Source of the DNA: Arcobacteraceae bacterium
GTDB taxonomy: Bacteria > Campylobacterota > Campylobacteria > Campylobacterales > Arcobacteraceae
NCBI GenBank assembly: GCA_041694355.1
Contig: JASMTK010000012.1
Coordinates: forward strand, 11,201 to 75,200
Reading direction: 5' to 3'
Length of the DNA stretch: 64,000 nt
Shown piece after piece: positions 1 to 64,000 of this stretch. The notes under the pieces were generated by a model. The model was not told the DNA's origin and did not search any database. It saw only the letters and a list, made by a program, of their open reading frames with translations. Within the stretch, counting starts at the first letter, position 1; each line of letters begins with the position of its first letter. A program made the position numbers and the translations under genes.

Positions 1-1
1 A

Positions 2-454
2 CTAATCTTCTATGCTTCTCCTTTTCATGATTTGGGAAAAGTTGGAATTGAAGATAAGATTCTTTTAAAACCTGGTAAGCTAGATAATGATGAATATACA
101 ATTATGAAAGAGCATGCAAATATTGGATATGAGATTTTAAAAGATTCACAAAGTGAATACTTAAAAGCTGGTGCAATTATCGCTAAAGATCATCACGAAA
201 AGTATAATGGCCTTGGCTATCCTGAGGGTAAAAAAGGTGAAGACATCCATATATTTGGAAGAATTGTAGCTATTGTTGATGTGTTTGATGCACTAACATC
301 ATCAAGACCTTATAAAAGAGCTTGGACTTTTGAAGAGGCTGTAAATTTACTTATCGAAGAAAAAGGTAAACATTTTGATCCTAAACTAATTGATTTGTTT
401 GTTGAAAACCTTGATGAAGTAAAAGAGATATATAAATCATTTGATTTAGATTAA
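2..454 (+). CDS. HD-GYP domain c-di-GMP phosphodiesterase, 5'-truncated by the window edge
   Basis: Frame is open from base 2 (LIFYASPFHDLGKVG), so the HD motif lies upstream of the ORF-track start; HHEKYNGLGYPEG and DVFDAL motifs. Confidence 0.88.
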   Translation, partial: LIFYASPFHDLGKVGIEDKILLKPGKLDNDEYTIMKEHANIGYEILKDSQSEYLKAGAIIAKDHHEKYNGLGYPEGKKGEDIHIFGRIVAIVDVFDALTSSRPYKRAWTFEEAVNLLIEEKGKHFDPKLIDLFVENLDEVKEIYKSFDLD

Positions 455-467
455 GGAAAACTATATT

Positions 468-3400
468 ATGAAAAAACTTATTTCACCTTTTTTAAACCCA
501 TATATTGGTCCAATAATTGTAATAACTTTAGTTGTTGCTTATCTAGTAATCTTTGAAATTCCAAAATATTCAGAAAAAAATAAAAAAGAGTCTATGACTC
601 AAAAAGCTATTAGTGTTGTTGAAAATCTAAAGAAGACAAGAAGTTACTATACTACTTATGTAATAAACGATATTAAGAAACAAACAGATATTAGAATCAA
701 TTATGACCATGAAGAAAGAAAAGATACTATACCTTTACCTGCTACATTAGTTCATGACTTAAGTACAATTCTTCCTGAAAATGATATGAAAATTAAAATG
801 TTTAGTAACTATCCTTTCCCTAATAGAAAAGACAGAGTTTTAGATGAATTTGAAAAAGAGTCTTTAGCTTGGCTTGTAAATAATCCAGATGATATTTATA
901 CTAAAACAATTGAAAAAAACAAAGATGAAAAAATCTTTAAAGTAGCAGTTGCAGATGTATTTTACAACAACGGATGTGTTCAGTGTCACAATACAAGAGC
1001 AGATACTCCAAAAGATGACTGGGAACTTGGTGATGTAAGAGGGATAATTGAAGTTACTATTCCTTACTCAAAAGAGTTTATTTTATCAAGTAGACAAACT
1101 CTTTATTTAATAGCTATCTTAATAATTTTCATTCTAGCACTTGGGATTCACTATAGTGTTATTTCATTTATAAGACAAAAAGATTATAAAAGAAATAAAA
1201 AAATATTAGAAGAAGAAGTAGCAAATAGGACAAAAACACTAAAAGATACAAATAAACTACTAAACGAATACAAAAAAGCAGTTGATACTAGTGCTATTGT
1301 TTCAAAAACAAATAAAGATGGATTAATAACATACGTAAATGATGAATTTATAAAAATTTCACAATACACAAGAAATGAACTATTAAGAAGAAGTCATAAT
1401 ATAGTAAGACACCCTGATATGAGTGATGAATTTTTCAAAGACTTATGGGATACAATAAACAATAAAAAGATTTGGAAAGGACAAATAAAAAATAGAGCTA
1501 AAGATGGTTCAGCTTATTATGTGGCCTCTACAATAGTTCCTATTTTAAACTCTGATGATGAGATAGAAGAGTTTTTAGCTATTAGATTAGATATTACTGA
1601 TGTTATAAATTCACAAATCAAAGCACAAAGAGCAGATGAAGCAAAATCCACATTCTTAGCTAATATTAGTCATGAGATTAGAACTCCACTAAATGCAATT
1701 ATTGGTTTTTCTGATATCTTATGTAAAACAAAGCATTTGGATACACAAACTAAAAAACAAGCGAATATTATTCAGACAAGTGCAAACTCTCTACTTGGAA
1801 TAATTAATGATATTTTAGATGTATCAAAAATAGAAAGTGGAAACTTTGAAATAGCAATTGAGAATACAGATATATACTATATTAGTGAACATGTTGTTGA
1901 ATTATTCTCTAAGAGAGCTATAGAGAAGCATATAAAATTAGTATTTGATTTAGATAATAAAATACCTATGTGTTTAAAAACAGATGGAGTTAGAGTAAGA
2001 CAAGTTTTATCAAATCTATTAAGTAATGCAATTAAATTTACTCCCGAACATGGAAAGATAGAGCTTAATATAAATCAAGTTAACAAAGATGAAAATACTA
2101 CAACCATTAGATTTGAGGTTAAAGATACAGGTATTGGAATACCAAAAGAGAAGCTAGATAATGTCTTTAAACCTTTTGTACAAGTTGATCATAAATCAAA
2201 TAGACAATTTGAGGGAACTGGACTTGGACTTAGTATTAGTTCTCACATAATAGACTCACTTGGTTCAAAAATAAATATTGAAAGTCAAGTTGGTACAGGT
2301 ACTAAGTTTTGGTTTGATTTGACACTTGAAATTTGTGATGATGCTATACATACAAATAAAGAGTACTCTAGTCAAATAAGTTTTAAATTTGATGATATCA
2401 ATAGTGATTTATACCATTATGCAAAAAGATATTTAAACATATTTGGAACAATAAACAACGAAAATGAAAATAAAAACATCATAAAAGTTCTTACTAGTAA
2501 TGATTTAAAAAACAGTAAACTTCAAAAGCTAAGAGAAGAAGAACCAAATACTTTAAAACTTATTCTTTTAGAGTACGAAGAGTCTTTAGATGAACTAACG
2601 CTTTATGAAAATGAGCAAGGTTTAGCATTGCCATTTTATGCTTCAAAAATAAATGATGCCCTTCAAGAGCTACTAAATATAAAAAATGAAGCATTACAAA
2701 TAGAAGAAAATATTGACTTTGATTCTTTTGAAGGAAGAGTGTTAGTAGCAGAAGACAATCCTGCGAATCAAGAACTTATATCTTTTATTCTTAAAAATTT
2801 TGAAGTTGATTTTGATTTAGCAAGCAATGGAAAAGAGGCCTTTGACTTATATAGAAACAACTCTTATGATATGATTCTAATGGATATAAATATGCCAATT
2901 ATGGATGGAATTGAAGCTTTTAATTCTATTAGAAAATTTGAGAGTGAAAATACTATCTCTTCAACTCCTATCATTGCTTTAACAGCAAATGCGATTAAAG
3001 GTGATAAAGAGAAGTTCTTAAAACTTGGTATGAATGACTATTTAAGCAAACCTATAAATACTGATGAATTAAAAAGTATATTTAATAAGTTTTTAACTGC
3101 TAGTAACAAAGATATAAAAAGTGATAAAACAAAAGAAGAAATAACTAAACAAGCAGAAGTAAATACATCTAATGAAGTAATTTCAACAGATGCGGTTGCT
3201 AAAAAACTTGGTATATCTTCAACAGTTGCTAATATGATTATTCAGAAGTTCAAAGATGAAATCATAAAAGATTTAGATGAACTAAATTCATTTATTGAAA
3301 CTAACGATATCAAAAATAGAGTAGATAAAGCTCATTATATTAAGAACTCATGTTTAAATATGGCCTTAGATGATATTTGTGAGCTACTTCAATCACTTGA

Positions 3401-3482
3401 AGACTCAAGCTTAAGCAAAGATGACTCAAAGGAAGTATCTACAAAAATATATGCTAATATAGAAAATATGATAAAGGAGTAA
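468..3482 (+). CDS. Membrane hybrid histidine kinase: periplasmic c-heme (Tll0287/DUF3365-like) domain, PAS, HisKA, HATPase, REC, Hpt
   Basis: Two TM segments flank CVQCH (975-989); H-box SHEIRT; N, G1 and G2 boxes; REC LMDINMP; C-terminal AHYIKNS Hpt-like motif. Confidence 0.88.
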   Translation: MKKLISPFLNPYIGPIIVITLVVAYLVIFEIPKYSEKNKKESMTQKAISVVENLKKTRSYYTTYVINDIKKQTDIRINYDHEERKDTIPLPATLVHDLSTILPENDMKIKMFSNYPFPNRKDRVLDEFEKESLAWLVNNPDDIYTKTIEKNKDEKIFKVAVADVFYNNGCVQCHNTRADTPKDDWELGDVRGIIEVTIPYSKEFILSSRQTLYLIAILIIFILALGIHYSVISFIRQKDYKRNKKILEEEVANRTKTLKDTNKLLNEYKKAVDTSAIVSKTNKDGLITYVNDEFIKISQYTRNELLRRSHNIVRHPDMSDEFFKDLWDTINNKKIWKGQIKNRAKDGSAYYVASTIVPILNSDDEIEEFLAIRLDITDVINSQIKAQRADEAKSTFLANISHEIRTPLNAIIGFSDILCKTKHLDTQTKKQANIIQTSANSLLGIINDILDVSKIESGNFEIAIENTDIYYISEHVVELFSKRAIEKHIKLVFDLDNKIPMCLKTDGVRVRQVLSNLLSNAIKFTPEHGKIELNINQVNKDENTTTIRFEVKDTGIGIPKEKLDNVFKPFVQVDHKSNRQFEGTGLGLSISSHIIDSLGSKINIESQVGTGTKFWFDLTLEICDDAIHTNKEYSSQISFKFDDINSDLYHYAKRYLNIFGTINNENENKNIIKVLTSNDLKNSKLQKLREEEPNTLKLILLEYEESLDELTLYENEQGLALPFYASKINDALQELLNIKNEALQIEENIDFDSFEGRVLVAEDNPANQELISFILKNFEVDFDLASNGKEAFDLYRNNSYDMILMDINMPIMDGIEAFNSIRKFESENTISSTPIIALTANAIKGDKEKFLKLGMNDYLSKPINTDELKSIFNKFLTASNKDIKSDKTKEEITKQAEVNTSNEVISTDAVAKKLGISSTVANMIIQKFKDEIIKDLDELNSFIETNDIKNRVDKAHYIKNSCLNMALDDICELLQSLEDSSLSKDDSKEVSTKIYANIENMIKE

Positions 3483-3484
3483 TT

Positions 3485-4024
3485 ATGAGAGGTGTGATTT
3501 TTACAGAGATGATTGAGTTTGTTGAGGATGCACTTGGATTTGAAGTTGCAGATAAAATGATAGAAAAAGCACACTTAGATAATCACGGTGCTTTTTCTCA
3601 AGGAGGGAATTACCCTTTTGACCAAATGGTAAAAATGCTAACAGCTTTATCTGAAATAACAAAAAAAGAACCAAATGAGCTTCTTTATATATTTGGTAGA
3701 CATCTATTTTCTATTTTGGTAAAACTATATGGAAAAGATATAAAAAGTGCTGGGAATGCTTTAGACTTTATTGATAGTGTTGAAGACTATGTACACGTTG
3801 AAGTTAAAAAACTTTATCCTGATGCTGATTTACCAACATTTAAAACAATAGAAAAAAGTGATGATATTTTGATATTACACTATAAATCAGAGAAAAAACT
3901 TGAAGCCTTCGCCCATGGTTTAATTGAAGCTTGTGGAGAATATTTCAATGAACCTTTTAATGTAGAATACAAAACTATAAAAGATACTCCCCATACAGTT
4001 GAGTTTAAAATAGAAAGAAAATAG
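3485..4024 (+). CDS. Stand-alone H-NOX (heme NO/O2-binding) protein
   Basis: MRGVIFTE start; proximal His in VHVEVKKLYPDADLP; YxSxR-type motif read as YKSEK; 179 aa; SD AAGGAG. Confidence 0.88.
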   Translation: MRGVIFTEMIEFVEDALGFEVADKMIEKAHLDNHGAFSQGGNYPFDQMVKMLTALSEITKKEPNELLYIFGRHLFSILVKLYGKDIKSAGNALDFIDSVEDYVHVEVKKLYPDADLPTFKTIEKSDDILILHYKSEKKLEAFAHGLIEACGEYFNEPFNVEYKTIKDTPHTVEFKIERK

Positions 4025-4026
4025 CA

Positions 4027-5352
4027 ATGTCTGAAGAACATAATCCCTGGAAAAAAAGATTTGAAAGAGAAAGATTAGCTAGAAAAAATAGTGAAAGACT
4101 CTTAGAGGAAAAAAGCTTTGAACTATGGCAAGCGAATCAAGAACTTGAAAAACAAGTTCAACAACGTACAGAATCTTTAAAACAAGCATTATTGGAAACT
4201 CAAAAAGCAAATAGAGCAAAATCTGACTTTTTAGCAAATATGAGTAATGAGATTAGAACACCCTTAAACGGTATAATTGGTTTTTCAAAATATTTAAATG
4301 ATTCAAATCACTTAAACAATCAAGATAAAAAATATGCCTCTATTATTGAAACTAGTGCAAACTCATTACTTTGTATCATAAACGATATCTTAGACTTTTC
4401 AAAAATTGAAAGTGGTAACTTTCAAATATCTATTGATGAGGGTAATATTAAGAAAATAGCAAAAGAAACAATTGAACTATTTTCAACTAAAGCAAGAGAA
4501 AAAGAGATAATATTAGATCTTAAAATAGATGATGAAATTCCAGATAATATAAATAGTGACTTGCTAAGATTGAAACAGGTTATATCAAATCTAATATCAA
4601 ATGCTATAAAATTCACAAATGAAAATGGTAATGTAAAAGTAAAGCTTAGTTTGCAAAATAAAGATGATAGTTACTGTAAAATCAAAGTAGTAGTAGAAGA
4701 TAACGGTATAGGTATACCAAAAGATAAACTTGATTCAATACTAAATCCTTTTATTCAATTAGAAAACATTTCAAATAAGCAGCACACAGGTACAGGTTTA
4801 GGACTTAGTATATGTTCTAATATATTAAAACTTATGCACTCAGAACTACAAGTAGAGAGTAAAGAAAATATTGGTACCTCTTTTAGTTTTGAACTTGAAT
4901 GTAGTTATAACAAAAATAGTGAAATAGAAAAAGTAGAAAAAACTTCATTTGTAAAAGAAAGTAAAAAAGAGTTTTCAGAAAAAATCTTGTTAGCAGAAGA
5001 TAATTTGATTAACCAAGAACTTATGAAAGCTGTACTTCAAAGTTTAAAAGTGCAGTTTGAAATTGTCTCTAATGGTAAAGAGTGTTTAGAAGAGTACTGT
5101 AAAAACCATAAGTATTATAAACTAATTTTAATGGACATAAATATGCCTATTATGGATGGATTAGATGCTTTAAAGCAGATAAGAGCTTTTGAAAAAAAAG
5201 AGAGAATAGAAAGCATAAATATAATTGCATTGACAGCAAATGCTATTAAAGGTGACGAAGAAAAATATTTAAATCAAGGTATGAATGGATACTTAAGTAA
5301 ACCTATTAACACAGAAAAATTAAAAACTATTTTAGATAAATTTTTGAAATAA
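4027..5352 (+). CDS. Cytoplasmic H-NOX-associated hybrid kinase-like protein with H-box His replaced by Asn
   Basis: N-terminal RERLARKNSERLLEEK coiled coil; H-box reads SNEIRT (AAT at 4246-4248); HATPase boxes and REC LMDINMP intact. Confidence 0.85.
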   Translation: MSEEHNPWKKRFERERLARKNSERLLEEKSFELWQANQELEKQVQQRTESLKQALLETQKANRAKSDFLANMSNEIRTPLNGIIGFSKYLNDSNHLNNQDKKYASIIETSANSLLCIINDILDFSKIESGNFQISIDEGNIKKIAKETIELFSTKAREKEIILDLKIDDEIPDNINSDLLRLKQVISNLISNAIKFTNENGNVKVKLSLQNKDDSYCKIKVVVEDNGIGIPKDKLDSILNPFIQLENISNKQHTGTGLGLSICSNILKLMHSELQVESKENIGTSFSFELECSYNKNSEIEKVEKTSFVKESKKEFSEKILLAEDNLINQELMKAVLQSLKVQFEIVSNGKECLEEYCKNHKYYKLILMDINMPIMDGLDALKQIRAFEKKERIESINIIALTANAIKGDEEKYLNQGMNGYLSKPINTEKLKTILDKFLK

Positions 5353-5451
5353 GTAATATTATTCATTTGATTAATATAGTTTTAACTTAAATAATACGAA
5401 AATCCTACTTTAGAATTTTAAATTTTTATAAATATAAATAAGGATAAATAA

Positions 5452-5961
5452 ATGTCAAAAATTGGTATTTTAGTTGCAAGTGCAAATAACAATAGAAAAT
5501 TAGGTAACAAATTAAAAGATATTGCAAATGAGTTAGGTCATGAAGTTGAATTAATAAATTTAGTTGATTTAGATCTACCTCTTTACAGTACAGTAGAAGA
5601 AGAGAAAAATGGAATCCCTGAAACTGTTTTAGATCTTACAAATCATATTTTAGATTTAAAAGCCTTTATAATTGTTGCTCCTGAGTATAATGGTGTTATG
5701 CCTCCTGTATTAAATAACGCAATGGCTTGGACATCAAGAAGTACAGAGCACTGGAGAGATGCATTTAATGAAAAAGTTGTAGCACTAGCTACACACAGTG
5801 GTGGTGGCGGAGCTAAGGGGCTTCAAGCTATGAGAATTATGTATCAACACTTAGGTGCAAATATTTTAGCAAGAGAAATACTAACAACATATCAAAAACC
5901 GTTAGATGAAGATACTGCTAAGAATATAATTAAGCAACTAGCTAAGTTATCAGAAGTTTAG
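5452..5961 (+). CDS. NADPH-dependent FMN reductase family flavoprotein
   Basis: APEYNGVMPPVLNNA and ATHSGGGG motifs. Confidence 0.85.
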   Translation: MSKIGILVASANNNRKLGNKLKDIANELGHEVELINLVDLDLPLYSTVEEEKNGIPETVLDLTNHILDLKAFIIVAPEYNGVMPPVLNNAMAWTSRSTEHWRDAFNEKVVALATHSGGGGAKGLQAMRIMYQHLGANILAREILTTYQKPLDEDTAKNIIKQLAKLSEV

Positions 5962-5978
5962 GCCAACCCTAGACTTCT
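5952..5978. terminator. Probable bidirectional intrinsic terminator
   Basis: AGAAGTTTAGG-ccaac-CCTAGACTTCT hairpin between convergent genes. Confidence 0.6.
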
Positions 5979-5992
5979 ATTTAAAATAAATA

Positions 5993-7558
5993 TTAGTTTT
6001 TTGGAAGAACTAAAGAGAAACTTGCACCTATATAATCTTTTTCTTTATATTTAAAGCTTTTATTTTTAACTTCAATATGTCCTTTCATATGCTTTCTTAC
6101 TATTTCATCTGACATATAAAGTCCTATTCCTGTACCTTTTGATTTGTGTTTTGTAGTAAAGTATGGTTCAAATATTCTATTTTTTATCTTCTCATCAATT
6201 CCACCAGCATTATCTAAAACTCTTATGATAATATCTTTTTCTTTTACAATCACATCAATAAATATAAGTTTCTTTCTTAATGACTCTTGTTTTTTAAGCT
6301 CATCACTTGCATTATTTAAAAGATTTACAATAACCTGTATGAGTTCATTTTTAAATGTATGTACTTTAATATCATTAATATTTTGAATTAAATCAATTTC
6401 ATGGGATTTAACTTTTGTTTTTATTAAGTTTATTGTGTACTCAATTACTTCACTTACATAAAATGTTGTTTTTTGATAATTTGGTTTAAAAAAGTCACTA
6501 AAATCATCTATAGTTTTTGAAAGGTATTGAGAACTTGTATTTATATCATTTAAACCATTTGTTAAAGTCTCTTTGTCTAAAGTTCCTGTGTCATTTTGTA
6601 TTTTCATTCCAGTTGATAAAACAGAGATTACAGATAATGGTTGTCTCCATTGATGAGCGATATTCTCCAACATTTCACCCATTGCTGCCATTTTTGATTG
6701 TCTTTGCATTATATCTTCATAATCCATCAACTCTTTTTTTATTTTAGCAACCTCTTCTTTTAAAGTTTTATTATAATTCTCTAACTTCTTGTTTACTTCT
6801 GTTTTTTGTTTTTCTATTTCTAACCTCTCACCTATATCTTTAGAAATAGCCATAATATAGTCTCTACCCCTATAGCTTTTAAAAATCAAAGAGGTTTCCA
6901 CATACACATAACTTCCATTTTTAGTCTTATATTTACCATAAGTTATAAGATTTTTAGTATTTTGTATCTCTTTAAATACCTCAGGAATCTCTTTTGATTC
7001 TAAAATAGCTGTTCGTAAATCAGAAATTTTAATACTCTTTAACTCTTCATTTGTATATCCAAGTGTCTTACAAACCTTCTCATTTGCAAACTCTATAAAA
7101 TGAGTCTCATAATCTACTAAAAAAACCATATCACTTGACTCTTTTATAAATTCAAAATATAGATTTATTTTTTCATCTTGTAGTATTTTTTGTGAGTTGT
7201 CAGAAACATAAGATATGAGGTGATCTTTTCCATTTATATCAACAATTCTAGAGTTTATTTTCACAGGAAAAACTAATCCATCTTTTGTTTTGTGTTCTGA
7301 TTCTATGGTAGTTGGATTTTCTTTATTTTTTTGAAACTCTTTAAACTTCTCAAAAAACAACTCTTTATTATTTTTAATATCAACATCCCAAACATTTAAT
7401 TGCATCATCTCTTTTCTTGAATAGCCTAAGCTCTTACATGCTGTACTATTTGCAAATAGTATTCTACCTGTGTAAGAGATTAGATATATAGCTTCATTTG
7501 CTAACTCTAATGATGTTTTTAAAAGATATTGAATATTATTTCTTTTTATTCTAGCCAC
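5993..7558 (-). CDS. Cytoplasmic double-PAS sensor histidine kinase
   Basis: Two PAS-like repeats; ENIAHQWRQPL H-box; DNAGG; FEPYFTTK; GTGIGL; GTG start. Confidence 0.88.
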   Translation of the reverse strand: MARIKRNNIQYLLKTSLELANEAIYLISYTGRILFANSTACKSLGYSRKEMMQLNVWDVDIKNNKELFFEKFKEFQKNKENPTTIESEHKTKDGLVFPVKINSRIVDINGKDHLISYVSDNSQKILQDEKINLYFEFIKESSDMVFLVDYETHFIEFANEKVCKTLGYTNEELKSIKISDLRTAILESKEIPEVFKEIQNTKNLITYGKYKTKNGSYVYVETSLIFKSYRGRDYIMAISKDIGERLEIEKQKTEVNKKLENYNKTLKEEVAKIKKELMDYEDIMQRQSKMAAMGEMLENIAHQWRQPLSVISVLSTGMKIQNDTGTLDKETLTNGLNDINTSSQYLSKTIDDFSDFFKPNYQKTTFYVSEVIEYTINLIKTKVKSHEIDLIQNINDIKVHTFKNELIQVIVNLLNNASDELKKQESLRKKLIFIDVIVKEKDIIIRVLDNAGGIDEKIKNRIFEPYFTTKHKSKGTGIGLYMSDEIVRKHMKGHIEVKNKSFKYKEKDYIGASFSLVLPKN

Positions 7559-7625
7559 TTGCTAACCAACTTATGTTTTTGTTATTTTTATATAATTATA
7601 GCAAAGTCTAGTTTATATACAAATT

Positions 7626-7659
7626 CTGTCATTGGTTTGTAACTTATAAATGCTAAGAT
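7626..7659 (+). promoter_or_regulatory. Pho-box-like tandem repeat plus extended -10 promoter of the phoH-like gene
   Basis: CTGTCAT-tggt-TTGTAAC (7626-7643, 11-bp period) ends 10 nt before TG-c-TAAGAT (hexamer 7654-7659); ATG is 6 nt downstream with no SD. Confidence 0.6.
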
Positions 7660-7665
7660 TTTCTT

Positions 7666-9048
7666 ATGAAAGATAAAGTATATGTATTAGACACAAACAT
7701 AATATTGCAAAATATTCAAAATCTTAATAAAATTTCTGATAAAAAAACAAATACAATAATAATCCCAGAAACAGTACTATTAGAACTTGAAGACAAGAAA
7801 AAGCTGACAAATGAGTTAGGTTTTTACTCTAGAGAATTTGCAAGATTACTAGCAAAGATGAAGATAAAAGAGGTTGATTATAAAACAGGTTATAAAGTTG
7901 TAAAATTTTACAATGATGATTTAGATTTGCATATAATCTCAAAAGATACCTATGAAACAGAAATTGAACAAGTGCATATAAGTGAAAGCAACGATAAAAG
8001 AATAATTGAGGTTGCATCCATAGCACAGGAGTATTACAAAGGCTATCAAGCTATTTTCTTATCACTTGATGTTTATGCAAGAACATTTGCTCTTTTTAAA
8101 GGTATAAAAACTGAAACTTTACATGAAGATAAATCAACAGTACCAAACTTTGAGTTTTTAAAAAAACTAGAATTAGATTCATCTTGTTTTAACAGTTTAG
8201 AAAAAAAAGATATTTTATCAATAGACAAAGAGTATACACCTCAAAACTTCTCTTATAATTTTGAAAGTTCTGATGGGAATTGTACTTTTGCTATTGTTTA
8301 CAACAATAAACTTGACTTACTAAAAGAGTCAGATTTTAAAAATCTAAATATAAAACCAGTAAATCTAAAACAGAAGCTTTTTACAAAAGCTATTTTATCA
8401 AATATGTATGATTTATTAGTAATAGATGCAAAAGCTGGTAGTGGTAAAACACTTATGTCATTAGCTAGTGCTATGAGACTTATAGATTTAGGAGCATATG
8501 ATAAGATTGTTTATGTTAGAAACTCTATAGAGTCACTTGATAAGGGTGCTGATGTGGGTTACCTAGCTGGAAATGATGAAAAATTTAGAGTTTACAATAT
8601 GGCTTTATATGATACATTAGAGTTTATTGCAAAAAAACAACTTAAAAAAAGTGAAAATAGAGAGAACCAAGAATCAATAGAATCAAAAATCAATGAGATG
8701 CAATCTAAGTATTGTATTGAAACATTATGGCCAGGAGAAGCAAGAGGTAGAACACTATCTGGTGCTATTGTGATAATGGATGAATGGCAAAATAGTTCAG
8801 AAAAAACTACGCAATTAATTCTATCAAGACTTGATGAATCTTGTATGGCTATTGTAATTGGTTCAAATCGTCAAATCGATAATTTATATTTAAATAAATA
8901 TAATAATGGTCTAACAACTTTACTTAAACAAACTAAAGTTAAACATGATGAACTTAAGATGTTTGCTATTGAGTTAGATAAAGCTGTTAGAGGTAAATTT
9001 GCACAATTTACAGAAAGAATTTTTGAAAAGAAAAACAATAACAACTAA
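7666..9048 (+). CDS. PIN-PhoH (PhoH2-type) RNase/ATPase
   Basis: N-terminal PIN motifs (VLDTN, ELE, SND, SLD); Walker A AGSGKT; RGRT; DEWQN. Confidence 0.9.
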   Translation: MKDKVYVLDTNIILQNIQNLNKISDKKTNTIIIPETVLLELEDKKKLTNELGFYSREFARLLAKMKIKEVDYKTGYKVVKFYNDDLDLHIISKDTYETEIEQVHISESNDKRIIEVASIAQEYYKGYQAIFLSLDVYARTFALFKGIKTETLHEDKSTVPNFEFLKKLELDSSCFNSLEKKDILSIDKEYTPQNFSYNFESSDGNCTFAIVYNNKLDLLKESDFKNLNIKPVNLKQKLFTKAILSNMYDLLVIDAKAGSGKTLMSLASAMRLIDLGAYDKIVYVRNSIESLDKGADVGYLAGNDEKFRVYNMALYDTLEFIAKKQLKKSENRENQESIESKINEMQSKYCIETLWPGEARGRTLSGAIVIMDEWQNSSEKTTQLILSRLDESCMAIVIGSNRQIDNLYLNKYNNGLTTLLKQTKVKHDELKMFAIELDKAVRGKFAQFTERIFEKKNNNN

Positions 9049-9058
9049 GGAATAAAAA

Positions 9059-10738
9059 ATACAAAATAGATTAATAAATGACACAATTTATAGTCACATA
9101 GAATATACAAAGCTTGAAGATAAAATTCTTCAAACAAAAACAGTTAATAGATTACAGTTTATAACTCAAAATGCATTAGCATATTTCTCTTATCCATCAA
9201 TTACGACTAAGAGATTTATACACTCTTTAGGGACAATGCATTTAGCTTCATTTATGTTTAAAAACTCTCTTTTAAATGCAAACAAAAGCGCTAAAAACTC
9301 TTTCTTGGATGAACTAAAAGAGGTGATTTATAAAATAATAAAAGAGGATAATTTAAAACTTGATTTAAAAGATATGGAGTATTTTGATAATAAAGCTTTA
9401 TATCAATTTAATATCCCAACGAAATCAAAATCCCATAGAGCAGCATACTGTATTGTTTTACAAACTATTAGAATAGTAGGTTTGCTTCACGATGTGGGTC
9501 ATTTACCTTTTTCTCACCAAATAGAATATGCCTTAAAAAAAGTTTACTATAAAATCATAGAAAAAGAGAAAAACAATGAAGCACTTTTAGGAAGAGAAGT
9601 AGAGTTTAAAAATACTTATGAAGAGATTACAGATTTTACAAACAATGTACTTCACGAAGCAATAGGAAATGAACTTTTAAAATTATTATTTAGATATGAA
9701 TTAAAAGATTTAATCAAGAAAAATGTAGATAAAGAGTACATAAAACTTATTGAAAGACTATCTTTACTTATACTTGAAGAAGAGACTTACAACGGCTTTG
9801 ATTTTAAGGTTTTACATAATTACATTGATAGTACAGTAGATGCAGATAGATTAGATTATGTAAATAGAGATATGTTAGCAAGTGGTTATATAACAGGTCC
9901 AAGTGATCATATCAGAATCACGAAACAGACAGTTTTAGTAAAACATAATGATAAATTTGTATTAAGCTTTTTTGATATGGCACTGATTGATATTGAGCAT
10001 ATGTTAGAAATGAGATTTAATCTTTATAAAAAAGTTATCTATAATCATGGAATTGCTAAAACAGATGCACTTTTAGAAAATGTGGTTCAATATCTTTCAA
10101 ATAACTATTTTAACAATAGAATTAATTCTGCAAATGGTGAAGATAATATCTCAATGCTTTGGAACTTTAAAAAAGATGATACTGAAAGAGAGTTAGATAC
10201 TATTTCTTTACTAGATGAGAACTGGCTAATCTCACTTTTCAAAAAAGAGTATTTTTTTATAAAAGAGAAACAAAAACAAACAGCTAGAGATAAAAAATAC
10301 CTTTATTGCTTTGAAGAGGTTTTATTTGGGAAAAGAAGGTTTAAATCCCACTGGAAAAACCTAAATGAATTCTATAAAGAGTTGGGGTTTGAAACGGTAC
10401 AAAGATATAAGTTTAGAGAGAGTTTTGGATATATTACAGAACATAGAGCAAAAGTTCTTCAAAAAGAGCTTGATGAGTTTACTAAAAGATGGGAAGATAA
10501 AAAAGAGGATATTTTCTTTACATATCAGATTGTATCATTTAAGATTGGTATTCAAAAAGACTTTTGTTTATTTGATGGTGAAAACCTAATAAACATCGAT
10601 GAAGTGTCAACTTTAAGAAAAAGACTTAAACACTCGATGCTAAATACTGTTCCTTTTTATATTTACTCAAATAAGAAAAACCTAAATGAAAAAATGAAAA
10701 AAGAGTTAAAAGAGATTATTTTAAAAATCTTCTCTTAA
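9059..10738 (+). CDS. SAMHD1/COG1078-like HD phosphohydrolase, probable ATA start (559 aa)
   Basis: Conserved N-terminus (NDTIYSHIE...RLQFITQ...YPS...RFIHSLG) lies upstream of the ORF-track Met 9236; LLHDVGH; DADRLDYVNRD; SD AAGGA 7 nt before ATA 9059; in-frame TAA at 9053-9055. Confidence 0.85.
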   Translation: MQNRLINDTIYSHIEYTKLEDKILQTKTVNRLQFITQNALAYFSYPSITTKRFIHSLGTMHLASFMFKNSLLNANKSAKNSFLDELKEVIYKIIKEDNLKLDLKDMEYFDNKALYQFNIPTKSKSHRAAYCIVLQTIRIVGLLHDVGHLPFSHQIEYALKKVYYKIIEKEKNNEALLGREVEFKNTYEEITDFTNNVLHEAIGNELLKLLFRYELKDLIKKNVDKEYIKLIERLSLLILEEETYNGFDFKVLHNYIDSTVDADRLDYVNRDMLASGYITGPSDHIRITKQTVLVKHNDKFVLSFFDMALIDIEHMLEMRFNLYKKVIYNHGIAKTDALLENVVQYLSNNYFNNRINSANGEDNISMLWNFKKDDTERELDTISLLDENWLISLFKKEYFFIKEKQKQTARDKKYLYCFEEVLFGKRRFKSHWKNLNEFYKELGFETVQRYKFRESFGYITEHRAKVLQKELDEFTKRWEDKKEDIFFTYQIVSFKIGIQKDFCLFDGENLINIDEVSTLRKRLKHSMLNTVPFYIYSNKKNLNEKMKKELKEIILKIFS

Positions 10739-10786
10739 TTCTTTAAAGAAGTTTTGATAAAATTCACCAAAAAATAAAGAGAGTTT

Positions 10787-11152
10787 ATGATTTTAGGTGA
10801 TTGTCCCTATTGTTCAGGAAAAGTTTTATCAAAAAATATAAATGTAAATGGTAAAAAAGTTAAGTTATATAGCTGTGAAAATTCAAAAAAAGAGTATGAT
10901 GAAAGTGAACAGTACGTTTTTTCAGCAGACTCAACTTGTAGATTTAGAGTCTATTCAAATGCTTTTAAAAGATGGAATAAAAGAAGTTTTAGTGAAAATG
11001 AGATGAAAAGACTTTTAAGAGAGCAGCAAGCTGTTGTAAGACTTCACGGTAGAAAAGGTACAAGTGAGTATTTCAAATATGTAATTCCCCATGAAGAGTA
11101 TGGAGTATCTATACTTTGGGAAGAAGAAGTAGAAGAGCAAGACACCTTTTAA
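10787..11152 (+). CDS. Small Cys-containing protein resembling a Zn-ribbon plus topoisomerase C-terminal repeat
   Basis: CPYC, further Cys residues, CRFRVY...SENEMKRLL pattern; own promoter TG-a-TAAAAT at 10755-10763. Confidence 0.5.
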   Translation: MILGDCPYCSGKVLSKNINVNGKKVKLYSCENSKKEYDESEQYVFSADSTCRFRVYSNAFKRWNKRSFSENEMKRLLREQQAVVRLHGRKGTSEYFKYVIPHEEYGVSILWEEEVEEQDTF

Positions 11153-11724
11153 AACAGGTGTCCAAAATGCTCTTTTTTTGTATTTATATAATTTTCGTTG
11201 TATTCATTCAACTGGGTTATAGCTGGAATCCTCTTTACTATTGTAACTCCAATTGACTCAACAAAATTGATTTTCTCAGGATTATTTGTGATTAACTTTA
11301 GTTGTTTTATATCTAAGTCATTTAAAATATACTCAACTATACTATAATCTCTTTCATCCTCTTTAAAGCCTAATTCAATATTAGCTTCAACTGTATTTCT
11401 TCCTTGGTCTTGTAAAGCATAGGCATTTACTTTATTTAACAATCCAATATTTCTACCTTCTTGACGATGATAAATAACTAAACCACCCTCATTTGAGATA
11501 AAATCTAACGCTAAATTTAGTTGATTTTGACAATCACACTTTAAACTACCAAGTGCATCACCTGTAAGACATTCGCTATGAATTCTAACATAAGGAGCTT
11601 CTAATTTTTCAAATCCATCACTCATAATTGCTAAATGTTCTTGTTCATTTTGCTTATATGCTTTAATATAAAATTTACCATGTTTAGATGGAAGTTTTGC
11701 AATATTTGATTTTAATATTTCCAT
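11149..11724 (-). CDS. ribA: GTP cyclohydrolase II
   Basis: VRIHSECLTGDALGSLKCDC; QEGRNIGL; LITNNP. Confidence 0.96.
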   Translation of the reverse strand: MEILKSNIAKLPSKHGKFYIKAYKQNEQEHLAIMSDGFEKLEAPYVRIHSECLTGDALGSLKCDCQNQLNLALDFISNEGGLVIYHRQEGRNIGLLNKVNAYALQDQGRNTVEANIELGFKEDERDYSIVEYILNDLDIKQLKLITNNPEKINFVESIGVTIVKRIPAITQLNEYNENYINTKKEHFGHLF

Positions 11725-11821
11725 AATCTATTCTCATTTATAATTTTGCAACAAAGTTGCAATTATTAATTATATAGATTTTTTCTTAAATAAGAGTAAA
11801 AGTATCCTGTTTAGAAGAGTT

Positions 11822-11848
11822 TTAAAAGAGAGGTAGACTCTCTTTTAA
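11822..11848 (-). terminator. Intrinsic terminator after ppiC
   Basis: TTAAAAGAGAG-gtaga-CTCTCTTTTAA perfect hairpin. Confidence 0.7.
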
Positions 11849-12130
11849 TTAATCATTTCTAGAAGTTGTTTCTAATAAGTGGTATCCAAACTGTGTTTGT
11901 ACTGGTCCATGAACTACATTTAATTCATCATTAAACACTACTTTATCAAACTCTGGAACCATTTGACCTTGAAAAAATGTACCTAAATCTCCACCTTGTG
12001 CACCTGATGGACATTTTGAATACTCTTTTGCTAAATCTTCAAATTTTTCACCATTTTCAATTCTTTGTTTTAATTCATTACATTGTTCTTCTGTTTCAAC
12101 TAATAAGTGTCTTGCACTTGCTGATTTCAT
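11849..12130 (-). CDS. ppiC: Parvulin-type peptidyl-prolyl isomerase
   Basis: ARHLLV; FEDLAKEYSKCPSGAQGGDLG; TQFGYHL; 93 aa. Confidence 0.93.
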   Translation of the reverse strand: MKSASARHLLVETEEQCNELKQRIENGEKFEDLAKEYSKCPSGAQGGDLGTFFQGQMVPEFDKVVFNDELNVVHGPVQTQFGYHLLETTSRND

Positions 12131-12172
12131 ATTTATCCTTTATATTTTTTAAAAACAGAAGTCTATCATAAT

Positions 12173-14614
12173 CTAATTAAAAAATTCTATAGCATTCTTA
12201 CCCTGTTTTTTAGCAGCATACATAGCTGTATCAGCCTGCTTTATAATCTGTTTTGGATTTATTGAAGCATCTTTGAATAGAGTAACTCCAATACTTGGTG
12301 TTGATATATTTTTGTGACCATTTATCTCTTTTATATCATTTAAAGAGTCTTTTACTTTACTTGCTAAAACCTCTAAGTTTTCTTTTGCCTCTTTTGAATC
12401 ACTTGCGATACAATCAACTAGTATAATAAACTCATCCCCACCAATTCTAGCTATGGTATCCTCTTCTCTTACAGTCTCTTTTAACTTTTGTGCAACCATA
12501 AAAAGAAGTTTATCTCCAATATCATGTCCTAAAGTGTCATTTATAGCTTTAAAGTTATCCAAATCAATAAATATTAATCCACCAACAACATTATGTCTTA
12601 CTGTTTTTGTAATTGCATGTTCTATTCTATCAAGTAGTAAAAGTCTATTTGGTAATCCTGTTAGATTATCATGTGTTGCTTGATACTCTAATACCTTTTG
12701 TCTATCTATTTGCTCACTAATATCTATGTATTGACCCAAATAGTGCGTGATATTACCCTCTGCATCTTTTATAGCAGTAATTGTTGCCCTTAAAGGAATT
12801 TTTTGCTTACTTTTCTTGGTATTATATATTTCACCACTCCAAGCACCATAACTTAAAAGTTCACTCCACATATTTTCATAAAATCTTCTATCTTGATGCT
12901 TAGATTTAAACATACTAGGTCTTCTTCCAATAACCTCTTCTTTTGCATATCCCATAACTTTACAAAATGCATTATTTGCATTAATTATAAAAGAATCCCT
13001 ATCCGTAATAATCATAGGCTCATTTGATTCAAAGGCATAGGATGCTAGTTTTAATTCACTCTCCTGCTCTTTTCTATTCTTTTCATAATCAATTTTTTCT
13101 AAAGCATGAGTCATATCATTTATCATCTTTTCAAACAGTATCTCTATCTCTTCATCAAAAAAGTGACTTTCATTTGAGTATAAAACTAAAACTGAAACAA
13201 TTTTATCAAACTTCTTAATAGGAAATGCAGCTGCTGATTTGATATTGAATTCATCTGCAATATCAGATATAAAAGAGCTATCATCTTCATCATAATCATA
13301 TACAATAACGTCTTGTTTAGTATCAAGTACCTTTGTAACTAAATTCCCTCTATATTTTTCACTTTTAAATCTCTCATCAAGGATATTTTTTAACTCACCT
13401 TGCTGTGAAATAAGATTGAAACTTTTATCTTTTTTAATCTTATAAATAAATGCATATGACATTTTATGGTTTTGTGATATTAACTTACATATTTTACTAA
13501 ACAATATTTTTTCATCATCAATTTTCAACAAAAACTTATTAGTTCTATTTAAAAGTTTATAAACCTCTTGTTGTTTTTTAATCTTTGTAAAACTCTTTTG
13601 TTCATTTAAAATAATACTTCTTAAAACAAATAACAGACTAATCAAAGTAGCAAAAGAGACTAAAAGAAAAGTAAGACTTAATATCTGAGCTATATATGCA
13701 TCTCTTTGTAACTCTTTTGAGTATTTTGCGATTCTTTTTAGTAAATAATCATACACTCTATTTAGTGATTCATTTTTTAAAGAAGACAACTCCCACCACT
13801 TATCTAATGAAACTTTTGGTAGTTTATTATCTCTTATTCTTTTTTCAATTTGTTCAATCTTATTAGTTAAATCGTAAGGTAGTTCTTGGTTATATTTATT
13901 TGTTTCATTTAAATTTGCTTTTAATAAAAACTGTTTTTTATTAATTTTTTCTAAAACATCTCTTCTTTCTATCTCTTTAATAAGTTCTAAGTTTATGTTT
14001 GAAGATAGTATTGCTTTAGATACTAAAAGCTGTTTTAAAGAGGAGTTCTCTTTTTGTTCTAATAAATTTATTAAGTATGAAAATTTATTGTTAAAGTTTG
14101 TTGCACTTTCAATTGGCTTTAAATCATGTATTGTACCAATTAAGTTTTCAACAATTGATTCATACTCATAAAAGAAGTTAAACTTATGTTTTTCACTCTT
14201 ACTTAGTATATCTTCTCTTATATCCTTTATCCTACGAAAGTTAAGCTGTATATCTTTGATTGATTTATTAAAGTGAGTTTGAATATCTATTTTCAAACTT
14301 TTATCTAAATATTTACTATAGTATTTGTTTGTTTTTAATATCTGTTTTTCTAACTCTTTTTTATTTATCTTGTTTTGATTATAGATTAAAGCTAAGCTTC
14401 GCTCTTTTTGTAGAGTATTTATAAAACTTTGCGTAATTTGAGTGTATTCTAGGTTTTTCTCTACATTAGTCAATTCACTTAAAGTTCGAATTTTCTCATA
14501 AACTAATACTGTACTAAAATAGAGCATTCCAATAGCAGGAAGAGTAAATACTAGTATTATTTTAAGAAATAATGTATTTTTTAATAAAAAAAACTTTATT
14601 AGTCTATTTAGCAT
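12173..14614 (-). CDS. Membrane diguanylate cyclase (NIT-like, GAF, PAS, GGDEF)
   Basis: Periplasmic region with LQKER; GAF-like AAFP; PAS/PAC; HDNLTGLPNR; intact GGDEF with RxxD I-site (REED). Confidence 0.87.
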   Translation of the reverse strand: MLNRLIKFFLLKNTLFLKIILVFTLPAIGMLYFSTVLVYEKIRTLSELTNVEKNLEYTQITQSFINTLQKERSLALIYNQNKINKKELEKQILKTNKYYSKYLDKSLKIDIQTHFNKSIKDIQLNFRRIKDIREDILSKSEKHKFNFFYEYESIVENLIGTIHDLKPIESATNFNNKFSYLINLLEQKENSSLKQLLVSKAILSSNINLELIKEIERRDVLEKINKKQFLLKANLNETNKYNQELPYDLTNKIEQIEKRIRDNKLPKVSLDKWWELSSLKNESLNRVYDYLLKRIAKYSKELQRDAYIAQILSLTFLLVSFATLISLLFVLRSIILNEQKSFTKIKKQQEVYKLLNRTNKFLLKIDDEKILFSKICKLISQNHKMSYAFIYKIKKDKSFNLISQQGELKNILDERFKSEKYRGNLVTKVLDTKQDVIVYDYDEDDSSFISDIADEFNIKSAAAFPIKKFDKIVSVLVLYSNESHFFDEEIEILFEKMINDMTHALEKIDYEKNRKEQESELKLASYAFESNEPMIITDRDSFIINANNAFCKVMGYAKEEVIGRRPSMFKSKHQDRRFYENMWSELLSYGAWSGEIYNTKKSKQKIPLRATITAIKDAEGNITHYLGQYIDISEQIDRQKVLEYQATHDNLTGLPNRLLLLDRIEHAITKTVRHNVVGGLIFIDLDNFKAINDTLGHDIGDKLLFMVAQKLKETVREEDTIARIGGDEFIILVDCIASDSKEAKENLEVLASKVKDSLNDIKEINGHKNISTPSIGVTLFKDASINPKQIIKQADTAMYAAKKQGKNAIEFFN

Positions 14615-14704
14615 TTGTTCCTTCCCTTTAATCTTCTATTATATTTCAAATTTCCTAAAATACAAATAATAAACATTATTAAATGAGAGTTGAATGACTG
14701 TTTA

Positions 14705-16072
14705 TTACTTTTTGAAAACCCTAAAAAACTTCTTTTTAATTCTATTTTTTCTAAGACCATTGTATGCTTTAGATAGAACCTCTTTTTTAACAGCCACATA
14801 AGTACAAAAATCATAAGAAGTGATTTTTCCTATATCATTTTTATCAAGCCCTAACCCAGCTGTTAATGCACCTAAAATATCACCAGGTCTTAACTTCTGT
14901 TTTTTACCGCCATTTATATATAAAACCCTAAATTCACTATCTATTTCAAACTCATCATTTGCTTTTATATCGTCAAGTTTTCTAATAGACAAATCATCAA
15001 AAATCTCTTTTAATATCTCAACTTTATCAAAGTCTCTATTTTCATAAAAAGAGATAGCAACTCCACCTTTCCCTGCTCTAGCTGTTCTTCCTATTCTATG
15101 AGTATGAACTTTTTCATCTTTTGCTAAATCATAGTTTATAACTAAATCAATATCATCTATATGTAAACCTCTTGAAGCAACATCTGTAGCTATTAATACA
15201 GGATAAGATTTACTTGAAAATAGTGTTATTATCTCATCTCTTTCTCTTTGCTCTAAATCTGAATGTAATGTAAGTACATCAAGTCCCATATCAAAAAGTT
15301 CATCTGCTAACTCTTCACAAGTTATTTTCATATTACAAAAAATCAAAGTTGTTAAGGCTTGTTTCTCTCTTATAATTGAAGAGACAAATGAGGTTTTATT
15401 TTTATCTTGTAGATCAAATAACTCTTGTGTTATTTTTGCTTTTTCTTCATTTTTAACTTCAATCTGTACTGGATCAGTTAAAACAAATGAAGCAAGTTGT
15501 TTTATATTTTCCTCATAAGTTGCAGAGAACAACATAGTCTGTCTTTTTTTAGGAAGTGCTTCTATGATTTTTGAGATATCATCTAAAAACCCCATATCTA
15601 GCATCTTATCTGCTTCATCTAAAACTAATGTATCAAGATCATCAAAAGAGATATTCTCTTCATTTATATGTTGTAAAACTCTTCCTGGTGTTGCTACAAT
15701 AATATGAGCTCCGTGATACAATGAAGCTACTTGAGGCTTAAAAGGAACTCCACCTGTCAAAGTTAAAACTTTTACATTATGAATATGCCTAGATAACTTT
15801 CTAATTTCTTGTGCTATTTGATTTGCTAATTCTCTTGTTGGTGCTAAAACTAAAGATTGAATCCTAAATTTTTTAACATCAAGCTTTGTAACTATAGGAA
15901 TAGAAAAAGATACAGTTTTTCCAGAGCCTGTTTTTGCCCTTGCAATAATATCTTTATTTTGAAGACTATGTGGTAATGACAGTTCTTGAATCTCTGTCAT
16001 ATTTGTATAATCAAGAGTTTCTAAGTTTTTTAAAAACTCAGTGTTAAGTTTTAATTGTTTAAAAGTAGCTAT
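14705..16072 (-). CDS. dbpA: 23S rRNA-specific DEAD-box RNA helicase, probable ATA start (455 aa)
   Basis: AKTGSGKT; DEAD; SAT; HRIGRTAR; C-terminal GGKKQKLRPGDILGA RNA-binding domain; Q-motif region (FKQLKL...MTEIQ) upstream of ORF-track Met 16000; SD AAAGG 7 nt before ATA 16072. Confidence 0.9.
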   Translation of the reverse strand: MATFKQLKLNTEFLKNLETLDYTNMTEIQELSLPHSLQNKDIIARAKTGSGKTVSFSIPIVTKLDVKKFRIQSLVLAPTRELANQIAQEIRKLSRHIHNVKVLTLTGGVPFKPQVASLYHGAHIIVATPGRVLQHINEENISFDDLDTLVLDEADKMLDMGFLDDISKIIEALPKKRQTMLFSATYEENIKQLASFVLTDPVQIEVKNEEKAKITQELFDLQDKNKTSFVSSIIREKQALTTLIFCNMKITCEELADELFDMGLDVLTLHSDLEQRERDEIITLFSSKSYPVLIATDVASRGLHIDDIDLVINYDLAKDEKVHTHRIGRTARAGKGGVAISFYENRDFDKVEILKEIFDDLSIRKLDDIKANDEFEIDSEFRVLYINGGKKQKLRPGDILGALTAGLGLDKNDIGKITSYDFCTYVAVKKEVLSKAYNGLRKNRIKKKFFRVFKK

Positions 16073-16094
16073 GTTTTTGCCTTTGTTTTATTTC

Positions 16095-16103
16095 ATTATA
16101 ACA
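16095..16103 (-). promoter_or_regulatory. Extended -10 promoter of dbpA
   Basis: TG-t-TATAAT on the minus strand. Confidence 0.6.
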
Positions 16104-16110
16104 CAAACTA

Positions 16111-16140
16111 AAAAGATATAGAAGTAAATCTATATCTTTT
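16111..16140. terminator. Terminator hairpin overlapping the DedA stop codon
   Basis: AAAAGATATAGA-agtaaa-TCTATATCTTTT perfect 12-bp stem. Confidence 0.7.
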
Positions 16141-16660
16141 TGAAATAGTATGAAACTCCAAGCAAAATAACAGCAACAATTCCTAAGCCTATATATTTAA
16201 ATTCATCTGCAGAACTTAAGATAACTTCACCTGCTGTATATGAAGCATAACCAACTACAACAGCCCATAAAGCTGTTGCAAAAATATTAAAAACTGAGAA
16301 CTTAACCCCTGAATACTTTGTAAGTCCCATAGCTAGTGGTATTAATGTTTTAATTCCATAAATATATTTTTGGAAGAAAATCACAAAAGAACCGTATCTT
16401 CTCATCATTAGATGGGCCATTGCTATTTTTCTACCATACTTTTTCATCATATCTTTTGCATAAGATTTATTTTTTCTAGCTAAGAAGAAGAGGAACTGGT
16501 CTCCTAAAAAGTTAGAAACTCCTGCAACAGCAATAGAGATATATAGATTTAAATCTCCCGCATAAGATAAAATACCAGCAAAAACTAAACCAACAAATCC
16601 CCCACCAAAGGAATATGCAAATAGTGCTATATATCCCCAGTCTCTAATCAACTCTTCCAT
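16130..16660 (-). CDS. DedA family membrane protein
   Basis: LGDQFLFFLAR; FFQKYIYGIKT; FSVFNIFATALWA. Confidence 0.85.
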   Translation of the reverse strand: MEELIRDWGYIALFAYSFGGGFVGLVFAGILSYAGDLNLYISIAVAGVSNFLGDQFLFFLARKNKSYAKDMMKKYGRKIAMAHLMMRRYGSFVIFFQKYIYGIKTLIPLAMGLTKYSGVKFSVFNIFATALWAVVVGYASYTAGEVILSSADEFKYIGLGIVAVILLGVSYYFKKI

Positions 16661-17293
16661 TTATACCTCTATATTAAAATACTCGCAAGCTTCACTTGCA
16701 TCTTCATCATCTAAATCAATTTTTCCATTTTTCAAAGACTCTTTAGCAGTTTTCACAATAAAATCATAAACCTCTTTTCTTACATTATCTATGTCATTTA
16801 TAACTGCAAAACCACTAAATTGAACTTCATTTTCATAACAAAGAAGAGTACCCTCACAAGTCTCTTCTATAAAATCCGTTATTTGTCTATATGAAATTTC
16901 TAAAGCACTTCCATGCCAACCATACTCTTCTAATAAGCTATCTTCAAAAATCTCTACACCATCACTTTGATGATCAAAATATAGCATACTAGTCTTATTT
17001 AACTCAATAATTTCTTGCCAATTTGATAAAGGTTTTAAAACACACTTTGTACCTAAAAAACTTGGTTTATACTTATTAAATATTTTAAAAACCATATCTT
17101 TTAAATCATTTTTATCAAATTCAGTCTCGTCTAACTTCTCGTTTTTAAAAACCAATATCTTATTTTTTATTTCATCTTCACTATTTAATAGATTTCCATC
17201 TAAGTCAATAGCTAAAAAATTAGTTGTAGTTTTCTCGTTTAATTCTTGAATATCAATCTCTATACTTATATCTTTTATATTTACTTTCTTCAT
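16661..17293 (-). CDS. Acidic hypothetical protein
   Basis: 210-aa ORF with SD AGGA, abutting dedA; no recognised motif. Confidence 0.65.
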   Translation of the reverse strand: MKKVNIKDISIEIDIQELNEKTTTNFLAIDLDGNLLNSEDEIKNKILVFKNEKLDETEFDKNDLKDMVFKIFNKYKPSFLGTKCVLKPLSNWQEIIELNKTSMLYFDHQSDGVEIFEDSLLEEYGWHGSALEISYRQITDFIEETCEGTLLCYENEVQFSGFAVINDIDNVRKEVYDFIVKTAKESLKNGKIDLDDEDASEACEYFNIEV

Positions 17294-17400
17294 ATTTATT
17301 CCTAAATTAAAGTTTTTGGATTTTATCTAAAAGAGTATTAAACATAAATTTTTAGAGAATTTTTCTATTTTTTACAACTCTTAAAGTTTAGTTATATATA

Positions 17401-18666
17401 ATGGTTCCTATATTTACAAAAAGGTTATTTTTGTCTTTTAAAGGTTATATTTACAATTTTTTATATAAAAGCAATGTAAAAACTCTATTTTTAATAGATA
17501 TTCTTTATATGAAAGATATTAATGCAATTTATAGATTCAATAATGGTGATTATATAATCGCTCAGCTAAAATCGCTTCTTAAAAAGAAGATAATAAAACT
17601 TATAAAGAAAAAACTTAGAAAAAAGTGTTTAATTCATACAAATAATTTACATGCTGATGTATTCGCTATTACTGTATATGAAAATTTAACCCAAGATGAA
17701 ATACTTACTGTAAAAGACTTGATTTTTAAAAAGATTATAAACCATAATTTTCTTTTAAAAAACAAACAAAACTCTATAAATCTTGATGTAACAATTGGAT
17801 GTTCTAAATCAAGAGATAATATGATTAGAATCTATGCGGAAAAAGCCTTATACAATGCAAAATTAAATGGAATTCATTATGCTTATTATGACTCAAAACT
17901 TTATGATAGTGAAAATATAAATGAAAGCATTTTAGAAATACTAAACTACAATATTTCAAATAACTTAGTAGAACCCTTCTTTCAACCAATCATAGATACA
18001 AAAACTGAAGAGGTTGAAAAATATGAAGCCTTAATGAGAATATATGATAAAGAGGGAAATATCCTCTCCCCTTTTGTTTATATTCACAAAGCGAAGAAAG
18101 CAAGACTTTATACTAAATTAATGGAAATTTTAATAACTAAAGTTGTTGAATATATAAAAGAGTATAAAATCAATGTAAGTATTAACCTTGATTATACTGA
18201 TATTTTAAACCCCTACTTTAAAAAATCACTACTTGCTAAAATAAATACAAATAAAATAGGAAAGTATCTAACTATTGAGATTTTAGAGGGTGAAAGAATT
18301 TCAAACTATGACATGGTAAATGATTTTATAAAAGCTTTGAGAAAATATGATGTAAAAATAGCTATTGATGATTTTGGTACAGGATTTTCAAACTATGAGT
18401 ATATTCTTAGTTTAGATATTGACTATATCAAAATTGATGGCTCTTTAATCAAAAAAATAGATGAGGATATATACCTAAACCTTGTAAAAAGTATAGTTTT
18501 GTTTAGTAAGCAACAAGATATAAAAATAGTTGCAGAGTTTGTAAGTGATTTGAAGATATTAAGATATGTTAATGCTATAGGTATTGATTATGCTCAAGGA
18601 TTCTATTTAGGTAAACCACAAAGTATTGAGACGATTTTTGGAGAAATAAATGAAAAAAGAACTTAG
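17401..18666 (+). CDS. EAL phosphodiesterase with degenerate N-terminal GGDEF domain
   Basis: YEALMR; IEILE; DDFGTGFS; KIDG; AEFV; QG; GGDEF position reads HADVF; start uncertain (no SD). Confidence 0.85.
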   Translation: MVPIFTKRLFLSFKGYIYNFLYKSNVKTLFLIDILYMKDINAIYRFNNGDYIIAQLKSLLKKKIIKLIKKKLRKKCLIHTNNLHADVFAITVYENLTQDEILTVKDLIFKKIINHNFLLKNKQNSINLDVTIGCSKSRDNMIRIYAEKALYNAKLNGIHYAYYDSKLYDSENINESILEILNYNISNNLVEPFFQPIIDTKTEEVEKYEALMRIYDKEGNILSPFVYIHKAKKARLYTKLMEILITKVVEYIKEYKINVSINLDYTDILNPYFKKSLLAKINTNKIGKYLTIEILEGERISNYDMVNDFIKALRKYDVKIAIDDFGTGFSNYEYILSLDIDYIKIDGSLIKKIDEDIYLNLVKSIVLFSKQQDIKIVAEFVSDLKILRYVNAIGIDYAQGFYLGKPQSIETIFGEINEKRT

Positions 18667-19438
18667 AAAAGTTACAAACCTAACAATAAATGAACTTTTA
18701 AACAATGAAATAATAATGCCATCAGTATATTTTGAAAGGTTCAATAAAAATGCTAGAACTTTAAATGTAAATTTAGAAGATAAAAACTTCAATAAAGAGT
18801 TGAATCAAACTTTAATAGATGATTTTAACTCTATTGAAAGTTACATCTCTACTATTAAAGATGGAGCAAGTGATATTAAAAAAGCTGCAAATGAGACAAA
18901 AATAGCTTTAGAAAACAATGATACAGATACACTAACTGCAATATATAAACAAATGGACAGCTTAGAAAAAGAGATAGAGGATTTAAATCACAAAATATTG
19001 CTTGATGATTTAACAAATGTTTATAATAGAAAATGGCTATATAATAGCTTTTTAGATAAAGACTCAAGGTTTCAATCAAGTGGACTAGTAAGTATTATTG
19101 ATATGGTTGATTATAACTATGTAAATAAAGAGTATGGTGAATTAATAGCAAATAATCTATTGATTTTTATTACAAATTTTATAAAAAACCACCTTGAAGA
19201 TGAAAAATGTAAATTTAAAATGGCTAGATTTTTAACTGAAAAATTCTTTATTTTTATAGAGGGTGAAGATAAAAAAGCTGTTAAAAGTATTATTAACAAT
19301 ATCAAAAGACTTTTAGAAAATAGTACACTAAAAAGTAAATCAGGACTTATTATAAAAGCTAATTTTGAATTTCATATTGAAGCATACAAAAATAATCAAG
19401 ACTCAAAAGAGTTATTTGAAACTCTTTTAAATCAATAA
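18650..19438 (+). CDS. Coiled-coil plus degenerate GGDEF-like protein
   Basis: DDLTNVYNRK; IIDM...VNKEYG; signature reads ARFLTEKF; overlaps the EAL gene by 17 nt. Confidence 0.72.
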   Translation: MKKELRKVTNLTINELLNNEIIMPSVYFERFNKNARTLNVNLEDKNFNKELNQTLIDDFNSIESYISTIKDGASDIKKAANETKIALENNDTDTLTAIYKQMDSLEKEIEDLNHKILLDDLTNVYNRKWLYNSFLDKDSRFQSSGLVSIIDMVDYNYVNKEYGELIANNLLIFITNFIKNHLEDEKCKFKMARFLTEKFFIFIEGEDKKAVKSIINNIKRLLENSTLKSKSGLIIKANFEFHIEAYKNNQDSKELFETLLNQ

Positions 19439-20343
19439 AAACTACTATAAAACTCTCTTGTAAGTTCTTGGGCTTCTTGTAAACTTATAGGTTTAAATAG
19501 TACTTGTGTTTTTGGTTTTGCTTGGGCAAGTTTAAAACAATCAATTCCTAAAACACTACCTATTTTTGGATAACCTCCAATAGTTTGTCTATCTTTTAAC
19601 AAAATTATTGGTTGTCCATCACTTGGAATTTGTATAGCACCAAAGCTAATTCCTTCTGAAACTATGCCATTAATATCACAACTTATTGCTTCACCTTTTA
19701 GTTTACATCCCATTCTATTAAATTCATTTGTAATTTCATAAGAAGAAGAGAAAAACTTATCTTTTTGCTCTTTAGAAAACTTATCTTCTTGATAAGCAAG
19801 AATTACTCTTAACTCTAGTTTATCACTGTAAGTTGGAAGATATTTAGACTTTAATCTTGACGTGTGATAATGAAACTGCTCCTTAAAAGGTAAAATCTGC
19901 CCTTTTTTAAGCCTATCTCCATCTATTCCACCAAGGGACTCTTTTAGGGTTGTTGAGTTACTTTTAAACTCTTTTTGAATATCAAACCCCTCTTTTACAG
20001 CTAGATATACCCTAAGACCAGCTTTTATTTTCCCAATTTTTAATAAATCACCTTTTTTAATATTAAAAGTTCGCCAAATTTGTTTTTCTTGATTATTTAT
20101 AAAAAACTCACAATTAGCACCTGTAATAGCTATTTGTGTAGAGGCTAAAGCTTTAAACTCCACATTTGAAAAAGCAATCTCTATAATATTTGTATCTAAA
20201 CTATTATTTAGAAGTAAATTTGCGATATTGTAAGCATACTCATCCATTACTCCTGAGTTTGTAACTCCAATATTACTAAAACCAAATCTACCTTTATCTT
20301 GTATTGTGGCAAAAATAGGATTGTTTAATATTTCTAAACTCAT
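19432..20343 (-). CDS. pxpC: 5-oxoprolinase subunit C
   Basis: TIQDKGRFG; GVMDEYA; NRMGCKL; QTIGGYPKI. Confidence 0.9.
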   Translation of the reverse strand: MSLEILNNPIFATIQDKGRFGFSNIGVTNSGVMDEYAYNIANLLLNNSLDTNIIEIAFSNVEFKALASTQIAITGANCEFFINNQEKQIWRTFNIKKGDLLKIGKIKAGLRVYLAVKEGFDIQKEFKSNSTTLKESLGGIDGDRLKKGQILPFKEQFHYHTSRLKSKYLPTYSDKLELRVILAYQEDKFSKEQKDKFFSSSYEITNEFNRMGCKLKGEAISCDINGIVSEGISFGAIQIPSDGQPIILLKDRQTIGGYPKIGSVLGIDCFKLAQAKPKTQVLFKPISLQEAQELTREFYSSFY

Positions 20344-21014
20344 ATTTGACCACCTTGATTTAAAAACTCTTGCTTTGTAATAGGATTAAATTTTACTTTA
20401 TCACCAACTTTTAAAGGGGATAAACTCTCTAAATTTTTATCAAAAAAGTTAAATGCACTTCTACCTATAATATTCCAACCACCTGGACTAGCTTGTGGAT
20501 AAACTGCTGTTTGTGTATCTGCAATAGATACAGAACCTTTAGGTATTTGCTTTCTTGGACTACTTAATCTTGGCATTGCTATTTTTTCATCTACACTAGC
20601 AAGATATGCAAAGCCTGGTAGAAAACCAATTGCATAAACATCATAAAGTTTATTCGAGTGTAGATGTATAATCTCATCAATATTTAAATTTGTTTTATGT
20701 GATATATCATCTAAATCTAGCCCAACATCAACTCCATAATACACATCAACAGTTACAATTTTTTCTTCAAGTTGTTCGCTTTTATCTAAGTTTATAGACT
20801 CTTGTAAATACTTTTTTAAATCTTCAAAATTATACTTTAAAATATCATAGGTAATAAATATTGAGGTATATGAGGGAACTATCTCTATAATTCCCTCATC
20901 ATTTAAAGCTTTGATACAGTGGTATGCTTTTTTTACACTATTTGCTGTCTCTTTTGATATAGTGTCAGAAAAATAGATTATTAATGAATCAACAGATGCA
21001 ACTTTTATTTGCAT
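20340..21014 (-). CDS. pxpB: 5-oxoprolinase subunit B
   Basis: EIVPSYTS; IGFLPGFAYL; YPQASPGGWNIIG. Confidence 0.92.
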   Translation of the reverse strand: MQIKVASVDSLIIYFSDTISKETANSVKKAYHCIKALNDEGIIEIVPSYTSIFITYDILKYNFEDLKKYLQESINLDKSEQLEEKIVTVDVYYGVDVGLDLDDISHKTNLNIDEIIHLHSNKLYDVYAIGFLPGFAYLASVDEKIAMPRLSSPRKQIPKGSVSIADTQTAVYPQASPGGWNIIGRSAFNFFDKNLESLSPLKVGDKVKFNPITKQEFLNQGGQI

Positions 21015-21748
21015 TAATACATTGCCTTTCTTAAAAGCTTGATAAACTCCAATGCCTTGTCATTGTCACCATGAACACAAATAGTATCAACAGCCATAAA
21101 AAGTTTTTTCCCTGTTACACTATATAAATAACCACTATTTTTTAAAGTACCTATTCTCTCTGCAACATCTAGTTCATCATGAATAACAGCATTTTGTCTT
21201 GATCTTGGAACAAGTGTTCCATCATCATTATAGTTTCTATCTGCAAATACTTCATATACAACATTAATACCATATAAAAGTGCAGTATGTTTATAAGCTT
21301 CATTTTTTGGTCCTGATAAAATCATAATTTTTATATTTTTATCAAAATCTGCAATTGCACTTACAATCGCTTTATAAATATTCTCATCTCTCATCATATC
21401 ATTATATAATGCACCGTGAGGTTTAACATATGATATAGCTGTTTTATTTGCTTTACAAAATGCATTTAATGCACCTAATTGATACAGTACAATGGACTTT
21501 ATCTCTTCTAAAGAGCACTGCATAGTTCTTCTACCAAAGCCTACTAAGTCTTGATATGCTGGATGTGCACCTATTGTTACGTTATTTTGTTTTGCTAGTT
21601 TAACTGATTTATTCATAGTTACTGCATCACTTGCGTGGAAGCCACAAGCAAGATTAGCCATATCAATATATGGCATAACTTGCTCATCTAAACCCATCTT
21701 CCAAATACCAAAACTCTCACCCATATCACAGTTTAATCTTATAGTCAT
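21014..21748 (-). CDS. pxpA: 5-oxoprolinase subunit A (LamB/YcsF)
   Basis: LNCDMGESFG; ACGFHA; GAHP; YVKPHGALYN; TICVHGD; start placed at ATG 21748 behind AAGG. Confidence 0.93.
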   Translation of the reverse strand: MTIRLNCDMGESFGIWKMGLDEQVMPYIDMANLACGFHASDAVTMNKSVKLAKQNNVTIGAHPAYQDLVGFGRRTMQCSLEEIKSIVLYQLGALNAFCKANKTAISYVKPHGALYNDMMRDENIYKAIVSAIADFDKNIKIMILSGPKNEAYKHTALLYGINVVYEVFADRNYNDDGTLVPRSRQNAVIHDELDVAERIGTLKNSGYLYSVTGKKLFMAVDTICVHGDNDKALEFIKLLRKAMY

Positions 21749-21808
21749 TTCGTTACCTTGCATTGAAATTCCTTTATTTTACCATAACTAATACTAGATA
21801 TTTATAAT

Positions 21809-23143
21809 CTATTTAATCATCTGATCAGGTAAGAAAAATACAATCTCAGGGAACAATGTAATTAAAACTACAGTTATAATCATCAAAATAAAAAATGGGA
21901 ATGTAGCTTTTAAAATTGTTTGTATTTTTTCATTACTAATGCTTTGAATCACAAATAGTGAAAACCCAACAGGAGGTGTGATTTGTGCCATCTCAACCAT
22001 AAATACTAAAAATACACCAAACCACAATGGATCAAAACCTGCTAAAACAACTATAGGTAATACAATAGGAAGGGTCATAACAACAATAGAAATTGCCTCT
22101 AATATCATTCCTAGAATGATATACATAATACCAATAAGTAAAATCAACATCATTGGAGTTAAGCCTAAACCTGTTATAAACTCACTCATAGCTCTTGCAA
22201 TTCCTAAAAATCCAATAACTTGTGATAAAAACACTGCTCCTGCTATAATAAACCCAATCATTGCAGATGTTTTTACAGAGTTAAAAAGTGCATTTTTTAA
22301 AATCTCTAAAGAGATTGATTTAAAGTATGTAGCTAAAATCAAACTTCCAAGTACACCTAAAGCAGCTGCTTCAGTTGGTGTAGCAAACCCACCATAAATA
22401 GAACCTAAAACTAAACCTATTAATGAAAATATAGGAGCTAAATCTTTAAAAGAGTTAAGCTTATCTTTAAAGGTAAAAGTCTCTTTTTCTTGTGGTAAAA
22501 TAGATGGATCTACTTTTGCTTTATACATAATATAAAATGAATACAATGAGGCTAAAAGCAGTCCAGGAATAAGACCAGCTACAAAAAGTTTACCAATAGA
22601 AACGTCAGATAAAACTCCATAAATAATCATAATTAGTGAGGGTGGAATCAAATAACCTAAAGTACCCGAACCAGCTAATGAACCCATTGCTAAATACTTT
22701 GAGTAACCTCTTGATTTTAACTCATCTAATGTGATTTTACCAACAGTTGCAGTCGTAGCAGCACTTGAACCTGATACAGCAGCAAATAGTGAACAAGCAG
22801 CAACATTTACGTGAAGTAGTCCACCTGGGATATAAGATAACCAAGGTTTTAAACCATTTAATAATCTAGTTGAAATAGACGACTTATATAAAATCTCACC
22901 CATTAAAATAAACATTGGCAATGCAGCCAATGACCAAGAGTTTAGAGCATCATATAAAGATGAAGCTAATAAATCACCAACCTTATCATATACACTTAAC
23001 ACTGGCGGTAAGTTATGATCAAATAGAAGCATTCCAATAACACCTGTAAGCATTAGTGAAACACCTATCCATAGTGATGATAACAATAAAACGAACATTA
23101 TTGCTATTAAAATAACTGATAGTAGTAATGGATCACTTATCAT
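21809..23143 (-). CDS. dctM: TRAP transporter large permease
   Basis: LPMFILMG; SGSSAATTA; GTLGYLIPPS; TPTEAA; ITPPVG. Confidence 0.92.
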   Translation of the reverse strand: MISDPLLLSVILIAIMFVLLLSSLWIGVSLMLTGVIGMLLFDHNLPPVLSVYDKVGDLLASSLYDALNSWSLAALPMFILMGEILYKSSISTRLLNGLKPWLSYIPGGLLHVNVAACSLFAAVSGSSAATTATVGKITLDELKSRGYSKYLAMGSLAGSGTLGYLIPPSLIMIIYGVLSDVSIGKLFVAGLIPGLLLASLYSFYIMYKAKVDPSILPQEKETFTFKDKLNSFKDLAPIFSLIGLVLGSIYGGFATPTEAAALGVLGSLILATYFKSISLEILKNALFNSVKTSAMIGFIIAGAVFLSQVIGFLGIARAMSEFITGLGLTPMMLILLIGIMYIILGMILEAISIVVMTLPIVLPIVVLAGFDPLWFGVFLVFMVEMAQITPPVGFSLFVIQSISNEKIQTILKATFPFFILMIITVVLITLFPEIVFFLPDQMIK

Positions 23144-23621
23144 CAGAAAATCCTTTAAAAATAAAAACTAATATAGCTAGCATAAATAGAATTATTCCTA
23201 TTGGCATAGCTAATTGTGTAAGGTATAATGGTGTTTCAGAAACATTTTCAGATAACATATTTAAATCGTATGAATCATATGTATATAAAATAGTTCTATA
23301 TAAAGTAAAAGCTAAAACTGCTAAAGTAATAATTGCTGCAACAATATCAATCTTTTTGTTAGCTTTTTTTGATAATCTTGAAGTAATTATGTTAATTCTA
23401 ATATGACCATCTTTTGAAAATGTATAACCTAAAGCTAAAAAAATTGAAGCAAGGTATAGATATCCACTATACTCATCGGCAATCATTGTTGATGTATCAA
23501 AAAAAGATCTTAAAAAAATCTCTACTAAGATTAAAACTACTAAAGAAACAATGGCTAATCCACCAAGATAAGCTCCCAGTTTGGTAAGCTTATCTAAAAA
23601 ATTAAAGATAGTATTCATCAA
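23133..23621 (-). CDS. dctQ: TRAP transporter small permease
   Basis: Four TM segments; DGHIRINI motif. Confidence 0.88.
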   Translation of the reverse strand: MMNTIFNFLDKLTKLGAYLGGLAIVSLVVLILVEIFLRSFFDTSTMIADEYSGYLYLASIFLALGYTFSKDGHIRINIITSRLSKKANKKIDIVAAIITLAVLAFTLYRTILYTYDSYDLNMLSENVSETPLYLTQLAMPIGIILFMLAILVFIFKGFSDDK

Positions 23622-23624
23622 GAA

Positions 23625-24581
23625 CTACTTTCTATACTCTTTGAATATATCTTTAATTTGTGAATTTGCATCTTTTAGGTAGTTTTCTAAAAGATTGTTA
23701 GCCATTTTATCTAACTCTTTTTTTAACTCTTTATTTGCTTCACTAACTTTTACACCATTGTCTTTTAATGCTTTTAATGCTACTTTATCTTCTTGTTTTG
23801 CAGCTTCCCATTGTAACTTTTCAATCTCTTTTGAAGCTTTTAATACAGCTTTTTGTTGAGACTTATCTAATGAATTCCAGTAATCTAAGTTGATTGTAAC
23901 TGCTTGTAAAGGATATGCATAATTTATTTTTGTATAGTGACTTAAAACTTCCCAGAATTTCCCATCTTTTCCAGATGCTGATGAAGTTACAACAGAATCA
24001 ACCATACCAGTTCTTAATGAAGAGTAAACCTCAGCCCAAGGTAATGCAACAGCATTTCCACCTGCTTGATTTACAAATGCAGCTGAGTTTTTATCATAAG
24101 TTCTTGTTTTAACACCCTCAAAATCTTCAATAGAGTTAATCTCTTTTTTCGAATAAAAACCTGAAGCTGGCCAAGTTACAGAGTAAAGTAGTTTTTGGTT
24201 CCATTTTGTAGCTGTTTTCTCATAAGCAGGTTTTGCTATTTGATATAATTTATAAGCATCATCATAAGACTTAGCAATAAATGGTAGTGCAGAAATACCA
24301 AATACCTTACCTCCACCAGATGTAAAAGGAATAAACATATCTGTCATTGCAACAGTAGCATCTTTAACTGCTTTTAATGGGTTACCTTTGATTAAAGCAC
24401 TACCAGGGTGTACAGTAATATCTACACTACCATTTGAATAATCTTCAACTAATTTTGCAAATTTTTGAGCACCTTGTGTATGGAAGTTATTTGCACCATA
24501 TTTTGCATTTAAATCCATTTTGATGTTCCCAGCTAATGCAACACTAGCTAATGAAGCAATTAGTAAACTTTTCTTTAACAT
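23625..24581 (-). CDS. dctP: TRAP substrate-binding protein
   Basis: Signal peptide; KTRT (conserved Arg); LPWAEVYSSLRTGMVD. Confidence 0.9.
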   Translation of the reverse strand: MLKKSLLIASLASVALAGNIKMDLNAKYGANNFHTQGAQKFAKLVEDYSNGSVDITVHPGSALIKGNPLKAVKDATVAMTDMFIPFTSGGGKVFGISALPFIAKSYDDAYKLYQIAKPAYEKTATKWNQKLLYSVTWPASGFYSKKEINSIEDFEGVKTRTYDKNSAAFVNQAGGNAVALPWAEVYSSLRTGMVDSVVTSSASGKDGKFWEVLSHYTKINYAYPLQAVTINLDYWNSLDKSQQKAVLKASKEIEKLQWEAAKQEDKVALKALKDNGVKVSEANKELKKELDKMANNLLENYLKDANSQIKDIFKEYRK

Positions 24582-24632
24582 TTCGACTCCTTAGTTATTT
24601 TATATAAGGAATCGTAAAATAATCAAGTGAGT

Positions 24633-25316
24633 TTAAAGTGAGTTTTTAAGTTTGTAACCCTCTTGTGGCTTATTTGTGATAATATCAATAGGTAATCTTT
24701 GACGGAACTCTTTGATAAAGGTTTTAAGTGCTGAAAGACTCATTGACTTATCTCTCCACAAATACTCCTCAATTAAGTCATAAGTCACAACCCTATTCCT
24801 ATTTTTGTGAAGCAAAATTAAAAAATCTTTATCACGTTTCCTCAAAGGTATAATCTCACTTTTGTATATTAATTCATATTGAGTCATATCAAAAAATAGC
24901 TCTTCACTAAAGTTTAAAACCTCATTTAATCTATTTCCAAAAGCTTTGACTATTCCATTTAAAAGTGATTCTGAATTTACAGGTTTTAAGATGTATTGAT
25001 TTATATTTAGATTGATTAAGTCTAAAAGATACTCTTCATTTGAGTATGCAGTAATCATCACAATTAAAGTATCTAAGTCCTCTTCTCTAATATCTTTAAC
25101 CATTGAAATTCCATTTTCATTTGGCATTTCTATATCACTTAAAATTACATCAGGTTTATAATCACAATATAAGTAGTATCCATCTTGTGCATTTGAAGCT
25201 TCATATACCTCTTTAAAGTAGTATTTTAATGTATTTACCAATCTTTTTCTAATACCATCTTCATCTTCAACACAAAGAATAGTAAACTTTTCTAACTGTT
25301 TTATCTCTTTTTCCAT
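24633..25316 (-). CDS. OmpR-family response regulator
   Basis: VEDE; ILSDIEMP; ITAY; LKP; C-terminal winged-helix (GY) region. Confidence 0.9.
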   Translation of the reverse strand: MEKEIKQLEKFTILCVEDEDGIRKRLVNTLKYYFKEVYEASNAQDGYYLYCDYKPDVILSDIEMPNENGISMVKDIREEDLDTLIVMITAYSNEEYLLDLINLNINQYILKPVNSESLLNGIVKAFGNRLNEVLNFSEELFFDMTQYELIYKSEIIPLRKRDKDFLILLHKNRNRVVTYDLIEEYLWRDKSMSLSALKTFIKEFRQRLPIDIITNKPQEGYKLKNSL

Positions 25317-25372
25317 ACTTAAGCCTTATTTTAAATGCAGGTGTATTTTATAAAAATAAGGCTAAGATATGA

Positions 25373-26329
25373 TTAAGTCACTTTTAGAAATTCTAAAAAC
25401 TTTTTTAAATAGTAGTAAGAGATATGTCCTTGCATCTTCTCATACATAATCATATAAGCTTCATATTTATCAAGTTTCTCTTTATATGTTCTTTTTGTAG
25501 TTAGGGCATTAAAAATATCACAAATAGCTAAAATCTTTGCAAACTCATCAATTTCATTTGCTTTTAAACCATAAGGATAACCTGAACCATCACATTTTTC
25601 ATGATGCTGTTCAACAATTTTTATCAATCTTGTATTTGTCTCACCTTGCTCTTTTAAAATATCAACTGAGTGTTTTGGATGAGACTTTACTATTTCAAAC
25701 TCTTCTTTAGTAAGTTTTCCATTTTTACAAATAATATCCTTGCTAACTCTTCTTTTTCCCAAATCATGTAGTAAAGCAGCTTTTCCTAAAGTCTTTAAAT
25801 CTTTTTTAGGAAGCTTTAAATAACATCCAAACCCTAATGCGTATGTTGCAACATCAATACAATGAGTTGAAGTATAATAGTCATAAGATACAACTTTTAG
25901 AAGTGATTTTATTGCTAGTTCGTCTTTTAGAATAAACTCTATTTTAGATGTTAAGATATTATCAACACTTTTTAAGGCCTCAGGAGTAACCTCATCTTCA
26001 AAAAGATTTCGAACAGTCTCCTTTGCTAAATCCTTTATCAAAGTTGCTTTAACTTCTGATGAAAAAGAGTCATTATTGACAATATCTGACATAAGATTTT
26101 CAATATCTGCTTGATATTTAATCTTATCCTTTGTATTTATAAAAACTTGTGTTAACTCTTCTTTTTGATAAAAATCACAAGTGGTTTTATCATACTTTGA
26201 ATTTTTATCAACTAAAACGGTGAAACTTTTATTATTGATTTTTGCATAAATTGGATAATCAAACTCTTCTTTTAACTCTAAGAAGCTTTTTGGTACTCCA
26301 AATACATACTGTTTTGAACTCTCTGCCAT
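25373..26329 (-). CDS. HD-GYP domain protein
   Basis: THCIDV; LLHDLGK; HHEKCDGSGYP; DIFNAL. Confidence 0.88.
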   Translation of the reverse strand: MAESSKQYVFGVPKSFLELKEEFDYPIYAKINNKSFTVLVDKNSKYDKTTCDFYQKEELTQVFINTKDKIKYQADIENLMSDIVNNDSFSSEVKATLIKDLAKETVRNLFEDEVTPEALKSVDNILTSKIEFILKDELAIKSLLKVVSYDYYTSTHCIDVATYALGFGCYLKLPKKDLKTLGKAALLHDLGKRRVSKDIICKNGKLTKEEFEIVKSHPKHSVDILKEQGETNTRLIKIVEQHHEKCDGSGYPYGLKANEIDEFAKILAICDIFNALTTKRTYKEKLDKYEAYMIMYEKMQGHISYYYLKKFLEFLKVT

Positions 26330-26410
26330 AATTAAACTAACACCTCTTTATAATTTTAATATTATAATATTACTAGAAAAAAGTATCACAAAAGTATCAT
26401 TTTATACTTT

Positions 26411-27934
26411 TTAGTCAAAAGGTAAGACAATCAAAAAGCAAGCTCCTATAGAATTATTTTCCACTGAAATTTCTCCATTCATATTCTTTTCTATAATCAT
26501 TTTTGCCATATAAAGTCCTAACCCTGTACCTTTTGAAGCACTTTTTGTAGTAAAGTATGGCTCAAATATCAAATCAATATGTTGAGGATTAACTCCGCCT
26601 GCATTATCTTGTACATAGATCAATGCATTTTTACCCTCTTTGCTAACTTTCACATCAATTTTTGGATTTGAAATATCTCTTTGAATCAATGCATCTTTTG
26701 CATTTGAGATTAGATTTAACATCACTTGGGCAAACTCTCTTTCATATCCATGAATTAAGCTATTAAAACTCACCTTTTTATTTATTTTGATACCAAAACT
26801 TTTCAATGATGCATCTACTAATGTTATGGCTTCATTACAAGCATCATCAATATAAAAATCAACTTTCTTCTTATCAGGTTTAAAAAAGTTTCTAAAATCC
26901 TCAATTGTATTTGACATAAACTGAATCTGCTTATTTGATTCATCAACTGTCTCTTTTATCATTTCACTTGTGACTTTATTGAATTTATTTGCTGTTTCAA
27001 GTTCCATTAATACACCAGAAACCTCACTTAGAGGCTGTCTCCACTGATGAGCAATCATACTAAGCATTGCACCCATTCTAGCTAGTCTTGATTGGTGAAG
27101 CATTGCCCTATCTTTTTTCTTAACCTCTTTAATAGCTTTTTGTACTTTCAACTCTAGGTTTTTGTTTAAATCCTCTAATAAATACTCTTTCTTCTTAACA
27201 CTCATTTGATATTGTGCAAATACTTGCGTGATTTTTTTAGACATTATAAAAGATAGAAATCCAATAAATAAAATCACTAAAAAAGCAATGGTTACAACTA
27301 ACTCAATATGCTTATTAATTCTTTGTTGTAGCTGCTTTTTATTTTCTAAAATTGATTTTTCAATATCATCTATATATAAACCTGCACCTATAACCCAATT
27401 ATACTTTTCATAAAGTCTAAAAAAGCCAAGTTTCTTAGATGCTTTTATCTCATTTGGCTTTTGCCAATAATACTCTATAAAAACACCATCTGGTTTTTTT
27501 ACAGTTTTATCAATAAACTCTTTTGTGATAAAAGTACCCATTGCATCTTTTAAGTCAATATCATAAGTGTTTAAACTATCTTGTCTAAAAGGGTGAGCTC
27601 TTAAATAGTACTTTGTATCGTGTATCCAAATATATCCATGTTTTTCATATCTTATTGTCTCTGTGAATTTTAGTATCTCTTTTTTTAACTCTTTTTGAGA
27701 TAGTTTTTTATTTCTTTTTACATGGTGCTTTATGTAATTTATTATGTAGTTAACTTCTTTTTTCAAGATATTTTTTTGTTTGTTTAAGTATGCTTTCTCA
27801 ACTGCTTTACTCTCTGATTCGAAATAGTTGTTTTGATTTTCAATAAAAAAGTAGATTGTAAAAAAAGCAATAAGTATTACAGTTACAATTGGGGTTAATA
27901 TAATAAGTTTTGGTATATTTTTTTCAGTAAACAA
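26411..27934 (-). CDS. Single-Cache (sCache_2-like) sensor histidine kinase
   Basis: IRYEKHGYIWI...HP...YYWQKP; AHQWRQPL; TTG start 5 nt after AGGAG (the track GTG at 27940 overlaps the SD). Confidence 0.87.
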   Translation of the reverse strand: MFTEKNIPKLIILTPIVTVILIAFFTIYFFIENQNNYFESESKAVEKAYLNKQKNILKKEVNYIINYIKHHVKRNKKLSQKELKKEILKFTETIRYEKHGYIWIHDTKYYLRAHPFRQDSLNTYDIDLKDAMGTFITKEFIDKTVKKPDGVFIEYYWQKPNEIKASKKLGFFRLYEKYNWVIGAGLYIDDIEKSILENKKQLQQRINKHIELVVTIAFLVILFIGFLSFIMSKKITQVFAQYQMSVKKKEYLLEDLNKNLELKVQKAIKEVKKKDRAMLHQSRLARMGAMLSMIAHQWRQPLSEVSGVLMELETANKFNKVTSEMIKETVDESNKQIQFMSNTIEDFRNFFKPDKKKVDFYIDDACNEAITLVDASLKSFGIKINKKVSFNSLIHGYEREFAQVMLNLISNAKDALIQRDISNPKIDVKVSKEGKNALIYVQDNAGGVNPQHIDLIFEPYFTTKSASKGTGLGLYMAKMIIEKNMNGEISVENNSIGACFLIVLPFD

Positions 27935-28003
27935 ACTCACTCCTATAAAAATAGCATTTTATCAAATTAAAATGTGTTATGAGTGAGTTTTAAAACAATT
28001 TTT

Positions 28004-28441
28004 TTAATATTGGTATTTATGGTATTTATTGGCTTCTTTTGCCTTTCTTTGTTCAATTTTTTTATAAGTTTCTATAGCTTTTTGTTTTAACTGTTCATCA
28101 ATATCTTGATTTACATACTCTTTGATTAAAGTATCTAAAACCAAAGCATAAACAATTGAGTTTAATTTCATTGACTCCTCATCTCTCATCAATCTATCTA
28201 AATCTATAGCATAAACTGCCTCTTGAAAAGTGAAAAAAAGTCTTTGTTCTTCTTTGTCTAGTCTGTAAGAATACCCTAAGATTGTTAAAAAGTTCTCTTT
28301 ATACTCTTTGTCAAGTTTTTGTTCTTTTAGTGATTTACTAAATTCTTCAAACTTAATAGCACAACTATTTACTATATCATCAGCTTCCATAATCTTGTTT
28401 TTAAAACTAAATATATAATCAGAAATATCTTTATAAATCAT
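28004..28441 (-). CDS. Hypothetical protein
   Basis: 145-aa ORF coupled to the upstream gene by a TAATG overlap. Confidence 0.6.
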   Translation of the reverse strand: MIYKDISDYIFSFKNKIMEADDIVNSCAIKFEEFSKSLKEQKLDKEYKENFLTILGYSYRLDKEEQRLFFTFQEAVYAIDLDRLMRDEESMKLNSIVYALVLDTLIKEYVNQDIDEQLKQKAIETYKKIEQRKAKEANKYHKYQY

Positions 28442-29016
28442 TAATCTTCCAATCCAAAATATGAGTAAATTGCGTTTTCTCTTACTATACTAAAATCACC
28501 TTTTAAAGTTACCATTTTTGATTTATCATATTTATACTCATAAGAAAAATCAAACTGACTTAAAAGTTTTGAAAATAAATCCCCTGAGGTATCTACTATA
28601 AATACATCTTTATTTACTTCATAAATATAAATAAAATTTAGTATATATTTTTTATCAACTTCGTATACAATAAAATCAAAACCATCAAACTCATACTTTT
28701 CTAAAACTGACATCTCCTTTATATTCTCTCTGTTTTTAAGTAATGATATATATAAAGAGCTTGGTAAACCATCCCATGTCACATCATTGTCAATATTTAC
28801 ATACTCTACTAATAGTGAGGAACTAAGTATAGTATAGGCTTCTAAAACATATGAATCATGTCTTGTATTTGTTTCATAGTTATCTATAGGATAAGAGTAA
28901 ACTGTCTCAATATCTACTTTAAATCTTAATTCATTTTCATCAAAACTAAATAATGGTCTTGATAATTTAATAAAACTTTTGAAAAAACCTTTTACAAGTC
29001 TAGTTAGTGCACCCAT
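28441..29016 (-). CDS. Hypothetical protein
   Basis: 191-aa ORF with SD AAGG. Confidence 0.6.
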   Translation of the reverse strand: MGALTRLVKGFFKSFIKLSRPLFSFDENELRFKVDIETVYSYPIDNYETNTRHDSYVLEAYTILSSSLLVEYVNIDNDVTWDGLPSSLYISLLKNRENIKEMSVLEKYEFDGFDFIVYEVDKKYILNFIYIYEVNKDVFIVDTSGDLFSKLLSQFDFSYEYKYDKSKMVTLKGDFSIVRENAIYSYFGLED

Positions 29017-29076
29017 TTGAAGCCTTATAATTAATAGTTATAAAACTTTATCATAAATTATAGAGAAGTTCAAGTT

Positions 29077-29101
29077 AAAGACCCACGAAAAGTGAGTCTT
29101 T
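29077..29101 (-). terminator. Terminator after the MCP gene
   Basis: AAAGAC-c-CAC-gaaaa-GTG-a-GTCTTT hairpin. Confidence 0.5.
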
Positions 29102-31569
29102 TAGAATGTTTCCCATTCATCATCAGATGATGAGTTATCTTTTATTGAAGTATGTTGTGTAGTGTTTTTATTATAACTATTTTTTGGTTTTGATGAAGAG
29201 TTATTTGTTGTTTTTCTCTCATTTGTCATTTCAGTGTAACTACTTTGGTTGTTGATTTTTAAATCTTCAACCTCACGTGTAACGTCAATGTTATTTTTAC
29301 CCTCAAACTCTTTTTCATTTGCTTTACTTACAATACTTTTAGCTAGTTCTGAAGTACTTAGTGCAATATTTCTTGTTTCACTTGCCACTGAAGCATTTTT
29401 CTGAGTTTGTTGGTCTAGTGAATTAATAGCATCGTTTATTTGAACAATACCTGTTTCCTGCTCTTTTGAAGCACTTGAAACATCAGATATCAACTCAATA
29501 GTTTTATCAATATTGCTATTTAATCCTGAATAACCTTTTATCATCTCATCAGCAATATTTTTACCCTCATTTGCTTTTATGTTTGCATTTTCAACAAGTG
29601 ATTTAATCTCATTTGCTGCATCAGCACTTCTATTTGCTAAGTTTCTTACTTCTTGGGCTACTACTGCAAAACCTTTCCCTGCTTCACCTGCTGTTGCTGC
29701 TTCTACTGCTGCGTTTAAACTTAATATATTTGTTTGGAATGCTATTTGATCGATTATTGTTATTGCTTCATTGATTGATGTTACTTGTGTATTAATCTCA
29801 TCCATAGCATCTGTTGTTTTTGTAGCTAAACTTTGACCTTCACTTGCTGAGTTTGTAACCTGATTTGCTAGATTTGACATCTCAGAAATCTTATGAGTTG
29901 TTGAAGTTACATTTCCTGTAATCTCTTCTAAAGCAGCAGCTGTTTCTTCAAGTGATGCAGCAGCTTCATTTGAAGCTTGATTTAACGTCTCAACATTTGC
30001 TAATAACACATCAGATGAACCATCCATGATTAGTCCACTTTTCTTATTGTCAATCAACATTTGCGTTGTTGCATTTCCAAGAGAATTAACTCCATTTGAT
30101 AATTTTAATAGATGTTCTTTTAATCCATCTGTTTTTACTCTTGGTACATAGTTGTATTTTGAGTACTGCTCTAACACATCAAGAATACTATCGATATTAT
30201 CTTCTAAGTTATCCGCCATTTGATTTAATACATCTTTTAACTTATTAAGTGCTGGGTTCTCAACTGAGGTGTTGATTCTTTGTCTTAAATCACCTTGCTC
30301 AAACTCATTTAATACAGAGATTGTCTCTTCAATTATGTCTCTATCTTCATCAATAGATTTTTTAGCTTTTTGAATATTTTCATTTACAACTTTTGCCATC
30401 AATCCAATTTCATCAAAGCTATCACTCTCTAACTCAACAACCTCTTTTGACTCTCTGTTTATGTATTTAAAGAATCCTTCTAAACCTTTTTGGAATCTCT
30501 CTAATCTTTTAACTACCACATTATTTATAATAATAATTGCACCAATAACAACTAATGCAAGTAATACAACTGCGATAATCAAAATTAAATCTCTAATTGC
30601 ATTTGGTGTTTTTAGTACTTCTGCCTCATCTATTTCTGAAATAATTGCCCACTTTAAATTTTCACTTATATTTAAAGGTGCGTATGCTGAAAGTACTGGG
30701 TTTCCATTGTAGTCTGTAATAACTTCTGTATTTTTCTTACCTGCTAAAGCCTCTTTTGTAGCTTTAGTATCAACTTTTGAGTTATTTGAAAATGAAGCTT
30801 TTAAACTATGACCATCAGGGTCTAAGTAACTATCACTTCTCATTAACATATCAGAACCTACTAAATAGTCCTCTTGTGAATCACCATAACCTTTTCTAAA
30901 CTGCATAATGTTGTTTATAGCTCTATCACTAATCTGAAATACCAATATAGCTTTTAAATTACCATTTTCATATACAGGATTACCTATAAACATTGCAGGA
31001 GCATTGTTACTTGGTGCATAAGGTCTCATATCTACATATGTAACTTTATCATTTTGTAAAGTTTTTCTCCATACTTCACCTAATCCACTATCTTTTAAAG
31101 AACCATTTTTTAAATTTGCACCATAATCAGACTCTTTTGTAGCTGTATAAATAACATGCCCTGTATTAGGAGTGATTAAAAATACGTCATAATATCCATA
31201 CTCTTTAATATAATTTTGAAAGAAATTTTCAAAAGGTTTTGTAGCATTTTGCACTTCACTTGAACTTACATCATAACTTGAACCACTATTTAAACCAACA
31301 GTTGAAAATGTCTGTTCTAAACTATGATATAGTTTTTTTACATCTGAACTGTTTGCTAAAACTTTTATATCACCAATTCTTTCATCAAAAAACTTTTGAA
31401 TTTGATTTGATTTAGAGTCTCTAGCAGCTGTAAGCATAGAGTAGCTTTGATTTATTAATCCCTCTTTTGCTTTAGTTACTGAAAAACCTGCAAGAATAAT
31501 AGTAAGTAAACTTAAAGATACTACTATTAAAACAATCACTTTTGCTTTGATTGTTAGTTTTTTATGTAT
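29101..31569 (-). CDS. Methyl-accepting chemotaxis protein with dCache-like sensor, probable ATA start
   Basis: [37 protein letters not shown] signalling domain; TM-sensor-TM-HAMP; SD AAGGGA 5 nt before ATA 31569 gives [10 protein letters not shown] ahead of TM1. Confidence 0.9.
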
Positions 31570-31831
31570 TCTATTCCCTTATATTAAATTTTATCTGATT
31601 ATAAAATAAACAATATTTATATTTCATTAATTAAGTTACTTTTTTATAACTAACAAAAACATATCTTTTAAGAAATATTTAATGTTGGTATTCTTACTAA
31701 GTTTTGTTACATTACTGTTACATAACATTTAGTTATTTATAACCGCTAAAATAACTTTTATATGTTTTTTTATATGTTAATTACATATAATTAATATTTT
31801 GATACAATACAAAAAAATCAAATGGATGACT

Positions 31832-32302
31832 ATGAATATAGAAAAATATTTTCAAAAAGAGCAAATCATAAAAAATTTATCAAAATATGAACTTTATTAT
31901 CAAATTTCACTTGGTAGATTATGTGCTAATACAAATAAACAAATAGATGATCAAAATATTGAGTTCCAATATGCTTTAGGTTCTATTTATGAACTACTAA
32001 AAGATATTTCAACTTTAGAAAATTTTGATGATATTTTTGAAGATGAACTTAAAAAACAAAGTGCAATGGATGCACTACAACACTTCGCAAACTCTCACTT
32101 AGAGTCTATAAAAAGTGAAGCAATAGAGATAGAGACGACTGTAAATGAAATAAATGATAATAGATTTTTCAACTCTGCTATGTTAGATATTTATAAAAAA
32201 AATAAGAAACAACAACTAGATAAATGGGAAAAAATAATAACTGATGATTTAGCAGTAGCTATTTTACAATCATTAAGAGAATTAGAAGCCTCAAACAAAT
32301 AA
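31832..32302 (+). CDS. Hypothetical protein
   Basis: Start placed at ATG 31832 behind GGA; the track TTG at 31799 lies inside the TG-a-TACAAT promoter (31800-31808). Confidence 0.62.
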   Translation: MNIEKYFQKEQIIKNLSKYELYYQISLGRLCANTNKQIDDQNIEFQYALGSIYELLKDISTLENFDDIFEDELKKQSAMDALQHFANSHLESIKSEAIEIETTVNEINDNRFFNSAMLDIYKKNKKQQLDKWEKIITDDLAVAILQSLRELEASNK

Positions 32303-33150
32303 TGAAAACAGTTTTTAACAAAAAAGAGTTAATAAATCTTCTTTATTTAACTTTTGGTTCTGCTTTAATAGCTGTTTCGGTTGTACTATTTTTCGTACCT
32401 CACAACTTCACCACAGGTGGAACACCAGGTTTAGCTATTCTTTTGCATCACCTAACTGGCTTTTCAATAGGTTTAATGGTGATTGCTATAAATATACCTT
32501 TGCTTATTTGGGGTATAAAATATTTAGGTAAGCTATTTGCTATTAAAACAATTATTTCAATTGGTTTAATATCTCTTTTTCTTGACCTTTTTTCTTATGC
32601 TTTAAGCTTTGATATTTTGATTGAAAATATTCTAGTAGCAGCTATTTTTGGTGGAACTATAATAGGCTTTGGAGTTGGTCTTATAATCAAAGGGAACGCT
32701 AGTGCTGGTGGTTCTACTATAGTTGCTAGAGTTTTATCTATAAAATCAAATATCAAACCTGCAAAAGTAATACTAATAAGTGATACTTTGATAGTTTTAA
32801 GTTCAATATATGTATTTGAAGATTTTGAAAAAGCTGTTTTAAGTATAATGAGTATTTATGCTACTGCTAAAGCTATTGATGTGATACTTACAGGTACCCT
32901 AAGTACTAAAGTTATTCATATTGCTACAAATAAGCCAATTGAACTAAGTGAAAAAATATCTAAAGCATTAGTTGATGATGGAACAATAATAAATGGAACA
33001 GCTTTGAATAATAAAGATGGTAAAACTCTAATCTTTATGGTATTAAATGTTAAAAAACTGGGTGAATTAAGACAAATAATAGAACAAACAGATAAAGAAG
33101 CATTTATGATAGTAATGGAAGCATCTGAGATGCTTGGCCGAGGTCATTAA
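32302..33150 (+). CDS. YitT/DUF161 family membrane protein
   Basis: FTTGGTPGLAI; INIPLL; GNASAGGS; C-terminal DKEAFM domain. Confidence 0.88.
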   Translation: MKTVFNKKELINLLYLTFGSALIAVSVVLFFVPHNFTTGGTPGLAILLHHLTGFSIGLMVIAINIPLLIWGIKYLGKLFAIKTIISIGLISLFLDLFSYALSFDILIENILVAAIFGGTIIGFGVGLIIKGNASAGGSTIVARVLSIKSNIKPAKVILISDTLIVLSSIYVFEDFEKAVLSIMSIYATAKAIDVILTGTLSTKVIHIATNKPIELSEKISKALVDDGTIINGTALNNKDGKTLIFMVLNVKKLGELRQIIEQTDKEAFMIVMEASEMLGRGH

Positions 33151-34103
33151 AAAGAGGCAGTATTATATCTCTCTTTATCTTTTATAACCTCAGCATTTAA
33201 AACTATATCAACTATAGTTTTATCTTTATTATCTGAAAATTTTTCAATGATTTTATCACAAACTTTTACAAGTTCTTTTTCTCTTTGAAGCTCACTTAAA
33301 ATCACTGATTTATTATGAAGTGCAAAAGCAACCTCTTTTTGCATAAAGCCCTTTGGATAGTTCTCAAATTTATTTATTAATTTATCATATGTTTCGATTG
33401 CTTCATATACTCTATTTGACTCTTTTAATCTACTAGCTTTATTTATCATTGACTTTGCTACAAAATCTAAGATATACTCATCTACACTATCTTGGAAGTT
33501 TTCGATAATATAGTTATAAGTTTTAATAGCATCATCTGCCCTATCTTTTTTTGTTTCTAATAAAGCACAGTTATAACAACCTAAAATAACTTGCTGTAAT
33601 ACATCATTGTCTGTACTGTTTTTAAAGTTTAAAATAAACTCTTTATATACTTTTATTGCATCATCTAAACTTTTTAATTCACTTGTACAAATAGCTTTAT
33701 TTATGTATGATTTAGCAAGAACTATTTCCATCTCATCTGAGGTATCTTCCATAAATCTTTCAATCAAAGTTTCATAAGTTTTTAACTCTGATTGATAATC
33801 TTTTAACTTAGCATAAATCAAAGCTTTGTTGTAATAGGCATAAGATAAGAACTTCTCCACCTCTTTACTTTCTGAAGTGTCAAATCTTTTTATAATCTCA
33901 TCATAACAAGCAATTACCTCTTTTGTTTTATTTATGTTTGTAAGTGCTGTTGCTTTTCCCATAAGAGTATAAAATACTTCCCTATCATTATCATCTGCAA
34001 CATCCAATAAATCATCTACAAAACCTAAGGCCTCATCAAACTCTTCATTTTTTAGTCTATTTCTAAATTGTGTATATAGCTCTTCAAAAGTTGTATGATT
34101 CAA
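33147..34103 (-). CDS. TPR-like protein with about six 43-aa repeats
   Basis: Recurrent NKA...Y..II..F....A..N units at 43-residue spacing; TTG start with SD AAGG. Confidence 0.82.
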   Translation of the reverse strand: MNHTTFEELYTQFRNRLKNEEFDEALGFVDDLLDVADDNDREVFYTLMGKATALTNINKTKEVIACYDEIIKRFDTSESKEVEKFLSYAYYNKALIYAKLKDYQSELKTYETLIERFMEDTSDEMEIVLAKSYINKAICTSELKSLDDAIKVYKEFILNFKNSTDNDVLQQVILGCYNCALLETKKDRADDAIKTYNYIIENFQDSVDEYILDFVAKSMINKASRLKESNRVYEAIETYDKLINKFENYPKGFMQKEVAFALHNKSVILSELQREKELVKVCDKIIEKFSDNKDKTIVDIVLNAEVIKDKERYNTASF

Positions 34104-34179
34104 TTTTATTTACCTTTATAAACTCTTTTTTTTATTTTACTAAAGATTACTTGAATAGATATTAATAAAATAAACTAGT

Positions 34180-34659
34180 TTAATTTATAGCAAACTTTCT
34201 TAAAGAATCACCCTCTAATCTATAACCAATCCACTCATCAAGTGATTTTGCACCAATACTTTCATAGAACTCTCTTGATGGTGTATTCCAATCTAAGCAA
34301 ACCCACTCCAATCTTCCATAGTCATTTTCAAGGGCTTTTTTGGCAAGATGTTTTAACATCTTTTTTCCTGCACCATTTCCTCTTTTAGACTCTGTTATAT
34401 ATAAATCTTCTAGATAAATTCCATTTTTTCCAAGCCATGTTGAGTAGTTATAAAAATATATAGCATAACCAATAGCGACACCATCTTCTTCACAAATCAG
34501 TGCTTCTACGGTAGAATCCTTACCAAATATTGCCTCTCTTGTCTCTTCTACTGTTGTTTTCACTTCATGTTTAGCTTTTTCATAAACTGCTAACTCTACT
34601 ATAAAATCATATATTGTTTTTGCATCACTTACTACTGCTTGTCTTATAGTAACTGCCAT
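34180..34659 (-). CDS. GNAT acetyltransferase (SSAT/diamine-acetyltransferase-like)
   Basis: YNYSTWLGKNGIYLEDLYI; RGNGAG; LDWN. Confidence 0.9.
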   Translation of the reverse strand: MAVTIRQAVVSDAKTIYDFIVELAVYEKAKHEVKTTVEETREAIFGKDSTVEALICEEDGVAIGYAIYFYNYSTWLGKNGIYLEDLYITESKRGNGAGKKMLKHLAKKALENDYGRLEWVCLDWNTPSREFYESIGAKSLDEWIGYRLEGDSLRKFAIN

Positions 34660-34675
34660 TTTGTTATCTCCTATA

Positions 34676-35311
34676 CTAATTTATCTTCTCTACTTTTTCT
34701 TCAAAACCTTCATGATAACTAATCATTACAGGTACTTCTATATCTTTAATATATTTTTCTATCATTTGAGTTAGGTTCTCTTTATTTGTAAACTTTTTTG
34801 CATATTCATCTTTTAGTTTTATATAAATAACCGTACCAGATGTCTCTTCATTTATACAAGGTGCTACATTAAAAGTTTCACCATCACAATTGTATTTATA
34901 AGCTGTACTTTCACCTAATCCTTTTGAGATTATTGATATTTTTTTTGCTACTAAAAATACAGAATATAACCCTACACTACTTGGACAAACCTCTTCCTCA
35001 ATATATTTATTTGCTCTATGAATTGCGTGGGTTTGAGTACAGTTTGTAAGCTCATTTTTTGTCATACCTAAACCATTATCTACAATAGTTAAAGAACCAT
35101 CATAACTATCAAAGTATATTTCTATAAACCCCTCATAATCTTTTAACTCTTTTTGAAACTCTTCTTCTTTTTTAAGTTCATAAAGCTTTGTAACTGCTGT
35201 ATTTGAATTGTGAATTAACTCTTTTAAAAATAAATCTTTGTTTGTATCTTTCTCATTTGATAAAGCGTTAATCATCTTTTTTATTCTTTCATTCATTTTA
35301 TATTCTGACAT
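34676..35311 (-). CDS. Stand-alone degenerate HtpG/Hsp90 N-terminal (GHKL) domain
   Basis: Aligns with the htpG N-domain in this window: KELIHN vs RELVSN; DNGLGM; VGLYSVFLVA; identical GTVIYIKLKDE; ATG 35311 behind AGGAG. Confidence 0.82.
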   Translation of the reverse strand: MSEYKMNERIKKMINALSNEKDTNKDLFLKELIHNSNTAVTKLYELKKEEEFQKELKDYEGFIEIYFDSYDGSLTIVDNGLGMTKNELTNCTQTHAIHRANKYIEEEVCPSSVGLYSVFLVAKKISIISKGLGESTAYKYNCDGETFNVAPCINEETSGTVIYIKLKDEYAKKFTNKENLTQMIEKYIKDIEVPVMISYHEGFEEKVEKIN

Positions 35312-35452
35312 ATTCAACTCCTAAATTTGTGACGATACTCTAACACAAATAGATAAAAAAATCTTTATAGATTGGTGTTAATACTAAAATATTTAAATTT
35401 TTAACTATTTATATTAAATAATAACATTCATCATAACTTAGACAAGTTATTT

Positions 35453-35775
35453 TCAAAGGTTAATTTTAAGATAATCTTCAATCATAGGACGATAATCCTT
35501 TCTACAAACTAAAGATGATTTATGTTTCTCATTTGTGAAGTTGCTTCTTCTACTTTTTTTACAATATCTACAGCAAAAGGGTATAGTTTCTCACCCTCAT
35601 TTGTAAGAACAACCCCTCTGTTTGTTCTATGAAATAGACTATAAGCTAAGTTTTTTTCAAGCTGTTTGATTCTTGAAGTTATGTTTGACTGAGTGAAGCC
35701 TAAGCTCTTAGCTGCATTTGATATACTTTTTTCATTTTTTACTGTGATAAATACTTTTAATAAATTTGAATCCAT
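35453..35775 (-). pseudogene. LysR-family regulator with a large internal deletion
   Basis: Intact HTH (SISNAAKSLGFTQSNITSRIKQLE) ends at TAG 35509-35511; an out-of-frame tail LVCRKDYRPMIEDYLKINL-stop follows immediately. Confidence 0.65.
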
Positions 35776-35800
35776 AAAACTTCCTATAATCTTTTGTGTT

Positions 35801-36544
35801 TTAAATAGCTATAGTTTGAACTACTAAACCAACAGCTATGATAAACAGTAATACTTTTAAAATCTTTGCATAAAACTTTGCATCGATTTTTTTCTTTATT
35901 TTTATACCAAAGTATAAACCAATAGCAACTAAAAACATACTAGCAAATGATATTTCAACAGCCGTACTACTAAATGCTCCAAAATATACAAAAGTTGCTA
36001 TCTGACCTACTTTTGTAAATAAAAAACATAAGTTTGATAGTTGAATAGTATCTTTTTTAGAGTACTTAAGCTCTAAAGTATACATGATAGTCAAAGGTGC
36101 TACAACATTTGTAAGACCTGATACAATACCACCAATCAAACCTAATCCATAAGTAGATGATTTAGGATAAGAAGAGATAAAAGTGGCTCTAACTTTTATA
36201 GCTGATTGAATCAAATAAGCAAAGATGATAAAAGCTAACAGCAACTTAAAATACTCAGAATTAAAATAAACAAGTATATAAGTTCCAACACAAGAACCAA
36301 TCACCATAAGAAGTATAATAAACCAAAACTTCCTCAAAGCCTCAAAAAACTTCCCCTCACTTAAAATACTAACTAAGTTCACAATCATAGTAGGAACAAT
36401 AATATAAGTAATAGTAGTTTGAATATCAGTAAAAAGTGCAACAACAGGCGTAGAAATAAGCCCAAAACCAAAACCAATACTTCCATGAATAAAAGAAGAA
36501 ATCAGTATAACAAGAGTAAAAACAATAAGAAATTCAGTTTCCAT
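35801..36544 (-). CDS. TauE/SafE (sulfite exporter-like) membrane protein
   Basis: GSIGFGFGLISTP; GGIVSGLTNV; highly hydrophobic; ATG 36544 behind AAGG. Confidence 0.82.
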   Translation of the reverse strand: METEFLIVFTLVILISSFIHGSIGFGFGLISTPVVALFTDIQTTITYIIVPTMIVNLVSILSEGKFFEALRKFWFIILLMVIGSCVGTYILVYFNSEYFKLLLAFIIFAYLIQSAIKVRATFISSYPKSSTYGLGLIGGIVSGLTNVVAPLTIMYTLELKYSKKDTIQLSNLCFLFTKVGQIATFVYFGAFSSTAVEISFASMFLVAIGLYFGIKIKKKIDAKFYAKILKVLLFIIAVGLVVQTIAI

Positions 36545-36638
36545 ATGACTACCTTTAATATTACATATAACTATGTGTAATACCAAATAGTATTACTAAT
36601 CATTATATCTGATTTTTTTTAAAGGGGTTTGAATTTGT

Positions 36639-36968
36639 TTATTTAGTAAGTATTTGTTTGATAGTATTTTCAAGTTTTGGTAAATGAGTTCTTATAATAT
36701 CTTCAATAAGCATTTTATTTACACCTTCATAATCATGTGCAATAAAATTTCGTACATCATAAGTACCTTTTATTGGTAGACTTGAAGCAAAATCTTCATT
36801 TCTTAGTTTATGTAGTGTTTCACCTATTTGAAGTAAACACATTAACGTGGCATCATATCCCATAGTATCGTTAAGAAGTTCTTCAATGCTTTTAAATCTT
36901 TGACGAAAGGAGTTAACATCTTCTATTTTTTCTAAAATAAAATGTAGCTTTTCAAAAGAACTAGACAT
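36639..36968 (-). CDS. HEPN/DUF86 (HepT-like) RNase toxin
   Basis: RNFIAHDY matches RX4HXY; LLQIGE. Confidence 0.88.
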   Translation of the reverse strand: MSSSFEKLHFILEKIEDVNSFRQRFKSIEELLNDTMGYDATLMCLLQIGETLHKLRNEDFASSLPIKGTYDVRNFIAHDYEGVNKMLIEDIIRTHLPKLENTIKQILTK

Positions 36969-37269
36969 ATAAAATATCTTTTAAAGCATATTTTTTAAAG
37001 GTACGGCTATTATTGTCAATAGTAGCAATATCAACTTTTAAATTAAGTGTATTTTGTAAATCTTCTTTAATTTGTGAAAGCTTTGAAAAGGCTTCAAAAC
37101 CTGAGTATTTTTCAACAAAAGTAGGTTCTATATCATAAAGTAAATCTATATCACTATCTTTTGTCTGTGTATTTTTAGCATAAGAGCCAAATACTCCTAC
37201 AATTTTAAATCCATCTTTTAAAAGTTTTTGTTTTTCTATTTTGATTTTATCTAATAACTCTTTTTCCAT
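36961..37269 (-). CDS. Minimal nucleotidyltransferase (MntA-like antitoxin)
   Basis: GSYAKNTQTKDSDID matches GSX10DXD; overlaps the HEPN gene by 8 nt. Confidence 0.9.
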   Translation of the reverse strand: MEKELLDKIKIEKQKLLKDGFKIVGVFGSYAKNTQTKDSDIDLLYDIEPTFVEKYSGFEAFSKLSQIKEDLQNTLNLKVDIATIDNNSRTFKKYALKDILYV

Positions 37270-37327
37270 AATATGCCTTTTTAGATATATAATTATATCA
37301 TAGAAAATTAAACATACTCAACTTATC

Positions 37328-38677
37328 TTATTTCTTATTATGATTTTCAAAAATATCAATATATTTTAGTAGTCTTTCTTTTACTTCTTGGTTTTCAAAA
37401 GAGTTAGCCCAATCTTTTAACTCACCAAAAGACCAATTTTCAATAGATGTATCTTTAAACTCTTCTTTCCACTCTTCTATTTCATTATCAATTTCAGAAT
37501 CTTTTGCTTTTTCTAAAAGAGTTAACATTTTGTATTGAATAAGCTCACTTTTATCATCTTTTACAAGCTTAGAATATAAATTTAAATCTTTTTGTGAATT
37601 TAATTTATTTAATATTAAATTTGTTTCTATTTTATTTATTAAAGCACTTGCAACTTTTTCTAAAATACTATTTTCTTTTGAATTTTTGAATCTTTTTACC
37701 ATTTCATCGTATACTTCTATTTCTTCTTCACTTCTATTTATTTGTCCAAGTGTTAGAGCCTTATTATATAAAGCACTTGAAACATTCTTTAAAATGCTAT
37801 TATCTTTTGAATCTTCAAATCTTTTTACCATTTCATCATATACTTCTATTGATTCTTGATTTTTTTCTAATCGACCTAATGTAATTGCTTTAGACCATAG
37901 AATTTTTAATAAACTATTATCACTTAAAGCTTCTTTTTCTAGAATATTTAAATCCTCTAAAGCTTCTTGATAATTTTCTTTAACAAATTTTGAAACAAAC
38001 AATTTATATTTGTCTTCAAAAGTGTAATCCTTCTTATTTTTAGATGACTTTATCTCTTGAATTTCTTCTTCTAATTCTTTCTTTTCATCTTCTGTAAAAT
38101 CTTTTTTATCTAGTAATTTCTTTCTATTTTCTAATTCTTGAGTTAATCCTTCATTTTTTTCAAATAATTTTTTAGCCTTATCATCAATCTCTTCCAAATA
38201 AACATCAACTTTTGATTTAAATTCCTTATCAGCTTTTTCATCAATCCATTTTTTTAATTATTTTTCTGCTGCTAATTTAGCTTCTTTTTTTGCACTATTT
38301 GCATAACTTCTATTTACTAAGAAAACCACAAAACCTGTAAAAATAGCAATTGCTGAAAATCCAATCCCCCAATAGTTTAAGTTCGAATGAACATCTTCAA
38401 TTCTTTTATCTTGTCTATCAATTATATTTTTATAGTTTTCTAAAGAGTTTTTATCTTTTCTTAATTCATCTAATTTATTTTCTAACTCTTTTATCTCATT
38501 TTCTTTTTGAATTATCTGTCCAAAAATAAGAGTGATTTTTTCATCATTTATTTTTTGTGCATATTCTTGTGAGGTTTTGAGTTCAAATAGTTTTTGATTT
38601 ACTTCTTCATTTGAAGCAAAAAGAGAAGATATAAATATAAAAGTTAAAATTATAGATTTAAAAAAAGAGTTGTGCAT
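37328..38677 (-). pseudogene. Membrane-anchored coiled-coil/TPR-like gene interrupted by one in-frame TAA
   Basis: Track ORFs 38258-38704 and 37328-38197 share a frame and are separated only by TAA 38258-38260 (AAEK*LKKWIDEKADKEF). Confidence 0.78.
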
Positions 38678-38760
38678 AAAATTGTCCCGTGAATTTTTGA
38701 ACACATTTTATTATTTTATAGCTATATGTGAGGTTAAAAATACTTTAGTGATTTACTTAA

Positions 38761-38878
38761 TAGAGCTAGTTGTATGAAGATTCAAGGCGAAATTAGATTT
38801 TGACGATTGAGCCTACATATAGTAGGTGATTGAGTCAAAATCTAATTTCAACGCGGAAGGTTTATGCAAATAGCTCTA
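38761..38878. mobile_element. 118-bp palindromic MITE/REP-like element flanked by TTAA
   Basis: Terminal inverted repeats TAGAGCTA; perfect internal 16-bp inverted repeat (38789-38804 / 38834-38849); central CCTAC-atata-GTAGG hairpin; visibly richer in G+C than the flanks. Confidence 0.65.
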
Positions 38879-40789
38879 TTAAAGAGCTTTTGCTGTGATT
38901 CTTGAAAGTCTTTGAGCAAACGCTACTGTATCTGTGATTTCCATCCCCTCAGATAACTTTGCTTGGTCTAGTAGTACCCATGATACATCTTCTACTGTTG
39001 AGTCATCACTTAAGTCTTTTAACTTAGCTACGATTTCATGATCTGGGTTGATTTCTAAGATTGGAGCTGTTTCTGGCATCTCTTGTCCCATTGCTCTCAT
39101 CATTTGTTGCATTTGTGCCATTTGTGCATCACCTGCATCTTTTACTACACAAGATGGTGAGTCTGAAAGTCTATTTGTAACTCTTACATCTGTTACACTT
39201 TCACCTAAAATATCTTTGATTTTTTTAGTAATATCTTCAAACTTCTCTTCAACTTCTTTTTTCTCTTCTTCAGACTGCTCTACTTTTGGAGCTTCACAAG
39301 CTGTGATGTCTTTAAACTCCCACTCTTTGTATGCACCATACATTGGAGTTACGATTTCATCGATTTCTTTATCATCTAAGATTAAAACTTCGATGTCATT
39401 TTTCTTATACGCTTCTAATAATGGTGAGTTTCTAAGAACATTCTCATTTTCACCTACGATGTAGTAAATAGCTTTTTGCTCTGTATCTGCGTTGTCTTTG
39501 TATTGCGCTAAAGAAGTCATCTCACCTGTATTTGTTTTTGTTGATTTAAATCTAATTAAATCTAAGATTGTATCTTTATTTGTGAAGTCTTGATAAGCAC
39601 CCTCTTTTAGTGGTCTATTGTATTGTTCAATAAACTCTTTGTACTTCTCTTCGTCTTTTGCTAACTTTTTGATTTCATTTAAAATCTTTTTAACAGATGA
39701 TTGTTTGATATTTGCTAAGATTCTGTTTTCTTGTAAGATTTCTCTTGAAACGTTTAATGGTAAATCTTCACTATCAATAATACCTCTAACAAATCTTAAG
39801 TAAGTTGGTAATAACTCTTTTTCATCATCAGTAATAAATACTCTTTTAACATAAAGCTTAACACCTGGTTGATAATCAGCTCTATACATATCCATAGGTG
39901 CAGTTTTTGGAATATAGAAAAGTGTAGTATACTCATTTACACCCTCTGCTTTTGTGTGAATAGTTGCTAATGGATCTTGTGAGTCATGAGATATTGATTT
40001 ATAGAACTCATTATAGTCTTCTTGTTTTAAGCTTGATTTTGGTTGAGTCCATAAAGCAGTTGCTGCATTGATTTGTTCATGTCTATTTTCTGTTGTTTTT
40101 TTAGGTTCTTTACCCTCTTTTTTCTCTTCTTCACTTAACTCTTCTTCTACTTCTTCTTGGTAGTTTAAGTAAATTGGGTAAGCGATATGGTTAGAGTATT
40201 TTCCAATAATATTTTCAATTCTATGTTTACTTACAAACTCTTCAGCCTCTTCATCTTTTAACTTGATGTAGATTACTGTACCATTTGATTCTTTAGTAAC
40301 AGGAATAATCTCATACTCACCTGTACCATTTGAAGACCACTTATAAGCTTGCTCTTCACCTGCTTTTTTAGAGATAACATCAACATGAGATGCCACCATA
40401 AATACAGAATAGAATCCAACCCCAAACTGTCCGATTAAGTTAGAGTCTTTTTTTGCATCACCTGTTAAGTTATCAATAAAAGATTTTGTACCTGATTTTG
40501 CTATTGTACCAATAGAAGAGATTAACTCATCTTCATTCATACCAACACCATTATCAATAATACTTATTGATTTATCTTCTTCATCAAATGAAATATTTAC
40601 TTCACCTGACCAATTCTCTAATTCATTTTTTAATTTATCATCAGTTAATTTTAAATAATTTAATTTATCAATAGCATCACTTGCATTTGATACAAGCTCT
40701 CTTATGAAAATCTCTTTATTTGAGTATAAAGAGTGAGTCATAAGATGTAATAACTGTCCTACTTCTGTTTGAAATTGATGTTTAGCCAC
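38879..40789 (-). CDS. htpG: Chaperone HtpG (Hsp90), 636 aa
   Basis: FQTEV; RELVSNASDA; GQFGVGFYS; DLPLNVSREILQ; GTG 40789 lies 7 nt after AGGAG (the track start is too far upstream). Confidence 0.97.
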   Translation of the reverse strand: MAKHQFQTEVGQLLHLMTHSLYSNKEIFIRELVSNASDAIDKLNYLKLTDDKLKNELENWSGEVNISFDEEDKSISIIDNGVGMNEDELISSIGTIAKSGTKSFIDNLTGDAKKDSNLIGQFGVGFYSVFMVASHVDVISKKAGEEQAYKWSSNGTGEYEIIPVTKESNGTVIYIKLKDEEAEEFVSKHRIENIIGKYSNHIAYPIYLNYQEEVEEELSEEEKKEGKEPKKTTENRHEQINAATALWTQPKSSLKQEDYNEFYKSISHDSQDPLATIHTKAEGVNEYTTLFYIPKTAPMDMYRADYQPGVKLYVKRVFITDDEKELLPTYLRFVRGIIDSEDLPLNVSREILQENRILANIKQSSVKKILNEIKKLAKDEEKYKEFIEQYNRPLKEGAYQDFTNKDTILDLIRFKSTKTNTGEMTSLAQYKDNADTEQKAIYYIVGENENVLRNSPLLEAYKKNDIEVLILDDKEIDEIVTPMYGAYKEWEFKDITACEAPKVEQSEEEKKEVEEKFEDITKKIKDILGESVTDVRVTNRLSDSPSCVVKDAGDAQMAQMQQMMRAMGQEMPETAPILEINPDHEIVAKLKDLSDDSTVEDVSWVLLDQAKLSEGMEITDTVAFAQRLSRITAKAL

Positions 40790-40827
40790 GGAAATTCTCC
40801 TATAGTTTTTTTTAATTTTCTTTGATA

Positions 40828-40836
40828 ATTTTAACA
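40828..40836 (-). promoter_or_regulatory. Extended -10 promoter of htpG
   Basis: TG-t-TAAAAT on the minus strand. Confidence 0.55.
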
Positions 40837-40872
40837 GAACTTTATAAAAGAAAGCTAAAGCTTGAAAAGTTT

Positions 40873-40899
40873 TTAGCACTTTTATATATCAAGTGCTAA
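40873..40899. promoter_or_regulatory. CIRCE-like (HrcA) operator
   Basis: TTAGCACTT-N9-AAGTGCTAA versus consensus TTAGCACTC-N9-GAGTGCTAA, between divergent htpG and ciaB. Confidence 0.8.
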
Positions 40900-40973
40900 T
40901 TTTATCTCATATAATTTAAAAAAAAGATTAAAAAAGATAGACTATTATCAATTTACAATATAAGGATAAAACT

Positions 40974-42851
40974 TTGGATAAAAACAAATTTTTAGAAGAA
41001 TTAGCGGAAGTTTACGATTACTTAGATTCTCAAAAAAGAAATATAAACAACCTTATAACATATCTAGAAAATAAAGAGTATGACAAACTAACTATTATTG
41101 AAGAATTTGCTCAACACTTAGGCTTAGAGATGAAAGATGACCTAAGGTTTGCACTTATTACAAGACTTGTGAGTTTAAGAGATGACTCTTTAACACAGGT
41201 TTTAAAGAAATATGAAAAAAGTGAAGATGAGATTATAAAACTTCAAGAGCAAGCTTATGAGTTTGTAAAAGTCTATTGGGAAGAGAAACATAAAAATACT
41301 ATTGACTATATCAAACATAACAATCTTTTAACACCTTTTTATCAAGCAATCTTTGAAGGTGTTTATAATGTTGGGCTTAAGATGTCTTTATGGCAAAAAG
41401 ATTGGACAGCACATATAATAAATGGTATAAATAAAGAGTTATTAGCAAAATTTGATGGAGATGAATCAAAAGTTTATGAATATTTAGAAAACAATAGCTT
41501 ATATGATTTAGGACATAATAATCAAATAGCTGATAGATGTTATTCTGCTCTTGTAAACGAAAAAGGTGAATACAAATCAAGAGCATATATCAAAGCTTTC
41601 AAAGAACAAACAACAGCAGTAATAAATGAACTTGAAGAGTTTGAAGAGAAACTAATAGAGTTAGAGGATGATGTGTTTGGTGAGAAGTGGAATTATATCT
41701 TATATATCCAAAGCTTGATTAGAGCATTTGGTGAAGATAAAGAACACAAACTAATTGATAAATGGGCAGATGTGGATAGAGCCTGGATGAAGATAAAAGC
41801 ACCAATACAAATAGGTCACCCTTTAGAGTATTATGAAGATCACTTTAGAAAAGCTGTTGCATTAGAGTGGGATATTAGACTGTCAAACCCTCAATTTGCA
41901 CAAGATGATTATAGAGTTACGAAAATCAAAGCAGCTTTTGCGCAGATATTTGAAGATATTGAACAAACAGATGAGTATAAGAGTATTTATGATTTTTCAT
42001 TAAAGTCACTAGATAAAGTACAACTTTATATTGGAAGACCCGCTATGTTTTTTGGTGCTGAGTTTAATGGACTATTTTCAGCACAAGTTGTACCAAACGA
42101 TGAGATAGTATCAAAAGAAGAAGGTAAAAAGATATTTGCATTTAGTGATGAGATACTACAAACTAGTAGAGCAAGACCATTTCTAAAAATCTCAAAAGAG
42201 ACATTTGGGCAAGAGTTCTTAACAGAAGATAGAACATTTTTATTCAATGAAACTCAAAAGTGGCATCAGGTATATGATATTACTACTATAGGTCATGAGT
42301 TTGGACATATATTATGGTGTGATGATGAAACAGAATCAGCTATGAACAAAACAGGAAACTTCAAAAACATAGAAGAGTTTAAAGCTACAACAGGTGGTTT
42401 AGTCTCTTTCTTTTTAGATAAAAACAATGATGAAAAAGAGCTTGAAAGACAAGTACTAATTGATACTATAAAAAGAGCTGTTGGATTGATAGGATGGATG
42501 GAGGTTGATGAAGTTCAACCATACTATTGTGAAGGTTTGATTCATTTAAATGGACTATTTGAATGTAAGATTTTAGACTGGGATGAAAAGAACTTAATCG
42601 TTGATATGAGTGATGAAAAACATGAAGAGTTGAAAAAATGGTATATTCAAACATATACTAATCTAGCAAAACATTACTTAGATAAAAAAGACGCAACACA
42701 GTTCTTAAATCAATATGCTGTAAAAGAAGATAGATACTTTATGCCAGTAAACAAAAAAATCAACTCATTTGTAAGATACTACTTTAAAAGATACCAAGAA
42801 ATTGGTCAAGAGTTAGATACAGAAGATAAAAAAGATAACTATATAAAATAA
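40974..42851 (+). CDS. ciaB: CiaB (Campylobacter invasion antigen B) homolog
   Basis: QIGHPLEYYED; AVALEWDIR; GLFSAQVVPNDE; IGHEFGH; EEFKATTGG; TTG start with SD AAGGA. Confidence 0.88.
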   Translation: MDKNKFLEELAEVYDYLDSQKRNINNLITYLENKEYDKLTIIEEFAQHLGLEMKDDLRFALITRLVSLRDDSLTQVLKKYEKSEDEIIKLQEQAYEFVKVYWEEKHKNTIDYIKHNNLLTPFYQAIFEGVYNVGLKMSLWQKDWTAHIINGINKELLAKFDGDESKVYEYLENNSLYDLGHNNQIADRCYSALVNEKGEYKSRAYIKAFKEQTTAVINELEEFEEKLIELEDDVFGEKWNYILYIQSLIRAFGEDKEHKLIDKWADVDRAWMKIKAPIQIGHPLEYYEDHFRKAVALEWDIRLSNPQFAQDDYRVTKIKAAFAQIFEDIEQTDEYKSIYDFSLKSLDKVQLYIGRPAMFFGAEFNGLFSAQVVPNDEIVSKEEGKKIFAFSDEILQTSRARPFLKISKETFGQEFLTEDRTFLFNETQKWHQVYDITTIGHEFGHILWCDDETESAMNKTGNFKNIEEFKATTGGLVSFFLDKNNDEKELERQVLIDTIKRAVGLIGWMEVDEVQPYYCEGLIHLNGLFECKILDWDEKNLIVDMSDEKHEELKKWYIQTYTNLAKHYLDKKDATQFLNQYAVKEDRYFMPVNKKINSFVRYYFKRYQEIGQELDTEDKKDNYIK

Positions 42852-42884
42852 TTAAAGTTAAGAGATATCTCTCTTAGCTTTAAT
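42851..42884. terminator. Bidirectional terminator
   Basis: ATTAAAGTTAAGAGA-tatc-TCTCTTAGCTTTAAT, 15-bp stem with one G-U pair. Confidence 0.7.
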
Positions 42885-44781
42885 CTTTTAAAAATATTAT
42901 TTTAAAACAAGCACCTTTATATGTTTCACCCTCATAAGTAAAGCTTTCATTGTAAGCAGTTATTCTAGCATTATGGTGCTCTATTAATATTTTATAAACC
43001 ATCGATAAGCCTATTCCTGTACCTACACTTTGATGTTTTGTAGTGAAGTAAGGTTCAAAGATTTTATCTATAACCTCTTCTTTAATTCCTCCACCATTAT
43101 CTCTAATAGTAAGAGATAAGCCTTCATTTACTTTTTTTGTTTCTAAGATAATAACTCTTTTTTCAATTTTAAAAGTATTTTCAACTAAAGCATCTTTTGC
43201 ATTATTTAAGATATTCATAATTGCTTGAATTAACTCATTTTTATATGCAGTTATTTTCATATCATAATATATATCTTTTACTATATCTATTGAATTATTT
43301 TTAATACTAGAATTTATGATAGATAGTGTTTTATCAATAATTGAAGAGATTTCAATCTCTTCTTTTTCATTTGTATCTCTAATAAAATTCTTAAAATCAT
43401 CAATTGTATCTGATAAATAAATAGTTTGATTTAGTATATTATCCATATCTGAAGATAACTGAGTATTTTCAATCATTCCTAAATCATTTTTTAGCTTTAC
43501 TCCACTTGAAATAGTTGAAATTACACTAAGAGGCTGTCTCCATTGATGGGCAATATTACCAATCATCTCACCCATAGATGCAAGTTTTGCTTGTGATTCC
43601 ATTAGTTTATCTTGTGTAATATCTCTAGCTATACCTAAATAACCATAGATATTTCCATCTTTATCTTTTAGAGATGTAACTGTTAAAAGAACCTCTATAT
43701 ACCCACCCTCTTTTGTTACATAAGTCCACTCATGCTCATTATTTAGTCCTAAATCAGTTTTTAGTATAAACAGTTCAAAACTATTTTTTATCTCATGTTT
43801 AAAGTTTTTAGAAAACTCTTTTTTTCTTTCATCAACCTCTGTATCAAGATGTATTAACTCTGGAGTATGATTATTAACTAGTTCATCAGCTGTGTAGCCT
43901 AAAACTTTTTCAACCTCTTTATTTACCTGTTTTATAATACCTTGTTTATCTGTTCTTATTAATAAATACCCGATATTATCAAAGATTGCAGTTTGTAAAT
44001 CCAATGCTTTATATAACTCTTCTTGTTTTGATTCTAAATTTCTTTTTGAAGTCAATATTGTATTTATCATACTATTTATTGTTTGAGATAAGAGGTTTAC
44101 CTCTTTGTAACTATTTAGTGGCATTGTTTTTGTTGGTATTCCGTACTTATCTGTTTTTACTATAGTTTCAGTTATTCTTGAAAGTGGTTTTAAAATAATA
44201 GCTTTTATACTTATATAAAGACATAGTATAAGCAATGATGAGATTATGAAAGTATTAATTAAATAGAAGGAAACAATCTCTTCTAATTCATTCTGCATTG
44301 TTTTACCAGAGATGTAAATAGTGATTTCACCAATTATATTACCATCTGATGAAAGTATTTTTTTTGTATAAGAAAACACCGACTCATTAATAAGTTTTTT
44401 ATGGTAATTATTATCTATATCAAAATCAGTTGTTAGTCTATTTTGAATCTTTATTTTACCACTTATATAGTTTTTTTGTCCTGTTATTTTTGCCATATTA
44501 TAGTCATCAACAACAACAGCAAAAATATCACTGTGTTCAATCTCATTTCTAATAAGCTTTAAGTATTCATTTGGGGCGTAAGCTTCTATATAGTTTGCTA
44601 CATTTTTCTTAAGTGCAAGCATAGCAAGCTTTGAGTTGTTTTGCATATCTTTTATAATATTTGATTTTGTATTATTGTAAGTTATTACACCTTGAGTTAG
44701 CATAATTGATGAAACAATTACAAAAATCACAATTCCTAATGTGACAAATATAGATTTACCGTTTATTACTTCTTTAGTCAT
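42880..44781 (-). CDS. Membrane PAS sensor histidine kinase
   Basis: TM-periplasmic-TM; HAMP; PAS; GNIAHQWRQPL; DNGGG. Confidence 0.88.
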   Translation of the reverse strand: MTKEVINGKSIFVTLGIVIFVIVSSIMLTQGVITYNNTKSNIIKDMQNNSKLAMLALKKNVANYIEAYAPNEYLKLIRNEIEHSDIFAVVVDDYNMAKITGQKNYISGKIKIQNRLTTDFDIDNNYHKKLINESVFSYTKKILSSDGNIIGEITIYISGKTMQNELEEIVSFYLINTFIISSLLILCLYISIKAIILKPLSRITETIVKTDKYGIPTKTMPLNSYKEVNLLSQTINSMINTILTSKRNLESKQEELYKALDLQTAIFDNIGYLLIRTDKQGIIKQVNKEVEKVLGYTADELVNNHTPELIHLDTEVDERKKEFSKNFKHEIKNSFELFILKTDLGLNNEHEWTYVTKEGGYIEVLLTVTSLKDKDGNIYGYLGIARDITQDKLMESQAKLASMGEMIGNIAHQWRQPLSVISTISSGVKLKNDLGMIENTQLSSDMDNILNQTIYLSDTIDDFKNFIRDTNEKEEIEISSIIDKTLSIINSSIKNNSIDIVKDIYYDMKITAYKNELIQAIMNILNNAKDALVENTFKIEKRVIILETKKVNEGLSLTIRDNGGGIKEEVIDKIFEPYFTTKHQSVGTGIGLSMVYKILIEHHNARITAYNESFTYEGETYKGACFKIIFLKD

Positions 44782-45715
44782 TTATCCCCAAAACATTTCT
44801 TTTAATAGTAGGTAATAAGCTATCAATATTATCTTTTGATACTACTAAAACTTCCATTTGTATCTCTTTTTTTACCTGCTTATTTGAAAAGTAATCATCT
44901 ATTACAGATACTGACTTTTCTCCCATTAAAAAAGGCTGTTGCATTGCTGAAGCTATAATTTTACCTTTTGGAATCAAATCTAAAAAGATAGGCTCTGCAT
45001 CAAAAGTTACTAAAAGTACATCCTCTTTGTTTTTATCTTTTAAAGCCTCTAAAGCTCCCATATACTTATCTGAACCTTGTAACCACAATGCTTTTAAATC
45101 ATTTGAACTATTTATTAATTTAGTTGTTAAGTCGTATGTCTCTTTCTTAGAAAAATTTACTTGTTGTGTTATTCCTGAAGTTTTTATTCCATACTCATTT
45201 AAGGCTTTTAAAAAACCAGCTGTTCTTTCTTTTCCATTTTTTCTTTTTTGAGGAATAGCTACTATTCCTACTTTTTTATCTTCAATATTTTGTTTTACCA
45301 TCTCTTTTGCTAAAACTTTTCCTAATTTATAAGCACCATTTCTATTATTTGAAGAGATAAAAGAGAGATATTCACCTGAATCAGTACCAATATCAGATAT
45401 AACAACTGGAATATTTGCTTTTTTTGCAAAATCTAAAACAGTTACACAAGAAGAAGAGTTTATGGGAGATATAACTATTGCATCATTATTATTTTTAATT
45501 GCTTTAATTGTATTTGTTAACTCATTTTTACGAATATTATTTGAACTATAAATAGTAACATCATAGCCTAAGTCGTAGGCTTTGTTTTTAATTCCCTTTG
45601 ACATAATTTGCCAAAATGGAATACTAATATCAGATACAATATATGCAATCTTTTTATTAGTATCAGCACCTTGTAAACCTAAAACAAATAAAAATAACAA
45701 TAATATATGTTTCAT
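44774..45715 (-). CDS. Periplasmic RbsB/LacI-fold sugar-binding-type protein
   Basis: Signal peptide; PFWQIMSKG; SSNNRNGAY; RTAGF; TFD; QQPFLMG. Confidence 0.85.
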   Translation of the reverse strand: MKHILLLFLFVLGLQGADTNKKIAYIVSDISIPFWQIMSKGIKNKAYDLGYDVTIYSSNNIRKNELTNTIKAIKNNNDAIVISPINSSSCVTVLDFAKKANIPVVISDIGTDSGEYLSFISSNNRNGAYKLGKVLAKEMVKQNIEDKKVGIVAIPQKRKNGKERTAGFLKALNEYGIKTSGITQQVNFSKKETYDLTTKLINSSNDLKALWLQGSDKYMGALEALKDKNKEDVLLVTFDAEPIFLDLIPKGKIIASAMQQPFLMGEKSVSVIDDYFSNKQVKKEIQMEVLVVSKDNIDSLLPTIKRNVLGIND

Positions 45716-45832
45716 AACTCCCCTTTATTACTAACTTATTATATAACATATAAGATAAATTAACAAATAATAAATATTAAACTATAGAAAATAGTTATAT
45801 AATAGATGATAAATTACACAAAAGGACCAGTT

Positions 45833-47254
45833 ATGAAAGTTTTACTTACAGGTTCAACAGGATATATAGGAAGAAGACTAAAACAAAAACTTTTAACTGA
45901 AGATAATATTGATTTAAGACTTTTTGTAAGAAATAAAAAAAGCTTATCAAAAAATATCTCTAAAGATGTAGAGGTTTTTGAAGGTGATACTTTCAATAAA
46001 GATACATTAAGAAGTGCATTAAAAGATGTTGATACTGCATACTACTTGATTCACTCACTAAATAGAACTAACTATAAAAACCTAGATAAAATTTCAGCCC
46101 AAAACTTTGCTAGTATTGCAAAAGAGTGTGGCGTAAAAAGAATCATATATTTAGGTGGACTTGGTGTAAAAAATGAAGATACAAGTGAGCATTTACTAAG
46201 TAGATTAGAAACAGGTGAGGTTTTATCAAGTCAAGATGGGGTACAAGTTATCTGGATAAGAGCAGGAGTTATAATTGGTTCAGGAAGTACAAGCTTTGAA
46301 ATAATAAGAAACCTTACAGAGAAACTGCCTATTATGACCACTCCTAAATGGGTATTTACAAAGGCGCAGCCTATTGCAGTTGATGATGTATTAGAGTACC
46401 TAAAAGATTCAATTCATTTAAAAGAGGAAGATAACCTTATAGTTGATATTGGAACACAACAATTAACATATAAAGATATGATGTTGCAAACAGCTAAAGC
46501 TTTGAAATTAAAAAGGATGATTATTCCACTTCCTTTCTTGTCTATAAACCTTTCATCATACTGGTTAAATCTTTTCACTCCTGTTCCTTTTAAAGTGGCT
46601 AAAGCACTAATTGAGGGACTTAAATCAGAAGTTATTATCCAAAATAACAATGCCTCAAAATACTTTCCTCATATTAAACCAATGCCTTTTATTGATGCTG
46701 TAAAAAAAGCTGTTGAAGAGATAGAGACAAATCAAGTTGTTAGTAGATGGAGTGATAATGCAGGTAAAATATGGGAAAGAGATCATAGTAAAGAGATATC
46801 AGATGCTATTTTTATAGATAGAAAACAAGTTGATATTTCTAATATTAAAAAAGAAAAAGTATTTGCTAGTTTTATAAATATAGGTGGAGAACATGGTTGG
46901 TTTGACTATGATTTTCTATGGGAAATTAGAGGGATTATTGATAAACTAATTGGTGGAGTAGGACTTAAAAGAGGAAGAAGAAGTCAAGATGATTTAAGAG
47001 TTGGTGATAGTTTAGACTTTTGGAAAGTTGTAGATATAAAAAAAGATGAAAGACTTCTACTTTTTGCTCAAATGAAAGTACCAGGAAGTGCTTGGCTAGA
47101 GTTTAAAATAAAAGACAATAAACTAATACAATCTGCATATTTTTACCCAAGAGGTGTATTAGGACGACTTTACTGGTATGCACTTGTACCTTTACACTAT
47201 TTTGTATTTAAAAATATGATTGAAAGTATTGTAAAAAAAGCAAAGCAATATTAA
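45833..47254 (+). CDS. YbjT-like NAD(P)-binding SDR with DUF2867-like C-terminus
   Basis: TGSTGYIG; IIYLGGLG; GVGLKRGRR; GDSLDFWKV; ATG 45833 behind AAAGGA. Confidence 0.85.
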   Translation: MKVLLTGSTGYIGRRLKQKLLTEDNIDLRLFVRNKKSLSKNISKDVEVFEGDTFNKDTLRSALKDVDTAYYLIHSLNRTNYKNLDKISAQNFASIAKECGVKRIIYLGGLGVKNEDTSEHLLSRLETGEVLSSQDGVQVIWIRAGVIIGSGSTSFEIIRNLTEKLPIMTTPKWVFTKAQPIAVDDVLEYLKDSIHLKEEDNLIVDIGTQQLTYKDMMLQTAKALKLKRMIIPLPFLSINLSSYWLNLFTPVPFKVAKALIEGLKSEVIIQNNNASKYFPHIKPMPFIDAVKKAVEEIETNQVVSRWSDNAGKIWERDHSKEISDAIFIDRKQVDISNIKKEKVFASFINIGGEHGWFDYDFLWEIRGIIDKLIGGVGLKRGRRSQDDLRVGDSLDFWKVVDIKKDERLLLFAQMKVPGSAWLEFKIKDNKLIQSAYFYPRGVLGRLYWYALVPLHYFVFKNMIESIVKKAKQY

Positions 47255-47260
47255 GCTTTG

Positions 47261-49915
47261 CTATTTTATATTTGGTGTCACTTTATCCCAACCTGCAGGT
47301 AATTCTTCTATTAAATTAAAAGTATCATCACTAGCAGCCTTTTTGCCAAAGTTTTCAGGTGTAACTACAACCAATCCTCCCTTTAAAATACTTGTGAAAG
47401 TATTAGATTCTACTTTTGAACCTGAAAAGATAGAGAACTTAGCACTAAATCCACTAATATCATAAAACTTACTATTTTTTCTAATCAAATGGGCATACTT
47501 ATTATCAATTTTACAATACATTAAAACCTTTGAACCATCATCTGATAAATCTTTCTTATGTATTTTTCCAATCTCCACAAATTTATAATAAATTGGTGCA
47601 TTTACATCTGCTTTTGAAGCATGTATTGACTCCACTTTAAAAGTTGTACCCTCATGGGATTTATCAATAGCTGGTTGATTATCATAACCTACAAAGTTAG
47701 TTTTAAACTTGTTTTTTGCTTTTTCTTTAATCACTCCAATATTTACAGCCATAATTGTAGACCCCACATCAGAAACCTGCTGTAAAGAGATAACTGGTTT
47801 TTTTAAGTAGAAAATAACACCCTCTTTTGCGAACTTCTGAAAATCTTTGAATATTTGAGCTTTAACTAAAGCTTTTTCATTGGAATCTAAACTGATACTT
47901 GTAACTTTTCCTATCCTCACACCTTTATACAATAGTGATGAGAAGTTCTCTTTTAGTCCCTCAACATCTTTAAAAACTATTGATATACTATTTGAACTGT
48001 TTTTCAGTTCATCATAAGAACTATATATTTTTCTATTTTGATAATTTTTATTTGTTTTACTTTCTAAATGAATTGATCCCTCTAAAAAAGAAGTAAAATT
48101 GTCCATATTGAAGTTTATACCATCCAAACTTGCATCTAAACTAATCTTAGCTTTTTTATAGAATGCACTAGTTTTGTTTATGTATTTCTCAAATCTATCA
48201 TAAATAAAAAGCTTAACCAAAGATTTTTTCTCATCAAAATTTATACTTTTTACAAAACCAATCTCAGTGTTCTTAAATACTACAGACATTCCTTCTTTGA
48301 TATTAAATGTATTATCAAAATAGGCTTTATATAGGCTTCCTTGATTATATACTCTTTTTAAATCTCTTACTTTTTTATACTCTTTAAATAGCCTAAAATT
48401 GTTTTTTGATAGTTTTTCACTTCTTTTTTCAGTCAATACTCCAATAGCACCATTCATAAGGGGTTTTAAGCCATTATAATTTACATCCATATCAAAATTT
48501 TTTATGCTTAAAAGCTTTGAACTCATATCATAAAAAAGTGTATGGTTATTTATAAGTTCTTTATATTTTTTATCAATTAATATATCAATTTTAACTTTTT
48601 TATAGTTTGAATTAAAATCATAATCTTCAACTTGCCCTATAGGTATACTTCTATAATATATTTTTGATTTTTTTGTTATAGAGTTTAAGTCATTGGCATA
48701 TAAAGTCAGTTTGATACTATCACTGTACTGTTTACTTTCTTTATAACCTTTTGAATAAAAAGTTGTACTTTTCTCTCCTTTTTTATAATCAATAGTTATG
48801 AAGTTTCCTCTTACTATATTTCCTAAGTTTTTAGTTTCATCAAAAGATACCTTTGGTTTTTCTATATAAAACTCACTATTTTTTGAAAGCATATAAGTAT
48901 ATTTATCATATAAAAATGCTTTTGCTACCACATAGTCTTGTGTAAGTTCTAAAGTCTTAATATCACCTATTTTTATGCCTTTATAAATAATAGGAGTATT
49001 CTCATCTATTCCTGTAGCGTCATCAAAATTTATAGTAAAGAACTCTTTTTTTCTTAACTCATCTTTATTTTCATATAGTTTTTTTATATTATCTTTTTGA
49101 ATTTTTTGTGCATTTTTATCTTTTGTTGTTACAGTAATTCCACCTACTATTGCTGAATAAATTGAGCCTAGTTTTACTTTTAAACCACTTGGACCATAAC
49201 TTACTTTTAGTGCATTATCCATCACAAATTCAGAACTACTATTTACTAAATAATTAAACTTATCATAGATATATAAGTTTAGTATCACATCTTCTGATTT
49301 AAACTCTTTAGATGCAACCTCACCTATTTGGAAGTGGTTGTAAAAGATTGGTGTACCAACTTGAATATTATCATTTTCATTTGCTAATAGTTTTATATAA
49401 TAACCATCTGTGGCAAGTTCATCATCAGGTTTACTATCTAAACCTTTAAAAACAAACTTCTCTTTTCCCTTTTCAAACTCTTGTTTAGTCCTAAATTTTG
49501 GAGATATTTCTATCTTAAATCCACTAATTAAAGTGCTTAAACCAGATACTTTTGTCAATGAAATAGTAGGTCTTTTTATATAAAACCTAGAGCTTTCACT
49601 AGCTACATATTTTGCCACTTCATTTTTAACTAAAATATTTACTTTTACACTTTTTAAATCATCATGAAGTTTAATATCAGTAACTTTTCCAAGTTGTAAA
49701 CCTTTATACTCTAAAGGCGTTACATTCTCTTTTAGTCCCTCTGCACTTTTAAAGATAACTTCAATATTTACACCTTTTTTCATATATGATTCATAGGCTA
49801 TCCAAGATAATATCCCAAAAATTATAAGAGGTAAAACCCAGATAAATGAAACAGGTTTATTAACCTTAACTTTTGGATTCTTTATCAATTTATCACTTTG
49901 TATCTCTTCACTCAT
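47261..49915 (-). CDS. Seven-MCE-domain LetB/YebT-like lipid transport protein
   Basis: One N-terminal TM, then seven MCE-like motifs (e.g. GLKENVTPLEYKGLQLGKV); 884 aa from ATG 49915. Confidence 0.83.
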   Translation of the reverse strand: MSEEIQSDKLIKNPKVKVNKPVSFIWVLPLIIFGILSWIAYESYMKKGVNIEVIFKSAEGLKENVTPLEYKGLQLGKVTDIKLHDDLKSVKVNILVKNEVAKYVASESSRFYIKRPTISLTKVSGLSTLISGFKIEISPKFRTKQEFEKGKEKFVFKGLDSKPDDELATDGYYIKLLANENDNIQVGTPIFYNHFQIGEVASKEFKSEDVILNLYIYDKFNYLVNSSSEFVMDNALKVSYGPSGLKVKLGSIYSAIVGGITVTTKDKNAQKIQKDNIKKLYENKDELRKKEFFTINFDDATGIDENTPIIYKGIKIGDIKTLELTQDYVVAKAFLYDKYTYMLSKNSEFYIEKPKVSFDETKNLGNIVRGNFITIDYKKGEKSTTFYSKGYKESKQYSDSIKLTLYANDLNSITKKSKIYYRSIPIGQVEDYDFNSNYKKVKIDILIDKKYKELINNHTLFYDMSSKLLSIKNFDMDVNYNGLKPLMNGAIGVLTEKRSEKLSKNNFRLFKEYKKVRDLKRVYNQGSLYKAYFDNTFNIKEGMSVVFKNTEIGFVKSINFDEKKSLVKLFIYDRFEKYINKTSAFYKKAKISLDASLDGINFNMDNFTSFLEGSIHLESKTNKNYQNRKIYSSYDELKNSSNSISIVFKDVEGLKENFSSLLYKGVRIGKVTSISLDSNEKALVKAQIFKDFQKFAKEGVIFYLKKPVISLQQVSDVGSTIMAVNIGVIKEKAKNKFKTNFVGYDNQPAIDKSHEGTTFKVESIHASKADVNAPIYYKFVEIGKIHKKDLSDDGSKVLMYCKIDNKYAHLIRKNSKFYDISGFSAKFSIFSGSKVESNTFTSILKGGLVVVTPENFGKKAASDDTFNLIEELPAGWDKVTPNIK

Positions 49916-50489
49916 CCCAAATAATCCTTGTATCAAATCTATATGCTGCAATCATAGTTAGTATAACAACTAAAGCAAATGATGTGGCTGCAATATCAGC
50001 TTTTATATTAAATATTTCATCAAGCTGAACTATTGAAGCTAGTATAGCAACCACAAAAATATCTATCATAGACCACTTTCCTATTGAGTCTATAAATTTA
50101 AAGATATAAATCTTTGTTTTTCTATTCATTTTTATATGTATCTTTAAACTTATAAATATGACTAAAAGTCCAACTAACTTTACGATAGGTATTACAATAC
50201 TCGCTACAAAAACAACAGTTGCAATAAAGTAGTTTTCATACTCAATAAAACTAGTAATACCCTCAAGTATTGTACTATCAATAGTGCTACCAAACTTTGT
50301 TATTTCCATCATTGGATATACCATAGCTGGTATATAAAGAAGCATAGCACTAATAACCAAAGCTAAAGATACTTGTAGTGAATCTTTTATTCTTCTTCTT
50401 ACTAAATGATTACATCTAGTACATACAAAATTATCATAATTTGGTTTTTTATATACTTTATGACAATTTTTACAAGATATTAAAACCAA
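49908..50489 (-). CDS. PqiA/LetA family protein, C-terminal half
   Basis: CKNC...CTRC; YIPAMVYPMM; KWSMIDIFVV; TTG 50489 behind GGAG. Confidence 0.85.
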   Translation of the reverse strand: MVLISCKNCHKVYKKPNYDNFVCTRCNHLVRRRIKDSLQVSLALVISAMLLYIPAMVYPMMEITKFGSTIDSTILEGITSFIEYENYFIATVVFVASIVIPIVKLVGLLVIFISLKIHIKMNRKTKIYIFKFIDSIGKWSMIDIFVVAILASIVQLDEIFNIKADIAATSFALVVILTMIAAYRFDTRIIWDE

Positions 50490-50490
50490 A

Positions 50491-51090
50491 TTAATCTCCA
50501 AAAATAGTTTTTCTTTCAAATCTAATCACTGACATATAGAAACAAAACATATAGAATAATAGTATATAAAATCCTAAAGCAAACCTAGTAGAATCAGACA
50601 TACTTATAAGCTTTATGTATGTTACTATTATACTAATAATAAAAACATCAATAAAAGCCCAATGCCTAAAAAACAAAAAAGAGTCATACAATAATGTTTT
50701 AGTAAAAAGCTTTATTTTTGTATAGTTTTGTAAAAATGAAAAGACAATTACAAATGAGGTTAAAAGTGGTGCAATAACAATAGTAAATAAAACTATAACT
50801 CCTACAAAGAAAAAGTTTTGTTCAAATAAAATAAAAACTGTATCAAGTAAAGATGCTTTTAAAAAGGTGTTATTTATATCAAGTGTCAAAAGTGGATAAA
50901 TACAAATCAAAACATATAGTAAAAGTGCAGAGATAGCATAATATAAAGAATCAAAACTATGAGTGTTATCAACTAAAAGTCTAGTATCACATCTTGGGCA
51001 TTTTAATACTTTTGCTTTCTTTTTTGCCCACTTATTTATAAAAAGACCACATCCATAACATTCGATAATTTTATCTGTATCAATAGCCAT
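50491..51090 (-). CDS. PqiA/LetA family protein, N-terminal half
   Basis: CYGC...CPRC; WAFIDVFII. Confidence 0.83.
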   Translation of the reverse strand: MAIDTDKIIECYGCGLFINKWAKKKAKVLKCPRCDTRLLVDNTHSFDSLYYAISALLLYVLICIYPLLTLDINNTFLKASLLDTVFILFEQNFFFVGVIVLFTIVIAPLLTSFVIVFSFLQNYTKIKLFTKTLLYDSFLFFRHWAFIDVFIISIIVTYIKLISMSDSTRFALGFYILLFYMFCFYMSVIRFERKTIFGD

Positions 51091-51245
51091 ATAAATCCTA
51101 ATATATAATTGAATTATTTTAACATATTTTATTTTTCTAAAGATAAATATACAGCATTAAGATTACATTTTAGTCTTTAGTTGTATTATAACAATGCAAA
51201 AAAAACAATAAATACGAATAATTTTGAAAAATAAAGGTTTTAATA

Positions 51246-51680
51246 ATGGAATATAATATTACACAAGCACAAGTAGGAACTAGACCTCCTGTTGACTTAC
51301 CAGATCCTAAAATATTGGAGTTTTTAGGTGAAGATGGTATGAGAAAACTTGTATCTGATCACTATGATTTATTAAGAGAAAGTAATATAAAAGGACTTTT
51401 CCCTCCAACTGACGAGGGTTTTGCTAAAGCAAAAGAACATTCGGCTGATTTCTTTATACAAATTTGTGGGGGACCTCAATACTTTAATCAAAAAAGAGGT
51501 AGACCTATGATGGCAGCAAGACATGCGCCATTTAAAATCAATCCAGAAGCTAGAAGAATTTGGTTAGAGTCGTACGCAATGGTTTTAAGACAACTTGATA
51601 TGCCAGAAGAGTTAAAAGAGTCTTTTTGGAGATATATAGATATTTTCTCAATTTGGATGTTAAATACAACAGAAGAGTAA
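51246..51680 (+). CDS. Truncated (2/2) globin
   Basis: LVSDHYD; FFIQICGGPQYF; MAARHAPFKI; WLESY; 144 aa. Confidence 0.82.
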   Translation: MEYNITQAQVGTRPPVDLPDPKILEFLGEDGMRKLVSDHYDLLRESNIKGLFPPTDEGFAKAKEHSADFFIQICGGPQYFNQKRGRPMMAARHAPFKINPEARRIWLESYAMVLRQLDMPEELKESFWRYIDIFSIWMLNTTEE

Positions 51681-51698
51681 GGATTAGTCCTTACTCTT
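51673..51698. terminator. Bidirectional terminator containing both stop codons
   Basis: AAGAGTAAGGA-ttag-TCCTTACTCTT perfect hairpin. Confidence 0.72.
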
Positions 51699-52367
51699 TA
51701 AATATATCCCAATACCTTTTTCAGATGCTATATCAATCTTCTCTAACTTTGTTTTCAGTCTATGAATCAATTGTCTTCTTGCCACATCAGAACCTTTTTT
51801 ATCTTTCCAAATAGCTGTATTAATTGCTTCATACGATAAAATACCATCCATTGAATTAACTAACAATGACAATAAAATACTTTCATTTCTAGTTAATACA
51901 ATCTCTTCATCATTTTCAAATACTTTTTTATTTTCTAAATCATACTTGTAACTTCCATCAATATCAATCATCTTTCTTTTTTCTAGAATTTGATATTTTG
52001 AAATAGCTATTTTAATCATCGTATCAAGTTCATCAATTCTAATAGGCTTAACTAAATACCCAACCATATTTGAAATATCTGATGCTCTTTTGATCTTTTC
52101 TTCATCATTGTATGCAGTTGTAAAAATTATAGGAAGATTATATGTATTTTGTAAGATTTTAGAAACTTCTATACCATCAGTTAAGCCCCTAATTTCAATA
52201 TCTGAAACTACTACATCAATATTTTCATCAAAAGCCACTTCTAAAGCCTCTTCTGCTGTATCAACTATATCTACAACTTCATAACCAAAGTTTTCGATAA
52301 CTGATTTTAGATTTTCAGCTATCATTTTTTCATCTTCCATTAGTAATATTCTAATATTTTCTTCCAT
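51684..52367 (-). CDS. Orphan response regulator (REC plus winged helix)
   Basis: LMEDE; VVSDIE; FTTAY; LVKP. Confidence 0.87.
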   Translation of the reverse strand: MEENIRILLMEDEKMIAENLKSVIENFGYEVVDIVDTAEEALEVAFDENIDVVVSDIEIRGLTDGIEVSKILQNTYNLPIIFTTAYNDEEKIKRASDISNMVGYLVKPIRIDELDTMIKIAISKYQILEKRKMIDIDGSYKYDLENKKVFENDEEIVLTRNESILLSLLVNSMDGILSYEAINTAIWKDKKGSDVARRQLIHRLKTKLEKIDIASEKGIGIYLKSKD

Positions 52368-52515
52368 TAAAAACCTTTTAATTTTGCTATCAAAATTTGT
52401 TAATTATTATAAAAAACTTTTCAATTTTATGCATTATAACTATATTTTCATTAATTCATATAAAATAATGATTTAGATATTTACTATTTGAAGTAAAATT
52501 TACAATTTGTAAACC

Positions 52516-52544
52516 TATCACCTACTAAAAGTTAGTAGATGATA
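52516..52544 (-). terminator. Probable terminator hairpin
   Basis: TATCA-c-CTACTA-aaagt-TAGTAG-a-TGATA. Confidence 0.5.
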
Positions 52545-52549
52545 AGGTA

Positions 52550-52759
52550 TTAATGCTTTGTAGCAGTTATACCTGGCTTTTCTGGTGTACCCACATAATC
52601 ACTTGGTGTAGAAGTAGCTTTGAAATATGCAAAAACAACTCCAACAACTATACAAAAAGCTATTACTATTTTTACTGTTTTTCTTTTTTCTTTTGATTCA
52701 TTTCCATTATAATCTTCAATTTTATCCATTGATAATTCATCATTATTATCTTTTGTCAT
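52550..52759 (-). CDS. Small single-TM protein (69 aa)
   Basis: ATG 52759 behind AAAGGAG; one hydrophobic segment; downstream hairpin. Confidence 0.65.
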   Translation of the reverse strand: MTKDNNDELSMDKIEDYNGNESKEKRKTVKIVIAFCIVVGVVFAYFKATSTPSDYVGTPEKPGITATKH

Positions 52760-52835
52760 ACTTACTCCTTTCATATATTATAATAAGTATAACTAATTTC
52801 AATTAAATAAATCAAGAGTTTTATATAAGTTTAAC

Positions 52836-55800
52836 TTATATAAGTGACACCATTAACTGATTTACTGTAATTGCAATTTGTTTAATATCTTTTACATCTC
52901 TTGCTATAAAGGTATCAAGATGTGATCTTACTTTGTAGAACACCTCTTTTTCATTTTTAACAAAGTTAGAAAATGCAACATCTGGCTCTTCATTTACTCT
53001 TTGGAACTCTAAAATCTTTTTTGTGTAATGAACTACAATAAACTCAATGAACTGTAATACTTGATTTCTTAGTGTCATATCACTTTGATTTGTAATTTTA
53101 ACTTTATTTAATGCCATAACAATCTCAAGTATATTAAACTCATGGATTAATGAGTAGAACAGTACAATAACATCTTTAAATGAGTGGTGAGTATCCTCTT
53201 TTATCATAATAGCTGCTATTGCAAATCTTAAATAATCAATCACTGAGAAGAACTGATTAAACTCATGATCATCTTTTATTAACTCTTCTATTTCTTGAGT
53301 ATGTACTTCTGATAATAACTCAAATAACTCAGCTTTATAATCAAGAATATGAGCTGAATCAAGTTGATTTTTCTTAAGATATTTAACCATCCATTTTGTA
53401 CTAGAGTATAAAGTATACTCTAACTTACTAATAAGTCTATATTGAGTTTCAATTTCCATTATATAGTCTTGATCGTAAACTTTTTGTCTAATTTGTCTAG
53501 CACCAAATAGTTGTTTTATCATAAGATATGACTTGATTTTTAGTAAAAATTTCTCTTTTCCTAGTTTTTCAAAATCACTTACAAAAGTACATCCTTGAGA
53601 GTTTATAATAATATCAGCTATCATTGTAGCTATAATTTCTCTTTTTAGTGGATGTTTTGCAATTTCATATTCATATGCACCCACAAATGATTTTGGGAAA
53701 TATCTATATAAGTATTGCTGTGCAAACTGTTCATCAATCATCTCAGACTCAAGCAAAATCTTTTTTATAAAAATCTTACTATATGAAACTAACGAACCTA
53801 ATACAGGTCTTACAATAGAACCATTAATATCAATTATTTCATTGATATTTTCATTTTTAGGGATATAAAAGTCTCTTCTATTAAAAGCTTCTACATTATT
53901 TTCAAGCACTTCTATTGTTCTTAAAAAGTCATTTGAGTATCTTCTTGAAAATTGTTCATCTAAAGAGATAACCAATGCTTGATCATAGTTGTTTTGTAAT
54001 ACCATATCAACTACTTGATCAGTTAAAGAGTAAAGTGTATCTTGTAATTGTTTTTGAGTCAAGATTCCCTGCTCTTTTATAGTATTTAATAAAATTTTTA
54101 AGTTTACTTCATGGTCAGAGGTATTAACACCTGCTGCATTATCAATAGCATCTAAATGAACTCTTCCTCCACCTAAAGCATACTCAATTCTTGCTTTTTG
54201 AGTAAATCCAAGGTTTCCTCCTTCACTTACTATTTTAGCTTTTATCTCAGTTGCATCAACTCTAACAGCTTCATTTTGTTTATCACCTAAGTCTAAGTTA
54301 TTTTCATCACTAGCTTTTACATAAGTTCCAACTCCACCATTAAATAACATATCAACTTCAAGTGTTAGGAGTCTTCTACATAACTCTTCCCCAGATATTA
54401 CCTTTTTTGTAGTTCCTAATAATTTCTTTATTTCAGGCGATAAGGTAATCTCTTTATCGTGACGATTAAAAATACCACCACCTTTTGAGATCATATGTTT
54501 ATTATAGTTTGTCCAGCCACCATTTTTTGACTCAAATAATCTTTTTCTCTCAAGATAGGCTTTTTCTAAATCTGGATTTGGATCTATAAAAATATCTTTA
54601 TGTGAAATTGCAGCTAGTAGTTTGAACTTCTTTGACTCAATCATACCGTTTCCAAAAACATCACCACTCATAGAACCAATACCTACAACTGAAACTTCGT
54701 CTTTATAAATATCAATTCCCTCTTCTATAAAGAATCTTTTTGATGACATTATTGAACCACGAGCAGTAATTCCTAAGTCCTTATGTCCATATCCATTACT
54801 TCCACCACTTGCAAAGGCATCACCTAACCAATAACCTCTACTAATAGCTATTTCATTTGCAACATCACTCATAGCAGCTGTTCCTTTATCTGCAGCAACT
54901 ACAAAATAAGGATCATCTTCATCATAAGCAACAACTCTTTCATCTCTTACGATTTTTCCCTCTACCATATTATCAACTAAATCTAAATTTGCATTAATAA
55001 ACTCAGAGTAAACTTCAGTGAAGAACTCTTTTGTAATATCTTCTTTACATCTGTTGATTACAAAACCACCTTTTGAACCATCAGGAATAATAATAGAGTT
55101 CTTTCCCTCTTGTGTAATCATAAGAGATTTTACTTCTTGTCTATAATCATCATGTCTATCTGACCATCTAAGACCACCTCTTGATACTTTTGACATTCTT
55201 AGATGAACTCCATAAAACTCTCTGTGATAAATAAAATTCTCAATATTTGGTTGTAAACCTTTTAAGTCTTTTCCAAAAGATTTAGTATCAATTTTAAATG
55301 CAATTGTATCTTTGTTTAGAAAGTAGTTTGTTCTAAGTAATGATCTTAAAAATAGTAAAGTTATATTTAAAATCTTATCATCAATAATTTGTGGAATATC
55401 TTTAATTTTTAGTTTTATTTGTTCTTCAACTTCAGTTAAAAGTTTTTTTCTACCTTTAACCTGTGGTTCAAACTTAGTAATGAAATATTTTACAAATAGA
55501 CAAGCTAAACTATCATGAGCTGTTAAAGTATTTAAAATAGTTGCTGAATTTATAGTAAGAACTGCTTGATCTATATACTCAATAAAGGCTCTTAAAAGTT
55601 TAATCTTTCTTAAATTTAAGTTCTGTTTATAAACAAGACAAAAAGCCTTTGAATGTTTTATAGTAGGATCTTTTAAACTATGTGAAATCACATACTCTAA
55701 ATTTTCTCTAGCAACTTCTAGCTGACTTGTATCAGGAATATCTAGATTAAATCTTGATATGTAGATTTGTTCATCTTCATGGGAAACATTGTACGTAACC

Positions 55801-56021
55801 TCATCTATTATTTCAAAACCTATATTGTGCAATAAAGGAGTTATGTGAGATAAATATAACTGCTCTTTTGAAAATATCTTAACATATACAGAGTCATTAT
55901 TGTTTATTATTTTTGTTACAATACCCTCTTTTAAAACTTTTTTAAAAAGTTCATCATTTACTACTAAATCATCAGGAGTTAATAATTGTGAACATATTGC
56001 TTGAATATCTGATGTAGCCAT
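52836..56021 (-). CDS. Large NAD-specific glutamate dehydrogenase (shortened N-terminus)
   Basis: RGGLRWSDR; VVAADKGTA; FASGGS; GITARG; GGVGTY; EGGNLG; DAIDNAAGV. Confidence 0.9.
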   Translation of the reverse strand: MATSDIQAICSQLLTPDDLVVNDELFKKVLKEGIVTKIINNNDSVYVKIFSKEQLYLSHITPLLHNIGFEIIDEVTYNVSHEDEQIYISRFNLDIPDTSQLEVARENLEYVISHSLKDPTIKHSKAFCLVYKQNLNLRKIKLLRAFIEYIDQAVLTINSATILNTLTAHDSLACLFVKYFITKFEPQVKGRKKLLTEVEEQIKLKIKDIPQIIDDKILNITLLFLRSLLRTNYFLNKDTIAFKIDTKSFGKDLKGLQPNIENFIYHREFYGVHLRMSKVSRGGLRWSDRHDDYRQEVKSLMITQEGKNSIIIPDGSKGGFVINRCKEDITKEFFTEVYSEFINANLDLVDNMVEGKIVRDERVVAYDEDDPYFVVAADKGTAAMSDVANEIAISRGYWLGDAFASGGSNGYGHKDLGITARGSIMSSKRFFIEEGIDIYKDEVSVVGIGSMSGDVFGNGMIESKKFKLLAAISHKDIFIDPNPDLEKAYLERKRLFESKNGGWTNYNKHMISKGGGIFNRHDKEITLSPEIKKLLGTTKKVISGEELCRRLLTLEVDMLFNGGVGTYVKASDENNLDLGDKQNEAVRVDATEIKAKIVSEGGNLGFTQKARIEYALGGGRVHLDAIDNAAGVNTSDHEVNLKILLNTIKEQGILTQKQLQDTLYSLTDQVVDMVLQNNYDQALVISLDEQFSRRYSNDFLRTIEVLENNVEAFNRRDFYIPKNENINEIIDINGSIVRPVLGSLVSYSKIFIKKILLESEMIDEQFAQQYLYRYFPKSFVGAYEYEIAKHPLKREIIATMIADIIINSQGCTFVSDFEKLGKEKFLLKIKSYLMIKQLFGARQIRQKVYDQDYIMEIETQYRLISKLEYTLYSSTKWMVKYLKKNQLDSAHILDYKAELFELLSEVHTQEIEELIKDDHEFNQFFSVIDYLRFAIAAIMIKEDTHHSFKDVIVLFYSLIHEFNILEIVMALNKVKITNQSDMTLRNQVLQFIEFIVVHYTKKILEFQRVNEEPDVAFSNFVKNEKEVFYKVRSHLDTFIARDVKDIKQIAITVNQLMVSLI

Positions 56022-56119
56022 TACACTTCCTTTTTACTAAAATATATAGATTATCTTACTCTTTATATTTTAAGGGAAAATTAAACAATCAGATATAAAA
56101 TACAATTTTTTATTATTTG

Positions 56120-56590
56120 TTACCTATCAGTAACCTTAGAAAAGCTTGCATTTGTTAATTTTTGTAAATCATCAGGCTTTATTTCAATATCTAAACCTCT
56201 TTTTCCACCACTTACAAAGATAGTATCATAGTTTTTTGCACTTTTATCAATAACTGTTTTAAGCCTTTTTTTCTGACCTAGTGGTGAAATACCACCAAGT
56301 AAATATCCTGTAACTTTTTGAGCTTCTTGCTTATTTGCCATAACTGCTTTTTTAGCTTTGAATGCACTTGCAACCTCTTTTAAGCTTAGTTGGTTTGCAA
56401 CAGGTAAAACAGCAACAGCTAACTCTTTTGGTGATAGTTCAACTAAAAGTGTTTTATAAACTTGATTTTTATCAAGACCTAGTTTTAAAGCTGCCTCTTC
56501 TCCATAATTTTCACAAGCTGGATCATGGTCGTATTTATGTGTTTTAAATTCACACTTATTTTTCTTTAGTAGATTAATTGCTGGTGTCAT
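56120..56590 (-). CDS. ybaK: Cys-tRNA(Pro) deacylase
   Basis: MTPAI; VYKTL; GYLLGGISPLGQKK; SGGKRGL. Confidence 0.93.
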   Translation of the reverse strand: MTPAINLLKKNKCEFKTHKYDHDPACENYGEEAALKLGLDKNQVYKTLLVELSPKELAVAVLPVANQLSLKEVASAFKAKKAVMANKQEAQKVTGYLLGGISPLGQKKRLKTVIDKSAKNYDTIFVSGGKRGLDIEIKPDDLQKLTNASFSKVTDR

Positions 56591-56629
56591 TGAGTGTAGT
56601 AACCCCTTTTTAAGGAGTTACTTCTAATA

Positions 56630-57550
56630 CTATGCAAATGCAGGTTCTAAAAATGGAATAATCTGTTTCTTTCTTGAAAGACAACCATCTAACCAAACTT
56701 TACCATCTTCAAGTTTTACATCAAATGCTTTTTCAAAAACTGATGAATCTTCTGAAGATACAAGAACTTCAGATCTCTCTTTCATAATATCAGTTAAAAG
56801 CATACAAGCTGTATGTAGTCCCTCTTCTTCTCTAAATTTATCTAAGTCAGCTTGAATTTCAGGTTTTATAGAATCAACAATAGATAAATCTAGAATCTCT
56901 AATTGTCCAATTCCTACTTTTTCACCATGCATATCAAATGGTTTATAATCTCTTAAAATCAACTCTCTAGCTGGAACTCCCTCAACAGCTGATTTTACTT
57001 TGAACATTTCCATTCCAACTGCACCAAAATCTTCAATACCTGCAATTTCTGCCAACTCTCTAACAGTTTTTATATCTAACTCTGTACATGTTGGAGATTT
57101 GAAAATAACCGTATCACTTAAAATTGCACACATCATAATACCTGCTATGTTTGCTGGAATTTCCACACCATGATAATCATACATCTCTTTTACTATAGTA
57201 TTAGAACAACCAACAGGTCTAATCCAACACTCTAAAGGTGCAGATGTTGTGATATCACCTAATTTATGATGATCAACAATACCTACTACATTTGCTTCAT
57301 CAATATCTTCAGGAGCTTGTTTTTTGTCTGAATAATCAGTAATAAATAGATCTTCACCAGCAAATTTTGTTTTTAACATAGGTGCTTCAAAACCAAATCT
57401 ATCTAAGATATATTTTGTCTCTGGATTAGGTTCACCCTGTCTAGCTGGAACTGCTTCTCTTCCTATTTTGTTTAAAAGGTATGCTAATGAAATCGCTGAA
57501 CAGATAGAATCTGAATCAGGAGTTGTATGTCCACATGTATAAATTGCCAT
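56630..57550 (-). CDS. ppaC: Mn-dependent family II inorganic pyrophosphatase
   Basis: GHTTPDSDS; VDHH; SDTVIFKSPT; SRKKQ. Confidence 0.93.
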   Translation of the reverse strand: MAIYTCGHTTPDSDSICSAISLAYLLNKIGREAVPARQGEPNPETKYILDRFGFEAPMLKTKFAGEDLFITDYSDKKQAPEDIDEANVVGIVDHHKLGDITTSAPLECWIRPVGCSNTIVKEMYDYHGVEIPANIAGIMMCAILSDTVIFKSPTCTELDIKTVRELAEIAGIEDFGAVGMEMFKVKSAVEGVPARELILRDYKPFDMHGEKVGIGQLEILDLSIVDSIKPEIQADLDKFREEEGLHTACMLLTDIMKERSEVLVSSEDSSVFEKAFDVKLEDGKVWLDGCLSRKKQIIPFLEPAFA

Positions 57551-57622
57551 AATTAAATATCCTAATTTAAATTTTTGGGCATTTTATCTAAATGTAGCTT
57601 ATGTTACTTTTAAAAAAACATA

Positions 57623-59542
57623 TTAATCTTCACTCAACAACTCAATAGTAAATTTTGCACCTTTGTAACTTTTGTCATTGTATGTAAACTCTGTATTTTC
57701 AAGAGTTAGCTTACCTTTTAAGTTTCTTGTAACAATCTCTTTTGACATATACAACCCAAGTCCTGTACCTTTGTCCTCATCTTTTGTAGTAAAGTATGGT
57801 TCAAATATCTTATTTTTAATCGCTTCTTTTATTCCATTTGCTGTATCGTATATATCAATTATTGCATACTCATCTTTTTTATAAATATCAATAAATATAT
57901 ACTTTTCATCTTGGGCAAACTCATTTAGTGCATCTTTTGCGTTGTTTAGAATATTTAAAAGTACTTGAAGTAGTTCTCTTTCATAGTTCTCAACTCTTAT
58001 ATCTTGAATATCTTTTATCACTTCAATAGCATTTTTTTCAAATTGAGAAGATACTAATTTCAATGTTTTATCAATACTATCTTTTAATAAAAAGTTTTGT
58101 GTCTCTTTATCTGCTTTGAAAAAGTTTCTAAAGTCTTGGATTGTATCAGACAAGTGATTTGCTGAATTATTTATAGTATCAAGTGCCTCATCTAAAAACT
58201 CATCACTTAATAACTTAGCATCTTTTTGGAAGCTAACTGAAGTAGAAGCTGTAGTTATTAAAGATAGAGGTTGTCTCCACTGATGGGCTATATTTTCCAT
58301 CATTTCACCCATTGCTGCAAGTTTTGACTTTTGAGATAGAAGTTCATACTGTTTTTTATTCTCCTCTAATTGTCTGTTTAAGTCATCTTTATATTCTTTA
58401 AATCTCTTTTCAGTTTTATTAGAGATAAAAAATGAGATTAAAAGTAAAAATAGACTAAATACAGAAGATATTAAAAATAGCTTTTGAATATTTTCATTAA
58501 AATTTTGAGTTAACTCTTCTTCTTTTTTATTGATAATATCCTCTAAATCATTTAAATAAAATCCTGTACTTATAAGCCAGTTCCATTTTGGTACTTTTTT
58601 CACATAAGATATTTTTGTAAAGCTTTTATCTGTATTTGGTTTAGGGAAGTTTAAACTCATAAAACCTCCACCATTATTTGCAATATCCCAAGCTTTTTTC
58701 ATAATATTTTCTTTATTTATTTTCTTTAATCGCTCTAGTGAATTTGTACCAATCAACTCTTTTTTTGCGTGTGCTAAGTAGTTGTTTTTTTCATCAAATA
58801 CCACAAAATAGCTATTTTTTCCAAATCTAAACTTATCAATTTGTTTTAAAACTTTCTTTTGTATATCTTTTGAGAAATCATCTACATATTCGCCTGTACC
58901 AATAAACCAATTTAACTCATAGATATTCTTAACAAACCCTATTTTTTTATACTCTTCATTATCTTCTTTTGACTTTCTCCAATACCACTCATTATATGCT
59001 TCATCTTTTTTAGATAAAAGTTCTAGTGACTCTCTTACAACATACTTACCTCTTGTATCTTGATAATCAAGTAAAAGCTTACCCTCTAACTGTGGTTGTA
59101 AAGGATGAATAAGGATTCTTCCATCTTTATCATCAACAAAGAAGTAACCTCTACCGTTGTTAAATCTAATACTTTTTATAACTGTTTTGATGATTTCTTT
59201 TATCTCTTCTTTTGAGTGCGTATCTTTGTACTTCTTATAAATATTTATAATAATCTCATGGGCTTCTCTTAGTCTTGTTTTCAAAGACTTTTTCAACTCC
59301 TCCTCAGTATGTTTTTGTTCCTCAATAACATATGATATTATATTATCTACTTGTTCTTTGATAGTCTTTTTTTTCTCTTCTATGAAGTTACTTTTTATAG
59401 ATTGTTTTGTTTTTTCAAAGTTTTGTTTGCTTTCTTGAAATAGTAAAATTGTAATTACAAATGATACAATTAAAATAAATGCAGGTAAGCCGTACCTAAT
59501 AACAAATAATATCTCTTTTTCGTTATTGATTTTCATTTTCAT
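57623..59542 (-). CDS. Sensor histidine kinase with tandem Cache-like domains
   Basis: IRFNNGRGYFF and FRFGKNSYFV repeats; ENIAHQWRQPL; start could be 59536. Confidence 0.87.
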   Translation of the reverse strand: MKMKINNEKEILFVIRYGLPAFILIVSFVITILLFQESKQNFEKTKQSIKSNFIEEKKKTIKEQVDNIISYVIEEQKHTEEELKKSLKTRLREAHEIIINIYKKYKDTHSKEEIKEIIKTVIKSIRFNNGRGYFFVDDKDGRILIHPLQPQLEGKLLLDYQDTRGKYVVRESLELLSKKDEAYNEWYWRKSKEDNEEYKKIGFVKNIYELNWFIGTGEYVDDFSKDIQKKVLKQIDKFRFGKNSYFVVFDEKNNYLAHAKKELIGTNSLERLKKINKENIMKKAWDIANNGGGFMSLNFPKPNTDKSFTKISYVKKVPKWNWLISTGFYLNDLEDIINKKEEELTQNFNENIQKLFLISSVFSLFLLLISFFISNKTEKRFKEYKDDLNRQLEENKKQYELLSQKSKLAAMGEMMENIAHQWRQPLSLITTASTSVSFQKDAKLLSDEFLDEALDTINNSANHLSDTIQDFRNFFKADKETQNFLLKDSIDKTLKLVSSQFEKNAIEVIKDIQDIRVENYERELLQVLLNILNNAKDALNEFAQDEKYIFIDIYKKDEYAIIDIYDTANGIKEAIKNKIFEPYFTTKDEDKGTGLGLYMSKEIVTRNLKGKLTLENTEFTYNDKSYKGAKFTIELLSED

Positions 59543-59605
59543 ACTTTTTATTTATATTTTTACATAATTAAGCTGAAAATAAAAAAACTTCCTTTAATCT
59601 GTGTT

Positions 59606-59614
59606 TGATATAAT
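59606..59614 (+). promoter_or_regulatory. Extended -10 promoter of ferritin
   Basis: TG-a-TATAAT. Confidence 0.6.
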
Positions 59615-59635
59615 AAAATTTTAAAAGGAGATTTT

Positions 59636-60142
59636 ATGATTAGCAAAGAATTACAAGAAGCTTTAATAGAACAACTAAACAAAGAGTATCATTCTGCATA
59701 TTTATATTTAGGTATGAGTGCGTACTGTTCAAAAGAGGGATTCAACGGTGCATCAAATTGGTTTTTAATCCAATACCAAGAAGAAGTAGCTCACGGAATG
59801 AAACTATTTAAATACCTTGAAGATCAAGATGTGGAAATCAAACTTCCTCAAATTGATGCAGTTGAAGTTGAGTATAAATCATTATTAGATGTATTTAAAA
59901 AATCACTAGCTCATGAACAAAAAATGAGTAAAAATCTAAATAATTTATCAGATTTAGCTATGAAAGAGAAAGACCACGCTACTTATAACTTACTTCAATG
60001 GTACGTAACAGAACAAGTTGAAGAAGAAGCAACAGTAAGTGAAATCATCGACCATATCAAACTAGTAGGTGATAATGGATATGGACTTTACACTATTGAT
60101 AAAGAGTTAGGTGGAAGAAGTTACGTAGATCCTACAGCTTAG
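59636..60142 (+). CDS. ftnA: Non-heme ferritin
   Basis: Ferroxidase residues EYHSAYLY, EEVAH, EQVEEE. Confidence 0.92.
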   Translation: MISKELQEALIEQLNKEYHSAYLYLGMSAYCSKEGFNGASNWFLIQYQEEVAHGMKLFKYLEDQDVEIKLPQIDAVEVEYKSLLDVFKKSLAHEQKMSKNLNNLSDLAMKEKDHATYNLLQWYVTEQVEEEATVSEIIDHIKLVGDNGYGLYTIDKELGGRSYVDPTA

Positions 60143-60143
60143 T

Positions 60144-60170
60144 AAAATAAGAGGGAAGACCTCTTATTTT
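60144..60170. terminator. Bidirectional terminator
   Basis: AAAATAAGAGG-gaaga-CCTCTTATTTT. Confidence 0.72.
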
Positions 60171-60660
60171 ATTGTATTAAAAACTTTCCTTGTTTTCTAT
60201 CTTTTTTGATATTTTTATGATTTACAACAGAACCATGCATAGAGATATAAATATCATTTTTAACTTCACCATTTAAAAAACCTATTGCTTGTGAGAAGTT
60301 CATAGTTGCTTCTACTTTTTTAATACTCATAGGAACCATCGCACCTGTTAAAACTATTTGTTTATCTAAATCTTTATTTTCTAAATACTGCGCTGTAATA
60401 TCTATAGTATCTGTTCCATGAACTATGATTATTTTTTCATTTTTTGATTCGTTTATAGCTTTAATCATCATATCTCTATCATCATTGTCTATTTCTAAAC
60501 TATCTTTTGAGATTATATTTTTGATTTCAAAATTGATATTAAAACAAGAGTTTATTATCTCATCTAAGGCTATATTATCAGTTGGTACTTCAAGCTTTCC
60601 TTTTATTGGATTATATCTTTTATTAAAAGTTCCACCTGTATTTATAACTGTGATATTCAT
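60169..60660 (-). CDS. Short asparaginase (N-terminal catalytic domain only)
   Basis: NTGGTF; HGTDT; LTGAM; 163 aa; abuts aspA. Confidence 0.82.
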   Translation of the reverse strand: MNITVINTGGTFNKRYNPIKGKLEVPTDNIALDEIINSCFNINFEIKNIISKDSLEIDNDDRDMMIKAINESKNEKIIIVHGTDTIDITAQYLENKDLDKQIVLTGAMVPMSIKKVEATMNFSQAIGFLNGEVKNDIYISMHGSVVNHKNIKKDRKQGKFLIQ

Positions 60661-62070
60661 CTATTTATCTCCTTCATAATTACTTACCATATTTTTTGGG
60701 TGAAGAAGTTCATCCAACTCCTCTTTTGTAAATAGTTCTTGCTCTAAAATAATATCATATACTCTTTTGTTTGTAGCAAGTGCCTCTTTTGCTAAAGCTG
60801 AACTTTTTTCATATCCTAAGATTGGATTTAGACAAGTTACAAGTGTAACTGAGTTTAGGATATTGTTCATACATACATCTTCATTTGCTGTGATACCTTT
60901 CACACATTTTTGAGCTAGTGAACAAAAAGACCTTCTCATCATATTTATTGATGTAAAAAGTTTATATGCAACTAAAGGTTCAAATACATTAAGTTGTAGT
61001 TGACCACCCTCACAAGCAACTGAAATAGTTGCGTCTGCACCTATTACTTCATAAGCAACTTGGTTTACAACCTCTGGAATCACAGGATTTACTTTCCCTG
61101 GCATAATAGAACTTCCTGGTTGCATAGGTGGTAGATTTATCTCATTTAACCCAGCTCTTGGACCACTACTTAAAAGTCTTAAGTCATTACAAATCTTTGA
61201 TACTTTTATTGCAACTCTTTTTAAAATACCTGATATATGTACAAATGCCCCTGTATCTTGTGTAGCTTCTATCAAGTCACCTGCACTTTCATAGTCTATT
61301 CCCGTTACATCTCTTAGATTATTTATAACTTTTCGTCTATACTCTTTTTTAGTGTTTATTCCTGTACCAATAGCAGTAGCACCAAGGTTTACCTCTTTTA
61401 ATAAAGCTTGTGCATCTCTTAATCTATAAATATCCTCATCAACCATAATAGCGTACGTTTTAAACTCTTGTCCCAAAGTCATAGGAACAGCATCTTGTAG
61501 CTGTGTTCTTCCCATTTTTAATACATCTTTGAATTCAACAGCCTTTTCTTCAAAAGTATCTCTTAAATATCTAAGACTATCTTTTAGCTTGTAAATCAGC
61601 TCATAAAGTGTTATTTTTATTGCCGTTGGATAAACATCATTTGTAGATTGAGACATATTTACGTGATTGTTTGGATGAACTATCTCGTAACTACTTCTTT
61701 TCTCACCTAATATCTCCAATGCTCTGTTTGCTATAACTTCATTTGCATTCATATTTGTTGAAGTTCCAGCACCACCTTGTATAGGATCAACTATAAACTG
61801 GTCATGAAATTTACCATCAATTATCTCATTACAAGCTTGAATAATCGAATCTCTTTGTCTATCTGATAAATCACCTAACTCAAAGTTTGTTAAAGCACAA
61901 GCTTTTTTTACCTTTGCTAAGGATTTAATAAAATTTGGAAACAAAGATATATCTGTTCTTGTAATATCAAAGTTCTCTTTGGCTCTTAAAGTTTGTATCC
62001 CATAATAACTTGAAATATCGATTTTCTTTTCACTTATAAAATCTTTTTCTATTCTAAAATTATCTTCCAT
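60661..62070 (-). CDS. aspA: Aspartate ammonia-lyase
   Basis: YYGIQTLRA; GAGTSTNMN; GRTQLQDAVP; GSSIMPGKVNP. Confidence 0.93.
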   Translation of the reverse strand: MEDNFRIEKDFISEKKIDISSYYGIQTLRAKENFDITRTDISLFPNFIKSLAKVKKACALTNFELGDLSDRQRDSIIQACNEIIDGKFHDQFIVDPIQGGAGTSTNMNANEVIANRALEILGEKRSSYEIVHPNNHVNMSQSTNDVYPTAIKITLYELIYKLKDSLRYLRDTFEEKAVEFKDVLKMGRTQLQDAVPMTLGQEFKTYAIMVDEDIYRLRDAQALLKEVNLGATAIGTGINTKKEYRRKVINNLRDVTGIDYESAGDLIEATQDTGAFVHISGILKRVAIKVSKICNDLRLLSSGPRAGLNEINLPPMQPGSSIMPGKVNPVIPEVVNQVAYEVIGADATISVACEGGQLQLNVFEPLVAYKLFTSINMMRRSFCSLAQKCVKGITANEDVCMNNILNSVTLVTCLNPILGYEKSSALAKEALATNKRVYDIILEQELFTKEELDELLHPKNMVSNYEGDK

Positions 62071-62142
62071 AAATCAACCTTTATACTTTATAAAAGGTTA
62101 TCATATAAAATAGAAGTATGCAAAAAGTGTGATTTTGTAAAT

Positions 62143-62829
62143 TTATTCAATATTTACTAAAGTGTATCCCTCTTGGGGAACATTTTTTATGATATTTATA
62201 GGTAACTTGGCTCTTAAGTCCTTGATAAAAGACTTTAAAGCATATGTTGTCATATCTTTATCAAGCCACAATTCACTCTCAATTTGTTCATATCTTAAGA
62301 CAAAACCTTTCTTTTCATAAAGCAGTTTCAAGAAATCTTTTTCTCGTTTTCTTAAGGTAATTACTTCGCTATTTTTATAAATCAACTCTCTTTTTGAAAT
62401 ATCAAACTTCAAATCTTTACTCAAAGATATTGGCTTTTGATTTTTGTTTATATACTTTACTAAAGCTTCATTTAGTTTTTTTAGATTTAAAGGCTTTATG
62501 ATAAAATGATTAATATTTAGGTTTATCAAATCTACTAAATACTCTTCATTTGAGTATGCTGTAAGCATAATAATAGTTGTCTTTGAGTCTTTTTGCCTTA
62601 TTTTTTTTACTAGTTCTATTCCATTGCAATTATCCATTTGAATATCACATAAAACAATTTTAGGTTTATACTCTTCATATAGTTCAAAACCCTCATTCCC
62701 ATCTTTTGCTTCATATACATCATCAAAATAATATTTTAAAGTCTCAACTATAATTTGTCTAATTCCATCTTCATCTTCAACACATAAGATTGGTATCTCT
62801 TTTAACTGTTCAAATAATCTTTCATCCAT
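62143..62829 (-). CDS. OmpR-family response regulator
   Basis: VEDE; LCDIQM; LTAY; IKP; similar to the regulator at 24633-25316. Confidence 0.9.
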   Translation of the reverse strand: MDERLFEQLKEIPILCVEDEDGIRQIIVETLKYYFDDVYEAKDGNEGFELYEEYKPKIVLCDIQMDNCNGIELVKKIRQKDSKTTIIMLTAYSNEEYLVDLINLNINHFIIKPLNLKKLNEALVKYINKNQKPISLSKDLKFDISKRELIYKNSEVITLRKREKDFLKLLYEKKGFVLRYEQIESELWLDKDMTTYALKSFIKDLRAKLPINIIKNVPQEGYTLVNIE

Positions 62830-62835
62830 AATAAC

Positions 62836-63960
62836 CTACCCTGTTAAAACTATTTTAAATACTGCACCTTCGTCATCATTTTTTACACTAAGTTCCCCAC
62901 CCATATTTTTCTCAATTATAAGCTTTGAGATATATAGTCCTAAGCCTGTACCTTTTGAGGAGTCTTTTGTACTAAAATATGGATCAAAAATCATATCAAA
63001 ATGCTCTTCTTTGATTCCGCCTGCATTGTCTTTTACTTTTACTATACTTAATACACCCATTGTATAAATAGTTATATCAATTTTTGGGTTTTCAATCTCT
63101 TTTTCTATTAAAATATCCCTTGCATTCATAATAAGATTTAATATAACTTGCGAATACTCTGTACCATATCCATAAATCTCTTTATCATCTTTTATATCCA
63201 TATTAAGTTCAATCATATTATCTTTTAAAGAAGCGTCTATTAAACCAATAGCTTTTTTACATGAATCAGAAACTAAAAAGTGCTCTTTTTGTTTATCTGG
63301 TTTGTAAAAATTTCTAAAATCATCTATTGTTTTAGACATAAACTCTATAATATTATCACTTCTTTCAATAGAACTTAAAATATGGTTATTGTTTACTTTA
63401 TTAAATCTTGTAGCAGTTTCAAGTTCCATTAAAACACCTGATAGTTCTGTTAGTGGTTGTCTCCATTGGTGAGCTATCATACTTATCATTGAACCCATTC
63501 TTGCAAGTTTTGATTGCTCCAAAATAGTTTTATCTTTTTGTTTTGCTTCTTTTACTGCTTCTTCCACTTTATTAGCAAGGTTTTTATTTAGATTTTGTAA
63601 TTTACTCTCTTTATTTGAAACTTGTAATTTATATCTTTTTATCAAGTCATTTATAATTGAACTCATAAGTAAAGAGAAAAGAGCCATAAAACTAACAATT
63701 GAGATAGTAACAATCACCATAAACTCTTTAAACTCATCTTGTCTTTTTAGATGTTGTTTTTGTTTTTGTTTTACTTTTTTAGCAAGCTGTTGTTTATCAT
63801 TGCTTTTTAAAACATACAAAGTTTTAAACTCTTTTAAGTCCTCTTCAAAATTTTTATTTGTTAATTTCAAATAGTATGATGTAGTAAAAAAAGAGATAAA
63901 AAGTATACTTAAAAAAGGAATAATAATAGTAAAAAATGGTACACCATCTTTATTAAACAT
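62836..63960 (-). CDS. Sensor histidine kinase with a very short extracytoplasmic loop
   Basis: Two TMs; SMIAHQWRQPL; DNAGG; ATG 63960 behind GAGG. Confidence 0.87.
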   Translation of the reverse strand: MFNKDGVPFFTIIIPFLSILFISFFTTSYYLKLTNKNFEEDLKEFKTLYVLKSNDKQQLAKKVKQKQKQHLKRQDEFKEFMVIVTISIVSFMALFSLLMSSIINDLIKRYKLQVSNKESKLQNLNKNLANKVEEAVKEAKQKDKTILEQSKLARMGSMISMIAHQWRQPLTELSGVLMELETATRFNKVNNNHILSSIERSDNIIEFMSKTIDDFRNFYKPDKQKEHFLVSDSCKKAIGLIDASLKDNMIELNMDIKDDKEIYGYGTEYSQVILNLIMNARDILIEKEIENPKIDITIYTMGVLSIVKVKDNAGGIKEEHFDMIFDPYFSTKDSSKGTGLGLYISKLIIEKNMGGELSVKNDDEGAVFKIVLTG

Positions 63961-64000
63961 CTTTAGCCTCAAAATTTTTAACTTAATAAAAAGAGAAAAG

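Follow-up and report, generated by a model that had tools for sequence, protein, structure and literature searches.

A stand-alone paralogue of the HtpG N-domain with a degenerate ATP lid, encoded near htpG in Arcobacteraceae

Eukaryotic Hsp90 is controlled by TPR co-chaperones and by acetylation, and researchers depend on truncated and lid-deleted constructs to dissect its ATPase cycle. To our knowledge, bacteria are generally thought to lack accessory proteins for the bacterial homologue, HtpG. Mini-HtpG, the protein described here, is a natural N-domain encoded on its own; its lid has been deleted progressively, it is under purifying selection, and it offers a ready case for studying N-domain roles that do without ATP hydrolysis: ligand sensing, partner binding, or action in trans on HtpG. 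Its practical reach is limited, the gene being dispensable and carried by about a dozen species.

The closest described systems are the N-domains of HtpG and Hsp90 themselves. The AlphaFold model of mini-HtpG (pLDDT 89.8) has the same Bergerat/GHKL fold as the N-domains of Borrelia burgdorferi HtpG (7u4c), Grp94, and Hsp90-alpha (TM 0.75-0.79, 26-33% identity), and the protein shares with them the domain boundaries, ending where the charged linker starts, as well as the motif I Asn, the DxGxG box, and the GT motif. It differs from them in being a separate gene without middle or C-terminal domain, in its short or absent lid, in the loss of the GxxGxG box and of TIAKSGTK, and in a catalytic Glu that is not universal among its members. 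The engineered lidless yeast Hsp82 (Hsp82-LL) likewise has the ATP lid deleted from its N-domain; Hsp82-LL, however, is full length and acts by C-terminal heterodimerisation, whereas mini-HtpG consists of the N-domain alone and carries many other substitutions. A literature search found no description of a stand-alone bacterial HtpG N-domain and no link to an HtpG partner in Arcobacter.

Layout and domain content of the mini-HtpG locus

The window, by which we mean the whole stretch of 64,000 nucleotides analysed here (Arcobacteraceae bacterium, GCA_041694355.1, contig JASMTK010000012.1, positions 11,201 to 75,200), encodes mini-HtpG, a GNAT, and a TPR-like protein (TPR318), all three co-oriented on the minus strand with gaps of 16 nt and then 76 nt (Table 1). 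An earlier note on this DNA had described a protein covering the HtpG N-domain only, with its own Shine-Dalgarno sequence and a clean stop, followed at these distances by a GNAT and a TPR-like gene and lying about 3.5 kb from htpG, and this layout holds in every particular. The open reading frame list also gives a start at TTG 35317 (34676-35317, minus strand, 213 aa), but the ATG has the better Shine-Dalgarno sequence; a second AGGAG sits ahead of the GNAT start. The only Pfam domain of mini-HtpG is HATPase_c_3 (PF13589, 2.3e-09), while the window's HtpG additionally carries PF00183, which comprises the middle client- and DnaK-binding and C-terminal dimerisation domains and is absent from mini-HtpG.

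Table 1. Features of the mini-HtpG and htpG region, in window coordinates
Feature	Position	Strand	Details
TPR318, cytosolic TPR-like solenoid	33147..34103	-	318 aa; TPR_6 match, 4.7e-10
GNAT	34180..34659	-	159 aa; PF00583, 2e-16; putative thialysine/diamine acetyltransferase, a neighbour
Mini-HtpG, stand-alone Hsp90/HtpG N-domain paralogue	34676..35311	-	211 aa from ATG 35311
Degenerate, shortened ATP-lid segment, residues 84-114	34970..35062	-	From alignments
GHKL motif II, DNGLGM (Asp78, Gly80, Gly82)	35063..35080	-	From alignments
GHKL motif I remnant, ELIHN (Glu31...Asn35)	35207..35221	-	From alignments
AGGAG ribosome-binding site of mini-HtpG	35318..35322	-	6 nt before ATG 35311; direct reading
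Two-TM coiled-coil protein with TPR318-like repeats, gene downstream of htpG	37328..38704	-	One in-frame stop, 38258-38260
Full-length htpG	38879..40789	-	636 aa from GTG 40789; 3.57 kb from mini-HtpG
CIRCE-type inverted repeat	40873..40899	.	Upstream of htpG

The likeness of mini-HtpG to Hsp90 N-domains is well beyond chance. BLASTP aligns it to the window's HtpG with 32% identity (E 4e-37) over HtpG residues 29-241, numbered on the listed htpG frame of 666 aa from GTG 40879, and HtpG/Hsp90 N-domains in the PDB match it at 1e-18; on the HtpG equivalog model it reaches 114 bits against a cut-off of 371. The idea that its conserved acidic C-terminus, EEKVEKIN, is an EEVD-like tail was rejected: this segment aligns with the start of the HtpG charged linker and forms the final beta-strand in the model of the domain. 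A structural reason for its conservation is probable. A scan of the three genes for promoters and terminators was uninformative, promoter-like sites being no commoner than in shuffled sequence and no terminator being found between the genes, and no tandem repeats were found at the DNA level. An MNT/HepT pair lies close to the mini-HtpG locus, and the window's LysR gene has an internal deletion. A defence-system reading, prompted by this pair and by the fast evolution of mini-HtpG, was dropped after the PADLOC models gave nothing meaningful, with a weak GHKL-level match for mini-HtpG (TmtA, 1e-4) and nothing for the GNAT and TPR proteins.

ATP-site degeneration, origin, and selection

In alignments, the window's mini-HtpG keeps KELIHN, with Glu31 and Asn35, and has Thr in place of the Asp of the HtpG NASDA motif; the motif I Glu is replaced by Ala in three orthologues (G002-G004), and a diverged metagenomic member (P0021) retains neither Glu nor Asn. 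Asp78, Gly80, and Gly82 of the DxGxG box, which makes the adenine contact, are invariant across all family members. In the lid, TIAKSGTK is lost and a 9-residue deletion takes out DSNLIGQFG, leaving PSS-VGLYS, with the last Gly as the sole survivor of the GxxGxG box (GQFGVG in Hsp90). The GQFG deletion is common to all members; lid deletions elsewhere in the family run from 18 to about 29 residues, and the whole lid is gone in P0021 and in the diverged copy of genome G083. The adenine-pocket residues Asp78, Gly80, Gly82, and Thr160 are retained along with the rest of the Bergerat fold. The C-terminal half is highly conserved (APCINxExSGTVIYIKLKDEFAKEFTNKENL), the best conserved block is also the one most like HtpG, and conservation is lowest in the N-terminal strand and helix.

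Because lid loss affects all members and is complete in some, and because some have also lost the catalytic Glu, mini-HtpG is very likely a non-hydrolytic pseudo-ATPase, a prediction drawing also on the engineered lidless Hsp82, which has no ATPase activity (PMC5018835). The motifs reported earlier as kept (KELIHN and DNGxGM), the shortened lid, and the change of GQFGVG to PSSVG are thus all borne out, and the earlier description of a stand-alone pseudo-ATPase of the GHKL/Hsp90-N type is supported.

The mini-HtpG genes are monophyletic (100/100), and their clade joins the HtpG tree on the Arcobacteraceae side, separated from a clade that the nine other families form (96/93); the attachment point rests on a long branch, and the HtpGs of the family itself form a polytomy. 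A LAPCxKE..GTVIYIKLKDE string is common to mini-HtpG and Arcobacteraceae HtpGs; its GTVIYIKL core occurs in one of the nine other families sampled (G029), the remainder carrying strings such as GTEITL. In one genome mini-HtpG directly follows htpG, and the copy stops where the HtpG charged linker begins. From the tree and the shared motifs, the gene most likely arose when part of the family's own htpG, the stretch for the N-terminal (GHKL) domain, was duplicated at the htpG locus or close to it; within this genome, the parent gene's closest relative is the window's htpG. Mini-HtpG would be a clean example of the birth of a pseudoenzyme through partial gene duplication.

Intact orthologues were found in 10 of 184 Arcobacteraceae genomes, belonging to three genera, together with the one diverged copy of G083. 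The ten copies have 211-223 codons and zero stops, and score 292-348 bits, where HtpG N-domains reach 172 bits at most; with the G083 copy and several metagenomic sequences counted in, the frames are all intact and stop-free, at 188-213 aa. Pairwise dN/dS is 0.10-0.30, with a bootstrap upper limit of no more than 0.43 in each pair with dS above 0.1. Judged by these frames and ratios, mini-HtpG is a real gene under clear purifying selection, and the earlier argument against a recent duplication relic is upheld. It evolves fast nonetheless, its dN being about five times that of the HtpG N-domain and its identity between lineages 43-51% as against 85-94% for HtpG. Among 1.84 billion representative proteins it forms only four clusters at 50% identity. 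One genome, G001, retains a scar consisting of the last 8 mini-HtpG codons between LysR and GNAT. Since it has been deleted repeatedly, the gene is useful yet dispensable, and since its distribution over about a dozen carrier species is patchy, its function cannot be central to HtpG biology.

Neighbouring genes and synteny

Thialysine/diamine acetyltransferases are small-molecule enzymes, not protein acetylases. The GNAT resembles members of this spermidine-spermine type over its full length (PDB 12jc, 2fe7, 2bei, 2b4d), aligning end to end over residues 1-157 with 12jc (3e-58) and 2fe7 (1.3e-57), and it matches human SSAT1/2 at 1e-19 to 1e-23; nothing ties this class to acetylation of Hsp90. 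It also occurs in genomes without mini-HtpG and, beyond Arcobacteraceae, in two further families of its order. On this homology the GNAT is probably a small-molecule acetyltransferase unrelated to mini-HtpG.

TPR318 is confidently an Asn-ladder solenoid. It is all-helical, its repeats are 43 residues long and line up an Asn(-Lys) ladder (residues 92/135/178/221/264), and its best fold matches reach TM 0.42-0.65; a sequence search of the PDB returned noise only. In repeating a conserved Asn at the same helix position it is like the peptide-binding TPR superhelices of O-GlcNAc transferase (1w3b) and LGN/Pins, but these have a period of 34 residues, and the TPR318 family, unlike them, is restricted to some five genera within a single bacterial family. 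It is not of the Hop/Sti1-type, three-repeat carboxylate-clamp kind, Sti1 TPR2AB and Hop chains matching at TM 0.31-0.32 only, and HtpG ends in ...RITAKAL in 16 of 16 genomes compared; the pairing of three-repeat clamp and chaperone EEVD that marks Hsp90 TPR co-chaperones is thus absent from TPR318 and HtpG. Neither the linker nor the C-terminus of HtpG differs between genomes with TPR318 and the others. TPR318 is present in 37 of 184 family genomes, only 10 of which have mini-HtpG, and wherever both positions are on record it lies on the same strand as htpG, 0-10 kb downstream, across five genera, directly abutting htpG in two of them. By gene content and position TPR318 is a conserved htpG neighbour whose presence is independent of mini-HtpG, and the linkage is a weak lead on an HtpG partnership.

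The close, co-oriented arrangement of mini-HtpG, GNAT, and TPR318 is found in the window and three congeners, and adjacency of mini-HtpG and GNAT in the window's genus only. The order is LysR-mini-TPR in a second genus, with GNAT kilobases off, and htpG-(x)-mini-TauE-LysR-...-GNAT-TPR in a third; one carrier (G132) has no GNAT within the fetched locus, and GNAT and TPR318 remain in G001 after deletion of mini-HtpG. No canonical mini-HtpG gene is more than 10 kb from htpG (0.2-7 kb in 10 of 11 genomes). In G083 the diverged gene has no linkage to htpG, GNAT, or TPR, and the genome contains no TPR318 orthologue. Regulation of mini-HtpG by heat shock through CIRCE was considered and rejected, the sole such repeat in the window being that upstream of htpG, with none upstream of mini-HtpG.

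Readings of the function of mini-HtpG

The reading that we regard as probable, with some reserve, is that mini-HtpG is an accessory HtpG paralogue with a lineage-restricted distribution, derived from partial N-domain duplication, non-hydrolytic, and selected but dispensable. Following the probable duplication of the GHKL part of an htpG in Arcobacteraceae, in or close to the htpG locus, the copy shed its ATP lid and Gly-rich phosphate box, and certain members their catalytic Glu and Mg-binding Asn as well; ATP hydrolysis would most likely be gone, with the rest of the fold and the adenine pocket kept, and the gene went on to evolve some fivefold faster than the parent N-domain under purifying selection and repeated deletion. 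Fold, origin, loss of motifs, selection, distribution, and varying linkage are what the data show; the two roles that follow are inferred. By first preference the protein would serve in binding rather than catalysis, through the retained base pocket, which would take an adenine-type ligand, or through a protein surface formed by its highly conserved C-terminal half; by second preference it may modulate HtpG, given its descent from HtpG and its usual position close to htpG. Conservation of Asp78, Gly80, Gly82, and Thr160 could, however, be structural only, and the strand and helix that mediate N-domain dimerisation in Hsp90 are poorly conserved, which tells against mini-HtpG as a simple N-N decoy acting on HtpG.

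A role confined to regulating HtpG in trans, in which the lidless N-domain docks on the HtpG N-domain or competes for ligand or client and so tunes the ATPase cycle, seems unlikely. Lidless Hsp82, inactive alone, does potently stimulate its wild-type partner in heterodimers (PMC5018835), the htpG-derived gene nearly always sits close to htpG, and its best conserved block is that nearest HtpG; but the engineered effect requires the C-terminal dimerisation domain that mini-HtpG lacks, the strand and helix for N-N dimerisation are its least conserved part, the missing CIRCE leaves no evident co-regulation with htpG, and the G083 member is unlinked. A slowly decaying, functionless relic would account for the fast evolution, the stepwise disappearance of catalytic motifs and lid, the repeated loss with its scar in G001, and the decay of window neighbours (LysR, and the TPR-repeat gene with its in-frame stop); intact frames, low dN/dS with narrow bootstrap ranges, long invariant blocks, and a confidently folded model make it very unlikely.

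Most improbable of all is the co-chaperone or decoy module proposed in the earlier note, in which mini-HtpG, GNAT, and TPR318 would act jointly on HtpG after the manner of eukaryotic Hsp90 control. The co-oriented genes with their short gaps, the proximity of canonical mini genes to htpG, an Asn ladder typical of peptide-binding TPR solenoids, and the TPR318-like repeat protein directly following htpG all suit it, but the GNAT is a close thialysine/diamine acetyltransferase homologue found outside the family too, gene order varies over three genera, GNAT and TPR318 outlast mini-HtpG in G001, 27 genomes have TPR318 without it, the G083 gene stands alone, and HtpG offers no EEVD to a protein scarcely matching Sti1/Hop. 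Of the two checks named in the earlier note, for intact orthologues and for conserved synteny, the first found orthologues and the second no conserved three-gene synteny. The mini gene is absent from relatives and the three genes are unlinked elsewhere, as the earlier note had envisaged should the proposal fail, but broken copies and dN/dS near 1, envisaged alongside, were not what was found. The parallel with TPR and acetylation control in eukaryotes rests on the synteny of one genus and should not spread into annotation.

A broader arrangement, which is improbable, is that some Arcobacteraceae have lineage-specific HtpG accessory proteins, with TPR318, its membrane-anchored paralogue, and/or the lidless N-domain binding HtpG or passing clients, and mini-HtpG serving as a non-hydrolysing N-domain mimic. 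The membrane-anchored TPR318 paralogue, the two-TM repeat protein of Table 1, is encoded directly after htpG, and its gene is intact in two congeners (652 and 673 aa).

A stand-alone HtpG N-domain near htpG

Three open reading frames, encoding mini-HtpG, a GNAT and the 318-aa TPR-like protein TPR318, stand in tandem and in the same orientation on the minus strand, separated by spacers of 16 and 76 nt, in AT-rich DNA (local GC 27-29%) whose composition runs on without a break. The earlier note's description of the mini gene as a 211-aa frame with its own Shine-Dalgarno sequence holds, the position of the AGGAG making the 211-aa start preferable to the TTG.

Features of the htpG-TPR318 region (positions in the window)
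Feature	Position	Strand	Remarks
TPR318 ORF	33147-34103	-	318 aa
GNAT ORF	34180-34659	-	159 aa; own AGGAG
mini-HtpG ORF	34676-35317	-	213 aa from TTG; 211 aa from ATG 35311
AGGAG of mini gene	35318-35322	-	6 nt before ATG 35311
LysR-family remnant	35509-35775	-	between TauE and mini gene; internal deletion of ~490 nt
MNT (nucleotidyltransferase)/HepT-type toxin-antitoxin pair	36639-37269	-	inserted between htpG and TauE
Membrane-anchored TPR318 paralogue	37328-38704	-	directly downstream of htpG; one in-frame stop, 38258-38260
Full-length htpG	38879-40789	-	GTG start; 3.57 kb upstream of mini gene
CIRCE-type inverted repeat	40873-40899		TTAGCACTT-N9-AAGTGCTAA; between htpG and divergent gene

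The mini protein consists solely of an Hsp90 N-domain. HATPase_c_3 is its sole Pfam match, whereas the window's HtpG has PF00183 too; it shares 32% identity with residues 29-241 of the listed htpG ORF (666 aa, from GTG 40879; E 4e-37), finds its closest PDB sequence match in the Borrelia HtpG N-domain (1.3e-18) and scores 114 bits with the HtpG equivalog model against a cut-off of 371 bits. An AlphaFold model with 11 family members as input (pLDDT 89.8) adopts the HtpG/Hsp90 N-domain fold, with TM 0.75-0.79 on the N-domains of Grp94, HtpG and Hsp90. Alignment with three HtpG N-domains bears out the kept Glu/Asn and DNGxGM, the shortened lid and the lost GQFGVG that had been noticed earlier: ELIHN (Glu31, Asn35), DNGLGM (Asp78, Gly80, Gly82) and the GT motif (Thr160) are retained, TIAKSGTK is missing, a 9-residue gap takes out DSNLIGQFG and leaves only the last Gly of GQFGVG, and the protein ends where the charged linker of HtpG starts.

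Four features separate htpG from the trio, namely the broken membrane-anchored TPR-repeat gene, the MNT/HepT pair, a TauE-family gene and the LysR remnant. The last retains in frame only an 88-aa HTH, its final 18 codons persisting out of frame to ~35465, and measures 271-272 aa in congeners. Diverged but similar MNT/HepT pairs occupy the same position in other genera. A comparison of mini-HtpG, GNAT and the TPR proteins with PADLOC models revealed no meaningful defence-system signature, the mini protein giving a weak GHKL-level hit (TmtA, 1e-4). The CIRCE-type repeat is the sole match within the 64-kb window, and, in contrast to htpG, the mini gene showed no CIRCE element when one was looked for. 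Divergence from a congener (G002, locus L013) is mosaic over a few kb across 33147-36586, with TauE at 97% identity (dS 0.13), HtpG at 89% (dS 0.56), and the mini gene and TPR318 at 49% and 53% (dS ~0.9-1.4). The window's genus is, moreover, divided in the HtpG tree. Together these observations suggest cross-species recombination or allele replacement in the region.

Distribution, selection and origin

A family profile, on which members score 292-348 bits with stop-free frames of 211-223 codons and HtpG N-domains at most 172 bits, recovers intact members in 10 of 184 Arcobacteraceae genomes (4/6 in the window's genus, 4/25 in a second, g13, and 2/7 in a third, g20). A genome of a fourth genus, G083, holds a more diverged member of 189 aa (locus L033, 9938-10507, minus strand) in which the lid is wholly gone. 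A search of 1.84 billion representative proteins yields just four clusters at or above 149 bits, with ordinary Hsp90s following at 100 bits. The window's copy is 43-51% identical to all others, dN/dS is 0.10-0.30 in all unsaturated pairs rather than near 1, with bootstrap upper limits of at most 0.43 in all pairs with dS above 0.1, and, compared over the same genome pairs, the mini gene has about five times the dN of the HtpG N-domain. These rates point to a small, fast-evolving gene family under purifying selection. The gene singled out by the earlier note is thus a real one, lineage-restricted and dispensable, its product being a natural, previously undescribed HtpG N-domain that stands alone and has its lid deleted.

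The mini genes form a single clade (support 100/100), which in the unrooted tree attaches to the HtpGs of their own family and falls outside the HtpG clade (96/93) of nine other families of the order. Both groups within the family share LAPCxKE..GTVIYIKLKDE.A.EF, the GTVIYIKL core of which occurs in only one sampled genome of the nine other families (G029), the remainder having GTEITL, GTDITL or similar at that spot; one genome carries the mini gene immediately 3' of htpG. The simplest reading would be that part of the family's own htpG was duplicated and that the copy then evolved faster, the exact donor being left undecided by a long stem branch and a polytomy among the HtpGs.

Decay of the ATPase machinery

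The ATPase machinery appears to have been lost stepwise across the family. Relative to HtpG, the lid segment is 9 residues shorter in the window's copy, 18 shorter in members P0004 and P0008, and ~29 shorter in the G083 copy and the diverged metagenomic member P0021; the catalytic Glu has become Ala in three congeners (KALLSN), and P0021 has both Glu and Asn substituted and PVT where others have SGT. Invariant are the DxGxG box, Thr160 and several core strands, most strongly a C-terminal block (APCINxExSGTVIYIKLKDEFAKEFTNKENL) and the final hairpin. Hsp90 N-N dimerisation uses the N-terminal strand and helix, and these are the least conserved part of the family, which weakens a simple decoy model.

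The family is read as probable pseudo-ATPases, as had been proposed, because an engineered lidless yeast Hsp82 lacks ATPase activity (PMC5018835); there the lid was removed by engineering, whereas in mini-HtpG it was shortened or lost naturally. Within a heterodimer, lidless Hsp82 stimulates its wild-type partner (PMC5018835). Such pseudo-ATPases may still employ the base pocket or a protein surface, and the best guess is that mini-HtpG works by binding, without hydrolysis, and may act on HtpG or together with it.

Neighbouring genes and the proposed module

Gene orders around mini-HtpG, read in the htpG direction
Carriers	Order
Window's genus	htpG - (variable) - TauE - LysR - mini - GNAT - TPR318
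Second genus (g13)	... TauE - LysR - mini - TPR318; GNAT 3-6 kb further
Third genus (g20)	htpG - (0-2 genes) - mini - TauE - LysR - (0-2 genes) - GNAT - TPR318
G132 (g20)	as third genus; GNAT absent from fetched locus
G083	mini behind ABC-transporter-like operon; htpG on another contig

That mini-HtpG, GNAT and TPR318 form a co-chaperone/acetylation module, as the earlier note speculated, is not supported. Gene order differs among the three genera, mini-GNAT adjacency is restricted to one of them, the G083 mini gene is unlinked and no TPR318 orthologue was found in that genome, and the neighbours persist without the mini gene: G001 has LysR - GNAT - TPR318, G017 and G024 keep both GNAT and TPR318, and in G005 and G090 TPR318 follows htpG directly. 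The mini gene is present in only 10 of 37 TPR318 genomes, and co-occurrence is therefore uninformative beyond shared ancestry. Over its whole length GNAT aligns with a solved thialysine acetyltransferase (3e-58), a Pseudomonas homologue (1.3e-57) and diamine acetyltransferases, so that by homology it is predicted to be a small-molecule enzyme; it is 79-82% identical among congeners and occurs in two further families of the order.

TPR318 is modelled (pLDDT 92) as an all-helical solenoid of 43-residue repeats, its best fold matches being consensus TPR superhelices, the OGT TPR domain and LGN. An Asn, mostly as Asn-Lys, recurs at residues 92, 135, 178, 221 and 264, always in an equivalent position on the repeat's long helix. 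Across 17 orthologues four of the five never vary, and the fifth, Asn178, is invariant in a six-sequence alignment. The OGT and LGN TPR domains bind extended peptides in a groove lined by such Asn residues. TPR318 occurs in 37 of 184 genomes (6/6, 7/7 and 22/25 in the three main genera) and, wherever both positions are recorded, shares the strand of htpG and lies 0-10 kb downstream of it, an arrangement that spans five genera and has survived many insertions and deletions in the intervening DNA. In several genomes the place directly 3' of htpG is taken by a membrane-anchored paralogue built of the same repeats. This persistent linkage may be inherited synteny only. A comparison of HtpGs found no EEVD tail and no feature peculiar to TPR318-positive genomes, and a role for TPR318 and its paralogue as HtpG accessory proteins seems improbable.

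The window's paralogue comprises an N-terminal transmembrane segment, a coiled coil, a second transmembrane segment and cytosolic TPR318-like repeats, and its product is ~215 aa shorter than in two congeners where the gene is intact (652/673 aa). TPR318 abuts htpG 3' in two genera (L027 of G005, 3527-4480; contig C13 of G090, 25222-26169). Locus L026 of G001 bears a deletion scar (6113-6148), with the mini gene's upstream region and last 8 codons (EKIEKLN-stop) between LysR and GNAT, and in G083 the mini gene lies 77 nt downstream of the four-gene operon (376, 245, 304 and 198 aa). In G116 (81% completeness; L021, 6160-8162) two ORFs of 424 and 213 aa take the place of a single htpG, owing to a frameshift or to an error in assembly.
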